Below, piece after piece: positions 1 to 52,293 of a DNA stretch of 52,293 nucleotides (position 1 is the first letter of the stretch; each line of letters starts with the position of its first letter). The notes below the pieces were generated by a model. It saw only the letters and a list, made by a program, of their open reading frames with translations. It made no database searches and had not been told where the DNA came from. Source of the stretch: a virus (lineage: Duplodnaviria; Caudoviricetes); IMG/VR virus record IMGVR_UViG_3300022876_000006, positions 1-52,293 of that record. One strand, written 5' to 3'. The translations under genes and the position numbers were made by a program.

Positions 1-38
1 GTGTTTCATTCAGGTATTATGGCGCCCGCAACGCAAAC

Positions 39-126
39 GGAGGTGTGGCCGAGTGGTTTAAGGCAACGGTCTTGAAAACCGTCGACTGTAACAGGTCCAT
101 GAGTTCGAATCCCATCGCCTCCGCCA
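39..126 (+). tRNA. tRNA-Ser (anticodon TGA), integration target
   Basis: GGAGGTG/CGCCTCC acceptor stem, D-loop AGTGGTTTAA, anticodon arm ACGGT-CTTGAAA-ACCGT, long variable arm, TTCGAAT T-loop, 3' GCCA. Confidence 0.95.
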
Positions 127-174
127 TTTTATGTACGACAAAGCCCTGATTATTCAGGGCTTTGTCGTTTCTGG
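67..174 (+). repeat. Left att junction (tRNA 3' part plus terminator)
   Basis: Matches 52170-52277 except t128 vs c52231; first 61 bp identical. Confidence 0.95.
135..170 (+). terminator. Rho-independent terminator of tRNA-Ser
   Basis: ACGACAAAGCCCTGA-TTAT-TCAGGGCTTTGTCGT-TT perfect hairpin. Confidence 0.8.
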
Positions 175-205
175 CGCTCACGAAAACTTTTGCCTTTCGG
201 TATGT

Positions 206-239
206 GTTCCATAACTTTTGTGGACGCGTTCCATAACTC
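206..239 (+). repeat. Putative integrase arm-type sites (GTTCCATAACT x2)
   Basis: Direct repeats at 206-216 and 228-238; third copy at 52057-52067 next to the other att junction. Confidence 0.7.
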
Positions 240-336
240 GATCGAATTTTCCCCTCTCCGGCGTCCTGCCAATCGTTAAAACACTCTTCATGTAACACGG
301 TGCTACGCTGATGCCTTGGCTGCCAAGGAAACCAAA

Positions 337-546
337 ATGCCCAACTCCGACCTGCTCCCTCCCCTACTCTTCAAGATCAACGAAAACCAGCTCGCGCTCG
401 AAGCCGCCATCATGGAACTGTCCAACTGGGTCGAGCAGCGCGGATCGGCTGATGTCGCCGAGAACGTCCGCGGCGCTCTCTGGACGATCGACAAAAACGA
501 AGAGTTCATCAAGATGACCCTGGCGGTTTTGATGGCGCCCGACTGA
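337..546 (+). CDS. Small hypothetical protein
   Basis: ORF MPNSDLL..., AAGGA SD upstream, coiled-coil-like sequence. Confidence 0.7.
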   Translation: MPNSDLLPPLLFKINENQLALEAAIMELSNWVEQRGSADVAENVRGALWTIDKNEEFIKMTLAVLMAPD

Positions 547-589
547 CAGCTCGTCGCCTCACCCTCGCCCACGTTATCCGTCTCGATTA

Positions 590-605
590 CTGTACATGCA
601 TACAG
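590..605. promoter_or_regulatory. LexA (SOS) box
   Basis: CTGTACATGCATACAG matches CTGT-N8-ACAG with alternating AT-rich spacer and a 5' TA flank. Confidence 0.85.
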
Positions 606-629
606 CTTTTGTACAGCGAATCTCTTTCC

Positions 630-1355
630 ATGAATTTCGATCAAGCCAAATCTCTCCGGTTCCAGCAATGGCGCGCGACTCTCGACGACCAGGACTTTCG
701 CATGCAGAACCCGGAGGCACACCGGGAAACGCTTCATCAAATGGCGGCCGCCTTGCATACAGAGGGACTGATCGACCAGCTTGAGCAGTTCGATATGAAC
801 GAGATGGCAGACGCTGCCTACTGGCATTCTGTTGAGGAGCTGCAAAACTCGCCGGGCCAGTACCGAGGAGCGTCGACCTACGATGTCGTTCAGATCGACA
901 CCGGGAGGCTGCTTGGCAAAATCAACCGGTCGATATTCAACTTCGAAAGCGACGAACCACGCGGCGCCTCCTTTACCTACGACGGCAAGGTTTACTCTGG
1001 CGCAGACGGTGTGCGGCTGACCTTGGGGCTTTCCCGAAACATTGGGAAAATCTCAGGCCTGATGCTGGAATTGAACGGGCGCCTGCATCAGCTGGTTGAA
1101 ACCGAACGAGTCGTTCGCGGTGTTGATTTCAAGCCAATGGATGATCCAGACGCTTACCGCGCTCTGGTTGATGTTGCGCAAATCGCCCAGGAAGAGCGCG
1201 ACCTACACGTCTTTGAAAAGGTGCGCCCTCACATCGAGTCGGCGGTTTTTTGCATGTGCCCCACCTGCCTCGATCGATTTGATGCGCGCGATGACTGCCC
1301 AACTTGCATCGGAAAAGGTTTTGTGACGAAGACGGCACCGGCGGGTCTACGCTGA
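630..1355 (+). CDS. Hypothetical protein with C-terminal CxxC...CxxCxGxG zinc-finger-like motif, SOS-regulated
   Basis: ORF directly after the LexA box; CMCPTC...CPTCIGKG; start uncertain (609 or 630). Confidence 0.75.
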   Translation: MNFDQAKSLRFQQWRATLDDQDFRMQNPEAHRETLHQMAAALHTEGLIDQLEQFDMNEMADAAYWHSVEELQNSPGQYRGASTYDVVQIDTGRLLGKINRSIFNFESDEPRGASFTYDGKVYSGADGVRLTLGLSRNIGKISGLMLELNGRLHQLVETERVVRGVDFKPMDDPDAYRALVDVAQIAQEERDLHVFEKVRPHIESAVFCMCPTCLDRFDARDDCPTCIGKGFVTKTAPAGLR

Positions 1356-1378
1356 AGGAACCATGCGAGGAACGGGCA

Positions 1379-2059
1379 ATGTGTGGACGACTAACACAGT
1401 ACAGCGGCATTCACGACTTCGTGGCGGCGCTGAGCATGCCGAATGCCCTGATCAACACGACCGGAGAGCAGCCCTTAGAGCGGTATAACGCCGCGCCGAC
1501 CGCTCAACTCGCTCTCTTTCACCAGGAGGGACAATTCCTGCACGCGGACATGGTTCGGTGGGGATGGCGACCACACTGGGCGAAGGATCGCGCCGCGCCG
1601 ATCAACGCTCGAGTGGAGAAAGTCGCCCACGGCCCGTTCTTCCGTGCCATCTGGCCGCACCGGGCGATCATCGCCATCAACAACTGGTTCGAGTGGGTCG
1701 ACGAAGGTGGGCCGAAAAAGCAGCCCTACCTGATCCGGCACCGGGACGGCTCCCCGATTCTGTGTGCTGCCATCGGCCAATACCCGAACGAGGAGCACGG
1801 GCCAGGCGAGCATGATGGCTTCGTGATCATCACAGCCGACAGCGCCGGGGGCATGGTCGATATCCACGACCGGCGGCCGGTAGCACTGTCACCGGAGCGG
1901 GCTCGGGAATGGCTGGACCCGGCCACGCCGAAAGAGCGCGCCGAGCAAATGGTGCTGCACCAGGGCGAGCCGACAGATGTGTTCGAGTGGTACAAGGTTG
2001 ACCGGGCCGTGGGGAACGTCCGGAATCAGGGCCCCGACCTGATCAAGCCGATCAAATGA
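1379..2059 (+). CDS. SOS response-associated peptidase (SRAP/YedK/HMCES family), abasic-site protection
   Basis: N-terminal MCGR, RYNAAPT, RWG, INARVE, FEW, IHDRRPV, VGNVRN motifs. Confidence 0.93.
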   Translation: MCGRLTQYSGIHDFVAALSMPNALINTTGEQPLERYNAAPTAQLALFHQEGQFLHADMVRWGWRPHWAKDRAAPINARVEKVAHGPFFRAIWPHRAIIAINNWFEWVDEGGPKKQPYLIRHRDGSPILCAAIGQYPNEEHGPGEHDGFVIITADSAGGMVDIHDRRPVALSPERAREWLDPATPKERAEQMVLHQGEPTDVFEWYKVDRAVGNVRNQGPDLIKPIK

Positions 2060-2060
2060 C

Positions 2061-2300
2061 TCAAACCTGCGTCAGCGTTTTCAGGCGCTCGACCAGGGCG
2101 GCTTCGAAAATGATGTACAGCCTTTCAGCATCTCCGGAACGCAAAGCCCCGCCGGTTTCCAGCCCCAGCACGAAGCCATCCGCCCGCGCGCCCGCCTTCA
2201 CCGCGATGATCATCGAATCAGCCCGGACAATCTGCGCCAGCAGCCGGTCCGCCTCCCGCTGCATCTTCTCGCTCAGCACCACACCTTCCACGTCAGCCAC
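2061..2300 (-). CDS. Hypothetical protein
   Basis: 79-aa ORF convergent with SRAP, GTG start with SD. Confidence 0.7.
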   Translation of the reverse strand: MADVEGVVLSEKMQREADRLLAQIVRADSMIIAVKAGARADGFVLGLETGGALRSGDAERLYIIFEAALVERLKTLTQV

Positions 2301-2312
2301 CTATTACCTTCA

Positions 2313-2399
2313 CTACGACATCCAATAAATGACAGAAAGGACGACTGCAACCCAGATAATAGTCATCACAATCGAGTAGCCAGCCAATTGCTTGTCCAT
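2313..2399 (-). CDS. 28-aa single-TM micropeptide (not in ORF track)
   Basis: Translated by hand: MDKQLAGYSIVMTIIWVAVVLSVIYWMS*, ends just before the next gene's SD. Confidence 0.55.
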   Translation of the reverse strand: MDKQLAGYSIVMTIIWVAVVLSVIYWMS

Positions 2400-2610
2400 G
2401 CGCACCGTTCACACCGTTCGAATCAGAATGATGGTTCACCCTCCCCGGTTCTGCAACACAAGCGCTGTGACATCAGGGCCACGGCCAGGAGCCCGAGCAA
2501 TCGAACTCAAGCAATTTTGTTATTTCATCCGACCGCCGGAATCCCGCCGGAGATCGTTACGTGTTACAAAATAGTTACAGTTGCCTCGATCTCTACAACA
2601 GGTATTTGAC

Positions 2611-3018
2611 ATGGATGTTATGCACATGATCTCGATCATCAGCTTGGACTTGTTGTTCGCCTGGATTGGAGCATTGTTGCTCGGCGTGTGCAGCCAGGGA
2701 GTTCATGCTTACCGAAGCTGGGTCAACGATGATTCATCTCCAGTTCCACGCAATCCAGTGCTGGTTCGAGTATTGGATTTTTTTGCGCTCAATCACGGGG
2801 ACAGGCTTTCCCACAGCCTGATAATCACCTGCTCCATCATCGCTTGGCCGATTGGGCTCGTAATTTTCTTTCCTGCGCTGCTGATGCTTCGTGCAAAGAA
2901 ACGCAAGCGCGAGGAGCGCCCAAGCCTCACCAACGACGAACCACCTCATCTCTTCGATGACAAGCTTGCTGGCCAGCCTTCTAAAACGGCGAGCATGCGG
3001 GAGGCAATCAGCAGCTGA
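2611..3018 (+). CDS. Hypothetical two-TM membrane protein (moron)
   Basis: Two hydrophobic segments followed by a basic RAKKRKR stretch; opposite strand to the lysis genes. Confidence 0.55.
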   Translation: MDVMHMISIISLDLLFAWIGALLLGVCSQGVHAYRSWVNDDSSPVPRNPVLVRVLDFFALNHGDRLSHSLIITCSIIAWPIGLVIFFPALLMLRAKKRKREERPSLTNDEPPHLFDDKLAGQPSKTASMREAISS

Positions 3019-3046
3019 TCCGCGCATTCTGGAAAGGCCCTCGAAC

Positions 3047-3568
3047 CTATTCAGAATTCTTCGGTTCGAGCGCCCGTATGTAGGCCTGGCACGCCTGCAG
3101 CGCGATCAGCCCCCGGTCGCCATCATCGGTGATGGCGACAATTCGTTGAGCATGCGCCGGGTCAAGTCGGGCTCGTACGGCTGCATGATCCACGCCGCTG
3201 GCTCCGGCGGTGGCTGGCACACGGCAGCCCTTGGCAACGTCTGTTGCGTCGAGGAGGACTGACAACCGCAGATCAGCGGTAGCAAGGCGATCGCGCAGCA
3301 GAGCCTGGTCTTTTTGTGCATGGGTCATCTTCTCGAAGTGGGTTTTCTCGCTAGCCGCCAGCCGATGTTCCAGGGCCAGGCGCTTGTCCTGCTCGGCCTG
3401 CTGGGCGGTCGCGGCTGCCTGGTTCAGTTGGCTGATGGCGTCGGCGTGCTGCTGGGCTTGCTCGGCCAACTGCTTCCCGTAGCGCCAGTCCTGGAACTGC
3501 CAGGCACTGCCGGCACCGATCAGCACCAGCGCCAGCGCGCCGATCACTCGCCACGGCACGGCAATCAC
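3047..3568 (-). CDS. Rz-like inner-membrane spanin
   Basis: N-terminal TM, WQFQDWRYG, coiled coil, C-terminal LQACQAYI; overlaps endolysin stop. Confidence 0.88.
   Translation of the reverse strand: MIAVPWRVIGALALVLIGAGSAWQFQDWRYGKQLAEQAQQHADAISQLNQAAATAQQAEQDKRLALEHRLAASEKTHFEKMTHAQKDQALLRDRLATADLRLSVLLDATDVAKGCRVPATAGASGVDHAAVRARLDPAHAQRIVAITDDGDRGLIALQACQAYIRALEPKNSE
3106..3321 (-). CDS. Rz1-like outer-membrane lipoprotein spanin embedded in Rz
   Basis: Lipobox LICGC, Pro-rich CQPPPEPAAWIMQP, nested in an alternate frame. Confidence 0.8.
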   Translation of the reverse strand: MHKKTRLCCAIALLPLICGCQSSSTQQTLPRAAVCQPPPEPAAWIMQPYEPDLTRRMLNELSPSPMMATGG

Positions 3569-4113
3569 GCCAGCACCTTCAGCGCTTTTTCGTAGAACGC
3601 CGCGCGCTCAGCGGCTCCGTTTGGCACCCGTCCGCGCCGGCCGGTGTTGATGATGCTGCCGATGTTCGCGTTATCGCCGACATCAGCCAGGGTGTTCAAG
3701 CCGTTGATTCCCCAGAACCAGGCCGCCGACATCGCGGCATGCTGCGGCAGCTCCAGCAGTTCCGGGTGGCTGATCAGGTCCAGGTCCAGGGCCTCGCCGC
3801 ACGCTGCGTAGTTCGCCCGGCCGGTGACCTGAATCAGCCCGCGGCCGCGGTACTTGAAGCCATCGCCGGCGACGACATTGCCCAGGTCTTTGCGCCCCTC
3901 ATAACCGCGCTGGGCGGCGGTCGGCCCCCAGATCTCGCGCACATAGACCAGTTGGCCGGATTCGTGGCCAATCTGGGCGATGAACGCCGCAACGCGCTTG
4001 TTGCCGACAATCTGGTACTGCTGCATCGCCGTGTTCAGGGCGGGTACAAAAACGCCGGCTTTGGTGCCGGCGTTCGGGAGGATCTGCAGCAACTGCTGCT
4101 GAGTAATGGGCAT
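3565..4113 (-). CDS. Endolysin, glycoside hydrolase family 19
   Basis: AAFIAQIGHESG, YRGRGLIQVTGRANY, SAAWFW motifs. Confidence 0.93.
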   Translation of the reverse strand: MPITQQQLLQILPNAGTKAGVFVPALNTAMQQYQIVGNKRVAAFIAQIGHESGQLVYVREIWGPTAAQRGYEGRKDLGNVVAGDGFKYRGRGLIQVTGRANYAACGEALDLDLISHPELLELPQHAAMSAAWFWGINGLNTLADVGDNANIGSIINTGRRGRVPNGAAERAAFYEKALKVLA

Positions 4114-4260
4114 GGGTGTTCTCCAGGCAAAAAAAATCCCGCTCGATGGCGGGTATTCGGTTTGGATCAGAAAACGGTAGGTCACACAGACCAGTCCACA
4201 CAGACGGTATTTTCAGTTGTAGAATCGGCTCCTTTTTTCCAGCAAGAGCGCAAAAGCAAG

Positions 4261-5391
4261 ATGACGCACGTACCAATCGATAACAAAAACACTGACATCG
4301 AGGTTCTGCGTGCCTATGCCATCGCTATCACAGTTATTGCGCACCTCAACATTCTGATCCCTCAATGGTATGGGGTAACCGCGTACTTCTGGCTCGGAGG
4401 CGGAGTAGACCTTTTCTTTTGTATATCCGGCTTCTTAATTGCCGGAACATTAATGAGAAGTTCACAGAGCATTGGGTTCGTACGCTATGCATCTTCATTT
4501 CTTGTAAAACGCGCATTCCGCTTGTGGCCAGCAGCGATTCTATGGGCCACCGTAACCCTCTTCATCTCTGAATCGTTTGATGTTGCGAGAACTTTCGGGC
4601 CTCAAGACTTAGTACTGCAATCATGGATTTACGGAATTCTCAACATTGAGAATATCCACATTTGGATGATCGGAAACGCAGAACACCCTACACCGATTTG
4701 GCATTATTGGAGTCTCTCACTTGAAGAGCAATTTTACTTATTGCTTCCGGCAACACTGTACTTTGTCAAAGATAAGAGATTCTTAATTGCTCCGATTCTG
4801 GCTTTCGCGCTCTATCAGACGCTCACTATCAGACCTTGGGGCACTATATGGTGGTTCACTCGCAGTGACGCCTTGTTGTATGGAGTGACGATCGCCATAT
4901 TATGGCAATACTATCCAGATCAAATACGCAATTTCTTTATTGGGAGACGAAAAAGTTCTTTGACCATCTTGATGGTTATATTGCTACCACTTCCCGTCCT
5001 ACTTTCAAAGACCAGCTGGTCACCTTACTACATGGGACTTGTTTCGATTTCTGCCACTTCATTAATTCTGTTGGCTTCCGCAAATCTCAGCTTGCTTGGA
5101 AGACAAGGAAAGCTCCACGCAGCCGCTATGTACATTGGCTCAAGATCCTATTCTATATACCTTATTCACAACCCTGTGTTCGCTATTACAAGAGAGCTGA
5201 TACTGCAGCTGGAAATATCCGAATTACAAAGCAAGGGCTCCACGCTTATGGCGCTTATAGCCGCCATGACGGCGACAATAGTGATCTCAGAATTTTCCTA
5301 TCGACTGATCGAAACACCGTTGAGAATTTATGGTGCTCGGTTATCCATAGAAAGGTTAAAGCGTGCTCCAGTCGTCCCGCTCCAGCCGTAG
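4261..5391 (+). CDS. Membrane O-acyltransferase (Acyltransferase_3/OafA-like), probable LPS/O-antigen acetylase
   Basis: IEVLRAYAI, GVDLFFCISGFLI, KRAFRLWP, HYWSLSLEEQFY, IGSRSYSIYLIH, SYRLIETP; low GC, antisense to late operon. Confidence 0.92.
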   Translation: MTHVPIDNKNTDIEVLRAYAIAITVIAHLNILIPQWYGVTAYFWLGGGVDLFFCISGFLIAGTLMRSSQSIGFVRYASSFLVKRAFRLWPAAILWATVTLFISESFDVARTFGPQDLVLQSWIYGILNIENIHIWMIGNAEHPTPIWHYWSLSLEEQFYLLLPATLYFVKDKRFLIAPILAFALYQTLTIRPWGTIWWFTRSDALLYGVTIAILWQYYPDQIRNFFIGRRKSSLTILMVILLPLPVLLSKTSWSPYYMGLVSISATSLILLASANLSLLGRQGKLHAAAMYIGSRSYSIYLIHNPVFAITRELILQLEISELQSKGSTLMALIAAMTATIVISEFSYRLIETPLRIYGARLSIERLKRAPVVPLQP

Positions 5392-5460
5392 TAGTGGAGC
5401 AAAATAGGCAGAAAGAATCGAGATTAGACCGGAAACCCTGGTACTCGCGAACCTCTCGGT

Positions 5461-5519
5461 AGGATCTGCAGCAGCTGCTGAGTGATGGACATAGGCGTTC
5501 TCCAGGCAAAATCCCGCTC
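5461..5519 (-). pseudogene. Degenerate duplicate of the endolysin 5' end and leader
   Basis: Similar to 4079-4144; encodes MSITQQLLQILP vs MPITQQQLLQILP. Confidence 0.75.
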
Positions 5520-5536
5520 AAGAAAGGGTTGCGGGT

Positions 5537-5947
5537 TCATGGGGAATTTTCCTCAGGCGGGGCAACGGGCCAGTTGATGCTGTCAGGCCACCCTGCCTGG
5601 TCAGGTAGGCGGTTCAGCTCAACGCGGTATTTCTTCCAGGCCTTGAGCAGAGCAATGTCAGCGGTCGTTGCGTCGTCGATGTCGACTGCGTCCTGCAACG
5701 GCGGTATTGCATAGTCAGCAATTGCGCGGCGGCGCGCGCACTCAGCCACCGCCACGGCAACAGGGTCCACTGGCGCTGGCTCGATTGGTGGCTCTTCGGC
5801 GGCTGGGCCGACGCTGAATCCCCCGCTGATGGTCACGACCAGGCCGGCCACCATCCCCTCAATCGCAGCGGCGTACTGCGCATCCGAAATTTCAATCCCG
5901 CCAACCAGTGGGTCCTGGCTGATCTGCCCGTCAATGGCGTACGGCAT
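5537..5947 (-). CDS. Tail fiber assembly chaperone (Tfa-like)
   Basis: PLQDAVDID...LKAWKKYRVELNRL...INWPVAP. Confidence 0.88.
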   Translation of the reverse strand: MPYAIDGQISQDPLVGGIEISDAQYAAAIEGMVAGLVVTISGGFSVGPAAEEPPIEPAPVDPVAVAVAECARRRAIADYAIPPLQDAVDIDDATTADIALLKAWKKYRVELNRLPDQAGWPDSINWPVAPPEENSP

Positions 5948-6612
5948 TATTTGACCCTCATGTAAAAGGTTGCGCCAATGGACTTCGCCCGAGTTTCAGT
6001 CGAAACCCTCGGTGAACCGTTGGCACCGTTGATGATGGGCACACCGATGGCCAGGTCGTTACCGGTTGTGCCCGTCGAGGAACGAATTCCAAAACCGTTG
6101 CTGCTGGCACCGGCGTCATAACCCACACCCGTGGCGCCGCTGTCCGCGATAGCACCGGGGGTGCCGACGGTCTGTCGATGACCGTGGCCCTGCAGCGCAT
6201 CTTGCTCAGCAGTGCCTGACGCGCCCGCACGAATCACCCGGCGCTCGGTGTTGATCAGGCTGATGAACGCGCCATTGATCGGGCTCCCAGCCAAGGACAG
6301 TGTTGCCGTCGCCACAACCAGCGGGGCCGAGCCGGAAACGGACTCCCCCGTCAGCAACCCGGCGTTGTACGAATCCGAGGCAGTGAGCTTGATGTAGCGG
6401 TAGGCATTGCCGGTGGGCGGCGCCGCGCCGCCGTAATGGTCGTAGACCGGGATGGGCACGCCAATGGGCTGGAGCGCCCAGGGATCGGCGCTACCATCAA
6501 ACTTTGCATACAGCTCGTCGAAGTTCGACTGGGTCTTGACGAAGGCGCTGCGCGGCGTATCGCCGCCCGCCCCCGTAGGCACAGTGCCGAGGTTAATCGT
6601 CTGTTTTGACAT
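5947..6612 (-). CDS. Short tail fiber protein
   Basis: N-terminal INLGTVPTGAGGDTPRSAF; QDALQGHGH and ETRAKSIG tail-collar-like motifs. Confidence 0.75.
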   Translation of the reverse strand: MSKQTINLGTVPTGAGGDTPRSAFVKTQSNFDELYAKFDGSADPWALQPIGVPIPVYDHYGGAAPPTGNAYRYIKLTASDSYNAGLLTGESVSGSAPLVVATATLSLAGSPINGAFISLINTERRVIRAGASGTAEQDALQGHGHRQTVGTPGAIADSGATGVGYDAGASSNGFGIRSSTGTTGNDLAIGVPIINGANGSPRVSTETRAKSIGATFYMRVK

Positions 6613-6654
6613 GGTTTTTCCCGTGATGAAGCGACGTCGCCATAGTTGAAACTG

Positions 6655-7320
6655 CTAGGCGACGGGCTTGGCGAAGACAGCAGGCAGTGAAAAGCTGAAC
6701 GGGTTGTTCAGCGCAGAAGTGGTGAACCAGAGCTGAGAAGCGGCGAAGTCGTAGGTGATCCCTGTTCCCCTTCCCACGTTGTCGCCGGACAACATCCGCA
6801 TCCCCGCGTTGTTGATCATCAAATACTCATCAGCCGAAGTGCTGAACGGTGATGAATACCAGTTCGTGTAGAAGCCTTGCGCGTCCTGGGTCGACTTCAC
6901 ATATGTCCAATTCTGATAAAACCGAGTGAACACAGCGGCCTGCTTTCCGCTGTCGAACAGGAGCTTTGAGGCCCCATCCCACAATCGAAGCCCGAACGAA
7001 GCGGTTGGAGTTGGTGCAAACCCGCCGATAAAGTATTTGCCGTTCGGGGCATAGTTGGTTGGGCCAGTGATATTGATGCCTGTCCAATTCCCAGCAGAAC
7101 CGAGGATGCTGCACCCAATTGTGACCAAGCCTCCGTTGTTGTTAGGTCTGAGGAATACCAGCGGCGGCTCTTGCGTGGTAATTACAGGATTGAAGCTGAT
7201 CGTCGCGCTGCCGGCGCCGCCTGAGTAGGTCCCAATCTGGAGAACGCACAGCCTGGAGTACTCCGAGTCGATACTGATCACTCCAGCATCATTTACAACC
7301 GAAAGACCAAATCCGGGCAT
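6655..7320 (-). CDS. Minor tail protein
   Basis: Position after J; FGL..N/FGLRLWD repeated motif typical of siphophage tail-tip proteins. Confidence 0.7.
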   Translation of the reverse strand: MPGFGLSVVNDAGVISIDSEYSRLCVLQIGTYSGGAGSATISFNPVITTQEPPLVFLRPNNNGGLVTIGCSILGSAGNWTGINITGPTNYAPNGKYFIGGFAPTPTASFGLRLWDGASKLLFDSGKQAAVFTRFYQNWTYVKSTQDAQGFYTNWYSSPFSTSADEYLMINNAGMRMLSGDNVGRGTGITYDFAASQLWFTTSALNNPFSFSLPAVFAKPVA

Positions 7321-7643
7321 CAGTACCACCTCATAACGATCAATCGCATGGTGCTGTGGGAAAACATCGCCCCCGCGTACCCGTTGATGTAGTTCCTGAC
7401 ATTGACAACGCCATCTAATACTTCAGTTTCCAGCTGACGATCATCCGCAGCTGCTGCGCCTATTGGGAGAACCATTGCGACAGCGTTATTTGCGTTACAT
7501 CCGGGCGCAGAGAATTGCTGAGTGCTCTTTCCTGCTGCGCCCGCGAATGACACCAGAGAAGACAGGACGATTCGCCAAGTCGCCGTATCCGTGTTGAATT
7601 GGAGAGTCCCATCGCCACCCCAGATCCTTAGTCCATGGCTCAT
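7320..7643 (-). CDS. Minor tail protein
   Basis: HGLRIWGGDG motif, translationally coupled to J. Confidence 0.7.
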   Translation of the reverse strand: MSHGLRIWGGDGTLQFNTDTATWRIVLSSLVSFAGAAGKSTQQFSAPGCNANNAVAMVLPIGAAAADDRQLETEVLDGVVNVRNYINGYAGAMFSHSTMRLIVMRWY

Positions 7644-10582
7644 GCGTCGAGATCTCCCAGTTGCACACGTTTCACGCCGTTCGAGTCGTACACCTTGATC
7701 GCCCGGTTGGTCATTGTCAGTCGCCCACCACCCGGTGCCGGTCCGTTGAACTCAAGATTGCCGGCCTTATCGAGCCTCCAGCCTTGTACGTTCGCGATGT
7801 AGTTGTCCGATTGCAGGTACTGACCAATCTTCAGCATGGTGATGCTGCCGTCCTGGATGAAGGCGGAGTTCATGAACACCTGCCCACCCTGCACCGCGAA
7901 CGGTACCGACACAGCGCCGCCGGCAATCGAATTGACGATGGCAAAACGGTCGGCCGCGACCAGGAACTGACTCTGCAAGCCGGCGCCGGTGTTCTCGATG
8001 CCCAGGCCAATGCCAGCGGCGACATACTGCCCACCCGCCGTGATCTGCATCTTCACCGACCACATGGTCGAGGCCTTGCCATCCAGCGTGGCAACGGCTT
8101 GGCTGGTGGTCTGCACCGCGGCACTGGTTTGATTGACATCCGCCTGAACGGTGTCGATTCGCTTGGCCGTGGCAATGCCGTCCTCAAACCGCGCGGACTG
8201 CTCAGACCACACGCCGGCGTAGACCTGATCTGAACCCGCGTACCCGCCTGTATCGCCCGCCAGCGCGGGATTCACCTGCACGTATACCCCGTCGAGCTTG
8301 TTCGCCTGTGCGGTCAGTTGGTCGCCCTGTTGCTCAATATCCAGCGTGTTTTTCGAGACCTGCGCGGCCAGCGCATTTGCTTCCTGGATCGCCTGACCAA
8401 TGTCCTCCCAGTAGGTGAGATTTGGTGGCGGCGTGTTGATCGGCACAGCCTGCAAAGCCAGGTACAGGCGCCGCCCAACGCGCACTGTCTCCCCTTTCAG
8501 ATAGGTCGACGACGGTTTGTACTCCTGCGCATCGGCGATGTTGTCGATCTGCTCCTGAAGTCCGGGGATTTTGTCGATCTCGCTGACAATGTCCTGTCCC
8601 AACTCGGTACGGCCAACCTTCCCAGCCAGAGCGGCGAGGTAAGCCGAAACATCGTTCGAGGTCTGGGCCGGGACATAAAGGAAGGAGCTTTTCCCATAAG
8701 CATTGGATGAGCGGATGAAGTAGTAGTAGTTCTTCCAGAACCCCAGACCGGTATGGGTGAAGGACAGACCCTGCCCTAAATACGCGGCATCAGCGGCCGT
8801 TGCCGTGGGCGAAGTGCTAAAGAAGTACTCGTATGTCCCACCATTCAGACCTTTTTGCGAATTGCTCGGGATCAGCACGATGTTGTCGATCGACGACTGC
8901 ACCACGCAGCTTTCCGGAATGGGCGGCCCGTTGATGCTGACGGTGATCGTTGCTTCACCGGAGCGCGCCATTGGCCCGACCGCGGCCACGCTCATTGTGT
9001 AGTTGCCAGACGGCAGACCGTTGATGGCGATCTCCGTCGAAGTGGCAGGTACGTTGTGCGACTGAACTGCGGTAGCGCCCTGTCGGACGATGACGATGCA
9101 TTCCTTGACGATGCCCGTCGGCGAAAGCCACGACAGCACACCCTGAGTTACCTCGGCGGTGGTGTCCTGCGTCCATGTCAGCGAACTAGGTGTACCGAGA
9201 CCGCCGGCCGGCAGATTGATGAAGCCGATCGGGTTATACGGCTGGCCCACAGCATCATCGAAGATCGCCGCCTCGTACTGTTTGACCTGGACTGTGCAGC
9301 CTTCGCTGTCGCCCATGGACCAATCCGAAACAATGAACTCGCCCAGGATGTTCAGCGACGGCAAGTTGACCCGCACGACACGGCCCGGCCGGCAGTTGTA
9401 GCCGGCGAAGTTCATCGGAATACTGATCGCTCCGCCCGCGCGGCGCCGACGCAACTCCATGTTCGCCAGGCGCTGGGCCTGGTACGGATCGGTGACGTAG
9501 GAATAAGTCAGGGTTTCTGCCGCCTCGCCGCCGTCCTCAACGATCCATTCGGCGACACTGACCTCGGGATAGTCGGTTTCCGTCCACGACTGCGACGGAT
9601 CAATGAACGTGCCCCGGACGGTGTTGATTGCTGAATCGTTGGTGGGCTCAGTGCTGCCGGTGACAGTGCCGATCACCATATCCTCGGTGATTTCGAAGTC
9701 ATACGGACCATAGTAGGCGCCCGCTTGGAGCATCCAACGGCCGCCAACACGGATCAGGTGGCCACCGCAGGCTGCTTCCAGCTTCTGCAGCACGCCCGTG
9801 CGCTGCTCGTCCGCACCGATCACGCAACCGCTGCGATAGCGCTGGCTGGTCGAGCCGTCGGCGTTGGTCAGCGCTTCGTCGCACACGTTGGCAGCGCTCG
9901 CGAAGGTTTCGAACACGATTTCATCGTCCGGCACGCCGCAACGCTCGCGCAGGAACCACAGCAGGTGCAGCGCAGTATTGGCGCTATAACCAGCGGCACC
10001 GGTGCGCGGATCGTAAATGTCGTTGCGGCCGCGCACCACGAAACGGGTATCCGGGATGCCCGACGGGAATTTCTCTGCGCTGTATTGCAGCGAAACCCGA
10101 ACAAACGACAGGCCCCGGCCGATCTGGCTGTCCTTCCAGTCAGGGCAGTTGGCCTTCAGGAAAGCGTTCACCTGGGTCGGATTGACCACCAGTTCATAGC
10201 TGGCCAGAGGGCCAAACGAACTGATGTCTTCCTCGCCAAGGTAGATATTTTCGAGCGCCGCTATCGGGCCCTCTGACAACACGTACACCAGGTGCAGCCA
10301 CTCGCCCTCACCCTGCGCGCCAGCCTGCTCCTGCGCCCAGACCAGCACGCCGCCGGTGGAAACTCGGCCGAGGATGAAGCGAACCGGGGCCTTTGACGAT
10401 CGTACGGTCTGCGCCGACGGTTCGTTGTCGCGCAGCGGTGACTTGGTGTTGAGCTTTTCCTGCTGCTCGGATGCGTAAAAGGCCAGCGCGGCGCCAGCGA
10501 CCGCCCCCCACGGCCCGCCCTGGGCAAAACCAACAACCGCACCGACCACAACCGAGGCAAGTTTTCTGACGCCGCCGCTCAT
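7640..10582 (-). CDS. Tail tip/host specificity protein J-like (FN3 repeats, DUF1983-like C-terminus)
   Basis: 980 aa; VVRGRNDIYDPRTG, FN3-like segments, C-terminal YVAAGIGLGIEN...SQFLVAADRFAIVN...IQDGSIT. Confidence 0.88.
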   Translation of the reverse strand: MSGGVRKLASVVVGAVVGFAQGGPWGAVAGAALAFYASEQQEKLNTKSPLRDNEPSAQTVRSSKAPVRFILGRVSTGGVLVWAQEQAGAQGEGEWLHLVYVLSEGPIAALENIYLGEEDISSFGPLASYELVVNPTQVNAFLKANCPDWKDSQIGRGLSFVRVSLQYSAEKFPSGIPDTRFVVRGRNDIYDPRTGAAGYSANTALHLLWFLRERCGVPDDEIVFETFASAANVCDEALTNADGSTSQRYRSGCVIGADEQRTGVLQKLEAACGGHLIRVGGRWMLQAGAYYGPYDFEITEDMVIGTVTGSTEPTNDSAINTVRGTFIDPSQSWTETDYPEVSVAEWIVEDGGEAAETLTYSYVTDPYQAQRLANMELRRRRAGGAISIPMNFAGYNCRPGRVVRVNLPSLNILGEFIVSDWSMGDSEGCTVQVKQYEAAIFDDAVGQPYNPIGFINLPAGGLGTPSSLTWTQDTTAEVTQGVLSWLSPTGIVKECIVIVRQGATAVQSHNVPATSTEIAINGLPSGNYTMSVAAVGPMARSGEATITVSINGPPIPESCVVQSSIDNIVLIPSNSQKGLNGGTYEYFFSTSPTATAADAAYLGQGLSFTHTGLGFWKNYYYFIRSSNAYGKSSFLYVPAQTSNDVSAYLAALAGKVGRTELGQDIVSEIDKIPGLQEQIDNIADAQEYKPSSTYLKGETVRVGRRLYLALQAVPINTPPPNLTYWEDIGQAIQEANALAAQVSKNTLDIEQQGDQLTAQANKLDGVYVQVNPALAGDTGGYAGSDQVYAGVWSEQSARFEDGIATAKRIDTVQADVNQTSAAVQTTSQAVATLDGKASTMWSVKMQITAGGQYVAAGIGLGIENTGAGLQSQFLVAADRFAIVNSIAGGAVSVPFAVQGGQVFMNSAFIQDGSITMLKIGQYLQSDNYIANVQGWRLDKAGNLEFNGPAPGGGRLTMTNRAIKVYDSNGVKRVQLGDLDA

Positions 10583-10977
10583 TCAACCCTCCACGCGGCC
10601 AATGGCTCGCATACGACACGGCCTGCACCGTCGTCGGTTGTTGCCCAATAATCGCCAGCCCAGAAAACGGCCATGCTTCGGCCGCCAGGCGCGTCGTACA
10701 GCACCACGTCGCCGCGCTGGATGAATGCCAGCGGCACCCTTGCAAAATGGGCATCCCATGCCGCATCAAGGCTGCCGTGCTGCTTTTTCAATTGCCGTTT
10801 GGCGCCGGCCTCGGTCTTGTATTTGCCGCGGTAGTTCTCGGCTGGATCGACGCCACAAATCGCCGCCGTGCAGTCCGCCGCGAACAGGCAGCAGTCAAAT
10901 TCGCCCCATGAAAAAGGCCGCTCTTGGGCGGCCTTGATCACGTCATTCAGACGGGTTGTCCAGTCTCGGTAGCGCAT
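10579..10977 (-). CDS. Tail tip protein, NlpC/P60-like
   Basis: MRYRDW...PFSWGEFDCCLFAAD...RGDVV. Confidence 0.75.
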   Translation of the reverse strand: MRYRDWTTRLNDVIKAAQERPFSWGEFDCCLFAADCTAAICGVDPAENYRGKYKTEAGAKRQLKKQHGSLDAAWDAHFARVPLAFIQRGDVVLYDAPGGRSMAVFWAGDYWATTDDGAGRVVCEPLAAWRVE

Positions 10978-10979
10978 GG

Positions 10980-11582
10980 CTAACTTCCATAGGTGAATGT
11001 CGGTGCGTCCTTCTTCGAGCCCCAATAAATGGGCCACTCGGACATCTGGGCGATGGCGTAGAAGAACCGATCGCCGCCGTGGCGCGCGCGATGGTTTTCG
11101 TCGGTGAAGCGCTCGGTACCGGTGCGGCTCCATTCGGCCATCCGGTCGACCACGGGCACGGTGATGCTGTTGCCGTCCTGGCCGTTGCCAGCGAACGAGA
11201 ACTTGGCTGCATCCATCCGGCCGGAAAACAGGATGTCCGCCGCGTAGTTGCCGGCCTCGTCGAACACCACGAACAGGACCTTGGCCATTCGGCCTCGGCA
11301 ACCGCGCACGTTCGTCTCGGAGAGGATGTAGGCATCCAGGCCGCTCAGGGTCAGCTCGACCGACATCGGCGAACCGGAGTTGTCGCTTTCCTGCGACTGG
11401 CTGACCTGGCCGAAGTTGCCCACTCCCTGATAGGTGATGCCGTCGACGACCAAGTCACCGGTGCCGGTGTGTGCGAAGACCATGCCGTCCACGAAATCGA
11501 GCTGCACGGCGTACACCGGCATGAACCGGCCGGTAGCAATGATGTTCACCACGTTCTGGCTGAACGGGAATGCTGAGGGCAT
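10980..11582 (-). CDS. Minor tail (hub-like) protein
   Basis: Synteny; GDLVVDGITYQGVG, LFSGRMD motifs. Confidence 0.75.
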   Translation of the reverse strand: MPSAFPFSQNVVNIIATGRFMPVYAVQLDFVDGMVFAHTGTGDLVVDGITYQGVGNFGQVSQSQESDNSGSPMSVELTLSGLDAYILSETNVRGCRGRMAKVLFVVFDEAGNYAADILFSGRMDAAKFSFAGNGQDGNSITVPVVDRMAEWSRTGTERFTDENHRARHGGDRFFYAIAQMSEWPIYWGSKKDAPTFTYGS

Positions 11583-12166
11583 CAGAAAGCCTCCCTGAAT
11601 TGATAGCTGCCGTTCGCGACCACAGGGCGCACGGACAAGGACCAGGTGTCAGAAGTCATCCGCATTTCTGAATACGGGTTGAGGTACTCGACAGCGGTAC
11701 CGGCCGTGAGCGTTTTGCGGATCCGCTTGTTGAGCAGTACAGTCACCCTGCCCTGCGCATTTGCTGATGCAGGATCAGTGACCTCGAACATCTCGCCGGC
11801 AATGGTGATGTAGTCGCCGGCGCTGAAAGCCTGGGCGTTCGCCGTTGCACCACCGATGACCATCGACCGCGCCTGAGCGTTACCGGTGACCACCGTCAGT
11901 GCGCCGACGCTGTTCGTCCTGCGCCGGGTGAACGCCGGAAGGTTGAAGGTGCCCATCATACCGTCGAGCCGCCCGAGGAACGCCGACAGCTCGCGCTCCT
12001 GAGTCCTCGTCAATAGCCCGAAGGTCAGCGTGCACTGCCAGTAAGCACCCGGGTAGCCGATGATTTGCTGGGCGTTCGAAAGTGTCGACGTGAACGCCCT
12101 GCTGTTGTTGACGATGCCCCACGTCATTTCTGACGGGCGCAGCGAAGCCGGCCACGTGAGAGCCAT
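11582..12166 (-). CDS. Distal tail protein-like
   Basis: Synteny downstream of tape measure; AFLGRLDG motif. Confidence 0.7.
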   Translation of the reverse strand: MALTWPASLRPSEMTWGIVNNSRAFTSTLSNAQQIIGYPGAYWQCTLTFGLLTRTQERELSAFLGRLDGMMGTFNLPAFTRRRTNSVGALTVVTGNAQARSMVIGGATANAQAFSAGDYITIAGEMFEVTDPASANAQGRVTVLLNKRIRKTLTAGTAVEYLNPYSEMRMTSDTWSLSVRPVVANGSYQFREAF

Positions 12167-12194
12167 GCGGTACTCCTTGGGGGATTCGGGTGTT

Positions 12195-12494
12195 TTAGGT
12201 CTTGTTGAGCTGGCTCAGCGTTCCGCCAGGCCCAAGCAACTCACCGAAGGATTGCCCGTAGCTCGCCTTCATCCGTGCGACGTCCAGATCAATGAGCTCG
12301 AAAATTTCTTGGCCGACATGGTCGCCACACCGCAGTACAGCCATGATGCGCCCCATGATCTCTGCATTCAGATTCGCCTTGGCGCGCAGCTCACTTGGAG
12401 CAGTCCCAGCACTGATGTCGGCAAACACTACGGAATAGGTCGCCTCTCCGATGGCATGTACCAACTTCTCCATGTCCTCATCAGAAATATTCAT
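12195..12494 (-). CDS. Hypothetical protein
   Basis: 99-aa ORF coupled to tape measure stop, SD AAGGAG. Confidence 0.65.
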   Translation of the reverse strand: MNISDEDMEKLVHAIGEATYSVVFADISAGTAPSELRAKANLNAEIMGRIMAVLRCGDHVGQEIFELIDLDVARMKASYGQSFGELLGPGGTLSQLNKT

Positions 12495-15418
12495 CTGTTT
12501 CTCCTTATCAGTTGCATTGCTGGTCCGTTGCGCTTCAGGTCTCCCAGCATCATCTCATACGCCCTGTTGGACGCGCGCGTGATCGAATCCTCCATCCGCG
12601 AAAGCTGATCTTGATCCGGGTTTCCGTTGACCGTGAGATTGTTGACGATCGGAGGCAGCGACACTGAGCCGGCCGAGGGGCTGTTGGCCTGTGCAAGTGA
12701 TGATCCTGCGACGGTCGATCCGACGTAGCCGCCGTCAGCATAGCCCTTCGTGTTTGAGTTCATGCGCTCAAGGAATTCCCGGGCGCCTGGCTGGCTGACC
12801 ACATCCTTGCGCACCACGAACTCACCGCCGTGCACCACGCCCTTCGGCTCGAACTTGCCGCCGTCGCCGGTGTAGCCGCCGTCGGAGAAACCGTACTTCG
12901 AGCTGTAGCCGGCTGCCGATGCGCCTAGGCTCGACGATGTCGCCGCAGCCGATCCAGCGGCGAAGCCATTGCCGGCAGCAGATGCACCAGCACCCGCCAG
13001 CCCGCTGAACAGCGTGCCGAAGATACCCACCGCCGCCTGACGCACTTGGATTCGGATCAGGTCGGCGATGATGCCGTCCGCCAGATCCTTGAACGACAGC
13101 TTCCCGGTCTTCACGAACTGGATGATGCCGTCTTCCATGTTGCTGAAGGCATTGGTGAACAGGTTGCGGGTTTGGCCGGCAACGTCGCGGGCCTGCTCGG
13201 AGTAGGTCTGAAACGCCGATGAAGCGCCGAACGACCAGTCCGATTGGGCTTTGTCCACGTCCGAGTAATATTGCTGCTGCATCGCGAGGCGGGTTTGTAG
13301 TGCCGAGCGCAGGGCTTCGGTTTCCTGGCCGTAGAGGTTGTCGCTGATCCGCCCCTCGTTGTGCTGCTGCTCCAGTGCGTCCAGTTGAGACTGGTACTGC
13401 TGCTGGATGTTGAGCTGCTCCTGCAGGCGCTGCCGCTGCTGATCCCCCATTCCCATGCCGGCCAGATTGTTGTCCAGCCCGGTCTGGGCCTTCGCCAACT
13501 GGCTTGCGAGATTGGTCTGGAATGCGGCGAGCTTTTGCGTCTCGTCGGATGCGATCTTCCGCAGCGCGTTTTCCTTTTCGAGCGCTGCGTTTTTCTTCAG
13601 CTGAGCGGTGATCAGCTCCTGGTTGGCCAACAACGACTTCTGGTCGGCTGTCAGGGTCTGCTTACCCTTGATGTCAGCGAGTTCCTGCTCCCACTTCACA
13701 AGGGCCTGGCCGGCGGCGCCTAGCTTGTCGACCTCGCCCTTCTGTACGCCGATCAGTGAGGTCTGCTGCTGAAGGACGGCGTATTGCTGGCGGGCTTGGT
13801 CGAGCACCTTCATACCGGCGTCTTCGCGGTATGCCTTTGGCTTCTTCTCTGCTGCTTCTTTGTAGATCGAGTTCTCACGGATGGCTTTGAGCGCTGCCTT
13901 CTCTTGCTCGGCAGTGATCGTATACCCAGCCGCGCGCGCAGCATTGATGCGTTTTTCCTCGACCTCCAGCGCCTTGTTCATCTTTTGGCGCTTGGTGTAA
14001 TTATCCTCGATGCTTTTTTGGAAGCCTTCGTAGGCAGCCTGGCCGTCACGCTGGATCTGTGCGTTCTTCGCCTCAGCATCAGCAAAATCCTGCTGCGCTT
14101 TGCTCTTTTTTTCATACGCGGCAATCTCGGTTTCGATAGCCTTGATGCGCTCGCGCGTGTCATTGTCTTCAAATCCGGTATCCAGCAGGCTTTTTCTGTA
14201 CGCGAGTTCCTGCCGCAGCTTGGTCAGATCAGGGCCGGCGCTCGACTCTCGGCCGATACCCAAAATTGCATCCCATCCGCTTTTCGCCGCACCTGCCAGA
14301 TCGTTCCACGCCCTCTCAATGCTTCCGAGATTTTCTTTGATCGTCGCCGCGCGCTGGCCCAGCGCGTTGGCGAGCGCCTCTTGAGCTATAGCCGCCGCTG
14401 CCTCTTTCTCTCCCATTTCCTGTGCGGCACGAATTTGCTCATAGACCGCAGCTGTGAGGAAGTTGTACTTGTTATTGAGCTCGGCAACCGCTTTCACAGG
14501 ATCATCAGCAAGCCGAACAAATTCTGCGATCGTCTCGGAAACCGCTTTGCCAGTTGCTTTTTCGTATGCGATTGCGGACGTTGCGATCTGCTCAAAGCTT
14601 GAACTTGCGATCTTCCCGGTACCGGCAAGTTGCGCCAGTGCCGCGGCAGCGTCTGCCGTGCTGCCGACTGTTCCGCTGACGCGCTTTGCCATCTCGGCCA
14701 ACGCGAGAGTGGTAGCGCCAGCGGCATTGCCCGTGGTGACGATAGAGAGTCGATAGGCATCCTGCTCTTTCGAGCCTTGGTAATACGCCACTCCAAGAAT
14801 GCCAACCGCTGCAGCAGCCACAGTGAACGGATTGACTAGGCCAAGGATATAGCCGCCCAGCGCTTTCGCAGCAGGCCCGACACCGCCGAACATATCTTTG
14901 AGCTGGCCGCCCTGCTGCAGGAAAACGGTGAGTGGAGCCTGGCCGCCCTGCAGCGATACGGCGATATCGGTGAACTGCGCAGGAACACCACGTAGTGCGG
15001 CGGCTGTTGCCTTTGCCGTCATGCCGGTTTTTCCAAGGTCCGCGTTGAAGCGTCCCAGATCTGCCCGCGTGGTGTTAATCTTCGTTTGATACTCGGAAAA
15101 GGTATCCGCGTCTATCAAGCCGAGCTTCCGGTTTTTGGTCAGTTCCTTCTCTTGCTTGTCCAATTCGCCCAGCTTTCGGGTGACAGGGTCGATGCTACCC
15201 AGCAGCTCTTCCAACTGCTCTTTCTGCGTCTTGACCTTCTTGCCCGTGGTTTCCGATGACTGGCCGACGCTGTCGATTCCGTCTGCCAGCTTGTCCATCA
15301 CTGGCTTGGCACGCAGACCTGCCCCCTCGAGCGCCTCAAGTGCCTTTCGAGTGTCGGCAGCCTTTTGCTCGGCGTCCCGGCTGTCGATTTCCAGAACGAG
15401 GCGGGATGTCTGAGCCAT
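12491..15418 (-). CDS. Tail tape measure protein (lambda family)
   Basis: 975 aa; PAQFTDIAVSLQGGQAPLTVFLQQGGQLKDMFGG; C-terminal GGYTGDGGKFEPKGVVHGGEFV. Confidence 0.95.
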   Translation of the reverse strand: MAQTSRLVLEIDSRDAEQKAADTRKALEALEGAGLRAKPVMDKLADGIDSVGQSSETTGKKVKTQKEQLEELLGSIDPVTRKLGELDKQEKELTKNRKLGLIDADTFSEYQTKINTTRADLGRFNADLGKTGMTAKATAAALRGVPAQFTDIAVSLQGGQAPLTVFLQQGGQLKDMFGGVGPAAKALGGYILGLVNPFTVAAAAVGILGVAYYQGSKEQDAYRLSIVTTGNAAGATTLALAEMAKRVSGTVGSTADAAAALAQLAGTGKIASSSFEQIATSAIAYEKATGKAVSETIAEFVRLADDPVKAVAELNNKYNFLTAAVYEQIRAAQEMGEKEAAAAIAQEALANALGQRAATIKENLGSIERAWNDLAGAAKSGWDAILGIGRESSAGPDLTKLRQELAYRKSLLDTGFEDNDTRERIKAIETEIAAYEKKSKAQQDFADAEAKNAQIQRDGQAAYEGFQKSIEDNYTKRQKMNKALEVEEKRINAARAAGYTITAEQEKAALKAIRENSIYKEAAEKKPKAYREDAGMKVLDQARQQYAVLQQQTSLIGVQKGEVDKLGAAGQALVKWEQELADIKGKQTLTADQKSLLANQELITAQLKKNAALEKENALRKIASDETQKLAAFQTNLASQLAKAQTGLDNNLAGMGMGDQQRQRLQEQLNIQQQYQSQLDALEQQHNEGRISDNLYGQETEALRSALQTRLAMQQQYYSDVDKAQSDWSFGASSAFQTYSEQARDVAGQTRNLFTNAFSNMEDGIIQFVKTGKLSFKDLADGIIADLIRIQVRQAAVGIFGTLFSGLAGAGASAAGNGFAAGSAAATSSSLGASAAGYSSKYGFSDGGYTGDGGKFEPKGVVHGGEFVVRKDVVSQPGAREFLERMNSNTKGYADGGYVGSTVAGSSLAQANSPSAGSVSLPPIVNNLTVNGNPDQDQLSRMEDSITRASNRAYEMMLGDLKRNGPAMQLIRRNR

Positions 15419-15433
15419 TGTTTTCTCCAGGCG

Positions 15434-15460
15434 AAAAAAAGCCGCCCAAGAAAGGCGGCC
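15434..15460 (-). terminator. Terminator at moron boundary
   Basis: GCCGCC-loop-GGCGGC followed by T7 on the minus strand. Confidence 0.7.
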
Positions 15461-15487
15461 TGCAATGCGGTTCGAAGACTAGGCGAC

Positions 15488-15838
15488 CTATTTGCTCGCC
15501 TCTAAATACTGGTTTACATAATCCATGGACTCACCAATCTTCTGATTCATTGCGGTGAGGCTATCCATTTGTTGCGGCGTTACATGGTTGAAAAGATCCT
15601 TTGGATCAACCGATGCAGTGAATTTTTTAGCCTTGGCGCGAAAATTTTCATAGGCTTTCATCGCCTTTTTACATGGGCCTATATCATCCTTCTTTACTGA
15701 CGCCTCGCACTCTTTTTGCAGGTCTAACGTCACCCTTGCAGACGCAAACGCCTCGTCATAGGCAGTTTTTACTGGATCCGCCGCCATCGCAGCAGTGCAA
15801 TAAAACAAAGCTGCCGCGACCGTGTAAATTTTATTCAT
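15488..15838 (-). CDS. Secreted/periplasmic hypothetical protein (moron)
   Basis: Signal peptide MNKIYTVAAALFYCTAAMA, Cys pair, GGAG SD, low GC. Confidence 0.75.
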   Translation of the reverse strand: MNKIYTVAAALFYCTAAMAADPVKTAYDEAFASARVTLDLQKECEASVKKDDIGPCKKAMKAYENFRAKAKKFTASVDPKDLFNHVTPQQMDSLTAMNQKIGESMDYVNQYLEASK

Positions 15839-15894
15839 GAGCACTCCCCTAGGATGGCAGCAATCTACCACCATCCGCAGGAAGCGCCAAAACC

Positions 15895-16458
15895 CTACTG
15901 CCTGATCAGTAGGTCTCGCAGGACGGTCGCGATACCCGAGAAAATGTCGTACATCGAACTCGGCACAGCGAGGTATACAGAGCCAATGATGGTTAGGATG
16001 CCGGTAAGGATGATCGCCCCAGAGCCCTGCCCAAGAATTTTCGGAAGGGTCACATCTTCGTGATAGCGGATCTGTGCCAGGCAGATGTCGATGCGGTAAT
16101 TCGCGAGCTTGTTAAAAGAGCGAAATGTCTTCTCATCTTGAAACGAAGCTTTTTTGAGTTCATCGATTTGATCTTGAAGGTGCTTGGTGGGGTTTCGCGT
16201 ATCAACCCCCATGATGCCCGCAGAAAACTTGATGAAATGTGACGTTTTATCGTCAATCACAGGCGCATACGACTCATATGAAATCTTTTCGGCCTTGGCT
16301 GCTTTGCGCCCGCCGTTGAACGCCAAGATCATCGAAGTGACTGCGGATACAACTACAATCGCCAAGCCAAATGCGATGAACCAGTTGTCAGCTAAGAATC
16401 CCAGGGCAACAGACACTGCAAGAATCAAAATCGTGGAAATTGCTACGACGTAGGTCAA
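15895..16458 (-). CDS. Multi-TM membrane protein (moron)
   Basis: Two N-terminal and one C-terminal hydrophobic helices, low GC. Confidence 0.7.
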   Translation of the reverse strand: MTYVVAISTILILAVSVALGFLADNWFIAFGLAIVVVSAVTSMILAFNGGRKAAKAEKISYESYAPVIDDKTSHFIKFSAGIMGVDTRNPTKHLQDQIDELKKASFQDEKTFRSFNKLANYRIDICLAQIRYHEDVTLPKILGQGSGAIILTGILTIIGSVYLAVPSSMYDIFSGIATVLRDLLIRQ

Positions 16459-16589
16459 TTGGTTTCATCCTTAAATTTTCTCTCGCCATTGTACGCCAGG
16501 CGCACAGTCTCGACTGTACGAATCCCCAGTAACGCCACTCTCCCGGCAGAGAGTAGCTTCCAGGTTTCACTCCAGACCAAGGAACGGCC

Positions 16590-17084
16590 ATGTCTCTAGA
16601 TCGTGCTTTACAACTAGAAATCCTCAGAAGGCTTGAAGCAGAGTATCCAGCCGCCGTTGATAGACTGCACGTCAACCTCGGTGTTGATTTCGGCGTTGCA
16701 ATTAAGAACATCCACTACCTGGCGGCGCACCAGCTGATCAGCGCTGAGTTTAGCGGGGCTATAGGACAGCGTGTCGCTACCCCCGGACCACTAAAAATAA
16801 CGCATCAAGGCCTAGACTTTCTCGCTGATGATGGAGGTCTAAGCGCCATACTGGGCGTGGTTACAGTGAAGATTCACGAAGACACTTTGAGGCAGCTCAT
16901 CGCAGCAAAAATTCAGGACTTTGACCTACCTGCGGAAGAGAGGAGCAGCCTTCTGCAAACTGTAAAAGAACTTCCCGGCGAGGCCATAAAACACCTTTCA
17001 GAGAAACTGCTTGATCTGGGGCTTGAAAATGCTCCCCGTGCAGTTTCACTAATTCATAAAGCCCTGCAGTACGTCCAGAGCTGA
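16590..17084 (+). CDS. Hypothetical protein, possible N-terminal winged-helix (moron)
   Basis: LEILRRL...NIHYLAAHQLI...ITHQGLDFLADDGGLSAILGVVTVK; AAGGA SD. Confidence 0.75.
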   Translation: MSLDRALQLEILRRLEAEYPAAVDRLHVNLGVDFGVAIKNIHYLAAHQLISAEFSGAIGQRVATPGPLKITHQGLDFLADDGGLSAILGVVTVKIHEDTLRQLIAAKIQDFDLPAEERSSLLQTVKELPGEAIKHLSEKLLDLGLENAPRAVSLIHKALQYVQS

Positions 17085-17272
17085 AAGGCTCGCTCCCGCA
17101 CAGGCGCAGCTCCGCAACGCCAATGCGTCCGGAGCTTTTGTTCCAGAGGTCGAGGAATAACATCGGCTCATTCGCGTCGACGATGCTCAAGAACATTTCG
17201 GTGGACGACGCGCCGACCCTTCCGCTTAAGAATGAAACCACCATTTCACTTTGTCTAACTTCACGTCTCATT

Positions 17273-17596
17273 TCATTCATCCTCAGTTGCAAGGCACACC
17301 GCATCCAGCGCAAACATCACGTCGTCGATCTCATCGCGCGGCAGCGGCGACGGATGCGATTCCAGCCAGTCGGAGATCTCCCGGGCCGACAGTGGCAGTG
17401 GAAAGGCGCCAGCCATGCCGGCGATGTACCGGCGCCCGCGGCACACGTTGCGGTAGAGGTTCAGCAGGTACGCGGTGATCGGGTCGTTCTCGGGCTCATC
17501 CGGTACCGCCAGCTTCAGGCGCGCGTAGACCGCCCGGCGTTTTTCGCTTTCCCCTCCCCACTCGCTTTCCCACTGGAAGCGGTCGACGGCTTTCCC
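17273..17596 (-). CDS. Tail assembly chaperone -1 frameshift extension (gpT-like)
   Basis: Open -1 frame after slippery G GGA AAG (17590-17596): KAVDRFQWESEW...PLPLSAREI...ALDAVCLATEDE*. Confidence 0.8.
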   Translation of the reverse strand, partial: GKAVDRFQWESEWGGESEKRRAVYARLKLAVPDEPENDPITAYLLNLYRNVCRGRRYIAGMAGAFPLPLSAREISDWLESHPSPLPRDEIDDVMFALDAVCLATEDE

Positions 17597-18000
17597 ACCG
17601 ACTCAGCTCGCTCTTCAGCGGCTTCGTTGGCGGCAGCTGCACCCTCGCGCAGGACGAAGACGAAGAACTCGATGTTGGTTTCCAGCAGCTCGGCGGCGAT
17701 CGCTGGGCTGTACTTGATCGGGTTGCCCTCGGCGTCCAGTACGCCATCCCAGTCCTTCACGACGAAGCTCGCCAGCAGCATGGAATGGTTCTGGTGTTCG
17801 GTCTTCTCGCCGGCGACCACGCCCACCTGGCCTTCTTCAAACCGCGCGTCGTTGCGCTGGATCCGGCGGCGCATGCGCTCAAGGGCGACTTGATATTCAG
17901 GGTTGTCGATGCTGGCGAGCAGGATCTTGGTGTCCTTGTCGAAGTTCGCCCAGCGCTCGCCGGTGACGGCCGGTTTCTTTTTGCCCAGTTGCAGAGCCAT
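17515..18000 (-). CDS. Tail assembly chaperone (gpG-like)
   Basis: Between major tail and tape measure genes; VKDWDGVLDAEG motif; in-frame slippery site. Confidence 0.85.
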   Translation of the reverse strand: MALQLGKKKPAVTGERWANFDKDTKILLASIDNPEYQVALERMRRRIQRNDARFEEGQVGVVAGEKTEHQNHSMLLASFVVKDWDGVLDAEGNPIKYSPAIAAELLETNIEFFVFVLREGAAAANEAAEERAESVGKPSTASSGKASGEGKAKNAGRSTRA

Positions 18001-18079
18001 GGTAATTCCTCAACGCCGCGCCAATAAAAGGGCCGCCCCGGCCGGCGTGAATGCCGGGGTGGCCAAAGGTCGAGCAGGT

Positions 18080-19240
18080 TTATGCAGTGACGGTGATCGC
18101 CGCCGTGCTGGTTTTGGTGACGTCCGACACGCTGGTGGCGGTGATCGTCGCGGAGCCGGCGGAAACGCCGGTGACCAGGCCCGAGGAGCTGACAGTGGCA
18201 ACGCTCGGTGCCGAACTGATCCAAGTGACGTTTTGCGCGGCTTCGGCTGGCAGAGCCGACGCGGTGAGTTGGCGAGTCGCAGCAACCGCAATCGACGCTG
18301 TCGTAGGCGCCACCGAGACACTGGCCACCGGCACGAACGGAACGCGGGTGATGGTCGGGCTGACCTTGGCAACGGTGTAGTTCAGCGTCACCTCGATCAG
18401 GTCGCGCTTGCCACCATTCGGAAGTTCGCCGTCCACTTCCACCGCCGGGAAGTTAAAGGTGTACTTGTTGCCCAGGCTGTCGGTGATCGGGAAGACGACG
18501 CCGATCGGCGCCCGGGTGAAGGTGTTCTTCCAAATCTCCCACGCCCGCTTCGACCAGGCGAGCGTGATGCTGCCGGTTATCGCCGCTTCGGTCGCAATGT
18601 GTGCACCCGGGCCGAGACTGTCAGAGCCGAGGCAGCGCTGCGTTTGCAGGCTGTTGTCGAGATTGACGGTCATGGCCGAGACGCAGGCCACGCCCTCCAG
18701 CGACTGGCCATTCACCAAGATCGTGCCGACGTTGTTGTTCGACAGGAACGGCGTGGTGGTCGGTGCATTCGGCGAGACGACGATCGATGTTTCGCTGTCG
18801 GTGTAGTCCAGGCAAGCCATGTTGAAGGTGGCGGTGATCTTGCCATCGGACGGGATGTCGAGCGCGAAAGTCGAAACGTGCGCGCCCTTGAACACGCCGT
18901 AAACGCCGACGTCGTCGTAACCCTTTGCGATGCTGAAGGTATGGCGGGTGTCACCGACGCTCAGCACGTTGCCGGTCCAGTTGCCGTAGAACGCGGCCTC
19001 CAGCAGCTGATCGAACGAGCCGAACGAGAATTCCGCCGTCAGGTCGCCGCCGATATCGATGCTGGTGGCCACCGAGCCTTGGCTCAGCCGGGTGTCGGTG
19101 ATTTCGTCACTGACTTGGGTGTTGACGGTCGGGGTCAGCGCATTGCCGGTCAGGCGCAGCGTGTCCCAGGTGCCGGTCGGGGTAACGCCCGGCGTCACCT
19201 CGGGGATGATGTGTGAAACGACTTTTGCGCCAGAGCTCAT
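18080..19240 (-). CDS. Major tail tube protein with C-terminal Ig-like (Big_2) domain
   Basis: MSSGAKV...EVTPGVTP...SDEI; C-terminal VASVSVAPT...VTWISSAPSVATVSSSGLVTGVSAGSATITATS. Confidence 0.9.
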   Translation of the reverse strand: MSSGAKVVSHIIPEVTPGVTPTGTWDTLRLTGNALTPTVNTQVSDEITDTRLSQGSVATSIDIGGDLTAEFSFGSFDQLLEAAFYGNWTGNVLSVGDTRHTFSIAKGYDDVGVYGVFKGAHVSTFALDIPSDGKITATFNMACLDYTDSETSIVVSPNAPTTTPFLSNNNVGTILVNGQSLEGVACVSAMTVNLDNSLQTQRCLGSDSLGPGAHIATEAAITGSITLAWSKRAWEIWKNTFTRAPIGVVFPITDSLGNKYTFNFPAVEVDGELPNGGKRDLIEVTLNYTVAKVSPTITRVPFVPVASVSVAPTTASIAVAATRQLTASALPAEAAQNVTWISSAPSVATVSSSGLVTGVSAGSATITATSVSDVTKTSTAAITVTA

Positions 19241-19263
19241 TGGAGCCTCCTATTCGCGGGCAT

Positions 19264-19285
19264 AAAAAAACCCGCTCATGGCGGG
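19264..19285 (-). terminator. Terminator at moron boundary
   Basis: CCCGC-loop-GCGGG followed by T7 on the minus strand. Confidence 0.65.
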
Positions 19286-19348
19286 TGGCTGACTGGTAAA
19301 AAGTTACGTCGACGGCATAATCGAAAGTTTTCGTGGAGCAAAAAAGCA

Positions 19349-19966
19349 ATGGAATGGACAGTTGTTTTGCACGCTATCGTAAGCCACATCCCTGACGCGA
19401 ACACAATTGCTGCCATTGCGGGCGCAGGCTCCGCTCTCGCAGCATTTCTAACAATTAGGAAATCTACTGCAAGCAGCGAAAAAGCTGCTGCCACGAGAGA
19501 AAACGAGCGCTTGCTAACCCATGCAGTGACTACGCTAGAGCGATCGTTCAGCGCGTTAGTAGGAAGCAGCCAAAACGGCACGATTCCCCCAGCTAACTAT
19601 CTTAACTGGCTTACCGCAGCTCGACTTATTGAAGAATACAAAGCTACGAAAATCAGAATTAGCGACTCGCTAATTCTCCAAGAGTGCGAAAGCCATGAAG
19701 AGCATTGGCGACATCAATTCTTCATACGTCTCTTCAATTTAGCGGGCCGCACTCGGGAGTACTACTCAAAGGCAACCGGAGGCGAGATATGCCCAGTATC
19801 TGCTGTGATCATCCATTCCTTTGCCGACCGGCCGTATAGCCGCACTGACCCACTATCAAAATATCCATGCGCAAGAATAGCTGCCGAAGATCTCAACCTG
19901 TCTGATTCTTGGTATGCACTTCGTGAATACTGTGAACTCACTAACCAGCGCGGAACCGGATGTTGA
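19349..19966 (+). CDS. Hypothetical protein with N-terminal TM (moron)
   Basis: 205 aa, low GC, antisense to late operon, GGAG SD. Confidence 0.75.
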   Translation: MEWTVVLHAIVSHIPDANTIAAIAGAGSALAAFLTIRKSTASSEKAAATRENERLLTHAVTTLERSFSALVGSSQNGTIPPANYLNWLTAARLIEEYKATKIRISDSLILQECESHEEHWRHQFFIRLFNLAGRTREYYSKATGGEICPVSAVIIHSFADRPYSRTDPLSKYPCARIAAEDLNLSDSWYALREYCELTNQRGTGC

Positions 19967-20336
19967 CGTTGATTTGGTAGAAACCTTCGACCTCGCCGGC
20001 GACCACTTGGCTGGCTTCCATGCACTCAAGGTCGCCGGACATCCAGTAGGCGAAGTGCGCTTCAAGCGCGTCCGCCAGTTCGTTAATGGCTTTGGTTCCG
20101 GTTCGCTCGCGGGCGAAGCACTGAATGCTGATCTGCCCGGGCTTGCGGGTATGCGGTCGGTCGGCCATTCCAGCCATGAAGGCCGAGCCGTACTGAATAT
20201 TCAGCCGGCACCACAGTCCCTCCGCTGGCGGCGTGAACACTTCCGGCTGGTTCGGGTAATCGATCCGCGCCTGGTCAATGCCGGTGAAGGCGACCATGCG
20301 TGCGGTGATGAGCGCCCTGATTTGCTCGAAGGTCAT
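19941..20336 (-). CDS. Tail terminator-like protein
   Basis: Synteny upstream of major tail; IDYPN...WCRLNI...G.ISIQCF. Confidence 0.8.
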   Translation of the reverse strand: MTFEQIRALITARMVAFTGIDQARIDYPNQPEVFTPPAEGLWCRLNIQYGSAFMAGMADRPHTRKPGQISIQCFARERTGTKAINELADALEAHFAYWMSGDLECMEASQVVAGEVEGFYQINVNIRFRAG

Positions 20337-20908
20337 GTGTAGGCCTCCGATACGCCGATGAACGCGAGGTCATAAACCCCGCCGGGCGCCTGCGTGGAGT
20401 GCCCTAGTTCCAGCATCTCGCCGTAGGGACTGTTGGTCTGGATATAGATCACGGGAAACTTGCCCGATGCCTTGATGAGCATGCTGCCCTTGCTGATCGT
20501 TTTGCTGCCCGACGGGTCGCTGTTGTCGGTCACGGTCATGTCCGGAGCGCCTATCGAGACCAAGTGACTGCCCCGGAATGTGCCGCCGATGTACCCCTTC
20601 CCAGCCGCCTGCGCTTTGACGAAGTAGTTCTCTTCACGCTCCCGCTTGGTCAGCTTCTTGAAGGCCTTGCCACCGGTGCGCGCAGCGTTGCGTGCTTCGA
20701 CGTTCGCGTCATAGGCATCAGCCAGCGCTACGTTCTTCGTGCGCAGCTCCACGTTGGCCTGCCATAGGTCAGGGTTACCGACCGGCGAACGGTTCACCAC
20801 CTCCGTGAGCATGGCGGTCGCGATCACTCGCGCCATTTGAGTGATGTCCTCCCCTGCCTGGTCAGCGAACTCCGTGAGGCTATGGCTCCAGCCCGCTTTG
20901 TTGGCCAT
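20333..20908 (-). CDS. Neck/tail completion protein (HK97 gp10-like)
   Basis: SPVGN...G.FRGS...IYIQTNSPYGEMLELGHSTQAPGG. Confidence 0.8.
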   Translation of the reverse strand: MANKAGWSHSLTEFADQAGEDITQMARVIATAMLTEVVNRSPVGNPDLWQANVELRTKNVALADAYDANVEARNAARTGGKAFKKLTKREREENYFVKAQAAGKGYIGGTFRGSHLVSIGAPDMTVTDNSDPSGSKTISKGSMLIKASGKFPVIYIQTNSPYGEMLELGHSTQAPGGVYDLAFIGVSEAYT

Positions 20909-21267
20909 CAGACTTTCCTCAGCTGGATCTCGTAGTGGGCACCGGCCGGGTCGGTCTGGATGTTGACCACGTCGTAATCGTTGATCTTGTGGCCGATGTC
21001 CGGCACCCCACCGATCGTTTCGTTGGTGAGTGCGATCAGCAGCTGGTCTGTGCCGCGGATGTTCACACCGTCTACCTGAGCAATCTTGAACGCGTCGAAG
21101 ACGCCCCGGCCGGTGTAGGCGATCACAATAGGTGGCCCCGCCGCCTCAGTGACCGGATCCCACGTTCCCGGCAGCGTCACGCCGCCACTGAAAAGCTGCA
21201 CAGCGTCCGCCAGATCGGTGTCGAAGGCCTCGGCCAGATCCGCCTGGATCTCTTCACGTAGACCCAT
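20908..21267 (-). CDS. Head closure/head-tail joining protein
   Basis: Synteny; WDPVTE; C-terminal DPAGAHYEIQLRKV. Confidence 0.75.
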   Translation of the reverse strand: MGLREEIQADLAEAFDTDLADAVQLFSGGVTLPGTWDPVTEAAGPPIVIAYTGRGVFDAFKIAQVDGVNIRGTDQLLIALTNETIGGVPDIGHKINDYDVVNIQTDPAGAHYEIQLRKV

Positions 21268-21270
21268 AAG

Positions 21271-21660
21271 TCACCTGTACACGTTGAAACTGAAGCCGCT
21301 GACACGCCACGGTGCAAGCAGGCCCAGCGCGAACTGGACACCGTCGGGCAGCGCGGTGGATTTTGTGGTGTCGATCGAGGCGAACGTCTTGCTGGTGGTC
21401 ACCGATCCGGCTTTCACCGTCTTGGCCTCAAGCGAACCCTCGGTCTGCTGCTGGTACAGCTTGCCCTCAGAGGCCACAACGGCCAGTTCGGCGCCGGCCT
21501 GCTTCACCTCATCAGGAATCGCGTCCATATCGACGCCTACGAGATTGAGCGACGTCAGATATGCGTTCGCCTGCAGCACGGCGCGGGCCTTTTTGTCCTC
21601 TGGTGCCCATGAAGGCCCGAGCTCGGCGTCCACGTCCGCCACGGTGATGTAGGTAGCCAT
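21271..21660 (-). CDS. Head-tail adaptor protein
   Basis: YITVADVD...A.AYL...IPDEVKQAGAELA. Confidence 0.75.
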   Translation of the reverse strand: MATYITVADVDAELGPSWAPEDKKARAVLQANAYLTSLNLVGVDMDAIPDEVKQAGAELAVVASEGKLYQQQTEGSLEAKTVKAGSVTTSKTFASIDTTKSTALPDGVQFALGLLAPWRVSGFSFNVYR

Positions 21661-21700
21661 CAGGCCTCCGCTTGAATGAGTGGGGCCGAAGCCCCGGGCG

Positions 21701-22291
21701 TTACTGGTTGGCCTTCAACAGAGCGAGCAACTCAGGCTTCGAGTCGTTGACCTTGTAGGTAACGCCCTTGGCGTCGAGCTGTTCCTTGATCTGCACGACG
21801 GTAAGATCATCGAGAGCTGAGCCGTTGTTCTGCGGTCCAGGAGTCAGCCGCGCGACTTCTGCGCGGAGCGAATCAACTTCACCCAGCAGTTCATCGCGCT
21901 TGCTCTTCAGTGAGGCGATGCCTTCGTGAATAGAGGTCAATGCATCGAACAGGCGAATCGGCAGTTCGCCGGCGCCAGGATGTTCCAGTGGAGCGAGACC
22001 CTCGGCCGCCTCGATCAGCAGCACGATGCCGTCGCGCTCCGTATTCAACTTGCCGATCAGCTCCTGCAGCGCTGCGCCTTCAACACCGCTTTGGCCATCG
22101 ATCACCAGAACCGTCGCGGGAGCAGCCTGTCGCAGTGTCACTTCAGGCACATCGAAGGCTTCACCCTCGCGGTCTTCGGTGACGTTCGCGTCGACGATGC
22201 GCAAGCCGCGCTCCTTGGCCAGCGCCTTTACGTTTTCCCGGTACTGGTGGAACGGACCGGGCAGATACCAGATTTTGTTGCTCATGATCAT
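21701..22291 (-). CDS. Hypothetical protein with C-terminal HeH/LEM-like motif
   Basis: LTVVQIKEQLDAKGVTYKVNDSKPELLALL; directly after the capsid gene. Confidence 0.75.
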   Translation of the reverse strand: MIMSNKIWYLPGPFHQYRENVKALAKERGLRIVDANVTEDREGEAFDVPEVTLRQAAPATVLVIDGQSGVEGAALQELIGKLNTERDGIVLLIEAAEGLAPLEHPGAGELPIRLFDALTSIHEGIASLKSKRDELLGEVDSLRAEVARLTPGPQNNGSALDDLTVVQIKEQLDAKGVTYKVNDSKPELLALLKANQ

Positions 22292-22335
22292 GTCCTCGCG
22301 GAGCCGAGCACAAAGCCCGGCTCAACAGTCAGGGG

Positions 22336-23304
22336 TTACTTGGAGGCGTCACCGATCAGAGCAACACCGGCGGTGTGCTTGATGCTGGTGGCGGTCTTGT
22401 CCCAGTTGGTGCCGGTCGCCAGTTCGGCGTCGGTCGGAGACTTGCCGCCGGCGGTGGTGTCCCAGGTGTAACCCTTAAGGCCCAGGCCAAAGGTGTAATC
22501 GGTTTGGAGCGTAGTTTCGATGCGCTCCTTGCCGTTGGTGGTCTGGACGTTGCTGATGATGTCGCGGCCGTCGTGGACCATCGCGGCGCCCTGCACCAGG
22601 GACAGAACGATTTCCTTGTTCGGCGTACCGGTCTGCATCAGCGCCGGCGCGTCGGTGACAACCGAGATCTTGCCGAGGATGTCCACCACGCGGACGTTGC
22701 CCGCCTGAAACAGTTGTTCACTGTTAGTGAGCGCTTGGCCGACCAGCTTGTGGTAAGTGGTGCCCTGCATGATCTGAGTGACCAGCGACTGGCTCGCATC
22801 GCCGAACTTCGCGTGAGCGTTGTTCAGTGCAGCCTGGCTGATGCCGGAGGTTGCGGAGACGTCGTTCACAGCGGCTGCCTGAGCGGTGATGGCAGCCACC
22901 AGCGCAGCGATCGCGGTGTTGAGTTGGTCCTTCAGCAAGATCTCGGCGAACGCGCGCGATGCGACTTCGATGCCCTGCGCGGTTGGGCGCTCCAGCCAGG
23001 TCATCTGCGATGGCTCGTAGCGAATCGGACCGAAGCCGCCGGCGACCTTCACCGAGGAGTTCTTCAGCTCGGTCAGGTCGGTGATCGGTGCGGCACCGTT
23101 GGCGGCGTAGCGATCGACACGACGCTGGGCGGCGGCAAGGGTCTGGAAGAACGACTCCTGAAGGAAGTCGCCGGTGAAACCATCAGGCGACAGCAGGATG
23201 GCGCCGCGGCTGGCAGCGTTGAACGCCACCAACATCTGATCCAGCGTTTCGATGGTCGCCGGCATTACGTATTCGTTGAAGACCTGCATTTGCGACAGGG
23301 ACAT
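22336..23304 (-). CDS. Major capsid protein
   Basis: 322 aa after scaffold gene; FNAASRGAI, GLKGYTWD...SPTDAELATGTNW. Confidence 0.88.
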   Translation of the reverse strand: MSLSQMQVFNEYVMPATIETLDQMLVAFNAASRGAILLSPDGFTGDFLQESFFQTLAAAQRRVDRYAANGAAPITDLTELKNSSVKVAGGFGPIRYEPSQMTWLERPTAQGIEVASRAFAEILLKDQLNTAIAALVAAITAQAAAVNDVSATSGISQAALNNAHAKFGDASQSLVTQIMQGTTYHKLVGQALTNSEQLFQAGNVRVVDILGKISVVTDAPALMQTGTPNKEIVLSLVQGAAMVHDGRDIISNVQTTNGKERIETTLQTDYTFGLGLKGYTWDTTAGGKSPTDAELATGTNWDKTATSIKHTAGVALIGDASK

Positions 23305-23316
23305 GAGTGATTTTCC

Positions 23317-24027
23317 TTATTTCTGAGGGAGGTCTGGGAACCGGCTCGCGATTGCGGCCTGTCGTTCCTCTTTGGTGCCGCCGATGTTTCCTTTCGCGGC
23401 CCCGCCGCCTTTCCCAGCACCGCCGGCCCCGCCGCCCGATGCCTTGCTACCAGCGATCAGCGGGCCAAAGGCCGGATCATTGGTAAATTCTGCTTTCAGC
23501 TCGTCCAGCGTTGCCGCCGAGAGCTTTCCGGCCGCATCCAGCACGACGACAGTTGGTTTGCCGTCACGCTGCTCAACGCTGAGCCGGCGTTCGATGTGGG
23601 GAAGCAATGCCTTGGCACTGCCCGGGATGGCCAGAGTGGTCGCAATCTCGGTAGCGGTGCGGCCCACGGTCAGATCCCGGATCTGGCCTTGAAGGGTGCT
23701 GTTGGTGCTTTCCAGTTGGCCGGTCAGCTCAGCCTCGCGGCGCGCGTACTTCTCGGACCAGGACTTTTCGAGCTCTTCGACGTTGCCGGATTTTCGCAGC
23801 GCCTCCTCGCGATCAAGGCGAGCCTGATCCTCGGCGGCTTTGCGCTTCTCGGCCTCTGCCTTCTTCTCATCCAACAGTTCTTGGACTTTGGATTTCAGTC
23901 CGGAAACATCTTCCGGCTGTGGCAGCCCTTCAATGCCGAGGACGAACTTGCCGTCCTTCTCGACGTATAGGGCTTGGATGGATTCGTCGACGCCTTCGAG
24001 GCTATCCAGTTGGAATTTTAAGGTCAT
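23317..24027 (-). CDS. Capsid scaffolding protein
   Basis: LYVEKDGKFVL, coiled coil, Gly-rich C-terminus; precedes capsid gene. Confidence 0.82.
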   Translation of the reverse strand: MTLKFQLDSLEGVDESIQALYVEKDGKFVLGIEGLPQPEDVSGLKSKVQELLDEKKAEAEKRKAAEDQARLDREEALRKSGNVEELEKSWSEKYARREAELTGQLESTNSTLQGQIRDLTVGRTATEIATTLAIPGSAKALLPHIERRLSVEQRDGKPTVVVLDAAGKLSAATLDELKAEFTNDPAFGPLIAGSKASGGGAGGAGKGGGAAKGNIGGTKEERQAAIASRFPDLPQK

Positions 24028-24069
24028 TACTGTCTCCCAGAGACGTAGTGCAGGCCCTGCCTGCGGGCA

Positions 24070-24097
24070 TAAAAAAACCCGCCGAAAAGGCGGGTTC
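24070..24097 (-). terminator. Terminator at moron boundary
   Basis: AACCCGCC-loop-GGCGGGTT with T-tract on the minus strand. Confidence 0.7.
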
Positions 24098-24113
24098 TAT
24101 TTGGTGGTGTTTT

Positions 24114-24362
24114 TTACTCGGTGTACTTCAAGTAGAAGCTCACGCAGTCTTTATCAGCCCAAAGCTCATTGGATCTACTTTCCACAACAAAGAAATTTGA
24201 CTGCGCCGAATCTTGCCCCCATTGAATCAAGACCCTTTCACCAACATCTGGCAGGAATGCTTCTGAGCGAGAAGCGTACTCGCGAGTCATGAGCGTCCTT
24301 GGAGTCAGGCCATTGTGCTGGATAGTCGGCCCTACGAAGTCAAAAGTAACGACTGTTTTCAT
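24114..24362 (-). CDS. Small hypothetical protein (moron)
   Basis: 82-aa low-GC ORF between minor head and scaffold genes, followed by a terminator. Confidence 0.55.
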   Translation of the reverse strand: MKTVVTFDFVGPTIQHNGLTPRTLMTREYASRSEAFLPDVGERVLIQWGQDSAQSNFFVVESRSNELWADKDCVSFYLKYTE

Positions 24363-24427
24363 GAGTGTTTTCAATCCGTGATTGGAGTTCGGTCGGAGAT
24401 AGTAACTCGGTCTCGAGCTCGCTCCAA

Positions 24428-25474
24428 TCAATCCAAGCCAGCCTTCTCAAATGCCAGCGGCTCCAGATCTTTCAGCTGCTGGAGGGTCAGCGTCTTGCCG
24501 TTGTCGTCGATGAACTTGTCGAGGGTCAGCTCACCTTTGCTGAAAAGCGCATACCGGTTCGGCCCGAGAATGTCGCGCTGGAACGCCGCTGGCTGACGAG
24601 TGATCCATTCCTGATAGCTCGTCTTGCTCGAAACTAGCGTCACCCCGTCAGGGCCGATTGAGGGCCGCGTCGAGCCTTTGATCTCGCGTGCAAACTCGTG
24701 CTTCAGCACCGGGATGAGCGTCGTGCGGCAGCCCCAGTGATACGGCGGCTTCGGCCCGTCCAGCGGGATCACCGTCTGGTCGACGCTCATGCAGAACAGC
24801 GTGGTCTTCGAGTCCAGGGTTGCCACCCTGCGCATCCCCGCGAGAATGTCGTCGTTCGCCTTCAGCGTCTCCACTCGTGCCGTGCTGGCGATGTGGTTGG
24901 TCATTGTGCGAACCAGTGCGCCGGCCTGATCCTGCTGCAGCTGGTGAATGCTGGTCAGGCGCCGGCTGATCTGCTGGCTCGTCTCGCCCAGGCTCGAACC
25001 GATCTGAATCTCGCCGATGATCTCGGCGGCCTTCTTGGTTCCAAACTGGTCGAGCGCACCGCTGATGCTGATGCGCTGGATGCCCTTGCGTGCTTCGAGC
25101 TGCAGCGGATCGGCCAGGGCAGCGGCAGAGATCATCTCAGCCGATGGAACATTGAGCTGAACCACCGCCCGGACCACTTTGCCCAGCATCGTCGCGTTGA
25201 ACTGCGCCTCGTAGGTGGCGAACTCGCCGAGATCCAGCTGGGCGCGCCCTTTTAGGTCGTCGTAGATTCCCCGCAAGTCGCCCTGAAGCGTTTCGATCTG
25301 AGTGTTGTACCGACGCGTACCGTAAGCGCTCAGGCCGTCCGAAACGCGCTGCTTTGCCGTCTTGATGGCCTTGCTGATGAACGACGCCACACGCTTCAGG
25401 TTTCCTCCGGCGTATCGCTGGACGTAAACCTGGTGACGCGTGGCGGCGTCCTCAAGAAAGCCTTCATTACTCAT
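24428..25474 (-). CDS. Minor head morphogenesis protein (SPP1 gp7/Mu F-like)
   Basis: ATLDSKTTLFCMSVD...PPYHWGCRT. Confidence 0.88.
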   Translation of the reverse strand: MSNEGFLEDAATRHQVYVQRYAGGNLKRVASFISKAIKTAKQRVSDGLSAYGTRRYNTQIETLQGDLRGIYDDLKGRAQLDLGEFATYEAQFNATMLGKVVRAVVQLNVPSAEMISAAALADPLQLEARKGIQRISISGALDQFGTKKAAEIIGEIQIGSSLGETSQQISRRLTSIHQLQQDQAGALVRTMTNHIASTARVETLKANDDILAGMRRVATLDSKTTLFCMSVDQTVIPLDGPKPPYHWGCRTTLIPVLKHEFAREIKGSTRPSIGPDGVTLVSSKTSYQEWITRQPAAFQRDILGPNRYALFSKGELTLDKFIDDNGKTLTLQQLKDLEPLAFEKAGLD

Positions 25475-26882
25475 CGTTTCCGCCTACTGGTGGCGCACTG
25501 GCCAGCTCTTCGTCGATCTTCTCGTCGGCGCGATCCGCTTCAAGCACACCGCCCTGACGCAGGTTTACCCGGACATCCGACTTCGCAATGAAGCCCTGCT
25601 GCCACAGCTGCACCTGGGCAACGATGTCTTGCGCGGTCATCGTCTCATCGAAGAACGACTGGTTGAGCCAGAACACGGTGCCCTTCTCGTCCGGTGCATC
25701 CATCATGAATCGCTCGGCGTCGATGATGGCTCGCTTCAGGGCCTCGGATACGTTGCCGGCAATAGTGCCCAGCACGCTGTTGTCCGAGCTGTACCGGATT
25801 CGAACAGCCTCTGCAGTCTCGGCGCCGCTGCCCTTCTGAACGACGCGGGCGCCGATCATCAGCATCTGCTCTTCCTTGTCCTTCATCAGGGTTCGGGCGA
25901 GCTGGGTTTCAGTGGCCTGCAGCATGACCGCAGACCCGGACTTGCCGAGGTTGTGCCCGCGCCGTGAGCCGATGTGCATGCCGTTCGGGTTCAGTTTTGC
26001 GAACTCGTCGGTTTCGATGCTGGTGGTGATAAACAGCGTCGGCTGACTGCTGATGAAGCCACTCTCCTCCACCGTGGCGCTGTTGCCGTAGTGCAGGATA
26101 TTGACGTCGGCCAGGTCTTCCAGCGGAGACTTGTCGATGCTGGCATCGTTGTTCTGCGCGCCGTAGAAGCTGAACGGGATGTGATCGAATGGTTGACCCG
26201 CCTTGTCGGTAGGCTGCGTCTCCTCGACACTTTCCTCGCCCTCCTTGTAGACGCGCTGAATGTATCGCCCGTCGACCAGCAGCAGGACTCGGTTCTGCGT
26301 GAACGTCTCGCGGGACAGATCTGCGGCATTGAACTCGGACACACACTCCCGCAGGTTCACGTACACCAGGCGCTTCACGCCATCGATCACCTGCTCGTCC
26401 CAGTCGATAATCGACAGGGCGTCGTAGTGGTGGATCAGGGCGCGCTTTGTGGCAAGGTCGGCCATCGAGCTGACACCGCTTTCAGTGGCAACGGTCGGAA
26501 AGTCGACAAGAAAGCCGCCTCGCCCGCTGTCCAGGCACTCACCAACCGATTCCTTCGACAACTGCTCAAGGCTGGTGCCGTCGCCGCTGGCGTTCTCCTT
26601 CAGGTACTCCACCGCGGTTGGCAGTGACAGCTCTGCCGTCTTTCGAAACACCGCCCCCATCAGGCCGGTGCGCGTGCGACCGGTGATGTTGAGGAACATT
26701 GCCCGCTTCTTGTACTGCTTATAGCGAGCCAGGTTCTCCGGTGATTTGTTTTCCGGGTCTGGCATCGGCAGGTATTCGTCGTGCTTGCGCACCTCTCGCG
26801 CACCGGCTACGCAGCGTTTCACCAACTGCCAGCCAGGCAGGGCTTGTGCGTACTCTGCCCGGGGAGTGCTGAAATTCGCCAT
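25467..26882 (-). CDS. Portal protein (DUF4055-like)
   Basis: Follows terminase; YLPMP...RYKQYKKRA.F.N.T.RT..GL.G; PLEDLADVNILHY. Confidence 0.88.
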   Translation of the reverse strand: MANFSTPRAEYAQALPGWQLVKRCVAGAREVRKHDEYLPMPDPENKSPENLARYKQYKKRAMFLNITGRTRTGLMGAVFRKTAELSLPTAVEYLKENASGDGTSLEQLSKESVGECLDSGRGGFLVDFPTVATESGVSSMADLATKRALIHHYDALSIIDWDEQVIDGVKRLVYVNLRECVSEFNAADLSRETFTQNRVLLLVDGRYIQRVYKEGEESVEETQPTDKAGQPFDHIPFSFYGAQNNDASIDKSPLEDLADVNILHYGNSATVEESGFISSQPTLFITTSIETDEFAKLNPNGMHIGSRRGHNLGKSGSAVMLQATETQLARTLMKDKEEQMLMIGARVVQKGSGAETAEAVRIRYSSDNSVLGTIAGNVSEALKRAIIDAERFMMDAPDEKGTVFWLNQSFFDETMTAQDIVAQVQLWQQGFIAKSDVRVNLRQGGVLEADRADEKIDEELASAPPVGGNDE

Positions 26883-26890
26883 GGATGGCC

Positions 26891-28378
26891 TCAGAAGCTG
26901 AATGTGACAGGAATGTGGGTCATGGTTGCGCGCTTCGTCTTGGCTACAGCGAAGTAGCGCCATGCGTCGGCAGGGTGAGACGCCCAGTCGTGAAGCGGCC
27001 GGTCTTTCCAGCAGCCCTTCTTGTCGTCCCACTCTTTGCGGTAGTTCTCCAGCGCAGTGATCCCCTCTTCGCACTTGGCCTCGTCAAAGGCACAGTGGGC
27101 GAGGATCTCGCGAGCCTGGTCGATACCGTCATCGACGCCGATCTTCGGCACGACCTGGAACGTCATGCGGTAATGCTGGCCGTCGATCTCATAGCCTTCT
27201 CGCGCCATCTCGCGGCGGGTCTTGGCATCGCTGCCGAACTCGCGGTTGTCGATGTCATGCGGCCCCCAGTGCTCGGAGTAGGTGTAACCCTTGTCCTTGA
27301 GCACCTTCATGTAGTGACGCAGGCCTTCACCGCTGTTCTGGTAAAAGTCAATGACGTGGTACTCGTTGCCGACCTGACGCACGAACCAGATGGCCGTGGA
27401 GTCGCCGACGCCGATGTCCCAGAAGGTCATCACCGGCAGGTGGCTGTTGTCTGGCAGCGTGCCGATGCGCTGAGCCGCATACAGCTTGGTGAACTGCTGG
27501 GCGAAGTAGGCGCCCTCAATCGACTGCTGGAAGGCTTCGGCCGGTATCGACGGATATTCCCGCTTCATGTCGTCGCCGAGGGTTTTCTCCTTGGCGGCGT
27601 ACCAGGCGCGCTGGCCGGGGTTGGTGTCGATGCCGTGCTTGGCTAACAGCTCGTTGAAGTAGTCGGTCAGGCGTTGCGGGATAACTGCCTCAGCCGGATC
27701 GAGCCAGTAGGCCTTGTTCTTCCACCAGCTGAAGAAGAAGAACTTCCAGTCCAGCTTGCCAAGCGGCGTGCCGGACAGCAGTTGCTTCTCGGCGCTCTGT
27801 GAGTAGTCGAAGAAGTAGCCGGCCCGGCCTTCCGCCGTCGATTCAATCGTGACAAAGCAGTCGGTAGCCACCGCCTCGAAGGCGCCGGTGACGATCTCGC
27901 GCGCCTTATGCGGAAACTTGGCGCAAATCTTCCCGAACTCGGAGACGTGCAGGTAACGCAGCGTCCCGCCCCGGAACGAGGTGCTGACGTAGAGCGAACC
28001 ACCCTTGCTGAATACCAGCTCGCCGGCGGCGTCGTTGCTCGCGGGATTGGCCGCGCGGATCTCTTTCGGCAGGTTGTCGTATGCATACTTCACTTTCTCC
28101 CGAAACAGACGCTTGGCGTCGTTCAGGGTGTGGGCGATCAGTGCGCACTTGGCCGACTCAAACAGGGCAGCGTCCAGTTGGATGATGCAGCACTCAGTGG
28201 TGAAGCCGAGCTGCCGAGCCTTCAGGATGATGTTCCGGGTGTGCATCCCGTCGAAGTATTCAATCTGCTCGTCCGTCATGCGGAAGCGGACTTTCTTGCC
28301 CTGCTTGTCGGTGATGAAGTAGAGATTGTTCAACCGCCAACGCTTATCCCGGAGCAGCTTCATGTGCTCGGGCTTCAT
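26891..28378 (-). CDS. Terminase large subunit
   Basis: ILKARQLGFTT Walker A, LHVSEFG Walker B, ESTAEG, WDIGVGDSTAIWF, HDWASHPADAWRY. Confidence 0.95.
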   Translation of the reverse strand: MKPEHMKLLRDKRWRLNNLYFITDKQGKKVRFRMTDEQIEYFDGMHTRNIILKARQLGFTTECCIIQLDAALFESAKCALIAHTLNDAKRLFREKVKYAYDNLPKEIRAANPASNDAAGELVFSKGGSLYVSTSFRGGTLRYLHVSEFGKICAKFPHKAREIVTGAFEAVATDCFVTIESTAEGRAGYFFDYSQSAEKQLLSGTPLGKLDWKFFFFSWWKNKAYWLDPAEAVIPQRLTDYFNELLAKHGIDTNPGQRAWYAAKEKTLGDDMKREYPSIPAEAFQQSIEGAYFAQQFTKLYAAQRIGTLPDNSHLPVMTFWDIGVGDSTAIWFVRQVGNEYHVIDFYQNSGEGLRHYMKVLKDKGYTYSEHWGPHDIDNREFGSDAKTRREMAREGYEIDGQHYRMTFQVVPKIGVDDGIDQAREILAHCAFDEAKCEEGITALENYRKEWDDKKGCWKDRPLHDWASHPADAWRYFAVAKTKRATMTHIPVTFSF

Positions 28379-28379
28379 G

Positions 28380-28979
28380 TCAGGCGTCCTTCGATAGTTC
28401 GTCCATCATCTTCGAGAGTTCGTCGGCGTCGTCCGTCTTCTCCTTCTCGTCCAGGCCAAATGCCTGACGCTCCAGAACCTGCAGGTTCTTCATTGCAGAG
28501 GAAAGCTGGAACAGTGTTTTGGAATTGCTGGGCAGCGCTACGGCGGCGAGCATCGAGGCCCGACGAATGCCGTTGTTGTCTTCGGAGGTTTCATCTTCGA
28601 TCGCGTCTTCGATCTCTTCGCGGCGCTGGATGGTGGTCATCAGATCATCCATCAGCAGGTTCGCAAGAATTGTCGCCTTGCGAATGTCGCGACGGTGACT
28701 GCGAACCACCCGGGCGCCTTCCTCTGCCGCCTCTTCGATGATCTCGGCGTCGAGTTCGCAGTTCGCGCCTTGGTCGTTGCGAACCTCTCCGCGAACCAGC
28801 TTGCTGCGAACCTCTTTGCGCACCTGGTCAGAAAGGTCTCTCGCCCATCCAAGGGCTTTGGCTTTCTTCCTGATCGCGGTATCACTCACACCCTGGCGCT
28901 CAGCGATGGTTCTAATGGAAAGCGAACCGGCCCGGTAGGCTCGTTCGATCGCCTCCCAGTCGGGTTGCTTGGTTGTCAT
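28380..28979 (-). CDS. Terminase small subunit
   Basis: N-terminal HTH DWEAIERAYRAG.LSIRTIAERQGVSDTAIRKKAK..GW; adjacent to TerL. Confidence 0.85.
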   Translation of the reverse strand: MTTKQPDWEAIERAYRAGSLSIRTIAERQGVSDTAIRKKAKALGWARDLSDQVRKEVRSKLVRGEVRNDQGANCELDAEIIEEAAEEGARVVRSHRRDIRKATILANLLMDDLMTTIQRREEIEDAIEDETSEDNNGIRRASMLAAVALPSNSKTLFQLSSAMKNLQVLERQAFGLDEKEKTDDADELSKMMDELSKDA

Positions 28980-28992
28980 GTTTTTCGCCCCT

Positions 28993-29019
28993 AAAAAAAA
29001 CCTCGCCGTTAAGCGAGGT
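28993..29019 (-). terminator. Terminator after two-gene moron
   Basis: ACCTCGC-loop-GCGAGGT followed by T-tract on the minus strand. Confidence 0.75.
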
Positions 29020-29037
29020 CACTGTTCACGAGGTGAA

Positions 29038-29310
29038 CTACTTTTTCAGATTCCAGTACGCAAGCGCCGCGGCGACTAACACTGCACCGACTGTGGAAAA
29101 AATAGTCTTTATCGAGTTCTCGACGACCAAAAGACGAATCCTCACAAAAAGACTATCCTCACTAGGTGGAGAAGGGTTACTCCCCTTGCCGGCATGACAA
29201 TCGTCTGCTACCACACGCTTCAGCCCCTCTCCTTTAATGAGCGTTTCAGAAGTAGTTGTACATCTGGTAGCGGTGATATTTTCAGAATCTTTCAAATCAA
29301 ACATCGCCAT
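29038..29310 (-). CDS. Small protein, beta-helix-like N-terminus plus C-terminal TM anchor
   Basis: GGAGG SD; MAMFDLKDSENITAT...TIFSTVGAVLVAAALAYWNLKK. Confidence 0.7.
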   Translation of the reverse strand: MAMFDLKDSENITATRCTTTSETLIKGEGLKRVVADDCHAGKGSNPSPPSEDSLFVRIRLLVVENSIKTIFSTVGAVLVAAALAYWNLKK

Positions 29311-29560
29311 ATATTGCCCTCCGTATAAATACAGCGAGACATGTCGGCTGATTTTTCCATCCATGGTCATCATGAGTTGAATCGGTCATGCTGAGGCCTT
29401 TCACTCGCGTTCCTTTTATACCAGTACGCGTATGAAGTTTTGCGCTTATCACCTTTATATCTTCAGAGTCCTCAATATAAAAACCGACCTCAGCGCCTCG
29501 CACGGAGGGGCTTGTGAAAGTTAAATCTTTGCAGTTTTTTATTGAAAAGCCGATAGCCAT
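29297..29560 (-). CDS. Small protein with parallel beta-helix-like repeats
   Basis: GAGGAG SD; GFSIKNCKDLTF / GFYIEDSEDIKV repeats. Confidence 0.7.
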   Translation of the reverse strand: MAIGFSIKNCKDLTFTSPSVRGAEVGFYIEDSEDIKVISAKLHTRTGIKGTRVKGLSMTDSTHDDHGWKNQPTCLAVFIRRAIYGDV

Positions 29561-29864
29561 TACGATGCTCCTCGCACTTGATATCGTAACGATAGCACTG
29601 CCTCAATCTTTGGGATGAAATTCCCAGGATATGGAGCTTTTCTCCAAGCTCGAAGATCGTCACATGACTAAATTCCGCATCGATCAGATGGATATGCTCT
29701 TCGTGGTGGATGCTTCCGGTCGCGGCGAGGATCAGGCCTTGAGGCAGACCGGCAGCCTTGGCCGCCTCGATGGCCTTGGCGATCGCGTTATCCAGTTCGG
29801 TCAGGATCTTGCTGATACCCTGGCTCAGAGGGAGCGCGTGGCGCAGGCGGGTTATGTTGGTCAT
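29490..29864 (-). pseudogene. Probable chimeric/disrupted small phage gene
   Basis: High-GC N-terminus MTNITRLRHALP...GLPQGLIL runs into low-GC sequence and overlaps the moron. Confidence 0.4.
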
Positions 29865-29874
29865 GCATACTCCA

Positions 29875-29916
29875 GTGTCGCGACACAATTTGCTGATTCG
29901 CGAAACGTGTCGCGAC
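29875..29916. repeat. Bipartite inverted-repeat site, copy 1
   Basis: GTGTCGCGACAC-N20-GTGTCGCGAC. Confidence 0.75.
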
Positions 29917-30237
29917 TTACTGACTGACCCGATCCACCGCTTCGAGCGCCTTGTCCGCCGCTTGTGTGGCAGTGGTTGCGGCCTTCGAAGCCTTTTCTGC
30001 TGCAGTGCCGGTCTTCCGGGTCAATTCATCCAGGCGCTGGTCCCGCTCATTCATGGCGGTGGCGTACGCGCTGCGGATCTCCTCGACCTGCTTCGCCTGC
30101 TTCTCGGCAAGCGACCAGTAGCAGGCCTGATAACCCAGCACCGTGCCGCCGGCGACCAGAACAATGGCGATCGCCCAAACTTCTGCCCGGCGCCACCAGC
30201 GGCGAGCAATGAATTCCATCGCGCATCTGTCCATCAC
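29917..30237 (-). CDS. TM plus coiled-coil protein (lysis-associated?)
   Basis: Single TM then Ala/Lys-rich helix; coupled to upstream gene. Confidence 0.75.
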   Translation of the reverse strand: MMDRCAMEFIARRWWRRAEVWAIAIVLVAGGTVLGYQACYWSLAEKQAKQVEEIRSAYATAMNERDQRLDELTRKTGTAAEKASKAATTATQAADKALEAVDRVSQ

Positions 30238-30605
30238 ACAGCACCTCCGAGCTTGTTCCGCAGGCGGGTGATCTCGTCGCTCTGCAGGGTCACTCGCTCC
30301 GTGAGTTGGGCGACCTGGCTGGTCAGCGCTTCAATCTTCCCTTCCATGCGGCCAACCGAAGCGGCCAGGTCGTTGCGCTCTTTCGCGAACTGATCGGCGC
30401 GGGCCTCCGCTTCCTTCCGGGCGGTCCGTTCCGAGTCGAGCAGCTCATTGAGGCGGCGAACGGTGCCGATATCGGCGTTGTCCATTGCCCGGTCTGCGGC
30501 ATCCTTCGAGAGGAATTTCCGCAACCACAGTAGCCCGCCGAGTATCACCGTGGCACTACCGCCCAGCCAGGTAGCTGTGCCTGGGCCGAGGTCAGTAGGA
30601 TCCAT
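30234..30605 (-). CDS. Putative holin-like protein (N-terminal TM plus coiled coil)
   Basis: First late gene after Q; WLGGSATVILGGLLWLRK; function inferred from position. Confidence 0.6.
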   Translation of the reverse strand: MDPTDLGPGTATWLGGSATVILGGLLWLRKFLSKDAADRAMDNADIGTVRRLNELLDSERTARKEAEARADQFAKERNDLAASVGRMEGKIEALTSQVAQLTERVTLQSDEITRLRNKLGGAV

Positions 30606-30674
30606 CGTCGCTCCATGAATAATTGGCCCCGCTGCACTCCCAGCTCGGAGCTATGGGTGTGGGGAGCCGAAAAC

Positions 30675-30702
30675 GAAAAAGCCCCTGCAAGTGCAGAGGC
30701 CC
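30675..30702 (-). terminator. Terminator-like hairpin closing the late-leader RNA
   Basis: GCCTCTGCA-CT-TGCAGGGGC-TTTTT on the minus strand. Confidence 0.6.
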
Positions 30703-30708
30703 TGAATA

Positions 30709-30908
30709 GGTGCGCTCGTCTTTCCGAGCTGTCTGCCAAAGACCTTCTCAACGTCGACGCCCCTATGCATCGATCTCACTGATCCAGTCTCGCGCCACCC
30801 CGAAAGCAAGTTTGAGGTCAGGGTGCGCGGGCTGCCGGTGTTGATTCCGTACGTCGCACTATCCGGCTATCGACGTCCAGGCTTCCCGAGGGCTGTCCTG
30901 GCTACAGG
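30709..30908 (-). ncRNA. Candidate structured ncRNA in the late leader
   Basis: Non-coding; at least 6 hand-identified stems including long-range ACGUCGA/UCGACGU. Confidence 0.55.
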
Positions 30909-30923
30909 TAAATTCGAGGCAAT

Positions 30924-30951
30924 AAAAAACCCGGCACGATGGCCGGGTTTC
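30924..30951 (-). terminator. tR'-like terminator
   Basis: AAACCCGGC-loop-GCCGGGTTTTTT. Confidence 0.75.
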
Positions 30952-30992
30952 GTTTGTCAGTCCTACACACGCAGGAATGACAGGATGGGGAA

Positions 30993-31021
30993 ATAATCGG
31001 ACATGCGGACATCAATTGCAA
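30993..31021 (-). promoter_or_regulatory. Candidate late promoter pR'
   Basis: -35 TTGCAA, 17-bp spacer, -10 GATTAT, just downstream of the Q-like gene and upstream of tR'. Confidence 0.55.
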
Positions 31022-31041
31022 GCCCTTTTGAGGGACTCTTT

Positions 31042-31713
31042 TCAGGCCGCTTCGCTGGTCAGCACCTCCGCCTCTTCCAGAAGCGATTGAGCCTCCACCA
31101 ACGCCTCGTCAACCAGCTTCTCCAGCGCCCCTTTGATCGCCTGGTTCCAGCGGCGGTAAGTGCGTTCGGTCAGCCCCTGGTTGTCCCAAGTGTTCATGTC
31201 GTAGTTTGAGTCGGCGAGGACGATCATGTCGCTCGATCGCGTCTCTGCTTTCTGCTGTGAGTGCTGGTTTGCCCTGGCCACGGCCAACTGCGCCGCGTCG
31301 TTGCGCCAGCCCCACTTCTCCTCGTCGTCACGGCGCTCAGGCACAGGAGCCTTCACAGCCTCTCGACGCACACCCTTCACCTGCGGAATTGCCCACACAG
31401 TCACAGCCTTCTGGGTGAACAGCATCGGCGCAGGGCTGTCCAGCACCGAGATCAGGCGGCCGATCGACTCAACCTTACGCCCCTTGTGCGTGCTGTACTT
31501 CGCGGTAAGCGCGTTCCAGTGTCGCGGCGAAAGCTGGGCGTGCAGCACCTTGTGAACCATGCAGTCGATCAGCAGCGCGGCGTCCTTGCCGGTGATCTCG
31601 CCCTTGAGCTTGCTGGTCTGCACCTTGGGCTCGAAGTCGCAGCCGCCGGCGCTGTTGATGGTCTCGGCCGCCAAAGCACGAACGACCGCCGAAATTACGT
31701 TGTGGTAGATCAT
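31042..31713 (-). CDS. Late antiterminator Q-like protein
   Basis: Last early-right gene after ninG; C-terminal HTH-like LTERTYRRW; followed by promoter and terminator. Confidence 0.65.
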   Translation of the reverse strand: MIYHNVISAVVRALAAETINSAGGCDFEPKVQTSKLKGEITGKDAALLIDCMVHKVLHAQLSPRHWNALTAKYSTHKGRKVESIGRLISVLDSPAPMLFTQKAVTVWAIPQVKGVRREAVKAPVPERRDDEEKWGWRNDAAQLAVARANQHSQQKAETRSSDMIVLADSNYDMNTWDNQGLTERTYRRWNQAIKGALEKLVDEALVEAQSLLEEAEVLTSEAA

Positions 31714-32321
31714 GCTGCAGCCCTCTTCAGTTCGCGGGTCTTGGCCCGGTATTCGGCCTTGATGGTTTTGATTTCTTCGACGGTGTACTTGCGGGGCTCA
31801 TGAGGCCCTTCGAGCCAAGCCACCTTGTCGGCGCCGATGCGCTGCACCAACCGAATGCGGTACTCGACCGCGTTGCCGGACAAGTTGCGGTTGCACTTCA
31901 CGCACTGCCGGTGGATGTTCAGCGGCTCGAAGCGCAGCTCCGGACAGGCGCCGACGGATCGGTAATGGCCGGCGTCCCAGCGGCTGCCGGTAATCAGGTC
32001 ACTGTCGTTCGGCATTGAGTCGCAGCTGATGCACGGCAGGTGCGCATCACGCAGGCGGACATACTCGTTCACCGCCGCCTGGGCTTCGCGCAGGTGGTCA
32101 GCCCTGGTCTTCAGCTTCTCTTTGCGGACTTTGATCTCTCGGCGATCACGCTGGGCGATCGCCTTCTTTGCCTTCTGCTCGTTCCGGGGCGCGTCCTTCA
32201 GCGCGCAGGCTGGACTGCACACTGCCTGACCCAAACGCTGAGGGACGAATGAGGCCCCGCAGGAGGCAACGCGGCATTTCTTCGGCTTGGGCGCCTTCTT
32301 TTCCTTGATGGCAGTCCGCAT
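31710..32321 (-). CDS. ninG: NinG/Rap recombination endonuclease
   Basis: YVRLRD..LPCISC, WDAGHYRSVGA.PELRF...NIHRQCVKCN..LSGN. Confidence 0.92.
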   Translation of the reverse strand: MRTAIKEKKAPKPKKCRVASCGASFVPQRLGQAVCSPACALKDAPRNEQKAKKAIAQRDRREIKVRKEKLKTRADHLREAQAAVNEYVRLRDAHLPCISCDSMPNDSDLITGSRWDAGHYRSVGACPELRFEPLNIHRQCVKCNRNLSGNAVEYRIRLVQRIGADKVAWLEGPHEPRKYTVEEIKTIKAEYRAKTRELKRAAA

Positions 32322-32719
32322 CAGTAGCGCCCTCCCCACTTGTCTTGCTCAGTCCAGCGCACGCCATGCTCGGCGCCGAAGGCATGCATCAGCTCGAACA
32401 GATCGCTGAACCACTTCTGCGACTGCTTGCGGGTCGATACAGCCATCACGACGAAGCCACCGTCGAGACCTGGCTCCGCGCGCTGCTTCTCCAGCGAGGC
32501 ACTGAAAAGGCACTTCCAGTCCTCGTCGCTGAGCTTCTTGCCGTACCAGATCACCTGGTTGGAGACGTCCTTGAGCATTGCCCACATCTTCCGATTGCAG
32601 ACGTCAGGGCGCTTCTCGTCCTTGATGACGACGATCTTGGGTTTGGTGAAGTCGGTGGCGTGCAGGACACCCATCAGACGGCTGATATCGCGCTGGCTGC
32701 GGATTGCGAACTCGTTCAT
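32321..32719 (-). CDS. ninB: NinB recombination protein
   Basis: NRKMWAMLKDVSNQVIWYG..LSDEDWK...STRK...AFGAEHGVRW. Confidence 0.9.
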   Translation of the reverse strand: MNEFAIRSQRDISRLMGVLHATDFTKPKIVVIKDEKRPDVCNRKMWAMLKDVSNQVIWYGKKLSDEDWKCLFSASLEKQRAEPGLDGGFVVMAVSTRKQSQKWFSDLFELMHAFGAEHGVRWTEQDKWGGRY

Positions 32720-33111
32720 GGCTGTACCGCCCCGGCCATTCCGGCGTCAATAGATTCGTCGATACGGGCCTTCCATTCAGGGGTGTGGCTCATGGCATGC
32801 ACAAGAACCGGAGTTTCGTTTCTCCAGCCGTCAACGTCCTGTTGTGCGTTTTCTCGTAACCACTGATACCGCTCGGCGTCTTTGCGCAGCACCTCGCAAT
32901 CCTTTCTCAGGGACTGAATTGCCCTGAAGTTTGCGCTATCACGAAGTGCCTCGTTCTCAGCCAGCAGCTCAAGCGCCACCTCCTCCACGGTCTTATCCCC
33001 GAGGAATTCCTGCAGCGCCTCGGTGTTGCGCTTCCACTCCGAGCAGTCAGCCTTCCAGGCAGCGACCTCGCTCCACAGCAGGGACTGGAGTTTTTGTTTG
33101 TCGATGCTCAT
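32716..33111 (-). CDS. Hypothetical protein
   Basis: Coupled ORF; LRKDAERYQWLR motif common in phage early proteins. Confidence 0.75.
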   Translation of the reverse strand: MSIDKQKLQSLLWSEVAAWKADCSEWKRNTEALQEFLGDKTVEEVALELLAENEALRDSANFRAIQSLRKDCEVLRKDAERYQWLRENAQQDVDGWRNETPVLVHAMSHTPEWKARIDESIDAGMAGAVQP

Positions 33112-33821
33112 GTGCGTTTCTCCATGTCCTTTCTGCCGAACTTGGCCAGCAGTTGCGCCCGTGCGGCGGCGCCGGTGGTTGGGACGCCCTGAGTGGCCAG
33201 CAGTCGTGCTTGGCGCTGGCTGGCGAACTCTTCGGCCAGTTCCAGTTCGCTTTTCTGGCTGTCGTGCCCGATGCCCGCGGCGATCCTCCCGTCCAGTGGC
33301 TGATTGGTCTGTGCGCGGCGCAGGATCACCTCGTAGTTACGGTCGAATCTGGCTCGCAGACCCTTGTCTTCCTGCTTTGCCGCTCGCAGGTCGAACAGGC
33401 CGGTGGCTTCCGCCGCGAGCTTCACCGCTTCGTGGCTGTAGGTGCCCATCAGTGCCTCAAGCCAGGCGTCGGCCGGTGCAGGCATGCCGAAATCCTCCGG
33501 GCTGGGCACGCACATGCCGATGAATTCACCAACGCTCGGCGCGAAAGGCTTCTTGAGCTTCCGGCACTTCTGGATACCGAACTCGATCTGTTCCAGGGAG
33601 CGAATACCGGCGTCGGCAAACTCCTTGATCCATTCGGCTTTGGCAGAGTCCAGTGCTTCGGTGGAAGGCCACGCCTGGCGCCACGCTGGGAAGATCCCGC
33701 GCAGGCGGCGAAAAAGGTCGTTCACAACCTCGGCAGTCTGCGGAGTCACTTGCAGCGGCTGGACGTGCTCTGTCGGCGGCAGATTACCCATGGTCGCCAT
33801 CAGTTGGTTGGCTGGTTTCAT
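33108..33821 (-). CDS. Replication protein P-like (helicase loader)
   Basis: LFRRLRGIFPAW...W...F...GI...PF.PSVGEFIGMC. Confidence 0.85.
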   Translation of the reverse strand: MKPANQLMATMGNLPPTEHVQPLQVTPQTAEVVNDLFRRLRGIFPAWRQAWPSTEALDSAKAEWIKEFADAGIRSLEQIEFGIQKCRKLKKPFAPSVGEFIGMCVPSPEDFGMPAPADAWLEALMGTYSHEAVKLAAEATGLFDLRAAKQEDKGLRARFDRNYEVILRRAQTNQPLDGRIAAGIGHDSQKSELELAEEFASQRQARLLATQGVPTTGAAARAQLLAKFGRKDMEKRT

Positions 33822-34603
33822 GGGCTCACCACAAGGTCTCGGGCCCAGTCTGTGCTATCGAAGTCAGGCTCAGCAGACTGTCGTCGCTGCGGGAACTGGC
33901 GGACGTTGCTGGCCGTTGCGTTATCGCGCTTCACCCACTTCACCAGCAGGCTGACCCAAGACGCCTGCGTCTCAAAACGGCCGGAGGCCGAGTAGTGACA
34001 TACGAAGGCCGCGGTGGCTTCGCTGGTGAAAGCGTCGACAGGGATTGCCATGCGCAGCGCGTAGGCCTTCAGCAGCTTCTGGTCAGGAACCCACTCAAGG
34101 GTCATCTCGGTCGGCGACTTTGGGTCGACCGGATTTTCCTCACCCGCGTGTAGAGTGTTGTGTTGATCTTCTCCTATTCCCTTCCCTTCCCTTCCGGGGT
34201 CTACCGGTCGACGATCAGTCGACGACTCTTCGGCGAATTGTTGGCGAATGCTCTCCGACTGGTCGTCGAACTCAGACGGTGGGCCGGGGTATTTGAAGTT
34301 CTTTTTCTCGATCTTCTGGTGCTTCCAGCCACGGACGTGGAAGTAGTTCTTGCCGTTCACCCCGTAGCTCTTGATCAGCTCAGCACCTTCCAACTCGCCC
34401 AGCAGATTGCTCACCTCTTCAGTGGTGATGTCGTCACCCGGGAACACAAGGGCCTTGATCGTGCGAGGCGCCAGCGGATGGTTACCTCCGTCGTCGCAGA
34501 AGTTCCAGAGACCAATGAACAGCAGCCGAGCCATCGGGCGGCAGGACATGACCTGCTCGCTCGACCAGAACTCGGGCTTGACGGTGCGAATGCGAGCCAT
34601 CAC
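33818..34603 (-). CDS. Replication initiator (O-like) with C-terminal DnaT-like domain
   Basis: MARIRTVKPEFW...LLFIGLWNFCDDGG...W.KHQKI; C-terminal F..HY...QASW. Confidence 0.85.
   Translation of the reverse strand: MMARIRTVKPEFWSSEQVMSCRPMARLLFIGLWNFCDDGGNHPLAPRTIKALVFPGDDITTEEVSNLLGELEGAELIKSYGVNGKNYFHVRGWKHQKIEKKNFKYPGPPSEFDDQSESIRQQFAEESSTDRRPVDPGREGKGIGEDQHNTLHAGEENPVDPKSPTEMTLEWVPDQKLLKAYALRMAIPVDAFTSEATAAFVCHYSASGRFETQASWVSLLVKWVKRDNATASNVRQFPQRRQSAEPDFDSTDWARDLVVSP
34208..34269. repeat. Putative replication origin iterons
   Basis: TCGACGA-like heptamers at 34208, 34219, 34230, 34241, 34252, 34263 (11-bp period) inside the initiator gene. Confidence 0.65.
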
Positions 34604-35433
34604 GCGGCCCCCTTGAGTGCTTTGTCGTGGGTGAATAGGCCGTTCCAGTTCTTCTTCATAGGCAGCTCGCCGGCCAGGTACAGGTCGTACAGACGCACGG
34701 CGCCCTTCTTGAGCAGGACCGGCGTGAAGGAAACGAACGGCTCGCGGCCGTGGGGATTGACTTCGTGCTGATGCTCGGTCATGTACTTGTCGCGGGCGTA
34801 CGAGGCCACACGGAAGCGCAGGCCGGATTTGCTCTCGTTGTAGAGCCAGTTGCGGCCTTCAAGGAATTTCCCCACCTGCATGACGTTGACCCCATTGAGG
34901 CCCTTGCAGAACTGGGCCGGGGTCATTCCCTCCTTGAACAGGTTCTCCATGGAGTGGATTTTCGTGGCTTGGGTCTCGACCTGGATTGCGAGCTGCAGGC
35001 GGGCCTGCTCTGCGACCTGCTTCTGCTCGACCTGATCAGCCCAGGCGCGGGCCGCGGCGACCGGATCCGCAAAGTTCGGGAGCGTGGCTATGACTTTGCC
35101 GGCGCCCTCCTCCAGTTCCCGCCAGCGCTTGATGACCACCATGCGCATCGCGGCGCTGTATCCAGTCAGCAGGCAGTCCGTATGCTCTCGATCAAGAAGG
35201 TATTCGGTCTGCTGACGGTTCATCCCGTCCAGATAGATGTGAGCAAAACTGCTCACATCTTCCCGTAGGTCTTTCGCCATCGCTTGGATGTCACGCTTCA
35301 CATCCGGATGACGCTTGCCAGTCAGGTCGGCGATCTCGCGAGACGACATGGTGGTACGCGACACGTTTTCAGTATTCGAAAAACGTGTCGCGACACTGTT
35401 AGGGGTATTGATCGTTTGGATTGATTGGTGCAT
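34600..35433 (-). CDS. Rha-family regulator / antirepressor (Rha N-terminus plus ANT/KilAC-like C-terminus)
   Basis: MSSREIADLTGKRHPDVKRDI, LLTGYS, LPNFADPVAAARAW, C-terminal FLEGRNWLY...KKGAVRL. Confidence 0.85.
   Translation of the reverse strand: MHQSIQTINTPNSVATRFSNTENVSRTTMSSREIADLTGKRHPDVKRDIQAMAKDLREDVSSFAHIYLDGMNRQQTEYLLDREHTDCLLTGYSAAMRMVVIKRWRELEEGAGKVIATLPNFADPVAAARAWADQVEQKQVAEQARLQLAIQVETQATKIHSMENLFKEGMTPAQFCKGLNGVNVMQVGKFLEGRNWLYNESKSGLRFRVASYARDKYMTEHQHEVNPHGREPFVSFTPVLLKKGAVRLYDLYLAGELPMKKNWNGLFTHDKALKGAA
35357..35396. repeat. Bipartite inverted-repeat site, copy 2
   Basis: CGCGACAC-N20-GTGTCGCGACAC within the 5' coding region of rha/ant. Confidence 0.75.
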
Positions 35434-35487
35434 GATTTGCTCCACAACGCGTTTTAAGAGAGCCGGGCTGCAATCCCGGCTTTTTTT
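35408..35487 (+). ncRNA. Candidate antisense sRNA unit (promoter plus terminator) opposite the rha/ant leader
   Basis: TTGATC-N17-CATGAT, then AGCCGGG-loop-CCCGGCT-T tract on the + strand. Confidence 0.45.
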
Positions 35488-35531
35488 CGTCCGAAGGAAA
35501 GTGATTGCCCCTTCTGTGTTCACAAAGAGTC

Positions 35532-35738
35532 CTAATCGAGGCCCTTTTTGTGTCCTACCAGCGAAAGCACAGGTGCTTTTCGCCGTACCTGTTTGAGCTG
35601 GGCTTGAAGCGCTAGCGACCTGCCCATCTCAAGGTATTCATCTGCCGCTCTTTCAAGGCTCCATCCAAGATCGACGCTCAACTGTCGAACCTCTTCCTGC
35701 ACCTCCAGCGGCAGCATTTCGAATGTCGTTTCAGGCAT
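35532..35738 (-). CDS. Small hypothetical protein, possible DNA-binding
   Basis: 68 aa, GGAGG SD, RHH-like helical pattern. Confidence 0.65.
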   Translation of the reverse strand: MPETTFEMLPLEVQEEVRQLSVDLGWSLERAADEYLEMGRSLALQAQLKQVRRKAPVLSLVGHKKGLD

Positions 35739-35756
35739 AGGCCCTCCATAGGGGTC

Positions 35757-35969
35757 TTAAGCCGATTTATCCTGCTTGCTGGCCCCGTGGTGTTCTCGAA
35801 GAAGATCGGCGGCGCCCAGGCTGCGAGCCAGGTTCGCCAGCTCGTAGACGTAGGTCGCCAACTGCATGCCGGCCAATCGGGCTTCCATGCGCAACTTCCG
35901 AGCTTCCTCGGGCTTGTGACGGGTCTTGATCACTTCGCTACGTTTGTGGGCCGGGTTGTCAAAGGCCAT
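35757..35969 (-). CDS. CII-position transcription regulator (RHH-like)
   Basis: MAFDNPAHKRSEVIKTR...EARLAGMQLATYVYEL directly after cro; AAGGAG SD. Confidence 0.65.
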   Translation of the reverse strand: MAFDNPAHKRSEVIKTRHKPEEARKLRMEARLAGMQLATYVYELANLARSLGAADLLREHHGASKQDKSA

Positions 35970-36000
35970 ACGGGTGATGCTCCTTGGTGGTTGAAATTGG

Positions 36001-36240
36001 TTATGCAGCGGATTTCTTTGGGTGGGCCTCTGCGAGAAGCCAGGCCGGGTCGAACGGCTTGCCTTTCTTGGCAGCCAGTTCGGCAATCTTTTGGGCGTAT
36101 TCGGTTTCGCCGGTGTACTCGGTGCGCGGCAAAGCGTCGGCCTCCAGCCACTTGTAGATGGCGCGCGGGGTCTTTCCGCAAGCTAGCGCTACAGACGGAA
36201 CACCACCGGCGTCATCGATCGATTTCTTGAGCGGCCGCAT
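36001..36240 (-). CDS. cro: Cro-like repressor
   Basis: HTH AGGVPSVALACGKTPRAIYKW; divergent from cI. Confidence 0.85.
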   Translation of the reverse strand: MRPLKKSIDDAGGVPSVALACGKTPRAIYKWLEADALPRTEYTGETEYAQKIAELAAKKGKPFDPAWLLAEAHPKKSAA

Positions 36241-36258
36241 AAGGCCTCCGAGTTAAAT

Positions 36259-36332
36259 ATGAACTTGCGGTACATATTATGTCGGAACTGAAAGTACATG
36301 CAAGCGCATGCAACCATGTACCCATGGTTCAA
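36259..36332. promoter_or_regulatory. Right operator: three 17-bp sites
   Basis: ATGAAC-N5-GTACAT (36259-75), CGGAAC-N5-GTACAT (36283-99), ATGTAC-N5-GTTCAA (36316-32). Confidence 0.8.
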
Positions 36333-37064
36333 ATAGAAGATTTGCGCGCTGCGTTCGTTGCCCGCCTGAAAAAGGCTCTGGCAGAAAAAGACATCCCCGA
36401 ATGGGGCGCTGGCGCTCGCCTGGCGAAAATGGCTGGCGTTACACCAAAGGCGACCAGCAAGTGGATGAATGGCGAGTCAATGCCTGGTGGCGCCAAGATG
36501 CTTGCCGTGGCCAATGCTCTTGGCGTACGCGTTGAGTGGCTCGAGTACGGCCGTGGCGAAATGGTCGAAAGCTCCGCTCCCCCTCCGGCCGAGGACTCTC
36601 GAATCCCTCCGAGAGGATTCGAGCTGAAGGATGACCCGAGCTACACGGGTGTCCTGCAGCTCACTGCCCAAGGATCGGCCGGCACCGGCGAGGACAACAC
36701 CCATGTCGAGATTCGCGGCGTGATGGCGTTCAAGTCTTCGTGGCTGCGCGCTAACCATCTCAATCAGCGCAACCTAGATGTGATCTACGCCAACGGCCAC
36801 AGCATGGAACCGACCATCAATGACGGCGACGTGCTGCTGGTGGACGAGTCAAAGATCGAGCCGAAAGACGGCCAGATTTTCGCCATGCAGAGCGCCACCA
36901 AAGGCACGATCGTGAAGCGCCTAGTGAAGTCGGACATTGATGGCTGGATCATCCGCAGCGACAACTCGGATAAGGCGCGCTACGGCGACGAGGTTTTGCG
37001 AGATGGCGAAATAAACGAAGTGCGGATCATCGGACGCGTCGTGTGGCGCGGTGGGATGCTTTAG
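36324..37064 (+). CDS. cI: CI-like repressor (HTH plus S24 peptidase)
   Basis: HTH LAKMAGVTPKATSKW, SAG cleavage site, GHSMEP Ser, VKRL Lys, IIGRVVW. Confidence 0.93.
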   Translation: MVQIEDLRAAFVARLKKALAEKDIPEWGAGARLAKMAGVTPKATSKWMNGESMPGGAKMLAVANALGVRVEWLEYGRGEMVESSAPPPAEDSRIPPRGFELKDDPSYTGVLQLTAQGSAGTGEDNTHVEIRGVMAFKSSWLRANHLNQRNLDVIYANGHSMEPTINDGDVLLVDESKIEPKDGQIFAMQSATKGTIVKRLVKSDIDGWIIRSDNSDKARYGDEVLRDGEINEVRIIGRVVWRGGML

Positions 37065-37158
37065 TGAGATTCAGGCAGCTCAGCCAATCCAGCCAATATT
37101 TGCGAATCGAACTTTAGGTTGGTCGCAGCTTTTAACAACCGAGCACGGAATGCATTCA

Positions 37159-38145
37159 ATGAGTGATGTTGCTGTCGTTGATGGTCCTGAATCCTTCTTG
37201 GCGGCGCTAGACCGCATCGATTTTCTCGGCGAATCTTTTCCAGTTTTCAAAGGTTGGCCTAACTTCGATGTCAAGGTCGATGGTGATCGCTATCAGGGCA
37301 CGCTGACTCCCAAGCTGATGGCGGGACTCATTGAATTTCAGGATCAGTTGCTGCGCGCGTATGCCGAGATTCGCTATGGCTCTTCATCTATTGGTAAGCT
37401 GAGTGCAGCCGATAAGGCAGATCTTGAGATAGTCTTAGCGATCACAAAAGGAAGCACCAATGGGCAAGGTCCGCTTGATGACGTCCTTAACAAAATCATT
37501 TCGGCTCTGCCCATGAATAAGATGAGCGGAGGTAACGTCACGGCCCTGCTAATCATTGCTGTGATGTGTCTGGCTGGCTACATGGTATTTTCTGGATGGA
37601 ATCAATCCGACCTTGAGAAAGCTAAAATTGCCAGCGCTGAGCGCCAGTCAGCCGCGCAGACAATTCTCATCGGTAAGCTGGCTGATGCGCTTGCCTCAAA
37701 AAATTTGCCGCCCGAGGCTGTCGCAATCAAGGATAGGGCGGCCGAAGGATACAGGGCTATCGTGGCTGGTGCCCCGGATGCAACATCAATGGATATTCAA
37801 GGTGAGCACTTCAACGCCGATGAGCTTGAAAAGATAAGGACGCAGGAGCCCCAGCCAAAAAGCCGCCAGGAGCGCAGGGAGGATGTTTACATCGATATGG
37901 TTAAACGCCACCCTGATTACTTGTCTTTGACCTTGAGGTTGCCGGGGTCGGATTACACCTTCCCGGGCCGAGTGGACTTGTCTAAGTTCGATCAAGGAAA
38001 GGTCAATCAACTATTTGACTCGCTCCGCGATGCAAGCCCTATTCGGATCTTCCACTATTCGTCGGAACAAAAGAATCGGATCCTCAGAACTGACGTGATT
38101 GCCGTAGACGACATCACGGTCAGTCAGATCAAAACAGCGCCATAG
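37159..38145 (+). CDS. Hypothetical single-TM protein at rex-like position
   Basis: 328-aa lower-GC ORF between cI and oL, TM VTALLIIAVMCLAGYMVF, own terminator. Confidence 0.8.
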   Translation: MSDVAVVDGPESFLAALDRIDFLGESFPVFKGWPNFDVKVDGDRYQGTLTPKLMAGLIEFQDQLLRAYAEIRYGSSSIGKLSAADKADLEIVLAITKGSTNGQGPLDDVLNKIISALPMNKMSGGNVTALLIIAVMCLAGYMVFSGWNQSDLEKAKIASAERQSAAQTILIGKLADALASKNLPPEAVAIKDRAAEGYRAIVAGAPDATSMDIQGEHFNADELEKIRTQEPQPKSRQERREDVYIDMVKRHPDYLSLTLRLPGSDYTFPGRVDLSKFDQGKVNQLFDSLRDASPIRIFHYSSEQKNRILRTDVIAVDDITVSQIKTAP

Positions 38146-38166
38146 CTGCCGCAACCTTGAGTTGAT

Positions 38167-38190
38167 AGCCCGCCACTGAGCGGGCTTTTT
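38167..38190 (+). terminator. Terminator of the cI operon
   Basis: AGCCCGC-loop-GCGGGCT-TTTT. Confidence 0.75.
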
Positions 38191-38208
38191 CATGCCTGCG
38201 ATAAAAAT

Positions 38209-38253
38209 ATGTACTTTTGGTACTTGACTCAATGTGAACCGTTGGTACATATT
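38209..38253 (+). promoter_or_regulatory. Left operator and pL promoter
   Basis: ATGTAC-N5-GTACTT (38209-25) and GTGAAC-N5-GTACAT (38234-50) overlapping TTGACT -35 and a CATATT-like -10. Confidence 0.75.
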
Positions 38254-38304
38254 TGCTCCATCGCAGCGACACACAGCTACTGCGAAGGGCCTCAAGAGAC
38301 CCGC

Positions 38305-38316
38305 CGCTCTTTAACA
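38305..38316 (+). promoter_or_regulatory. boxA antitermination element
   Basis: CGCTCTTTAACA, the lambdoid boxA consensus. Confidence 0.8.
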
Positions 38317-38326
38317 GTCAGGAATC

Positions 38327-38565
38327 TTCGCGGATCGATCCCCGGAAACGGGCATAGCGCGAAACACAAACTTCGATCCCCATGCAGGCTCTGGAACCTG
38401 CCGGACTCCCCATATGGGAGGACGCCAAACCATGCAAGCCAGCCGGCGAAGAACACCGAACACGAAATGTGTGACGCCGGCCAGGTGGGGAAACCGCGGC
38501 GCCGCGCATGGAATGGAAAACAGATTTCACTGGCTGGCCTTGGCGACAGGGCCAGACGGGAAATC
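38327..38565 (+). ncRNA. Candidate structured leader RNA of the pL operon
   Basis: Dense nested stems, possible pseudoknot, long terminal hairpin. Confidence 0.5.
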
Positions 38566-38581
38566 AACTGAGGGCAGCCAA

Positions 38582-38812
38582 ATGGCCTGCAAAATTTGCA
38601 GCTCTAGCAACACGGCTTCGCTGGGCATGCGCACCCCTCACCTGTACTGCAGGTCATGCGGTGCGCATGAATACGAAGGACAGGTGATCGACAAGAACGC
38701 CTGGAACTCTTGGATCAACGGCCACACAGAAAGACCTGTCGGAGATTCCCGTTCTTCAACTCATCCTGATCGGCGCAGCGCTCAGCCATGCGCGGCCAGA
38801 ACCGCCACCTGA
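38582..38812 (+). CDS. Small zinc-ribbon protein
   Basis: MACKIC...YCRSCG; GAGG SD; first pL gene. Confidence 0.6.
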   Translation: MACKICSSSNTASLGMRTPHLYCRSCGAHEYEGQVIDKNAWNSWINGHTERPVGDSRSSTHPDRRSAQPCAARTAT

Positions 38813-38952
38813 TGACGGCCTGCCAACCGGTCCATTGCGCTTCCATCGTGAGCGCTGGCGTTCTCGACCGGGGCTATCGGCGTTCTGGCGCTGATGGTCC
38901 CGCCCAAAACAACCGGAACTCATGAAGCAACACCGGCAAGCTGCATCTGATC

Positions 38953-38983
38953 GAAAAGGCCCTTCCGTCCAGTTGGGCCTTTT
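38953..38983. terminator. Possible bidirectional terminator
   Basis: GAAAAGGCCC-loop-GGGCCTTTTC. Confidence 0.5.
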
Positions 38984-39158
38984 CACTTCTCGCTCCCACA
39001 GACAAACCGCTCTATTCCGGGCGCTGGCAACACGAAAACACATACTTCGCTCCCACAGCCGACACCACCCGAATGCACTCCCCTCCGCGCCCAACGGCAA
39101 CCAGCGGAGCGAACGAGTGCATCCGAGTTTTGTTGGATCAACCAAAGAGGTTTCCGTA

Positions 39159-39746
39159 ATGCCGAAGATCATTGATGTGATCAGGACAAAGCAAGGGCAG
39201 ACGTTTCTGCTCCTCGACGAGTTGCCCCGCTGTGTTTACGAGCGCACTGGAAACCTTTTGATATCGAACGACGGCGGCTTCTACGACTTCCTGAAGATTG
39301 AGCCAGGTTCTCGTGATGCGTTCGCTGGCCGAGCCTTCACGATCAAACTTACCGATGGATCAACCTTTGAATGCAAAGGTCAGGTCTGGTCGTGCGGCGC
39401 GGATGTTGGCGTGCCGACCGCGCAGGTCGGTGTCGGAACTCTTGAGTCTCTCGCGAGTTGCTACGTCTTCAGTTCGGCGAGGGTCGATGTGTCGCTGGTG
39501 AATGAATGGCTCGCGATAAATAAGCCGAGTAGCCGGTACTACAAGTACGACAAGCGCGAGACGGTCGAGTACTGGGAAGCCATATACCGCACCGAGAAAT
39601 GGGGGAATCGAATTTCGCCAGCTCGGGCTCGGAAGCTTCGCAAGCGCGGTGCGACCATCTGGCGCGTAGATGGCAGGCCAACTTGGAGCGCCCGCTTCGA
39701 GAAGCGCAAAGCTCAAATCCTCGCGGATATCGCAGCAGACTCCTGA
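39159..39746 (+). CDS. Hypothetical protein
   Basis: MPKIIDVIRTK..., GAGG SD. Confidence 0.75.
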   Translation: MPKIIDVIRTKQGQTFLLLDELPRCVYERTGNLLISNDGGFYDFLKIEPGSRDAFAGRAFTIKLTDGSTFECKGQVWSCGADVGVPTAQVGVGTLESLASCYVFSSARVDVSLVNEWLAINKPSSRYYKYDKRETVEYWEAIYRTEKWGNRISPARARKLRKRGATIWRVDGRPTWSARFEKRKAQILADIAADS

Positions 39747-39770
39747 TCTACCGCCACTCTGGAGGCGACC

Positions 39771-40199
39771 ATGAACGCAGCACTGAAACTCTGTCAGGCC
39801 ATGTACGACGCGCAGTTGCCTCCGGCGGTGAGCGAACCGGACGATCAGCGGGAATGGCTGGAAAGCGCCGCTGAACAGCTGGTGTGCGGCTCGGATGTGG
39901 AATGGAAGCGTCGGTTTGGCCCGGTGCGGAAGGTGACCCCGGCGGAGTACGCCGAACACCTGCAGCATCACCTGAACCAGCGGCAGATCGACGGGCTCGA
40001 TGATCGCGACTCGTTTGCCAACCTGGTGCTGGCTGTCGTGGTTGGCAGCCAAGCCGAGGCGCTGACGCACGCCAAGCACCTGCTGGGCAGTAACAGCCCG
40101 GTCACGCAGCTTGAGGCGATCGCCGCCAACTTCCTCCGCCCTCACGCCGCTGATGCAGTTGCTGCTGAGCGTGAAGCTGCCGAGGACGACGTGTTATGA
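39771..40199 (+). CDS. Hypothetical protein
   Basis: GGAGG SD, coupled to next gene. Confidence 0.8.
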   Translation: MNAALKLCQAMYDAQLPPAVSEPDDQREWLESAAEQLVCGSDVEWKRRFGPVRKVTPAEYAEHLQHHLNQRQIDGLDDRDSFANLVLAVVVGSQAEALTHAKHLLGSNSPVTQLEAIAANFLRPHAADAVAAEREAAEDDVL

Positions 40200-40411
40200 G
40201 CAACCAAGTAGCACTGGCCCGGCTGGGCCTTGAAATCGCGAAGATGCGCAAATCCTGCACTCCGGTACCGGATCGCACCTTCGTAATGGGCATGATCGAA
40301 ATGGCGGAGTTCGCCCAGATCATCGACACACCTACCGCCAATCGTTATCGGGATGCGCTGGACGCCAAGTTCGTCGAGCGCAACGGTTACCTGAAAGGAG
40401 TCTCGGCATGA
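40196..40411 (+). CDS. Hypothetical protein
   Basis: ATGA overlaps at both ends. Confidence 0.75.
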   Translation: MSNQVALARLGLEIAKMRKSCTPVPDRTFVMGMIEMAEFAQIIDTPTANRYRDALDAKFVERNGYLKGVSA

Positions 40412-40578
40412 CCACTGCACCGGTTAAAACGGTTCTAGATGAGCAGCTGGAAGAGATTGAACGCAGCCTCGCGGTTGTCGGCGCTGGCATCCCTCGCGAA
40501 CTTCCTGTTTCCGCGCTTCCCCCTCCGCTGGTAGCAGCCATCAAACAAGGCCGCATTGCCGTGAGGTCTCGACCATGA
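40408..40578 (+). CDS. 56-aa hypothetical protein (not in ORF track)
   Basis: AAGGAG SD; MTTAPVKTVLDEQLEEIE...; ATGA overlaps. Confidence 0.65.
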   Translation: MTTAPVKTVLDEQLEEIERSLAVVGAGIPRELPVSALPPPLVAAIKQGRIAVRSRP

Positions 40579-40700
40579 AGATCATGTTTTGGGTTCTCGC
40601 TGGCGGCTTGCTGATCGTGATGGCCAGCTACAACTTGGCGCGGGATTCCTCCAGCACCTGCCAGCCGCCGCAGTCGACCACCTACAAGGTGTTCCAGTGA
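40575..40700 (+). CDS. 41-aa single-TM peptide
   Basis: MKIMFWVLAGGLLIVMASYNLARD...; GAGG SD; ATGA/GTGA overlaps. Confidence 0.6.
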   Translation: MKIMFWVLAGGLLIVMASYNLARDSSSTCQPPQSTTYKVFQ

Positions 40701-40813
40701 CCAGCCGCCAGTGGGCGCGGCGCCTGATCATCTGGCGCGGTGCGTTCTCTTCCCTCGGCGTTTTCACTTTCCTGATGCTGCTCAGCGCCCTCGCCGATCG
40801 CATCACTCAATAA
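40697..40813 (+). CDS. 38-aa single-TM peptide
   Basis: GTG start overlapping previous stop; RRLIIWRGAFSSLGVFTFLMLLSALAD. Confidence 0.55.
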   Translation: MTSRQWARRLIIWRGAFSSLGVFTFLMLLSALADRITQ

Positions 40814-40856
40814 ACCAAGCATTCAATCGCTGCGCTGGGCGCGGCAAGGATTCCCC

Positions 40857-41672
40857 ATGTCCGCAGTAATGAAACAGGCTGACCATCTGCCAGCCATCTC
40901 CGAGGACGCGCTCGTCGAAGTGCTAAGCGGAAGCCTGTATCCAGGCGCGTCGCACAACTCGGTTGTGATGGTGCTGGCCTACTGCAAGGCGGCCCAGCTC
41001 GACCCGATGCTCAAGCCGGTACACATCGTCCCGATCTATCAAAAAGGTCGCGGGATGGTCGACACCGTCATGCCCGGCATCGGCCTGTACCGCATTCAGG
41101 CCGCTCGGACCGGGCAATACGCCGGAATCAGCGATCCGGAGTACGGGCCATCGATCACAGCCAAGTTGGGCGGCGTTGACGTCACTTATCCAGAGTGGTG
41201 CCGGGTGACCGTCAAGCGCCAGATGTCGAACGGACTTGTCGCCGAGTTCACCGCCAACGAGCGCTGGCTCGAAAACTACGCCACGGCAGCCAAAGACACC
41301 ATTGCGCCGAACTCCATGTGGAAGCGCCGCGCCTTCGCTCAACTGGCGAAGTGTGCCGAGGCTCAGGCACTGCGCAAGGCCTTTCCCGAGGTCGGATCTG
41401 CTCCCACGGCGGATGAAATGGAAGGCAAGTCGTTCGAAGAGCCAGCCAAGGACATTTCACCGACACGACACGCCCAGCAAGAGCCGGATGCGAAACCTGA
41501 TTACCCCGACGAGCTTTTGGCGGCAAACATCGAAAAGTGGCAGCCGCTCATCGACGCGGGTCGCACCAGTCCGGAACACATCATCGCCAACGTCAGTAGC
41601 AAATACACGCTACGCGACGACCAGATCGAAACCATCCATAACCTGAAAGCCATCGACGGAGACACAGCATGA
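40857..41672 (+). CDS. bet: Bet/RecT-family single-strand annealing protein
   Basis: YCKAAQLDPMLKPVHIVP, GIGLYRIQAARTGQYAG, W...QLAKCAEAQALRKAFP. Confidence 0.92.
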   Translation: MSAVMKQADHLPAISEDALVEVLSGSLYPGASHNSVVMVLAYCKAAQLDPMLKPVHIVPIYQKGRGMVDTVMPGIGLYRIQAARTGQYAGISDPEYGPSITAKLGGVDVTYPEWCRVTVKRQMSNGLVAEFTANERWLENYATAAKDTIAPNSMWKRRAFAQLAKCAEAQALRKAFPEVGSAPTADEMEGKSFEEPAKDISPTRHAQQEPDAKPDYPDELLAANIEKWQPLIDAGRTSPEHIIANVSSKYTLRDDQIETIHNLKAIDGDTA

Positions 41673-43291
41673 AAATTCACAACGTAGCTCAAGGCTCCGC
41701 CGAGTGGCATGCACTCCGCGCCCAGCACTTCACCGCCTCCGAGGCCCCGGCAATGATGGGAGCCTCGAAGTACCAAACCCGTTCCGAGCTGCTGACGCTG
41801 AAAAAAACCGGCATTGCGCCGGAAGTCACCCAAGCTCAGCAGTACATCTTCGACAAAGGCCACGCCACTGAAGCGCTGGCCCGGCCACTGGTTGAGGTGA
41901 TGATCGGCGAAGAGCTGTACCCAGTCGTAGGCACCGACGGCAACCTGCTCGCGTCCATGGACGGCGCAACGATGCTCGGCGAGACGCTTTTCGAGCACAA
42001 GCTCTGGAATGAATCGCTGGCTGCCCAGGTTCGGGCCGAAAATCTGGAGCCGCATTACTACTGGCAGCTTGAACAGCAACTGCTGGTGAGTGGCGCCGAG
42101 CGTGTGATCTTTGTTTGCTCAGACGGTACCCCTGAAAACTTCGTGCACATGGAGTATCGGCCTGTCGCTGGCCGGGCCGCGCAGTTGGTGGAAGGCTGGA
42201 AACAGTTCGAGGCCGACCTGGCCAACTTCGAATTGGCCGAGGCGCCTTCTATTGTCGTCGGCAAGGCCCCGGACGAGCTGCCAGCGCTACGCATCGAACT
42301 GACTGGCATGGTCACCGCGAGCAACCTAAAAGTGTTCGAGGAATCGGCATTGGCGGTGATCGACTCCGTGAAGACCGAGCTGACTACAGATCAGGACTTC
42401 GCCGACGCCAAGAAGGCCGTGAAATGGTGCGGCGATGTTGAAGAGGCCGTGGCGACGGCGAAGAAACAGGCACTATCTCAAACCCAGACCATTGACGACC
42501 TCTTTTCCTCACTGGATCGGATCAGCGCTCACGCTCGCGAGACTCGACTGAAGGTCGACAAACTGGTGAAGGCTCAAGAGCTGCTGGTGAAGACCAACAT
42601 CAAGCAGAAAGCAGAGCAGTCACTGGCAGACCATGTCGCGGCGATTAACAAGACACTGGGCCGGGTCACCATGCCGGGAGTCGCCGCAGACTTCGCCGGC
42701 GTCATGAAGAACAAGCGAACGATCGCCAGCTTGCAGGACGCTGTCGATACTGAGCTGGCCCGCGCGAAAATCGCCGCGAGCCAGGCCGCCGACGCGATTC
42801 GCCTGAACCTGGCCAGCTTGGCTGAGCTGGCGGCCGACTACGCTTTCCTGTTTAACGATATTCAGCAACTGGTGATGAAGGCAAACGACGATTTGATCAC
42901 GCTGATCAAATTGCGGATTTCGGAACACCAGAAGGCCGAGGAGCAGAAAGCCGAAGCCCAGCGCGAGCAGATCCGCCAGCAGGAGCTGAAGCGAATCGAG
43001 GACGAGGCAAAGGCCAAGGCGCCGATCGAACAGGCTCCAGTTGCCAGCCCGGCACCGATGAAAGCTGCGGCGCCGGTTCAGTCAGCCTCGAAACCATCGA
43101 CTGCAACCGCGACGCCGGTGAACCTGCAGGCCGAGGTGTTTGATCTGGAAGCGCTGATTCATGCCGTCGCCGGCGGTCACGCACCGATTTCGGTGCTGAC
43201 CGTAGATTGGGAGAAGCTCGACGCAATGGTCGCCGCCCAGGGCGCTAAGTTCAGCATGGCCGGCGTCAAGCTGGTCAAGGTGGCGGCATGA
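41669..43291 (+). CDS. YqaJ-like viral recombinase exonuclease with long coiled-coil C-terminus
   Basis: QGSAEWHALR...TASEAPAMMG, GHATEALAR, ASMDG, FEHK, YYWQLEQQLLVSG. Confidence 0.9.
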   Translation: MKIHNVAQGSAEWHALRAQHFTASEAPAMMGASKYQTRSELLTLKKTGIAPEVTQAQQYIFDKGHATEALARPLVEVMIGEELYPVVGTDGNLLASMDGATMLGETLFEHKLWNESLAAQVRAENLEPHYYWQLEQQLLVSGAERVIFVCSDGTPENFVHMEYRPVAGRAAQLVEGWKQFEADLANFELAEAPSIVVGKAPDELPALRIELTGMVTASNLKVFEESALAVIDSVKTELTTDQDFADAKKAVKWCGDVEEAVATAKKQALSQTQTIDDLFSSLDRISAHARETRLKVDKLVKAQELLVKTNIKQKAEQSLADHVAAINKTLGRVTMPGVAADFAGVMKNKRTIASLQDAVDTELARAKIAASQAADAIRLNLASLAELAADYAFLFNDIQQLVMKANDDLITLIKLRISEHQKAEEQKAEAQREQIRQQELKRIEDEAKAKAPIEQAPVASPAPMKAAAPVQSASKPSTATATPVNLQAEVFDLEALIHAVAGGHAPISVLTVDWEKLDAMVAAQGAKFSMAGVKLVKVAA

Positions 43292-43530
43292 TCAGCAACC
43301 ATCTCAATCTGGTGGAGCAGCACCGGCCGGACGCTGAGGCGATCTCTGAACGAGTCGCCCAGTACCTGGCCGCCGGCGGGCGGATCGACAAACTGAAAAG
43401 CCCGCCACGCAATCCGCTGCCACCGCCCCGCTCCAACAAGATAGACCCTGAAACGGTCCTCAAGCGGCGACCGAAGCCGATATCGGCCGCTGACCGAAAG
43501 ACTCTGCGCAAAATGGCGGACTCGCTATGA
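43288..43530 (+). CDS. Hypothetical protein
   Basis: ATGA overlaps; YLAAGGRI motif. Confidence 0.75.
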   Translation: MISNHLNLVEQHRPDAEAISERVAQYLAAGGRIDKLKSPPRNPLPPPRSNKIDPETVLKRRPKPISAADRKTLRKMADSL

Positions 43531-43991
43531 AGTCGAAACGCAAACCCAACAACGGTTTCGCCCGGGCTGAACGCAGTTGCCGGGCTCTGCTGCGCACCAA
43601 CCACGTCGCGGTGGTGAACATCGACCCGAGCGGCAGCCAGATCATGGCGAACTGGAAGAGTTGCCGGCAGATACGCAGTCTGGCGATCGCCAACGCGATC
43701 TTCGACTTCTCCTACCGCTGGACGATCTACATCGCCGCCATGTGTCGAGACGAGCGCGGCGCGGAGTACATCAAGTCGGTCGAGATCTCGCCCGAGGGTA
43801 TCAACAAGGTCGAGCGCCTCACCGATGCCATCGAGCATTACTACCTGGAGCTGCGCAACAGCGCCAACCCGAACCATCTGGTTGCGTCAGGCTGGATCGC
43901 CATTCCCGACGAGGTTTCGATGGATGAAGCCCAGGCAGCGAAGCTGTTCTACACCGCCGGCGCCTGGCACCAGGTGAAGGCAGCAGCGTGA
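43527..43991 (+). CDS. Hypothetical protein
   Basis: Coupled 154-aa ORF. Confidence 0.8.
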   Translation: MKSKRKPNNGFARAERSCRALLRTNHVAVVNIDPSGSQIMANWKSCRQIRSLAIANAIFDFSYRWTIYIAAMCRDERGAEYIKSVEISPEGINKVERLTDAIEHYYLELRNSANPNHLVASGWIAIPDEVSMDEAQAAKLFYTAGAWHQVKAAA

Positions 43992-44072
43992 GACGGACCA
44001 TCAATAGGGCGCACCAGCGCCGCAGACAGACCTGGCTGGACTTGCCGGCCAGCGGAATTGAAGAGGTAGGCC

Positions 44073-44441
44073 ATGGCCGAAGAACAGGAGCCGACGAAGG
44101 AAGCCATCAAGCAGAAGAAAAAGCGCGAGAAGGCGGCAGCGAAGGATGCTGCATTGGGCGTCGAGAAGTTCACGATTGAGGTCGCCGGGGTATTTAAGCC
44201 AGACCTCAAGCGGGTCATGGCCGCCCACGGCATCAACAACCAGCAGGACGTTCACCAGCGGCTGCTGATGAACCTGATCGCCGGCGACTTCGAAACCCAG
44301 GCCAAGATGCTCCGTCGTGTCACGACACCTTACGAACCTAGCGAAAAGGTGTCGCGAGCATTTTACGAGAAGAGCATGGCCGAGATTGCGGCAGATCCCG
44401 GTGATGAGGTGATCAGGCCTGAAGTCTATCGAAGTACTTGA
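44073..44441 (+). CDS. Hypothetical protein
   Basis: GAGG SD; basic N-terminus; contains bipartite site copy 3. Confidence 0.75.
   Translation: MAEEQEPTKEAIKQKKKREKAAAKDAALGVEKFTIEVAGVFKPDLKRVMAAHGINNQQDVHQRLLMNLIAGDFETQAKMLRRVTTPYEPSEKVSRAFYEKSMAEIAADPGDEVIRPEVYRST
44317..44357. repeat. Bipartite inverted-repeat site, copy 3
   Basis: GTGTCACGACAC-N20-GTGTCGCGA. Confidence 0.75.
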
Positions 44442-44670
44442 CCGTCCAATCTTGGGCAGCGGACAGGGCTTCGTCCTTTGAATGCCATTCGCCTCTCAGG
44501 GTGTATATGCGCTCCTCGGCCTCACCATCCTGAATCTTCGCATCAATGTCGACACCGCCGACGATGCCGGTCTTCATGTCCACGCGGTAGGTGTACCTGA
44601 TCAGCCGGTCGCGAAACCTGAAAGCGTTTGCGGGGAATTCTGAACCATGGAGTGGCACAAACATATTCAT
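44413..44670 (-). CDS. Small hypothetical protein (antisense moron)
   Basis: AAGGAG SD; MNMFVPLHG... Confidence 0.65.
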   Translation of the reverse strand: MNMFVPLHGSEFPANAFRFRDRLIRYTYRVDMKTGIVGGVDIDAKIQDGEAEERIYTLRGEWHSKDEALSAAQDWTVKYFDRLQA

Positions 44671-44807
44671 CTCCTTCCGGCTCCATGCCGGGCCGAACAC
44701 AAATACCCCACTTCTACGAATCACGCCAGCCGGCGAGGCAATGGATCATTTGCATGCTCAGTCCGATCCTTTGCAATGCCGAAACGAAATCGCAAAAGTG
44801 AAATGAT

Positions 44808-45500
44808 TTATCTCAGCAGTTTGGATTTTATATACTCATAGGCCTGCTTCGATAGCTCATCCGCCTTCGCCAAAATCCTGCCCTCTTGCCACCCATCAAG
44901 CTCAAACTTGTCGCCTAACTCTATGATCCTGGTTTTGAATAAATCTACCCTTTCAAATTTTACATCTGGTTCAATTGCCGCCGAAAAAAGACGCACACAC
45001 CCATAAAACTCATCACAAATATTTATTATTCCACCGAATGAGTTTGATAGCTCATCCCCCCACAAAGCACGTGCCTCAATGAGAAGCACTTGCAAGTCAG
45101 CCCTCTGAGTTTTAGCCTTCTCCATTCTAACTATAAAACTATTTGTCACGCTTCTAAGCAAGTCTGGCGGAAGCCCCTCAAAACCAACAATGCAGTTATT
45201 CCTACAGAACTGCATATCTGCATAAGCTGACTGAATAGTTTCCTTAAGATTTATCAGTGAGACAGCCAATTTGCGGGCTAGCTCGTGGTCTGACTCTGCT
45301 TTTATTTGGCTTCGCCATGCATTAATACTGAAAGCTGCAAGGATCACAGCCACAACCGTCGCAGCGGAAGAAAGTATTTCAAACAGGTCGTGAATATTGT
45401 CAACGGTATAGAAATCCGTTTTCAGCCTAATACTGCCCCACGTAACACCTGCAAGAAATATCAATACGCAGGTCAGCCAAATAATCCAGTCCTTCTTCAA
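44808..45500 (-). CDS. Membrane-anchored hypothetical protein (low-GC moron)
   Basis: TTG start after AAGGAG; two N-terminal TMs then a helical domain; markedly AT-rich. Confidence 0.75.
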   Translation of the reverse strand: MKKDWIIWLTCVLIFLAGVTWGSIRLKTDFYTVDNIHDLFEILSSAATVVAVILAAFSINAWRSQIKAESDHELARKLAVSLINLKETIQSAYADMQFCRNNCIVGFEGLPPDLLRSVTNSFIVRMEKAKTQRADLQVLLIEARALWGDELSNSFGGIINICDEFYGCVRLFSAAIEPDVKFERVDLFKTRIIELGDKFELDGWQEGRILAKADELSKQAYEYIKSKLLR

Positions 45501-45565
45501 GACGTTCTCCTTTTTGCTAATTAACTGATTATGCCGGAGCAAACCGCTATCGGCGAGGATCCCCT

Positions 45566-47611
45566 ATGTCCGCACTACAGAAGAAACACCCCTTCGATTT
45601 CAAAACTCAATACGGACTCGGCTTCAGCACTCAGGACGATGAGATCGTTGTCGACTTCTTCTGCGGTGGCGGCGGCGCTGGTACCGGGCTGGAAATGGGC
45701 CTGGGCCGCGCGGTGAACGTTGCGAAGAACCACAGCGCCGCGGCGATCAGCATGCACACCGTCAATCACCCGGGCGCGAAGCACTACACGACCGACGTGT
45801 TCGACGGTGATCCCGACACCGAGTGCGGCGGCAAGGCCGTGGGCTGGTTTCACATGTCGCCGGACTGCACGCATCACAGCCAGGCCGCCGGCGGTCAGCC
45901 CCGCAAGCGCGAGATCCGGAATCTGTCGTGGATTGGCCTGAAATGGGCCGGCAAGAAAAAACCTCGCGTCATCAGCCTGGAAAACGTGAAACAGATCCTC
46001 CAGTGGGGGCCGCTGATCGCCAAGCGCTGCAAGGTCACCGGGCGCGTCGTGAAGCTGGGCGGCGGTGTTGCTGAGCCTGGCGAGGTCGTACCGGTCAGCC
46101 AGCAGTTCCTGGTACCGGACCCAGCGCGGCGCGGGAAGACCTGGCGCGTGTTCGTCGCTGAGCTGCAGCGCCTGGGCTACGCCGTCGAATGGCGAGTGAT
46201 CAAGGCCTGCGATTTCGGCGCCCCGACCAGCCGTGAGCGCCTATTCATGATCGCTCGCTGCGACGGTCGGCCGATCGTGTGGCCTGAGCCGACCCACGCG
46301 AAGAACCCGGCCAAGGGCCAGAAAAAGTGGCGCACCGCAGCCGAGTGCATCGACTGGACCATCCCGAGCAAAAGCATCTTCGACCGGGCAAAGCCGCTGG
46401 CTCCGGCCACGCTGCGCCGAATCGCCAAGGGCATGAAGAAGTTCGTCATCGACGCGGCTGACCCGTTCATCGTGCCGATCGCAAACTGGTCCGGGGGAAG
46501 CGTGCAGTCGGCGAACGAGCCGCTGCGTACTGTAACGTCCTGGCCGCGCGGCGGATCGTTCGCAATGGCCAGCCCGATCATTGCCCCAGCCACGCATCAG
46601 GGCAGCGACCGGATCAACGATCCTCACGCCCCGCTGCCAACGGTCACCTGCGCGAATCGCGGCGAGCTGACGCTGATCAGTCCGGTGATGGTTGGTGCTG
46701 GTGGCCCAGCGTACAGCGGCAAACCGGCGTCAGCCGATCAGCCAGCCGGAACGCTGATGACCCAGAACCACCGCGCAATCGCGGCGGCGCACCTGGTCAA
46801 GTTCCGGTTCTCGGATGAAGGCAAGGCGCTCGACGAGCCGCTGCCGACCATCACCAGTGGTGGCAACTACCAGCGCCCTGCCGGCGCCGCGCACGCCATG
46901 GGCATCTCGACGGTGTTCATGGCCCAGATGAATGGCGGGTTCAACACCACGGCCGCCAAGAGCATCGAGGACCCGATGACCACGATCACCAACACCGGCA
47001 GCCAGCAGCAGCTGGTGACCGCGAACTTGGTGCATCTGCGCGGCAACTGCGATGCCCGGGACACTTCAGACCCGTTGTATACCGTCAGTGCCGGCGGCAC
47101 CCACCATGGGCTGGTCACGGCCTTCATGGAACGCCAGTTCGGCGCCAGCGTCGGCCAGGGCGTGGACGAGCCGGCGCCGACCATCACCGCGGGCGGTGGC
47201 GGCAAGAGCTCGCTGGTCGAGCTGCAGCTATCGCCAGACGTTGAAGCCGGCGCGCTGCGGGTCGCCGCATTCCTGATCAGCTACTACGGCACCGAGAACG
47301 TGAGCGGCGCCGGCGAACCAGCCCCCACGGTCACAACCAAGGATCGACTGGGCCTGGTCACCGTCACCATCAAGGGCACGCCCTACGTGATCGTGGACAT
47401 CTGCCTGCGGATGCTGCAACCGGCCGAGCTGTACAAGGCTCAGGGATTCCCCGACGACTACATCATCAGCCACGGCGCCGACGGGAAGCAGTTTACCAAG
47501 ACCCAGCAGGTGCACATGTGCGGCAACAGCGTCAGCCCGCCGCCGATGGCAGCACTGGCACGCGCCAACGACCCGTGGAGCGCTGTCGAACAGCGAGCAG
47601 CCGCGGCGTAG
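45566..47611 (+). CDS. C5 cytosine DNA methyltransferase with expanded repetitive variable region
   Basis: DFFCGGGG (I), SPDC (IV), ENV (VI), RERLF (VIII), LRML.P.EL..AQGFP (IX), GNSV (X). Confidence 0.92.
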   Translation: MSALQKKHPFDFKTQYGLGFSTQDDEIVVDFFCGGGGAGTGLEMGLGRAVNVAKNHSAAAISMHTVNHPGAKHYTTDVFDGDPDTECGGKAVGWFHMSPDCTHHSQAAGGQPRKREIRNLSWIGLKWAGKKKPRVISLENVKQILQWGPLIAKRCKVTGRVVKLGGGVAEPGEVVPVSQQFLVPDPARRGKTWRVFVAELQRLGYAVEWRVIKACDFGAPTSRERLFMIARCDGRPIVWPEPTHAKNPAKGQKKWRTAAECIDWTIPSKSIFDRAKPLAPATLRRIAKGMKKFVIDAADPFIVPIANWSGGSVQSANEPLRTVTSWPRGGSFAMASPIIAPATHQGSDRINDPHAPLPTVTCANRGELTLISPVMVGAGGPAYSGKPASADQPAGTLMTQNHRAIAAAHLVKFRFSDEGKALDEPLPTITSGGNYQRPAGAAHAMGISTVFMAQMNGGFNTTAAKSIEDPMTTITNTGSQQQLVTANLVHLRGNCDARDTSDPLYTVSAGGTHHGLVTAFMERQFGASVGQGVDEPAPTITAGGGGKSSLVELQLSPDVEAGALRVAAFLISYYGTENVSGAGEPAPTVTTKDRLGLVTVTIKGTPYVIVDICLRMLQPAELYKAQGFPDDYIISHGADGKQFTKTQQVHMCGNSVSPPPMAALARANDPWSAVEQRAAAA

Positions 47612-47716
47612 TCACAGCCACGGCATCGCCGCCAGCCAATCGACCAGGCGTATCAGCATTTGGCTGAGTAGTTCGATCAGTAATTGGTACATCAAATCGG
47701 CGATCAAGCCTTTCAT
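47612..47716 (-). CDS. 34-aa hydrophobic/amphipathic peptide
   Basis: MKGLIADLMYQLLIELLSQMLIRLVDWLAAMPWL*, GGAG SD, convergent with the methyltransferase. Confidence 0.5.
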   Translation of the reverse strand: MKGLIADLMYQLLIELLSQMLIRLVDWLAAMPWL

Positions 47717-47824
47717 TGAGTGAAGTCTCCAGAAATGAGAGAGACGTTGGCTCTCTTCATTATATGGGCCTTCAAACTTCCTCCCATTCCACTGCCCGGG
47801 CATGCCCCCGGCATAGGACGCCCC

Positions 47825-48436
47825 ATGCCCACAGAAAACAAACCTTCCGAATCGCTGCTGGCACTGGCGACCGGCGCCAAGCCAAAGTCCTACCCTGACC
47901 GACTCTGTCATATCGATTACACGGCACACCCACATCGCTGTGGGTGCTTGAGTGGCGACGATGAAGCGCAGCGGCGTTTTGACGAATACCAACGCGACAC
48001 CAAGCTCGCGACAGCTGAAGGCGAGGTCTCGCGACTCACCGCCGAGCGTGACGCCCTGCAGCTGCGCCTGAACGCAGCGGATCAACTGAACGATGATCGT
48101 GCCGGGACTTGCAAATGGAGTCGCGAAGACGACAGCGGCATCTGGAACAGTGGCTGCGGTGAGACCTGGTCATTCCATGAGGATGGGCCGGAAGAAAACG
48201 GCATGCGCTTCTGCCATTCCTGCGGCAAGCACTTGGTGGTTGAGGTGGCTGAACAGGAGCAGGATGACGACTGGCACATGAGCCCGTGCAAGCAAGGCCA
48301 CCGCGATGTCGGTGCCTCGGGCGGTGTGGCGGCGTGCAACCAGTGCGACGAGAAGATCGAGGCCGCGACCACACAGGAGGCTTTCGAGCGCTGGAACGCT
48401 ACTCACCCAGCCAGCGAATCAGCCGAATCCCGATAA
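47825..48436 (+). CDS. Mosaic Cys-rich hypothetical protein, Lar-like C-terminus
   Basis: FCHSCGK and C..C...EAFERWN motifs; coiled coil. Confidence 0.7.
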   Translation: MPTENKPSESLLALATGAKPKSYPDRLCHIDYTAHPHRCGCLSGDDEAQRRFDEYQRDTKLATAEGEVSRLTAERDALQLRLNAADQLNDDRAGTCKWSREDDSGIWNSGCGETWSFHEDGPEENGMRFCHSCGKHLVVEVAEQEQDDDWHMSPCKQGHRDVGASGGVAACNQCDEKIEAATTQEAFERWNATHPASESAESR

Positions 48437-48516
48437 GAGTACATCTGTACTCCTCCCGCAGAATTACTCCCTCCCCCTTAAAGTCAGCCGCTATAGCGGC
48501 AAGGACGAGCTCGCCC

Positions 48517-48840
48517 ATGGAAACGATAAAACTGATTCAGCCGGCACCGGTTGTGCGCGATGAAAACGGCATGTTCTGGCACCCGGAACTGCCGCCATTT
48601 GATGAAGGTGATGGCGAGAAGTGCAAGAAGTGGCTCGCCGAGCAGCACCTGGTCGTGAAGATGACAAGTATTGAGGATGCGCCGGACGAGATATCGGAGC
48701 GCTACTTCGACTCCCACGATCCGGATTGCAGCTATTGGGAGCCGGATCGTCCAGATGGTGAAGGCTGGTTCTGCCTGTCGATCCACGACACCGACGATGG
48801 TCCGGTCTGCTGGTGGGCACGCCGCGAGGTGACGCCATGA
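48517..48840 (+). CDS. Hypothetical protein
   Basis: VVRDENGMFWHPELP...WEPDRPDGEGWFCLSIHDTDDGPVCWW. Confidence 0.8.
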   Translation: METIKLIQPAPVVRDENGMFWHPELPPFDEGDGEKCKKWLAEQHLVVKMTSIEDAPDEISERYFDSHDPDCSYWEPDRPDGEGWFCLSIHDTDDGPVCWWARREVTP

Positions 48841-49403
48841 TCATCGATGACGTAATGACGGACAGAATCACGCTGCACGGGCTGGGCTTCGTACAGGTTC
48901 AGCTCCAGGGCAATCAACGGCTGCACGTGTGGCACCCTGAACTGCCGCGGCGGGCGTGCTTCGAGCATTCAGCGATCCATGACCACCGCTTCAACTTCAC
49001 TTCCCGCGTCATTGTCGGCACGCAGTTCAACCATGAGTTCAAACTCGTCTGCCATGACGCCGGCGAATTCATGCTTTACCTCCACGAAGGCGCTCGGACA
49101 GCGGGCGGCGGCCGGCCATGGACGCCGGACGGTCGGGCAGATTTGGTGCATGTCGGAACAATCGGAATTACCGCCGGCAACGATTACAACACCCGAGCAT
49201 ACGCATATCACCGCACTGAGCCGGGCAGCGATGGGCGTGTGGCGACGATCATGGCCAAGCGTGGCGAGTATCCGGCCGGTGCCCACTCAACCTGCCGCGT
49301 CGGCGTTGAGCCTGACACTGACTTCGACCGGTTCCAATGGTCGCCAGCTCAACTCTGGGAGGTCGTCAGCGATGTGCTGCTCGGCCAGAAGGTGACGCCA
49401 TGA
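48837..49403 (+). CDS. Cupin-like protein (HxH metal motif)
   Basis: RLHVWHP...IHDHRFNFTSRVIVG...YHRT. Confidence 0.7.
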   Translation: MIIDDVMTDRITLHGLGFVQVQLQGNQRLHVWHPELPRRACFEHSAIHDHRFNFTSRVIVGTQFNHEFKLVCHDAGEFMLYLHEGARTAGGGRPWTPDGRADLVHVGTIGITAGNDYNTRAYAYHRTEPGSDGRVATIMAKRGEYPAGAHSTCRVGVEPDTDFDRFQWSPAQLWEVVSDVLLGQKVTP

Positions 49404-49774
49404 CCAAGCGCGCGGTTCACCTTTACCCGTGGGACGGCGGCACCGAGGCAGATCAGGATCCGCCAGAGCACGTCTATTGCGGCACCGACGGCGACATGGC
49501 CGACGAGCAGCTCACCAATGACTGGCGATACGTCACCTGCAAGCGCTGCCTCAAGGTCCGCGAAAAAGAACTGGCCGCACGAGCAGCGGACGACCGAGAC
49601 CAGAAGGTCAAGCTGTTCGACGAGGCCCAGGCCATCACCATCACGCTGGGTCACCGCAACATCTCGACAGCTATCAAGGCTTTGATCAGGGAGCGCGACC
49701 AGCTAAAGGCCGAGCGCGACAACCTGCGCGAAGACCGCGACGGCCTACTCGAAGCAGGAGCGCACCTACTATGA
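49400..49774 (+). CDS. Hypothetical protein with VTCKRC motif
   Basis: ATGA overlaps; His/Cys pattern and coiled coil. Confidence 0.7.
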   Translation: MTKRAVHLYPWDGGTEADQDPPEHVYCGTDGDMADEQLTNDWRYVTCKRCLKVREKELAARAADDRDQKVKLFDEAQAITITLGHRNISTAIKALIRERDQLKAERDNLREDRDGLLEAGAHLL

Positions 49775-49827
49775 TCTTCGCCCCGCTCTACATGGCCTAC
49801 CTGATCTACAGGGGGCCGTGGCGATGA
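49771..49827 (+). CDS. 18-aa micropeptide
   Basis: MIFAPLYMAYLIYRGPWR*, AGGAG SD, ATGA overlaps at both ends. Confidence 0.5.
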   Translation: MIFAPLYMAYLIYRGPWR

Positions 49828-50279
49828 GTGCACCGATTGAGCCGCAGGATTATCTATACGGCGTCAAGGTCGTGCAGATCGAGGATATCCGAGTCGCCCG
49901 GGGCCTCACTCGCCGACCTTACTCTTCATGCACGCACAGGAAGATGGTCTACGACGACAAGGAGCGCCGCGTCTGGTGCAGTGATTGCGAAACCGGGGTC
50001 GAAGCGTTCGACGCTTTTCTCCACCTGGTGGAAAAGTTCAGCGCCGCAGCGGGCCGAATCAATCGCCGCGCTGCCGAACTGGCCGAGGCAGAAAAATTCC
50101 AGATCCGCAGTCGTGCCGCTAAGGTGATGGACGAAGCCTGGCGCAGCACGAAGATGGCCCCGCTCTGCCCTCACTGCAATACCGCGATCCTCCCCGAGGA
50201 CGTTGCCGGCGGCGTAGCAAGCACCTCGAAAGCCTTGGTTGCCGCTGCGCGCAAACGCCTGCAGACGAACAAGCCTTAA
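49824..50279 (+). CDS. Hypothetical zinc-binding protein
   Basis: CTH...WCSDC and LCPHC motifs. Confidence 0.75.
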   Translation: MSAPIEPQDYLYGVKVVQIEDIRVARGLTRRPYSSCTHRKMVYDDKERRVWCSDCETGVEAFDAFLHLVEKFSAAAGRINRRAAELAEAEKFQIRSRAAKVMDEAWRSTKMAPLCPHCNTAILPEDVAGGVASTSKALVAAARKRLQTNKP

Positions 50280-50330
50280 CCCCTCCCCCAACTCAACAGC
50301 CTGCCGGTGTACGGCGGGCGAGGAATTCGT

Positions 50331-50714
50331 ATGTCTGAAATCAAGTGCGAACACGGCCACACAGTGCGAATGGGCACCGTCGAATGGCTCGACACGATGA
50401 CGCTGGATCAGCTTCGCTTCGCACGCAACACGGCCGCAGACAAGATCAAAGCGGCGGAAGAGCAGCCCCAGCGAATCGTTTGGCGCGTGTGCCGCGGCGC
50501 TATCTGCGTGGGCAACTATCGCGAGGAGGATCACGAAAAGGCCGCCGATCAATTCCTGCGCATCTTCAAAGAAACGTTCATGGAAGAAGCGGCCGAATAC
50601 GTGGCCAAGCCTTACGGGACTGAGACCTTCCGCCGGCAACTGCCGAGCATCGAGGTCGAGCGCTGCACCCAGTTCGAATACGAGAACGAGTGGTTCCCCA
50701 CCAAAACCGAATAA
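50331..50714 (+). CDS. Hypothetical protein
   Basis: GAGGA SD. Confidence 0.75.
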   Translation: MSEIKCEHGHTVRMGTVEWLDTMTLDQLRFARNTAADKIKAAEEQPQRIVWRVCRGAICVGNYREEDHEKAADQFLRIFKETFMEEAAEYVAKPYGTETFRRQLPSIEVERCTQFEYENEWFPTKTE

Positions 50715-50751
50715 CCACCTTCTGCCGCCACGCGCGGCATGGAGCAACACA

Positions 50752-50994
50752 ATGGAAACTGAAATTCTCTCCGACGAGGAGCTGGCCGAGCTCACCGGCT
50801 ACAAGGCACGGGCCTACCAGCGCCGCTGGCTGATTGATCGCCAGTGGGTATTCGTCGAAAGCCGCGGCAAGCGTCCTCTGGTTGGTCGGATGTACGCCCG
50901 CATGAAGCTGGGCATGATCAGCCCCACCATCGCCGATCCGAACCCGCCGCCGGCCGCACCGGTATGGACACCTGATTATTCGCGAGTGAATTGA
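50752..50994 (+). CDS. Excisionase-like (DUF4224-like)
   Basis: LSDEELAELTGYK...Q.RWL...G.RPLVGR; immediately upstream of the integrase. Confidence 0.8.
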   Translation: METEILSDEELAELTGYKARAYQRRWLIDRQWVFVESRGKRPLVGRMYARMKLGMISPTIADPNPPPAAPVWTPDYSRVN

Positions 50995-50995
50995 T

Positions 50996-52045
50996 ATGCG
51001 CCCCCGCAAGACCGAGCACCAGCACCTGCCCCCTCGAATGTACAAGCGATCCCGAAAGCGCAAAAACGGTAGTACGTGGACCGCATATTACTACCGCGAC
51101 CTGCTCGGCAATGACATCCCTCTGGGCAAGGATATCGACAAGGCCAGGCTGAAGTGGGCCGAACTCGAAGCCAAGGAAAAGCCGGTCGACCTGCGCACCA
51201 TGAAGGGAATCTTCGATCGATACATTCGCGACGTGGTGCCGAAGAAAGCACCGCGCACGCAGAAGGACAACCTGGCGGAGATCAAGCAGCTTCGGCCGAT
51301 GTTCGATAGCGCACCGATCGACTCGATCACGCCAGCAACGATTGCTGGCTACAGAGACGCGCGATCGGCAAAGGTCCGGGCGAACCGTGAGATCGCTACC
51401 CTCTCCCACATTTTCAACATCGCCCGGGAATGGGGGCTGACGACAAAAGAAAATCCCTGCCAAGGTGTGCGCAAGAACAAGGAGACGCCGAGGGACTATT
51501 ACGCGAATGATGTGGTTTGGGAGGCGGTGTACAAGCAGGCAGTTCAGGAGCTGAAAGAAGCGATGGACCTGGCCTATCTGACCGGGCAAAGGCCGGCAGA
51601 TGTGCTGGTTATGCGGAAGGATGATGTTGAAGGCGGATTTTTGACTGTTCAGCAGAACAAGACGCACAAGAAGCTGCGCATTCAGATGACGACCGCCGGA
51701 GAGGCGAACAGCCTGGGCATTCTGATCGCGGCAATCACAGAGCGAAACGCTGCGCATGTCTCGAGCTACCTGATCATCAACCGGAGCGGTAAACGGATGA
51801 CGGCGACGATGCTGAGGAAACGGTGGGACGCGGCGCGGGAGAAGGCAAAGTTGGAAGCGCTTGAGCAGGGAGACGAACTGCTGGCGAAGCGGATCGGTGA
51901 ATTTCAGTTCCGGGACATTCGGCCAAAGGCGGCGTCGGAAATCAGCGATGTGGGTGACGCCAGCCTGCTGCTCGGGCACACAAAAGGCGATATTACCGAG
52001 CGAGTTTATCGTCGCGTCGGCGCCATCGCCAAACCATCAAAATAG
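50996..52045 (+). CDS. int: Tyrosine integrase
   Basis: LAYLTGQRPADV, QNKT, FRDIRPKAAS, LLGHT...TERVYRR catalytic motifs. Confidence 0.95.
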   Translation: MRPRKTEHQHLPPRMYKRSRKRKNGSTWTAYYYRDLLGNDIPLGKDIDKARLKWAELEAKEKPVDLRTMKGIFDRYIRDVVPKKAPRTQKDNLAEIKQLRPMFDSAPIDSITPATIAGYRDARSAKVRANREIATLSHIFNIAREWGLTTKENPCQGVRKNKETPRDYYANDVVWEAVYKQAVQELKEAMDLAYLTGQRPADVLVMRKDDVEGGFLTVQQNKTHKKLRIQMTTAGEANSLGILIAAITERNAAHVSSYLIINRSGKRMTATMLRKRWDAAREKAKLEALEQGDELLAKRIGEFQFRDIRPKAASEISDVGDASLLLGHTKGDITERVYRRVGAIAKPSK

Positions 52046-52054
52046 GCAAAAAAT

Positions 52055-52068
52055 GCGTTCCATAACTC
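52055..52068 (+). repeat. Putative integrase arm-type site
   Basis: GCGTTCCATAACTC identical to 226-239. Confidence 0.7.
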
Positions 52069-52169
52069 AAATCGCGCCCCTTGTAGAATGCGGTCTGTAG
52101 AGGTGCTGCAAAACAAAAGTATTGGAACGAAAAAGAGTCTGAGGCCGCGTATTCAGCGGCTTTCCATAG

Positions 52170-52277
52170 CGGTCTTGAAAACCGTCGACTGTAACAGGTC
52201 CATGAGTTCGAATCCCATCGCCTCCGCCATCTTATGTACGACAAAGCCCTGATTATTCAGGGCTTTGTCGTTTCTGG
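52170..52277 (+). repeat. Right att junction (displaced tRNA 3' fragment plus terminator)
   Basis: Direct repeat of 67-174. Confidence 0.95.
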
Positions 52278-52293
52278 GGTTTGAGATTTTCAC

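Follow-up and report, generated by a model that had tools for sequence, protein, structure and literature searches.

What is encoded between two terminator-like hairpins in the late leader of a Caudoviricetes virus, and what could it do there? The question was raised by record IMGVR_UViG_3300022876_000006, of which the whole 52,293-nucleotide stretch was analysed and is referred to as the window. A sequence-only reading had proposed that positions 30709-30908 of the window give rise, from the minus strand, to a structured RNA of about 200 nt.

Position of the element in the late leader

The genes identified in the window are NinB, NinG, phrog_3412, a hol-like gene and the small terminase subunit, and its sole tRNA is at 39-123 (+). 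The element is located downstream of NinG and of the gene at the Q position. The latter encodes a 223-aa protein that has no Pfam family and falls into a PHROG of unknown function. Its AlphaFold2 model, based on 27 homologs, has a mean pLDDT of 46.9 and a pTM of 0.31 and is too poor for a fold search; a Q-like role of the protein is thus putative. The element is flanked by the following features.

30993..31021 (-): promoter-like site read by eye, TTGCAA, 17-nt spacer, GATTAT
30952..30990 (-): conserved leader hairpin between promoter-like site and first terminator, -14.6 kcal/mol, z -4.7
30924..30951 (-): upstream intrinsic terminator-like hairpin (tR') with U run; fold of 30921-30955, -16.5 kcal/mol, z -4.1
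30909..30920 (-): A/U-rich spacer R-A-W-U-U-Y-A-C preceding the RNA
30668..30703 (-): downstream intrinsic terminator-like hairpin with U-rich tail; fold of 30668-30708, -17.1 kcal/mol, z -4.9

The promoter-like site directly follows the stop of the Q-position gene. It agrees with the consensus at 8 of 12 positions, which is below the threshold of the promoter scan, and the relatives L133 and L192 have better -35 hexamers at the same place; we infer that it may serve as a promoter. For the element, the promoter scan reported none. The sequence block of the leader hairpin recurs in L133, L192 and L002. The simple terminator scan did not call the hairpin at 30924..30951, to which several Rfam sRNA models align their own terminator below threshold; it did call the downstream hairpin, at 30703-30678. 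The folding energies, together with the scan for the downstream one, support both hairpins as real. The proposed placement in the leader, between the Q-position gene and the lysis/packaging genes and between two terminators, is thereby supported.

The element belongs to the Proteo-phage-1 family

Rfam cmscan identified a match to RF03044 (Proteo-phage-1) at 30830-30907 (-), with a score of 75.9 bits against a gathering score of 42 bits and an E-value of 4.3e-12. The match covers model positions 1-82 of 82 and is not truncated, which establishes family membership for the 5′ 78 nt of the element. The whole-element covariance model, R1, has a single match in the window, at 30705-30908 (-), with 242 bits. 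Hence, a structured RNA is present on the minus strand where it had been proposed, and the statement that it could be assigned to no known family fails on the cmscan result. We consider the element as a whole, about 200 nt in length, almost certainly a member of this family.

RF03044 is a catalogued family without assigned function, which Rfam files under type 'Gene; sRNA'. Proteo-phage-1 is reportedly among the 224 candidate RNAs of Weinberg et al. from 2017. A literature search by family name and accession retrieved no paper naming 'Proteo-phage-1' or 'RF03044', and two conserved 12-13-mers of the element retrieved nothing relevant; the motif is not discussed in the passages of the PMC5737381 main text that a term search identified. 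Within 50,697 phage records, blastn of the region found the RNA in phiAH14a only (two records), where the current annotation covers the RNA region with a reverse-strand ORF that is probably spurious.

Covariation supports an RNA on the minus strand

Two alignments of relatives were inspected: A3, in which 71 relatives are aligned to model R1, and A1, a MAFFT alignment of 92 distinct relatives. In A3, 96.8% of the cells are paired, compared with 27-48% in slid controls, and 27 of the 39 pairs undergo compensatory change. The compensatory cells number 234 against a shuffled mean of 63, a count reached in 0 of 500 shuffles. In A1, compensatory change occurs in 19 of 53 pairs, with 143 cells against 37 and again 0 of 500 shuffles as high. 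The folding energy of the single sequence is not significant (z -1.39; 17 of 200 shuffles fold as well), and the support for the structure thus comes from the covarying homologs, not from thermodynamics. G-U pairs are retained in the helices, one pair of helix P4 being U-G in 92 of 92 rows of A1. As these pairs would become A-C mismatches on the opposite strand, the RNA strand is the minus strand.

The weak folding z-score, and the mosaic joints at which unlike flanking modules meet at the element, would suit a signal in the DNA itself (a site of recombination or protein binding) or a chance structure in a G+C-rich spacer. Neither would account for compensatory change in more than two thirds of the A3 pairs, for G-U pairs kept on one strand only, or for the match to a curated RNA family (E 4e-12). 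By the covariation counts this explanation is close to refuted, and we regard it as extremely improbable.

The earlier description of the stretch as lacking a credible ORF is consistent with the alignment, in which 540 of 541 gap runs (A1) have a length not divisible by three. In many copies, however, one reading frame stays open throughout the slice, which is common in DNA of high G+C content. When genome contigs were scanned with a loose pattern, most matches were chance ones in G+C-rich genomes, and nhmmer on the pattern-scan loci gave 30 matches in 29 of 120 loci. Conservation of a non-coding structured RNA is supported by both the homologs and their covariation.

The 5′ domain consists of two pseudoknotted hairpins

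30830..30907 (-): 5′ domain, RF03044 Proteo-phage-1, from cmscan and pair counts
30897-30901 with 30877-30881 (-): P1 helix, from pair counts
30891-30892 with 30885-30886 (-): inner hairpin of hairpin 1, from pair counts
30871-30876 with 30851-30856 (-): P2 helix, from pair counts
30863-30867 with 30834-30838 (-): loop-tail pseudoknot, 100% paired, variation near nil
30904-30907 with 30893-30896 (-): candidate 5′ pseudoknot S1, 91.4% paired, 3 of 4 pairs compensatory

The 5′ domain is built of two consecutive pseudoknotted hairpins. Hairpin 1 has the internal loop and the small inner hairpin of RF03044. Its P1 helix (CCAGG/CCUGG) is 98.3-98.7% paired in A3 and A1 and changes from A-U to G-C in 12 of 71 rows; its inner CC/GG pairs are 96.7-100% paired in the two alignments. 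Hairpin 2, also a feature of RF03044, starts one nucleotide past hairpin 1 and is 96.0% paired in A3, with 3 of 6 pairs compensatory. The letters of its loop, AGCCGG..AGUGC, are invariant, but they were fixed by the homolog search patterns. The 3′ tail of RF03044, AACaCCGGCAGCC, is present and could pair with the hairpin-2 loop. This loop-tail pairing (GCCGG/CCGGC) is 100% paired, with three of its five pairs never varying and two varying on one side, and the search patterns fixed these letters as well; due to the invariance, covariation does not test it. A third tertiary pairing, between AUAGUG of the hairpin-2 loop and the 3′ tail, has a mean duplex energy of -3.98 kcal/mol, compared with -2.45 kcal/mol for shuffled tails and -2.77 kcal/mol for windows 60 nt further on. 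Duplexes of -5 kcal/mol or below make up 42%, versus 8% and 10% in the controls. As these values come from 50 distinct loop/tail pairs in rows that are not independent, the third pairing is suggestive only.

Both hairpins, the AGCCGG..AGUGC loop and the AACACCGGCAGCC tail are common to RF03044 and the element, and both occur in proteobacterial phage. They differ in that the 4-bp pairing S1 of the 5′ end, which forms a pseudoknot with hairpin 1 and is supported here, is missing from the structure line of RF03044.

A compact pseudoknotted core with many invariant unpaired nucleotides brings to mind a self-cleaving or self-processing ribozyme that would separate the leader, a tRNA or the upstream mRNA from the late transcript. 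Sharply bounded conservation on both sides would fit, as would a 5′ boundary at a fixed 6-9 nt past the 3′ ends of tRNAs in 8 contexts. We scanned 30400-31300 against Rfam with E up to 10, and no ribozyme family matched: hammerhead, HDV-like, twister, twister-sister, pistol, hatchet and glmS were absent from the 10 matches, the sole match on the element being RF03044. The strand order of two consecutive H-type pseudoknots is also unlike the nested double pseudoknots familiar from HDV-like and glmS ribozymes. A ribozyme is therefore improbable in our judgement.

The 3′ domain lies beyond the Rfam model

30791..30829 (-): P3 hairpin, CGCGCACCCU ... GGGGUGGCGCG, first helix beyond the Rfam model
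30741..30789 (-): P4, long irregular hairpin including an AGA bulge
30786-30789 with 30741-30744 (-): P4 outer helix, 82.3% paired, 3 of 4 pairs compensatory
30777-30781 with 30749-30753 (-): P4 middle helix CAGUG/CGUUG, 93.7% paired, 3 of 5 pairs compensatory
30767-30773 with 30754-30760 (-): P4 inner helix UCGAUGC/GCGUCGA, 98.5-99.7% paired, U-A to C-G swaps
30735..30737 (-): GGC, pairable with GCC at 30830-30832, could close a junction around P3 and P4 (RNAalifold)
30714..30729 (-): P5 hairpin GCUCG-GAAAGA-CGAGC with conserved loop, from pair counts
30705..30713 (-): 3′ tail GCACCUAUU, end of conservation; homologs diverge beyond it regardless of what follows

The RF03044 model stops at 30830. 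The 3′ part of about 120 nt outside it (30709-30829) adds P3, P4 and P5 and is conserved and covarying in more than 100 relatives. P3 is 96.1% paired in A3, where all 10 of its pairs changed on both sides, and 98.6% paired in A1, with 5 of 10 changed. P5 is 99.1% paired in A3, with 3 of 5 pairs and 54 cells compensatory. The GGC/GCC pairing is 99% paired and invariant, and covariation consequently cannot test the closure of the junction. With a possible Rsm/CsrA-sponge reading in mind, conservation of the trinucleotide GGA was inspected by eye; it is family-wide in the GGAC junction and the P5 loop only.

A model of the 3′ domain, R2, matched at 33 places distributed over 27 of the 151 Pseudomonas genomes, and all 33 fall inside places found by the whole-element model R1. 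Hence, the two domains form one RNA. The 3′ domain is lineage-specific and missing from the Rfam model. A broader reading would take Proteo-phage-1 as a catalytic or protein-binding core (the 5′ double-pseudoknot domain plus P3) with interchangeable 3′ domains: P4-P5 here and, in another Pseudomonas phage group, a long stem enclosing a hypervariable insert of 49-195 nt that carries tRNA-arm-like pieces. Such RNAs would form a class of widespread phage RNAs made together with phage tRNAs. They would have tRNA, or host machinery related to translation, as their target, or would counter a host defence aimed at it. We hold this reading to be distinctly unlikely.

The eight stems drawn by hand in the sequence-only reading fared unevenly under pair counts and the shuffle test. 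Five hold in A1: the P1 stem (98.7% paired), the inner CC/GG stem (96.7%), the invariant GCCGG/CCGGC stem (beyond the reach of covariation), CGCGCACCC.../...GGGUGGCGCG (98.6%, 5 of 10 pairs compensatory) and GCUCG/CGAGC (95.6%, 3 of 5 pairs compensatory). The long-range helix ACGUCGA/UCGACGU, GAUC/GAUC and GUCU/AGAC do not. Together they are 85.2% paired versus a shuffled mean of 85.3%, with 407 of 500 shuffles at least as high, and they are rejected as no better than shuffled columns. The junction thought to be closed by the long-range helix accordingly lacks covariation support; this helix competes with two supported ones, hairpin 2 of Rfam and UCGAUGC/GCGUCGA.

Genomic contexts of the relatives

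The recognised flanking genes of the relatives are all on the strand of the element: NinG at 83 loci, phrog_3412 at 44 and the small terminase subunit at 25. The genes downstream vary among loci, being hol-like at 5, orf132 at 28 and the small terminase subunit at 25. The upstream flank was long enough in 118 distinct contexts. A terminator-like hairpin is present in 57 of them, a tRNA gene ending 6-9 nt upstream of the element (ARAGORN) in 8, and neither in 53; the counts are approximate, as the crude terminator detector misses some obvious hairpins (e.g. at L099). In several of the 53, a stop codon lies no more than 10 nt from the element. Two further contexts carry a tRNA about 70 nt downstream. 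The earlier remark that lambdoid phages place RNAs such as tRNAs at this position is borne out by these tRNA genes. The spacer ahead of the RNA has at least three consecutive A/T in 77 of 80 distinct upstream flanks, independent of the sequence further upstream, and is possibly a 5′ processing site.

On the downstream side, 64 of 111 testable contexts have a terminator-like hairpin within 75 nt. A conserved convergent gene comes to its end no more than 5 nt from the 3′ end of the element at 13 of the 129 loci; PHROG scans of this gene and of two upstream small ORFs returned no function. At 12 genome loci the element is in a non-phage chromosomal locus, 8 nt past a metallothionein gene, followed by only a weak hairpin and a long inverted repeat. 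Some prophages have two copies, each before a terminator (L121). The element is a sharply bounded, portable module for which no promoter was found.

These contexts bear on a cis-acting leader RNA that would set read-through at the second terminator into the lysis/packaging genes, either by acting on the elongating polymerase (processive antitermination) or by alternative pairing with the terminator. The co-orientation with the operon at every locus and the downstream hairpins (64/111) fit such a leader as well as they fit a passenger gene. The strong terminator directly downstream here, the two-copy prophages and the core of two hairpins one nucleotide apart, which resembles the layout of HK022 put, speak for it. 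Yet the element is past the first terminator, where an arriving polymerase is already terminator-resistant or has leaked through. No terminator was detected in 47 of the 111 testable contexts, the convergent gene abuts the 3′ end at the 13 loci, and the chromosomal copies follow the metallothionein gene and precede only the weak hairpin and repeat. No conserved sequence was found that would compete with the terminator stem, whose loop-proximal half varies freely. We consider the leader unlikely.

A cis-acting stability element could block exonucleases or RNase E entry, as a 3′ cap for the upstream mRNA or tRNA or a 5′ cap for the downstream late mRNA. Occurrence directly past stop codons, tRNAs and terminators and before operons agrees with this, and so does the 3′-UTR-like position of the chromosomal copies. 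The invariant unpaired positions and the two-domain pseudoknotted architecture far exceed the needs of a nuclease barrier, though, and simple hairpins already flank the element; there is little probability that this is its role.

Weak hints of a transcript

Contigs assembled from soil metatranscriptomes of different studies cover 30712-30909, 30710-30878 and 30667-30943; the ends at 30710 and 30712 are those of two RNA contigs of separate studies. The same kind of run also yielded contigs that extend across the boundaries of the element (30492-30959). These runs are assembled contigs, from which ends, strand and level are not readable and in which DNA carry-over is possible, and they give weak hints of a discrete transcript. 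The depths of 174x and 102x recorded over 30819-30913 stem from related-phage contigs continuing into unlike sequence and are uninformative on expression of the element. Late expression would follow from its position.

Comparison with known systems

The put RNAs of HK022 are cis-acting processive antitermination RNAs with a two-stem layout. With these the element shares the two-hairpin core, the one-nucleotide linker and the lambdoid leader upstream of a terminator. It differs in following a terminator instead of coming straight after a promoter, and in being found as well behind tRNAs and stop codons, ahead of convergent genes and at a chromosomal locus. Put-type placement, after a promoter and ahead of the overridden terminators, is not seen here, as the strong terminator hairpin at 30924-30951 separates the RNA from the promoter-like site. 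Lambda 6S resembles this locus in its promoter-like site, short structured leader and first terminator (31021-30924), but the element comes after that terminator as a separate and far more conserved module.

In Shiga-toxin lambdoid phages, tRNAs are located downstream of the late terminator, and the T4 tRNA cluster includes stable RNAs of unknown function. The element shares with phage tRNAs and stable RNAs the slot from the Q-position gene to the lysis genes, and the promoter scan detected none belonging to it. In 129 oriented loci, ARAGORN placed tRNAs beside the element and never inside it, and the Rfam tRNA model had no match at the element. GOLLD and ROOL also occur near tRNAs and in prophages, according to PMC5737381; the element is much smaller, and the Rfam scan shows no relation to either. 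A riboswitch would sit in the 5′ UTR of a coherent gene set, which is not the case here, because the downstream genes differ, a convergent gene follows at 13 loci and the chromosomal copies follow a metallothionein gene.

A passenger RNA gene as the preferred reading

We favour, tentatively and at somewhat less than even probability, a passenger RNA gene that is made by read-through only and trimmed to a stable RNA acting in trans. The convergent gene at 13 of 129 loci and the 12 chromosomal loci argue that the element is not tied to a downstream co-directional gene. Such a gene would have no promoter of its own. Late in infection, polymerase starting from the promoter-like site behind the Q-position gene would pass the first terminator and make the RNA, which would take the compact two-domain fold. 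It may then be excised at its A/U-rich single-stranded flanks, or acquire its 3′ end at the second terminator. The stable product would act in trans, its invariant unpaired nucleotides binding a conserved host or phage macromolecule. Family membership, structure, strand, conservation and genomic contexts are shown by the data, and the timing, processing, action in trans and binding partner are what we infer.

The functional unit in Pseudomonas phages is thus larger than the 82-nt motif of Rfam, comprising about 200 nt in two domains, and the extra 120 nt have covariation support as good as the catalogued part. A better model for detecting and annotating the family results, as do defined boundaries for experiments. 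Although the function is not revealed here, phiAH14a and its Antarctic Pseudomonas host are a non-pathogenic pair in which that of a widespread orphan phage RNA could be tested. The element behaves as a portable RNA gene that would be expressed by read-through beside tRNA genes in the late leader, and the same full-length RNA has become fixed in a non-phage chromosomal locus of one Pseudomonas group.

Family identity

Rfam cmscan of the whole window gave two matches above the gathering score, a tRNA at 39-123 (+) and RF03044 (Proteo-phage-1) at 30830-30907 (-). The latter match spans the full model (positions 1-82 of 82) with a score of 75.9 bits, the cut-off being 42 (E 4.3e-12). When 30400-31300 was scanned permissively (E up to 10), 10 matches came back; RF03044 alone passes its cut-off, and none falls on 30709-30829 (minus strand). 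Hence, a catalogued motif makes up the first 78 nt of the 200-nt candidate, and its other ~120 nt are covered by no Rfam model. The sequence-only reading had been unable to assign the RNA to a known family; for the 5' 78 nt, that assignment is now RF03044. Searches on 'Proteo-phage-1' and 'RF03044' found no paper with either name, a term search of the discovery paper from 2017 (PMC5737381, main text) shows no mention of the motif, and no function for RF03044 was found on record in the literature searched. The element belongs to a known, functionally orphan family and is not a new class. The tRNA gene (RF00005, 56.1 bits) opens the virus record; it may belong to an attachment site or else be one of the phage's own tRNAs.

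Gene neighbourhood and leader

The window spans a complete virus record in IMG/VR (52,293 bases) and has the following features around the element.

32321-32719, minus strand: NinB
31710-32339, minus strand: NinG
31042-31713, minus strand: 223-aa protein, PHROG 3412 (function not assigned in PHROG)
31021-30993, minus strand: promoter-like site TTGCAA-17-GATTAT, found by eye
3' of the promoter-like site, minus strand: leader hairpin, -14.6 kcal/mol
30951-30924, minus strand: strong hairpin then U run, -16.5 kcal/mol, upstream of the element (first terminator)
30703-30668, minus strand: second hairpin with U-rich tail, -17.1 kcal/mol, downstream of the element (second terminator)
30234-30605, minus strand: hol-like protein
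Downstream of the hol-like gene, minus strand: Rz-like ORF, then more small ORFs
28380-28979, minus strand: small terminase subunit

Read on the minus strand, a gap of 436 nt separates the 223-aa gene from the hol-like gene. The whole gap is common to the window and its nearest named relative, Pseudomonas phage phiAH14a, with 83% identity. In phiAH14a the RNA is unannotated and its region carries a reverse-strand hypothetical protein, AH14a_p55 (locus L225 3534-4064, KU708004.1 26084-26614), which is probably a spurious ORF. The 223-aa protein, whose gene stands in the Q position, matched no Pfam family. At E <= 1e-5 its homologs number 972, and among the best 120 of the 972 the named ones are all from Pseudomonas and annotated hypothetical or 'phage-like'; its AlphaFold model (mean pLDDT 46.9) is too poor for use.

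The leader with two terminator-like hairpins, described earlier from sequence, was right. A promoter scan found none, the TTGCAA-17-GATTAT site falling under its threshold, and no promoter of the element's own was found. The promoter-like site, the conserved leader hairpin, and the first terminator (30952-31021, minus) would together yield a ~65-nt transcript, similar to the short RNA that lambdoid phages make from their late leader. This leader block is also present in three other loci (L133, L192, and L002).

Relatives and secondary structure

A pattern search of IMG/VR with the conserved loop and tail gave 103 stretches with 96 distinct cores. A looser pattern on genome contigs gave at least 120 stretches, most of them chance matches in G+C-rich genomes; an nhmmer profile search based on the viral copies retained 30 hits among these, in 29 loci. 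A third pattern, with the GATAAGCCGG loop variant, gave 62 further viral loci. In the IMG/VR set, conservation spans the whole 200 nt in nearly all copies and ends abruptly past GCGCACCUAUU irrespective of the downstream sequence. Alignment A1 is a MAFFT alignment of 92 distinct copies, with L065 and L090 left out for their divergent 3' parts. Covariance model R1, for the whole element, was built from 40 diverse copies, and alignment A3 holds 71 matches aligned to R1, divergent genome copies included. Being fitted to R1, A3 is biased towards the structure; A1 is unfitted and agrees with it.

Mutual-information and helix scans gave the helix model below, in which RNA position i equals window coordinate 30909 - i.

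2-5 / 13-16: S1
8-12 / 28-32: P1
17-18 / 23-24: inner hairpin
33-38 / 53-58: P2
42-46 / 71-75: loop-tail pseudoknot
77-79 / 172-174: junction helix
80-89 / 108-118: P3
120-123 / 165-168: P4 outer
128-132 / 156-160: P4 middle, AGA bulge next
136-142 / 149-155: P4 inner
180-184 / 191-195: P5, loop GAAAGA

The structured RNA proposed on the minus strand was borne out by covariation among its homologs. On A1, 93.0% of cells are paired versus 89.8% after shuffling, two-sided change occurs in 19 of 53 pairs versus 12.5, and compensatory cells number 143 versus 37.0, a value reached in 0 of 500 shuffles; these counts take in the outer P4 helix one column off register (33% paired). On the fitted A3, the corresponding values are 96.8% versus 89.3% paired, 27 of 39 compensatory pairs versus 16.9, and 234 compensatory cells versus 63.3 (0 of 500 shuffles as high). 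Slid controls are paired at 29-40% on A1 and 27-48% on A3. RNAalifold on A1 gave 47 pairs, 13 with compensatory change. P3 shows both-sided change in 10 of 10 pairs on A3, while S1 (91.4% paired) and the outer P4 helix (82.3%) are each compensatory in three of four pairs. The loop-tail pseudoknot is 100% paired on A3 but invariant, its loop letters being fixed by the search patterns; the junction helix is 99% paired but likewise invariant, so that neither can give a covariation signal. One P4 pair is U-G in all 92 rows of A1, and G-U pairs kept in all rows establish that the RNA strand is minus. Single-sequence folding energy is unremarkable (z -1.39). With compensatory change of this extent, a non-RNA explanation is nearly excluded.

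Five of the eight stems drawn by hand in the sequence-only reading stand, namely CCAGG/CCUGG, the inner CC/GG, GCCGG/CCGGC (consistent, invariant), CGCGCACCC/GGGUGGCGCG, and GCUCG/CGAGC. The other three do not: counted alone on A1, ACGUCGA/UCGACGU, GAUC/GAUC, and GUCU/AGAC are 85.2% paired versus 85.3% shuffled, a level that 407 of 500 shuffles equal or exceed, and have 4 compensatory cells where 4.0 are expected. The long-range ACGUCGA/UCGACGU complementarity arises because a palindromic GUCGAC-type word occurs four times, and both arms of that helix are taken by the covarying P2 and inner P4. A multi-helix junction is probably present, which GCC/GGC, not the long-range helix, would close. 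The hairpin-2 loop AUAGUG (30857-30862, minus) is often complementary to the tail after P5 (30705-30713), also in copies with a different downstream sequence; the energy signal for this possible third tertiary contact is weak.

Constant core and variable 3' part

In 151 sampled Pseudomonas genomes, R1 finds 48 places in 37 genomes, with up to three copies per genome, and R2, a model of the 3' part alone, finds 33 places in 27. By coordinates, all 33 R2 places fall within the 48 R1 places. At one R1 place (149 nt), the 3' domain is accompanied by no more than ~25 nt of the 5' domain; the reverse situation is frequent, 15 places having the core but no P4-P5-type 3' domain. Short copies (the first copy in L121; L204, L127, and L090) retain the core, some with P3 and some without. 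Of the 62 viral loci of the GATAAGCCGG type, 30 are full-length copies (137-207 bits) and 29 form a second group, group B (e.g., L244 675-1000 (+)), which have in common the core, a P3-like hairpin, and GAGAC. The 3' part of group B differs: a long conserved stem surrounds a 49-195-nt insert, unlike between phages and with T-arm-like sequence in some, in which ARAGORN called no tRNA. The only named relative and nearest isolate of group B is Pseudomonas phage PS-1. Taken together, the R1 and R2 places, the short copies, and group B indicate that the Rfam motif is a constant core and that the 3' part varies, P4-P5 of this window being the version of one lineage; P3 probably belongs to the core.

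Locus L121 (5950-7500, +) has two copies 1.2 kb apart. The first consists of the 5' domain only, and both strands of its loop-tail pseudoknot show U-G/G-U changes. The copies bracket two paralogous small genes with a common conserved leader, which looks like a moron inserted through recombination at the RNA.

Genomic context and possible mode of action

The element is patchy in Pseudomonas (37 of 151 species genomes). Elsewhere it is rare: among 151 sampled genomes of the class, RF03044 was found in one, the centre genome itself, a missing match not being proof of absence. In 129 loci searched by tblastn with the window's proteins, all flanking genes recognised are on the RNA's strand: upstream NinG (83 loci), phrog_3412 (44), and NinB (33); downstream orf132 (28), the small terminase subunit (25), and hol-like (5). 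No match was found in 31.

Among 122 distinct upstream contexts, 57 have a terminator-like hairpin in the immediate flank, and in eight a tRNA gene ends 6-9 nt upstream of the RNA; a crude detector found neither in 53, several of which have a stop codon within ~10 nt upstream of the RNA, and four have too little flank. In 77 of 80 distinct flanks, A/U-rich sequence fills the 8 nt preceding the RNA. A self-processing ribozyme, for which the sharp limits of conservation on both sides might speak, is improbable.

On the downstream side, 64 contexts have a terminator-like hairpin within 75 nt and none was detected in 47; the 3'-domain motif is absent in six and flank too short in five. The RNA might control read-through at the second terminator in cis, which the 64 hairpins would suit and the 47 contexts would not; we consider this unlikely. 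In 13 loci (L104 1063-1473 (-) and 12 more), a conserved convergent gene (50-100% full-length identity) stops no more than 5 nt from the RNA 3' end; its 136-aa product has no PHROG match.

Diverged, full-length copies (97-110 bits) lie in a non-phage setting at 12 genome loci: L114, L132 (3784-3977, minus), L137, L143, L148, L153, L166, L168, L177, L181, L207, and L216. The chromosomal copy begins 8 nt past a prokaryotic metallothionein gene (PF02069, E 9e-14), with LysR and Sir2 genes upstream; 3' of it lie a long inverted repeat, a repetitive 130-aa ORF without Pfam match, and a ZIP zinc transporter (PF02535). The copy and metallothionein gene of L153 (1967-2160, minus), titled Leclercia tamurae, are near-identical to those of Pseudomonas loci, possibly through a mislabelled or mixed assembly, or transfer. 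The element is a structured RNA on the operon's strand with sharp module boundaries, located behind a terminator in the window, beside tRNA genes elsewhere, and tied to no particular downstream gene. A role as a stability element is as improbable as a ribozyme.

Part of the stretch appears in six runs recorded as RNA, and four soil metatranscriptomes were compared; all are assembled contigs, uninformative on ends, strand, and level. Exact-match contigs (depth about 2-8) extend across all of the neighbourhood, which places the phage, or its DNA, in the samples. One contig matches 30712-30909 with 199 of its 216 letters, followed by 17 terminator-tail-like letters; in separate studies, entire contigs of 169 and 277 letters cover 30710-30878 and 30667-30943. 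They hint weakly at an RNA species whose limit lies near the 3' end of the element or is set by the two terminators; a further contig, 30492-30959, crosses both boundaries. High-depth contigs (174x, 102x) match only 30819-30913, followed by unlike sequence, and come from related phages.

The reading we tentatively prefer, at somewhat less than even chance, is that the element is a passenger RNA gene, made by read-through, processed or released by a terminator, and acting in trans. It would be transcribed solely through read-through of the first terminator, and late provided that antitermination is exerted by the 223-aa protein or some other factor. Release could occur via processing at the A/U-rich flanks or via the second terminator, and the RNA would then act in trans through its invariant unpaired nucleotides.
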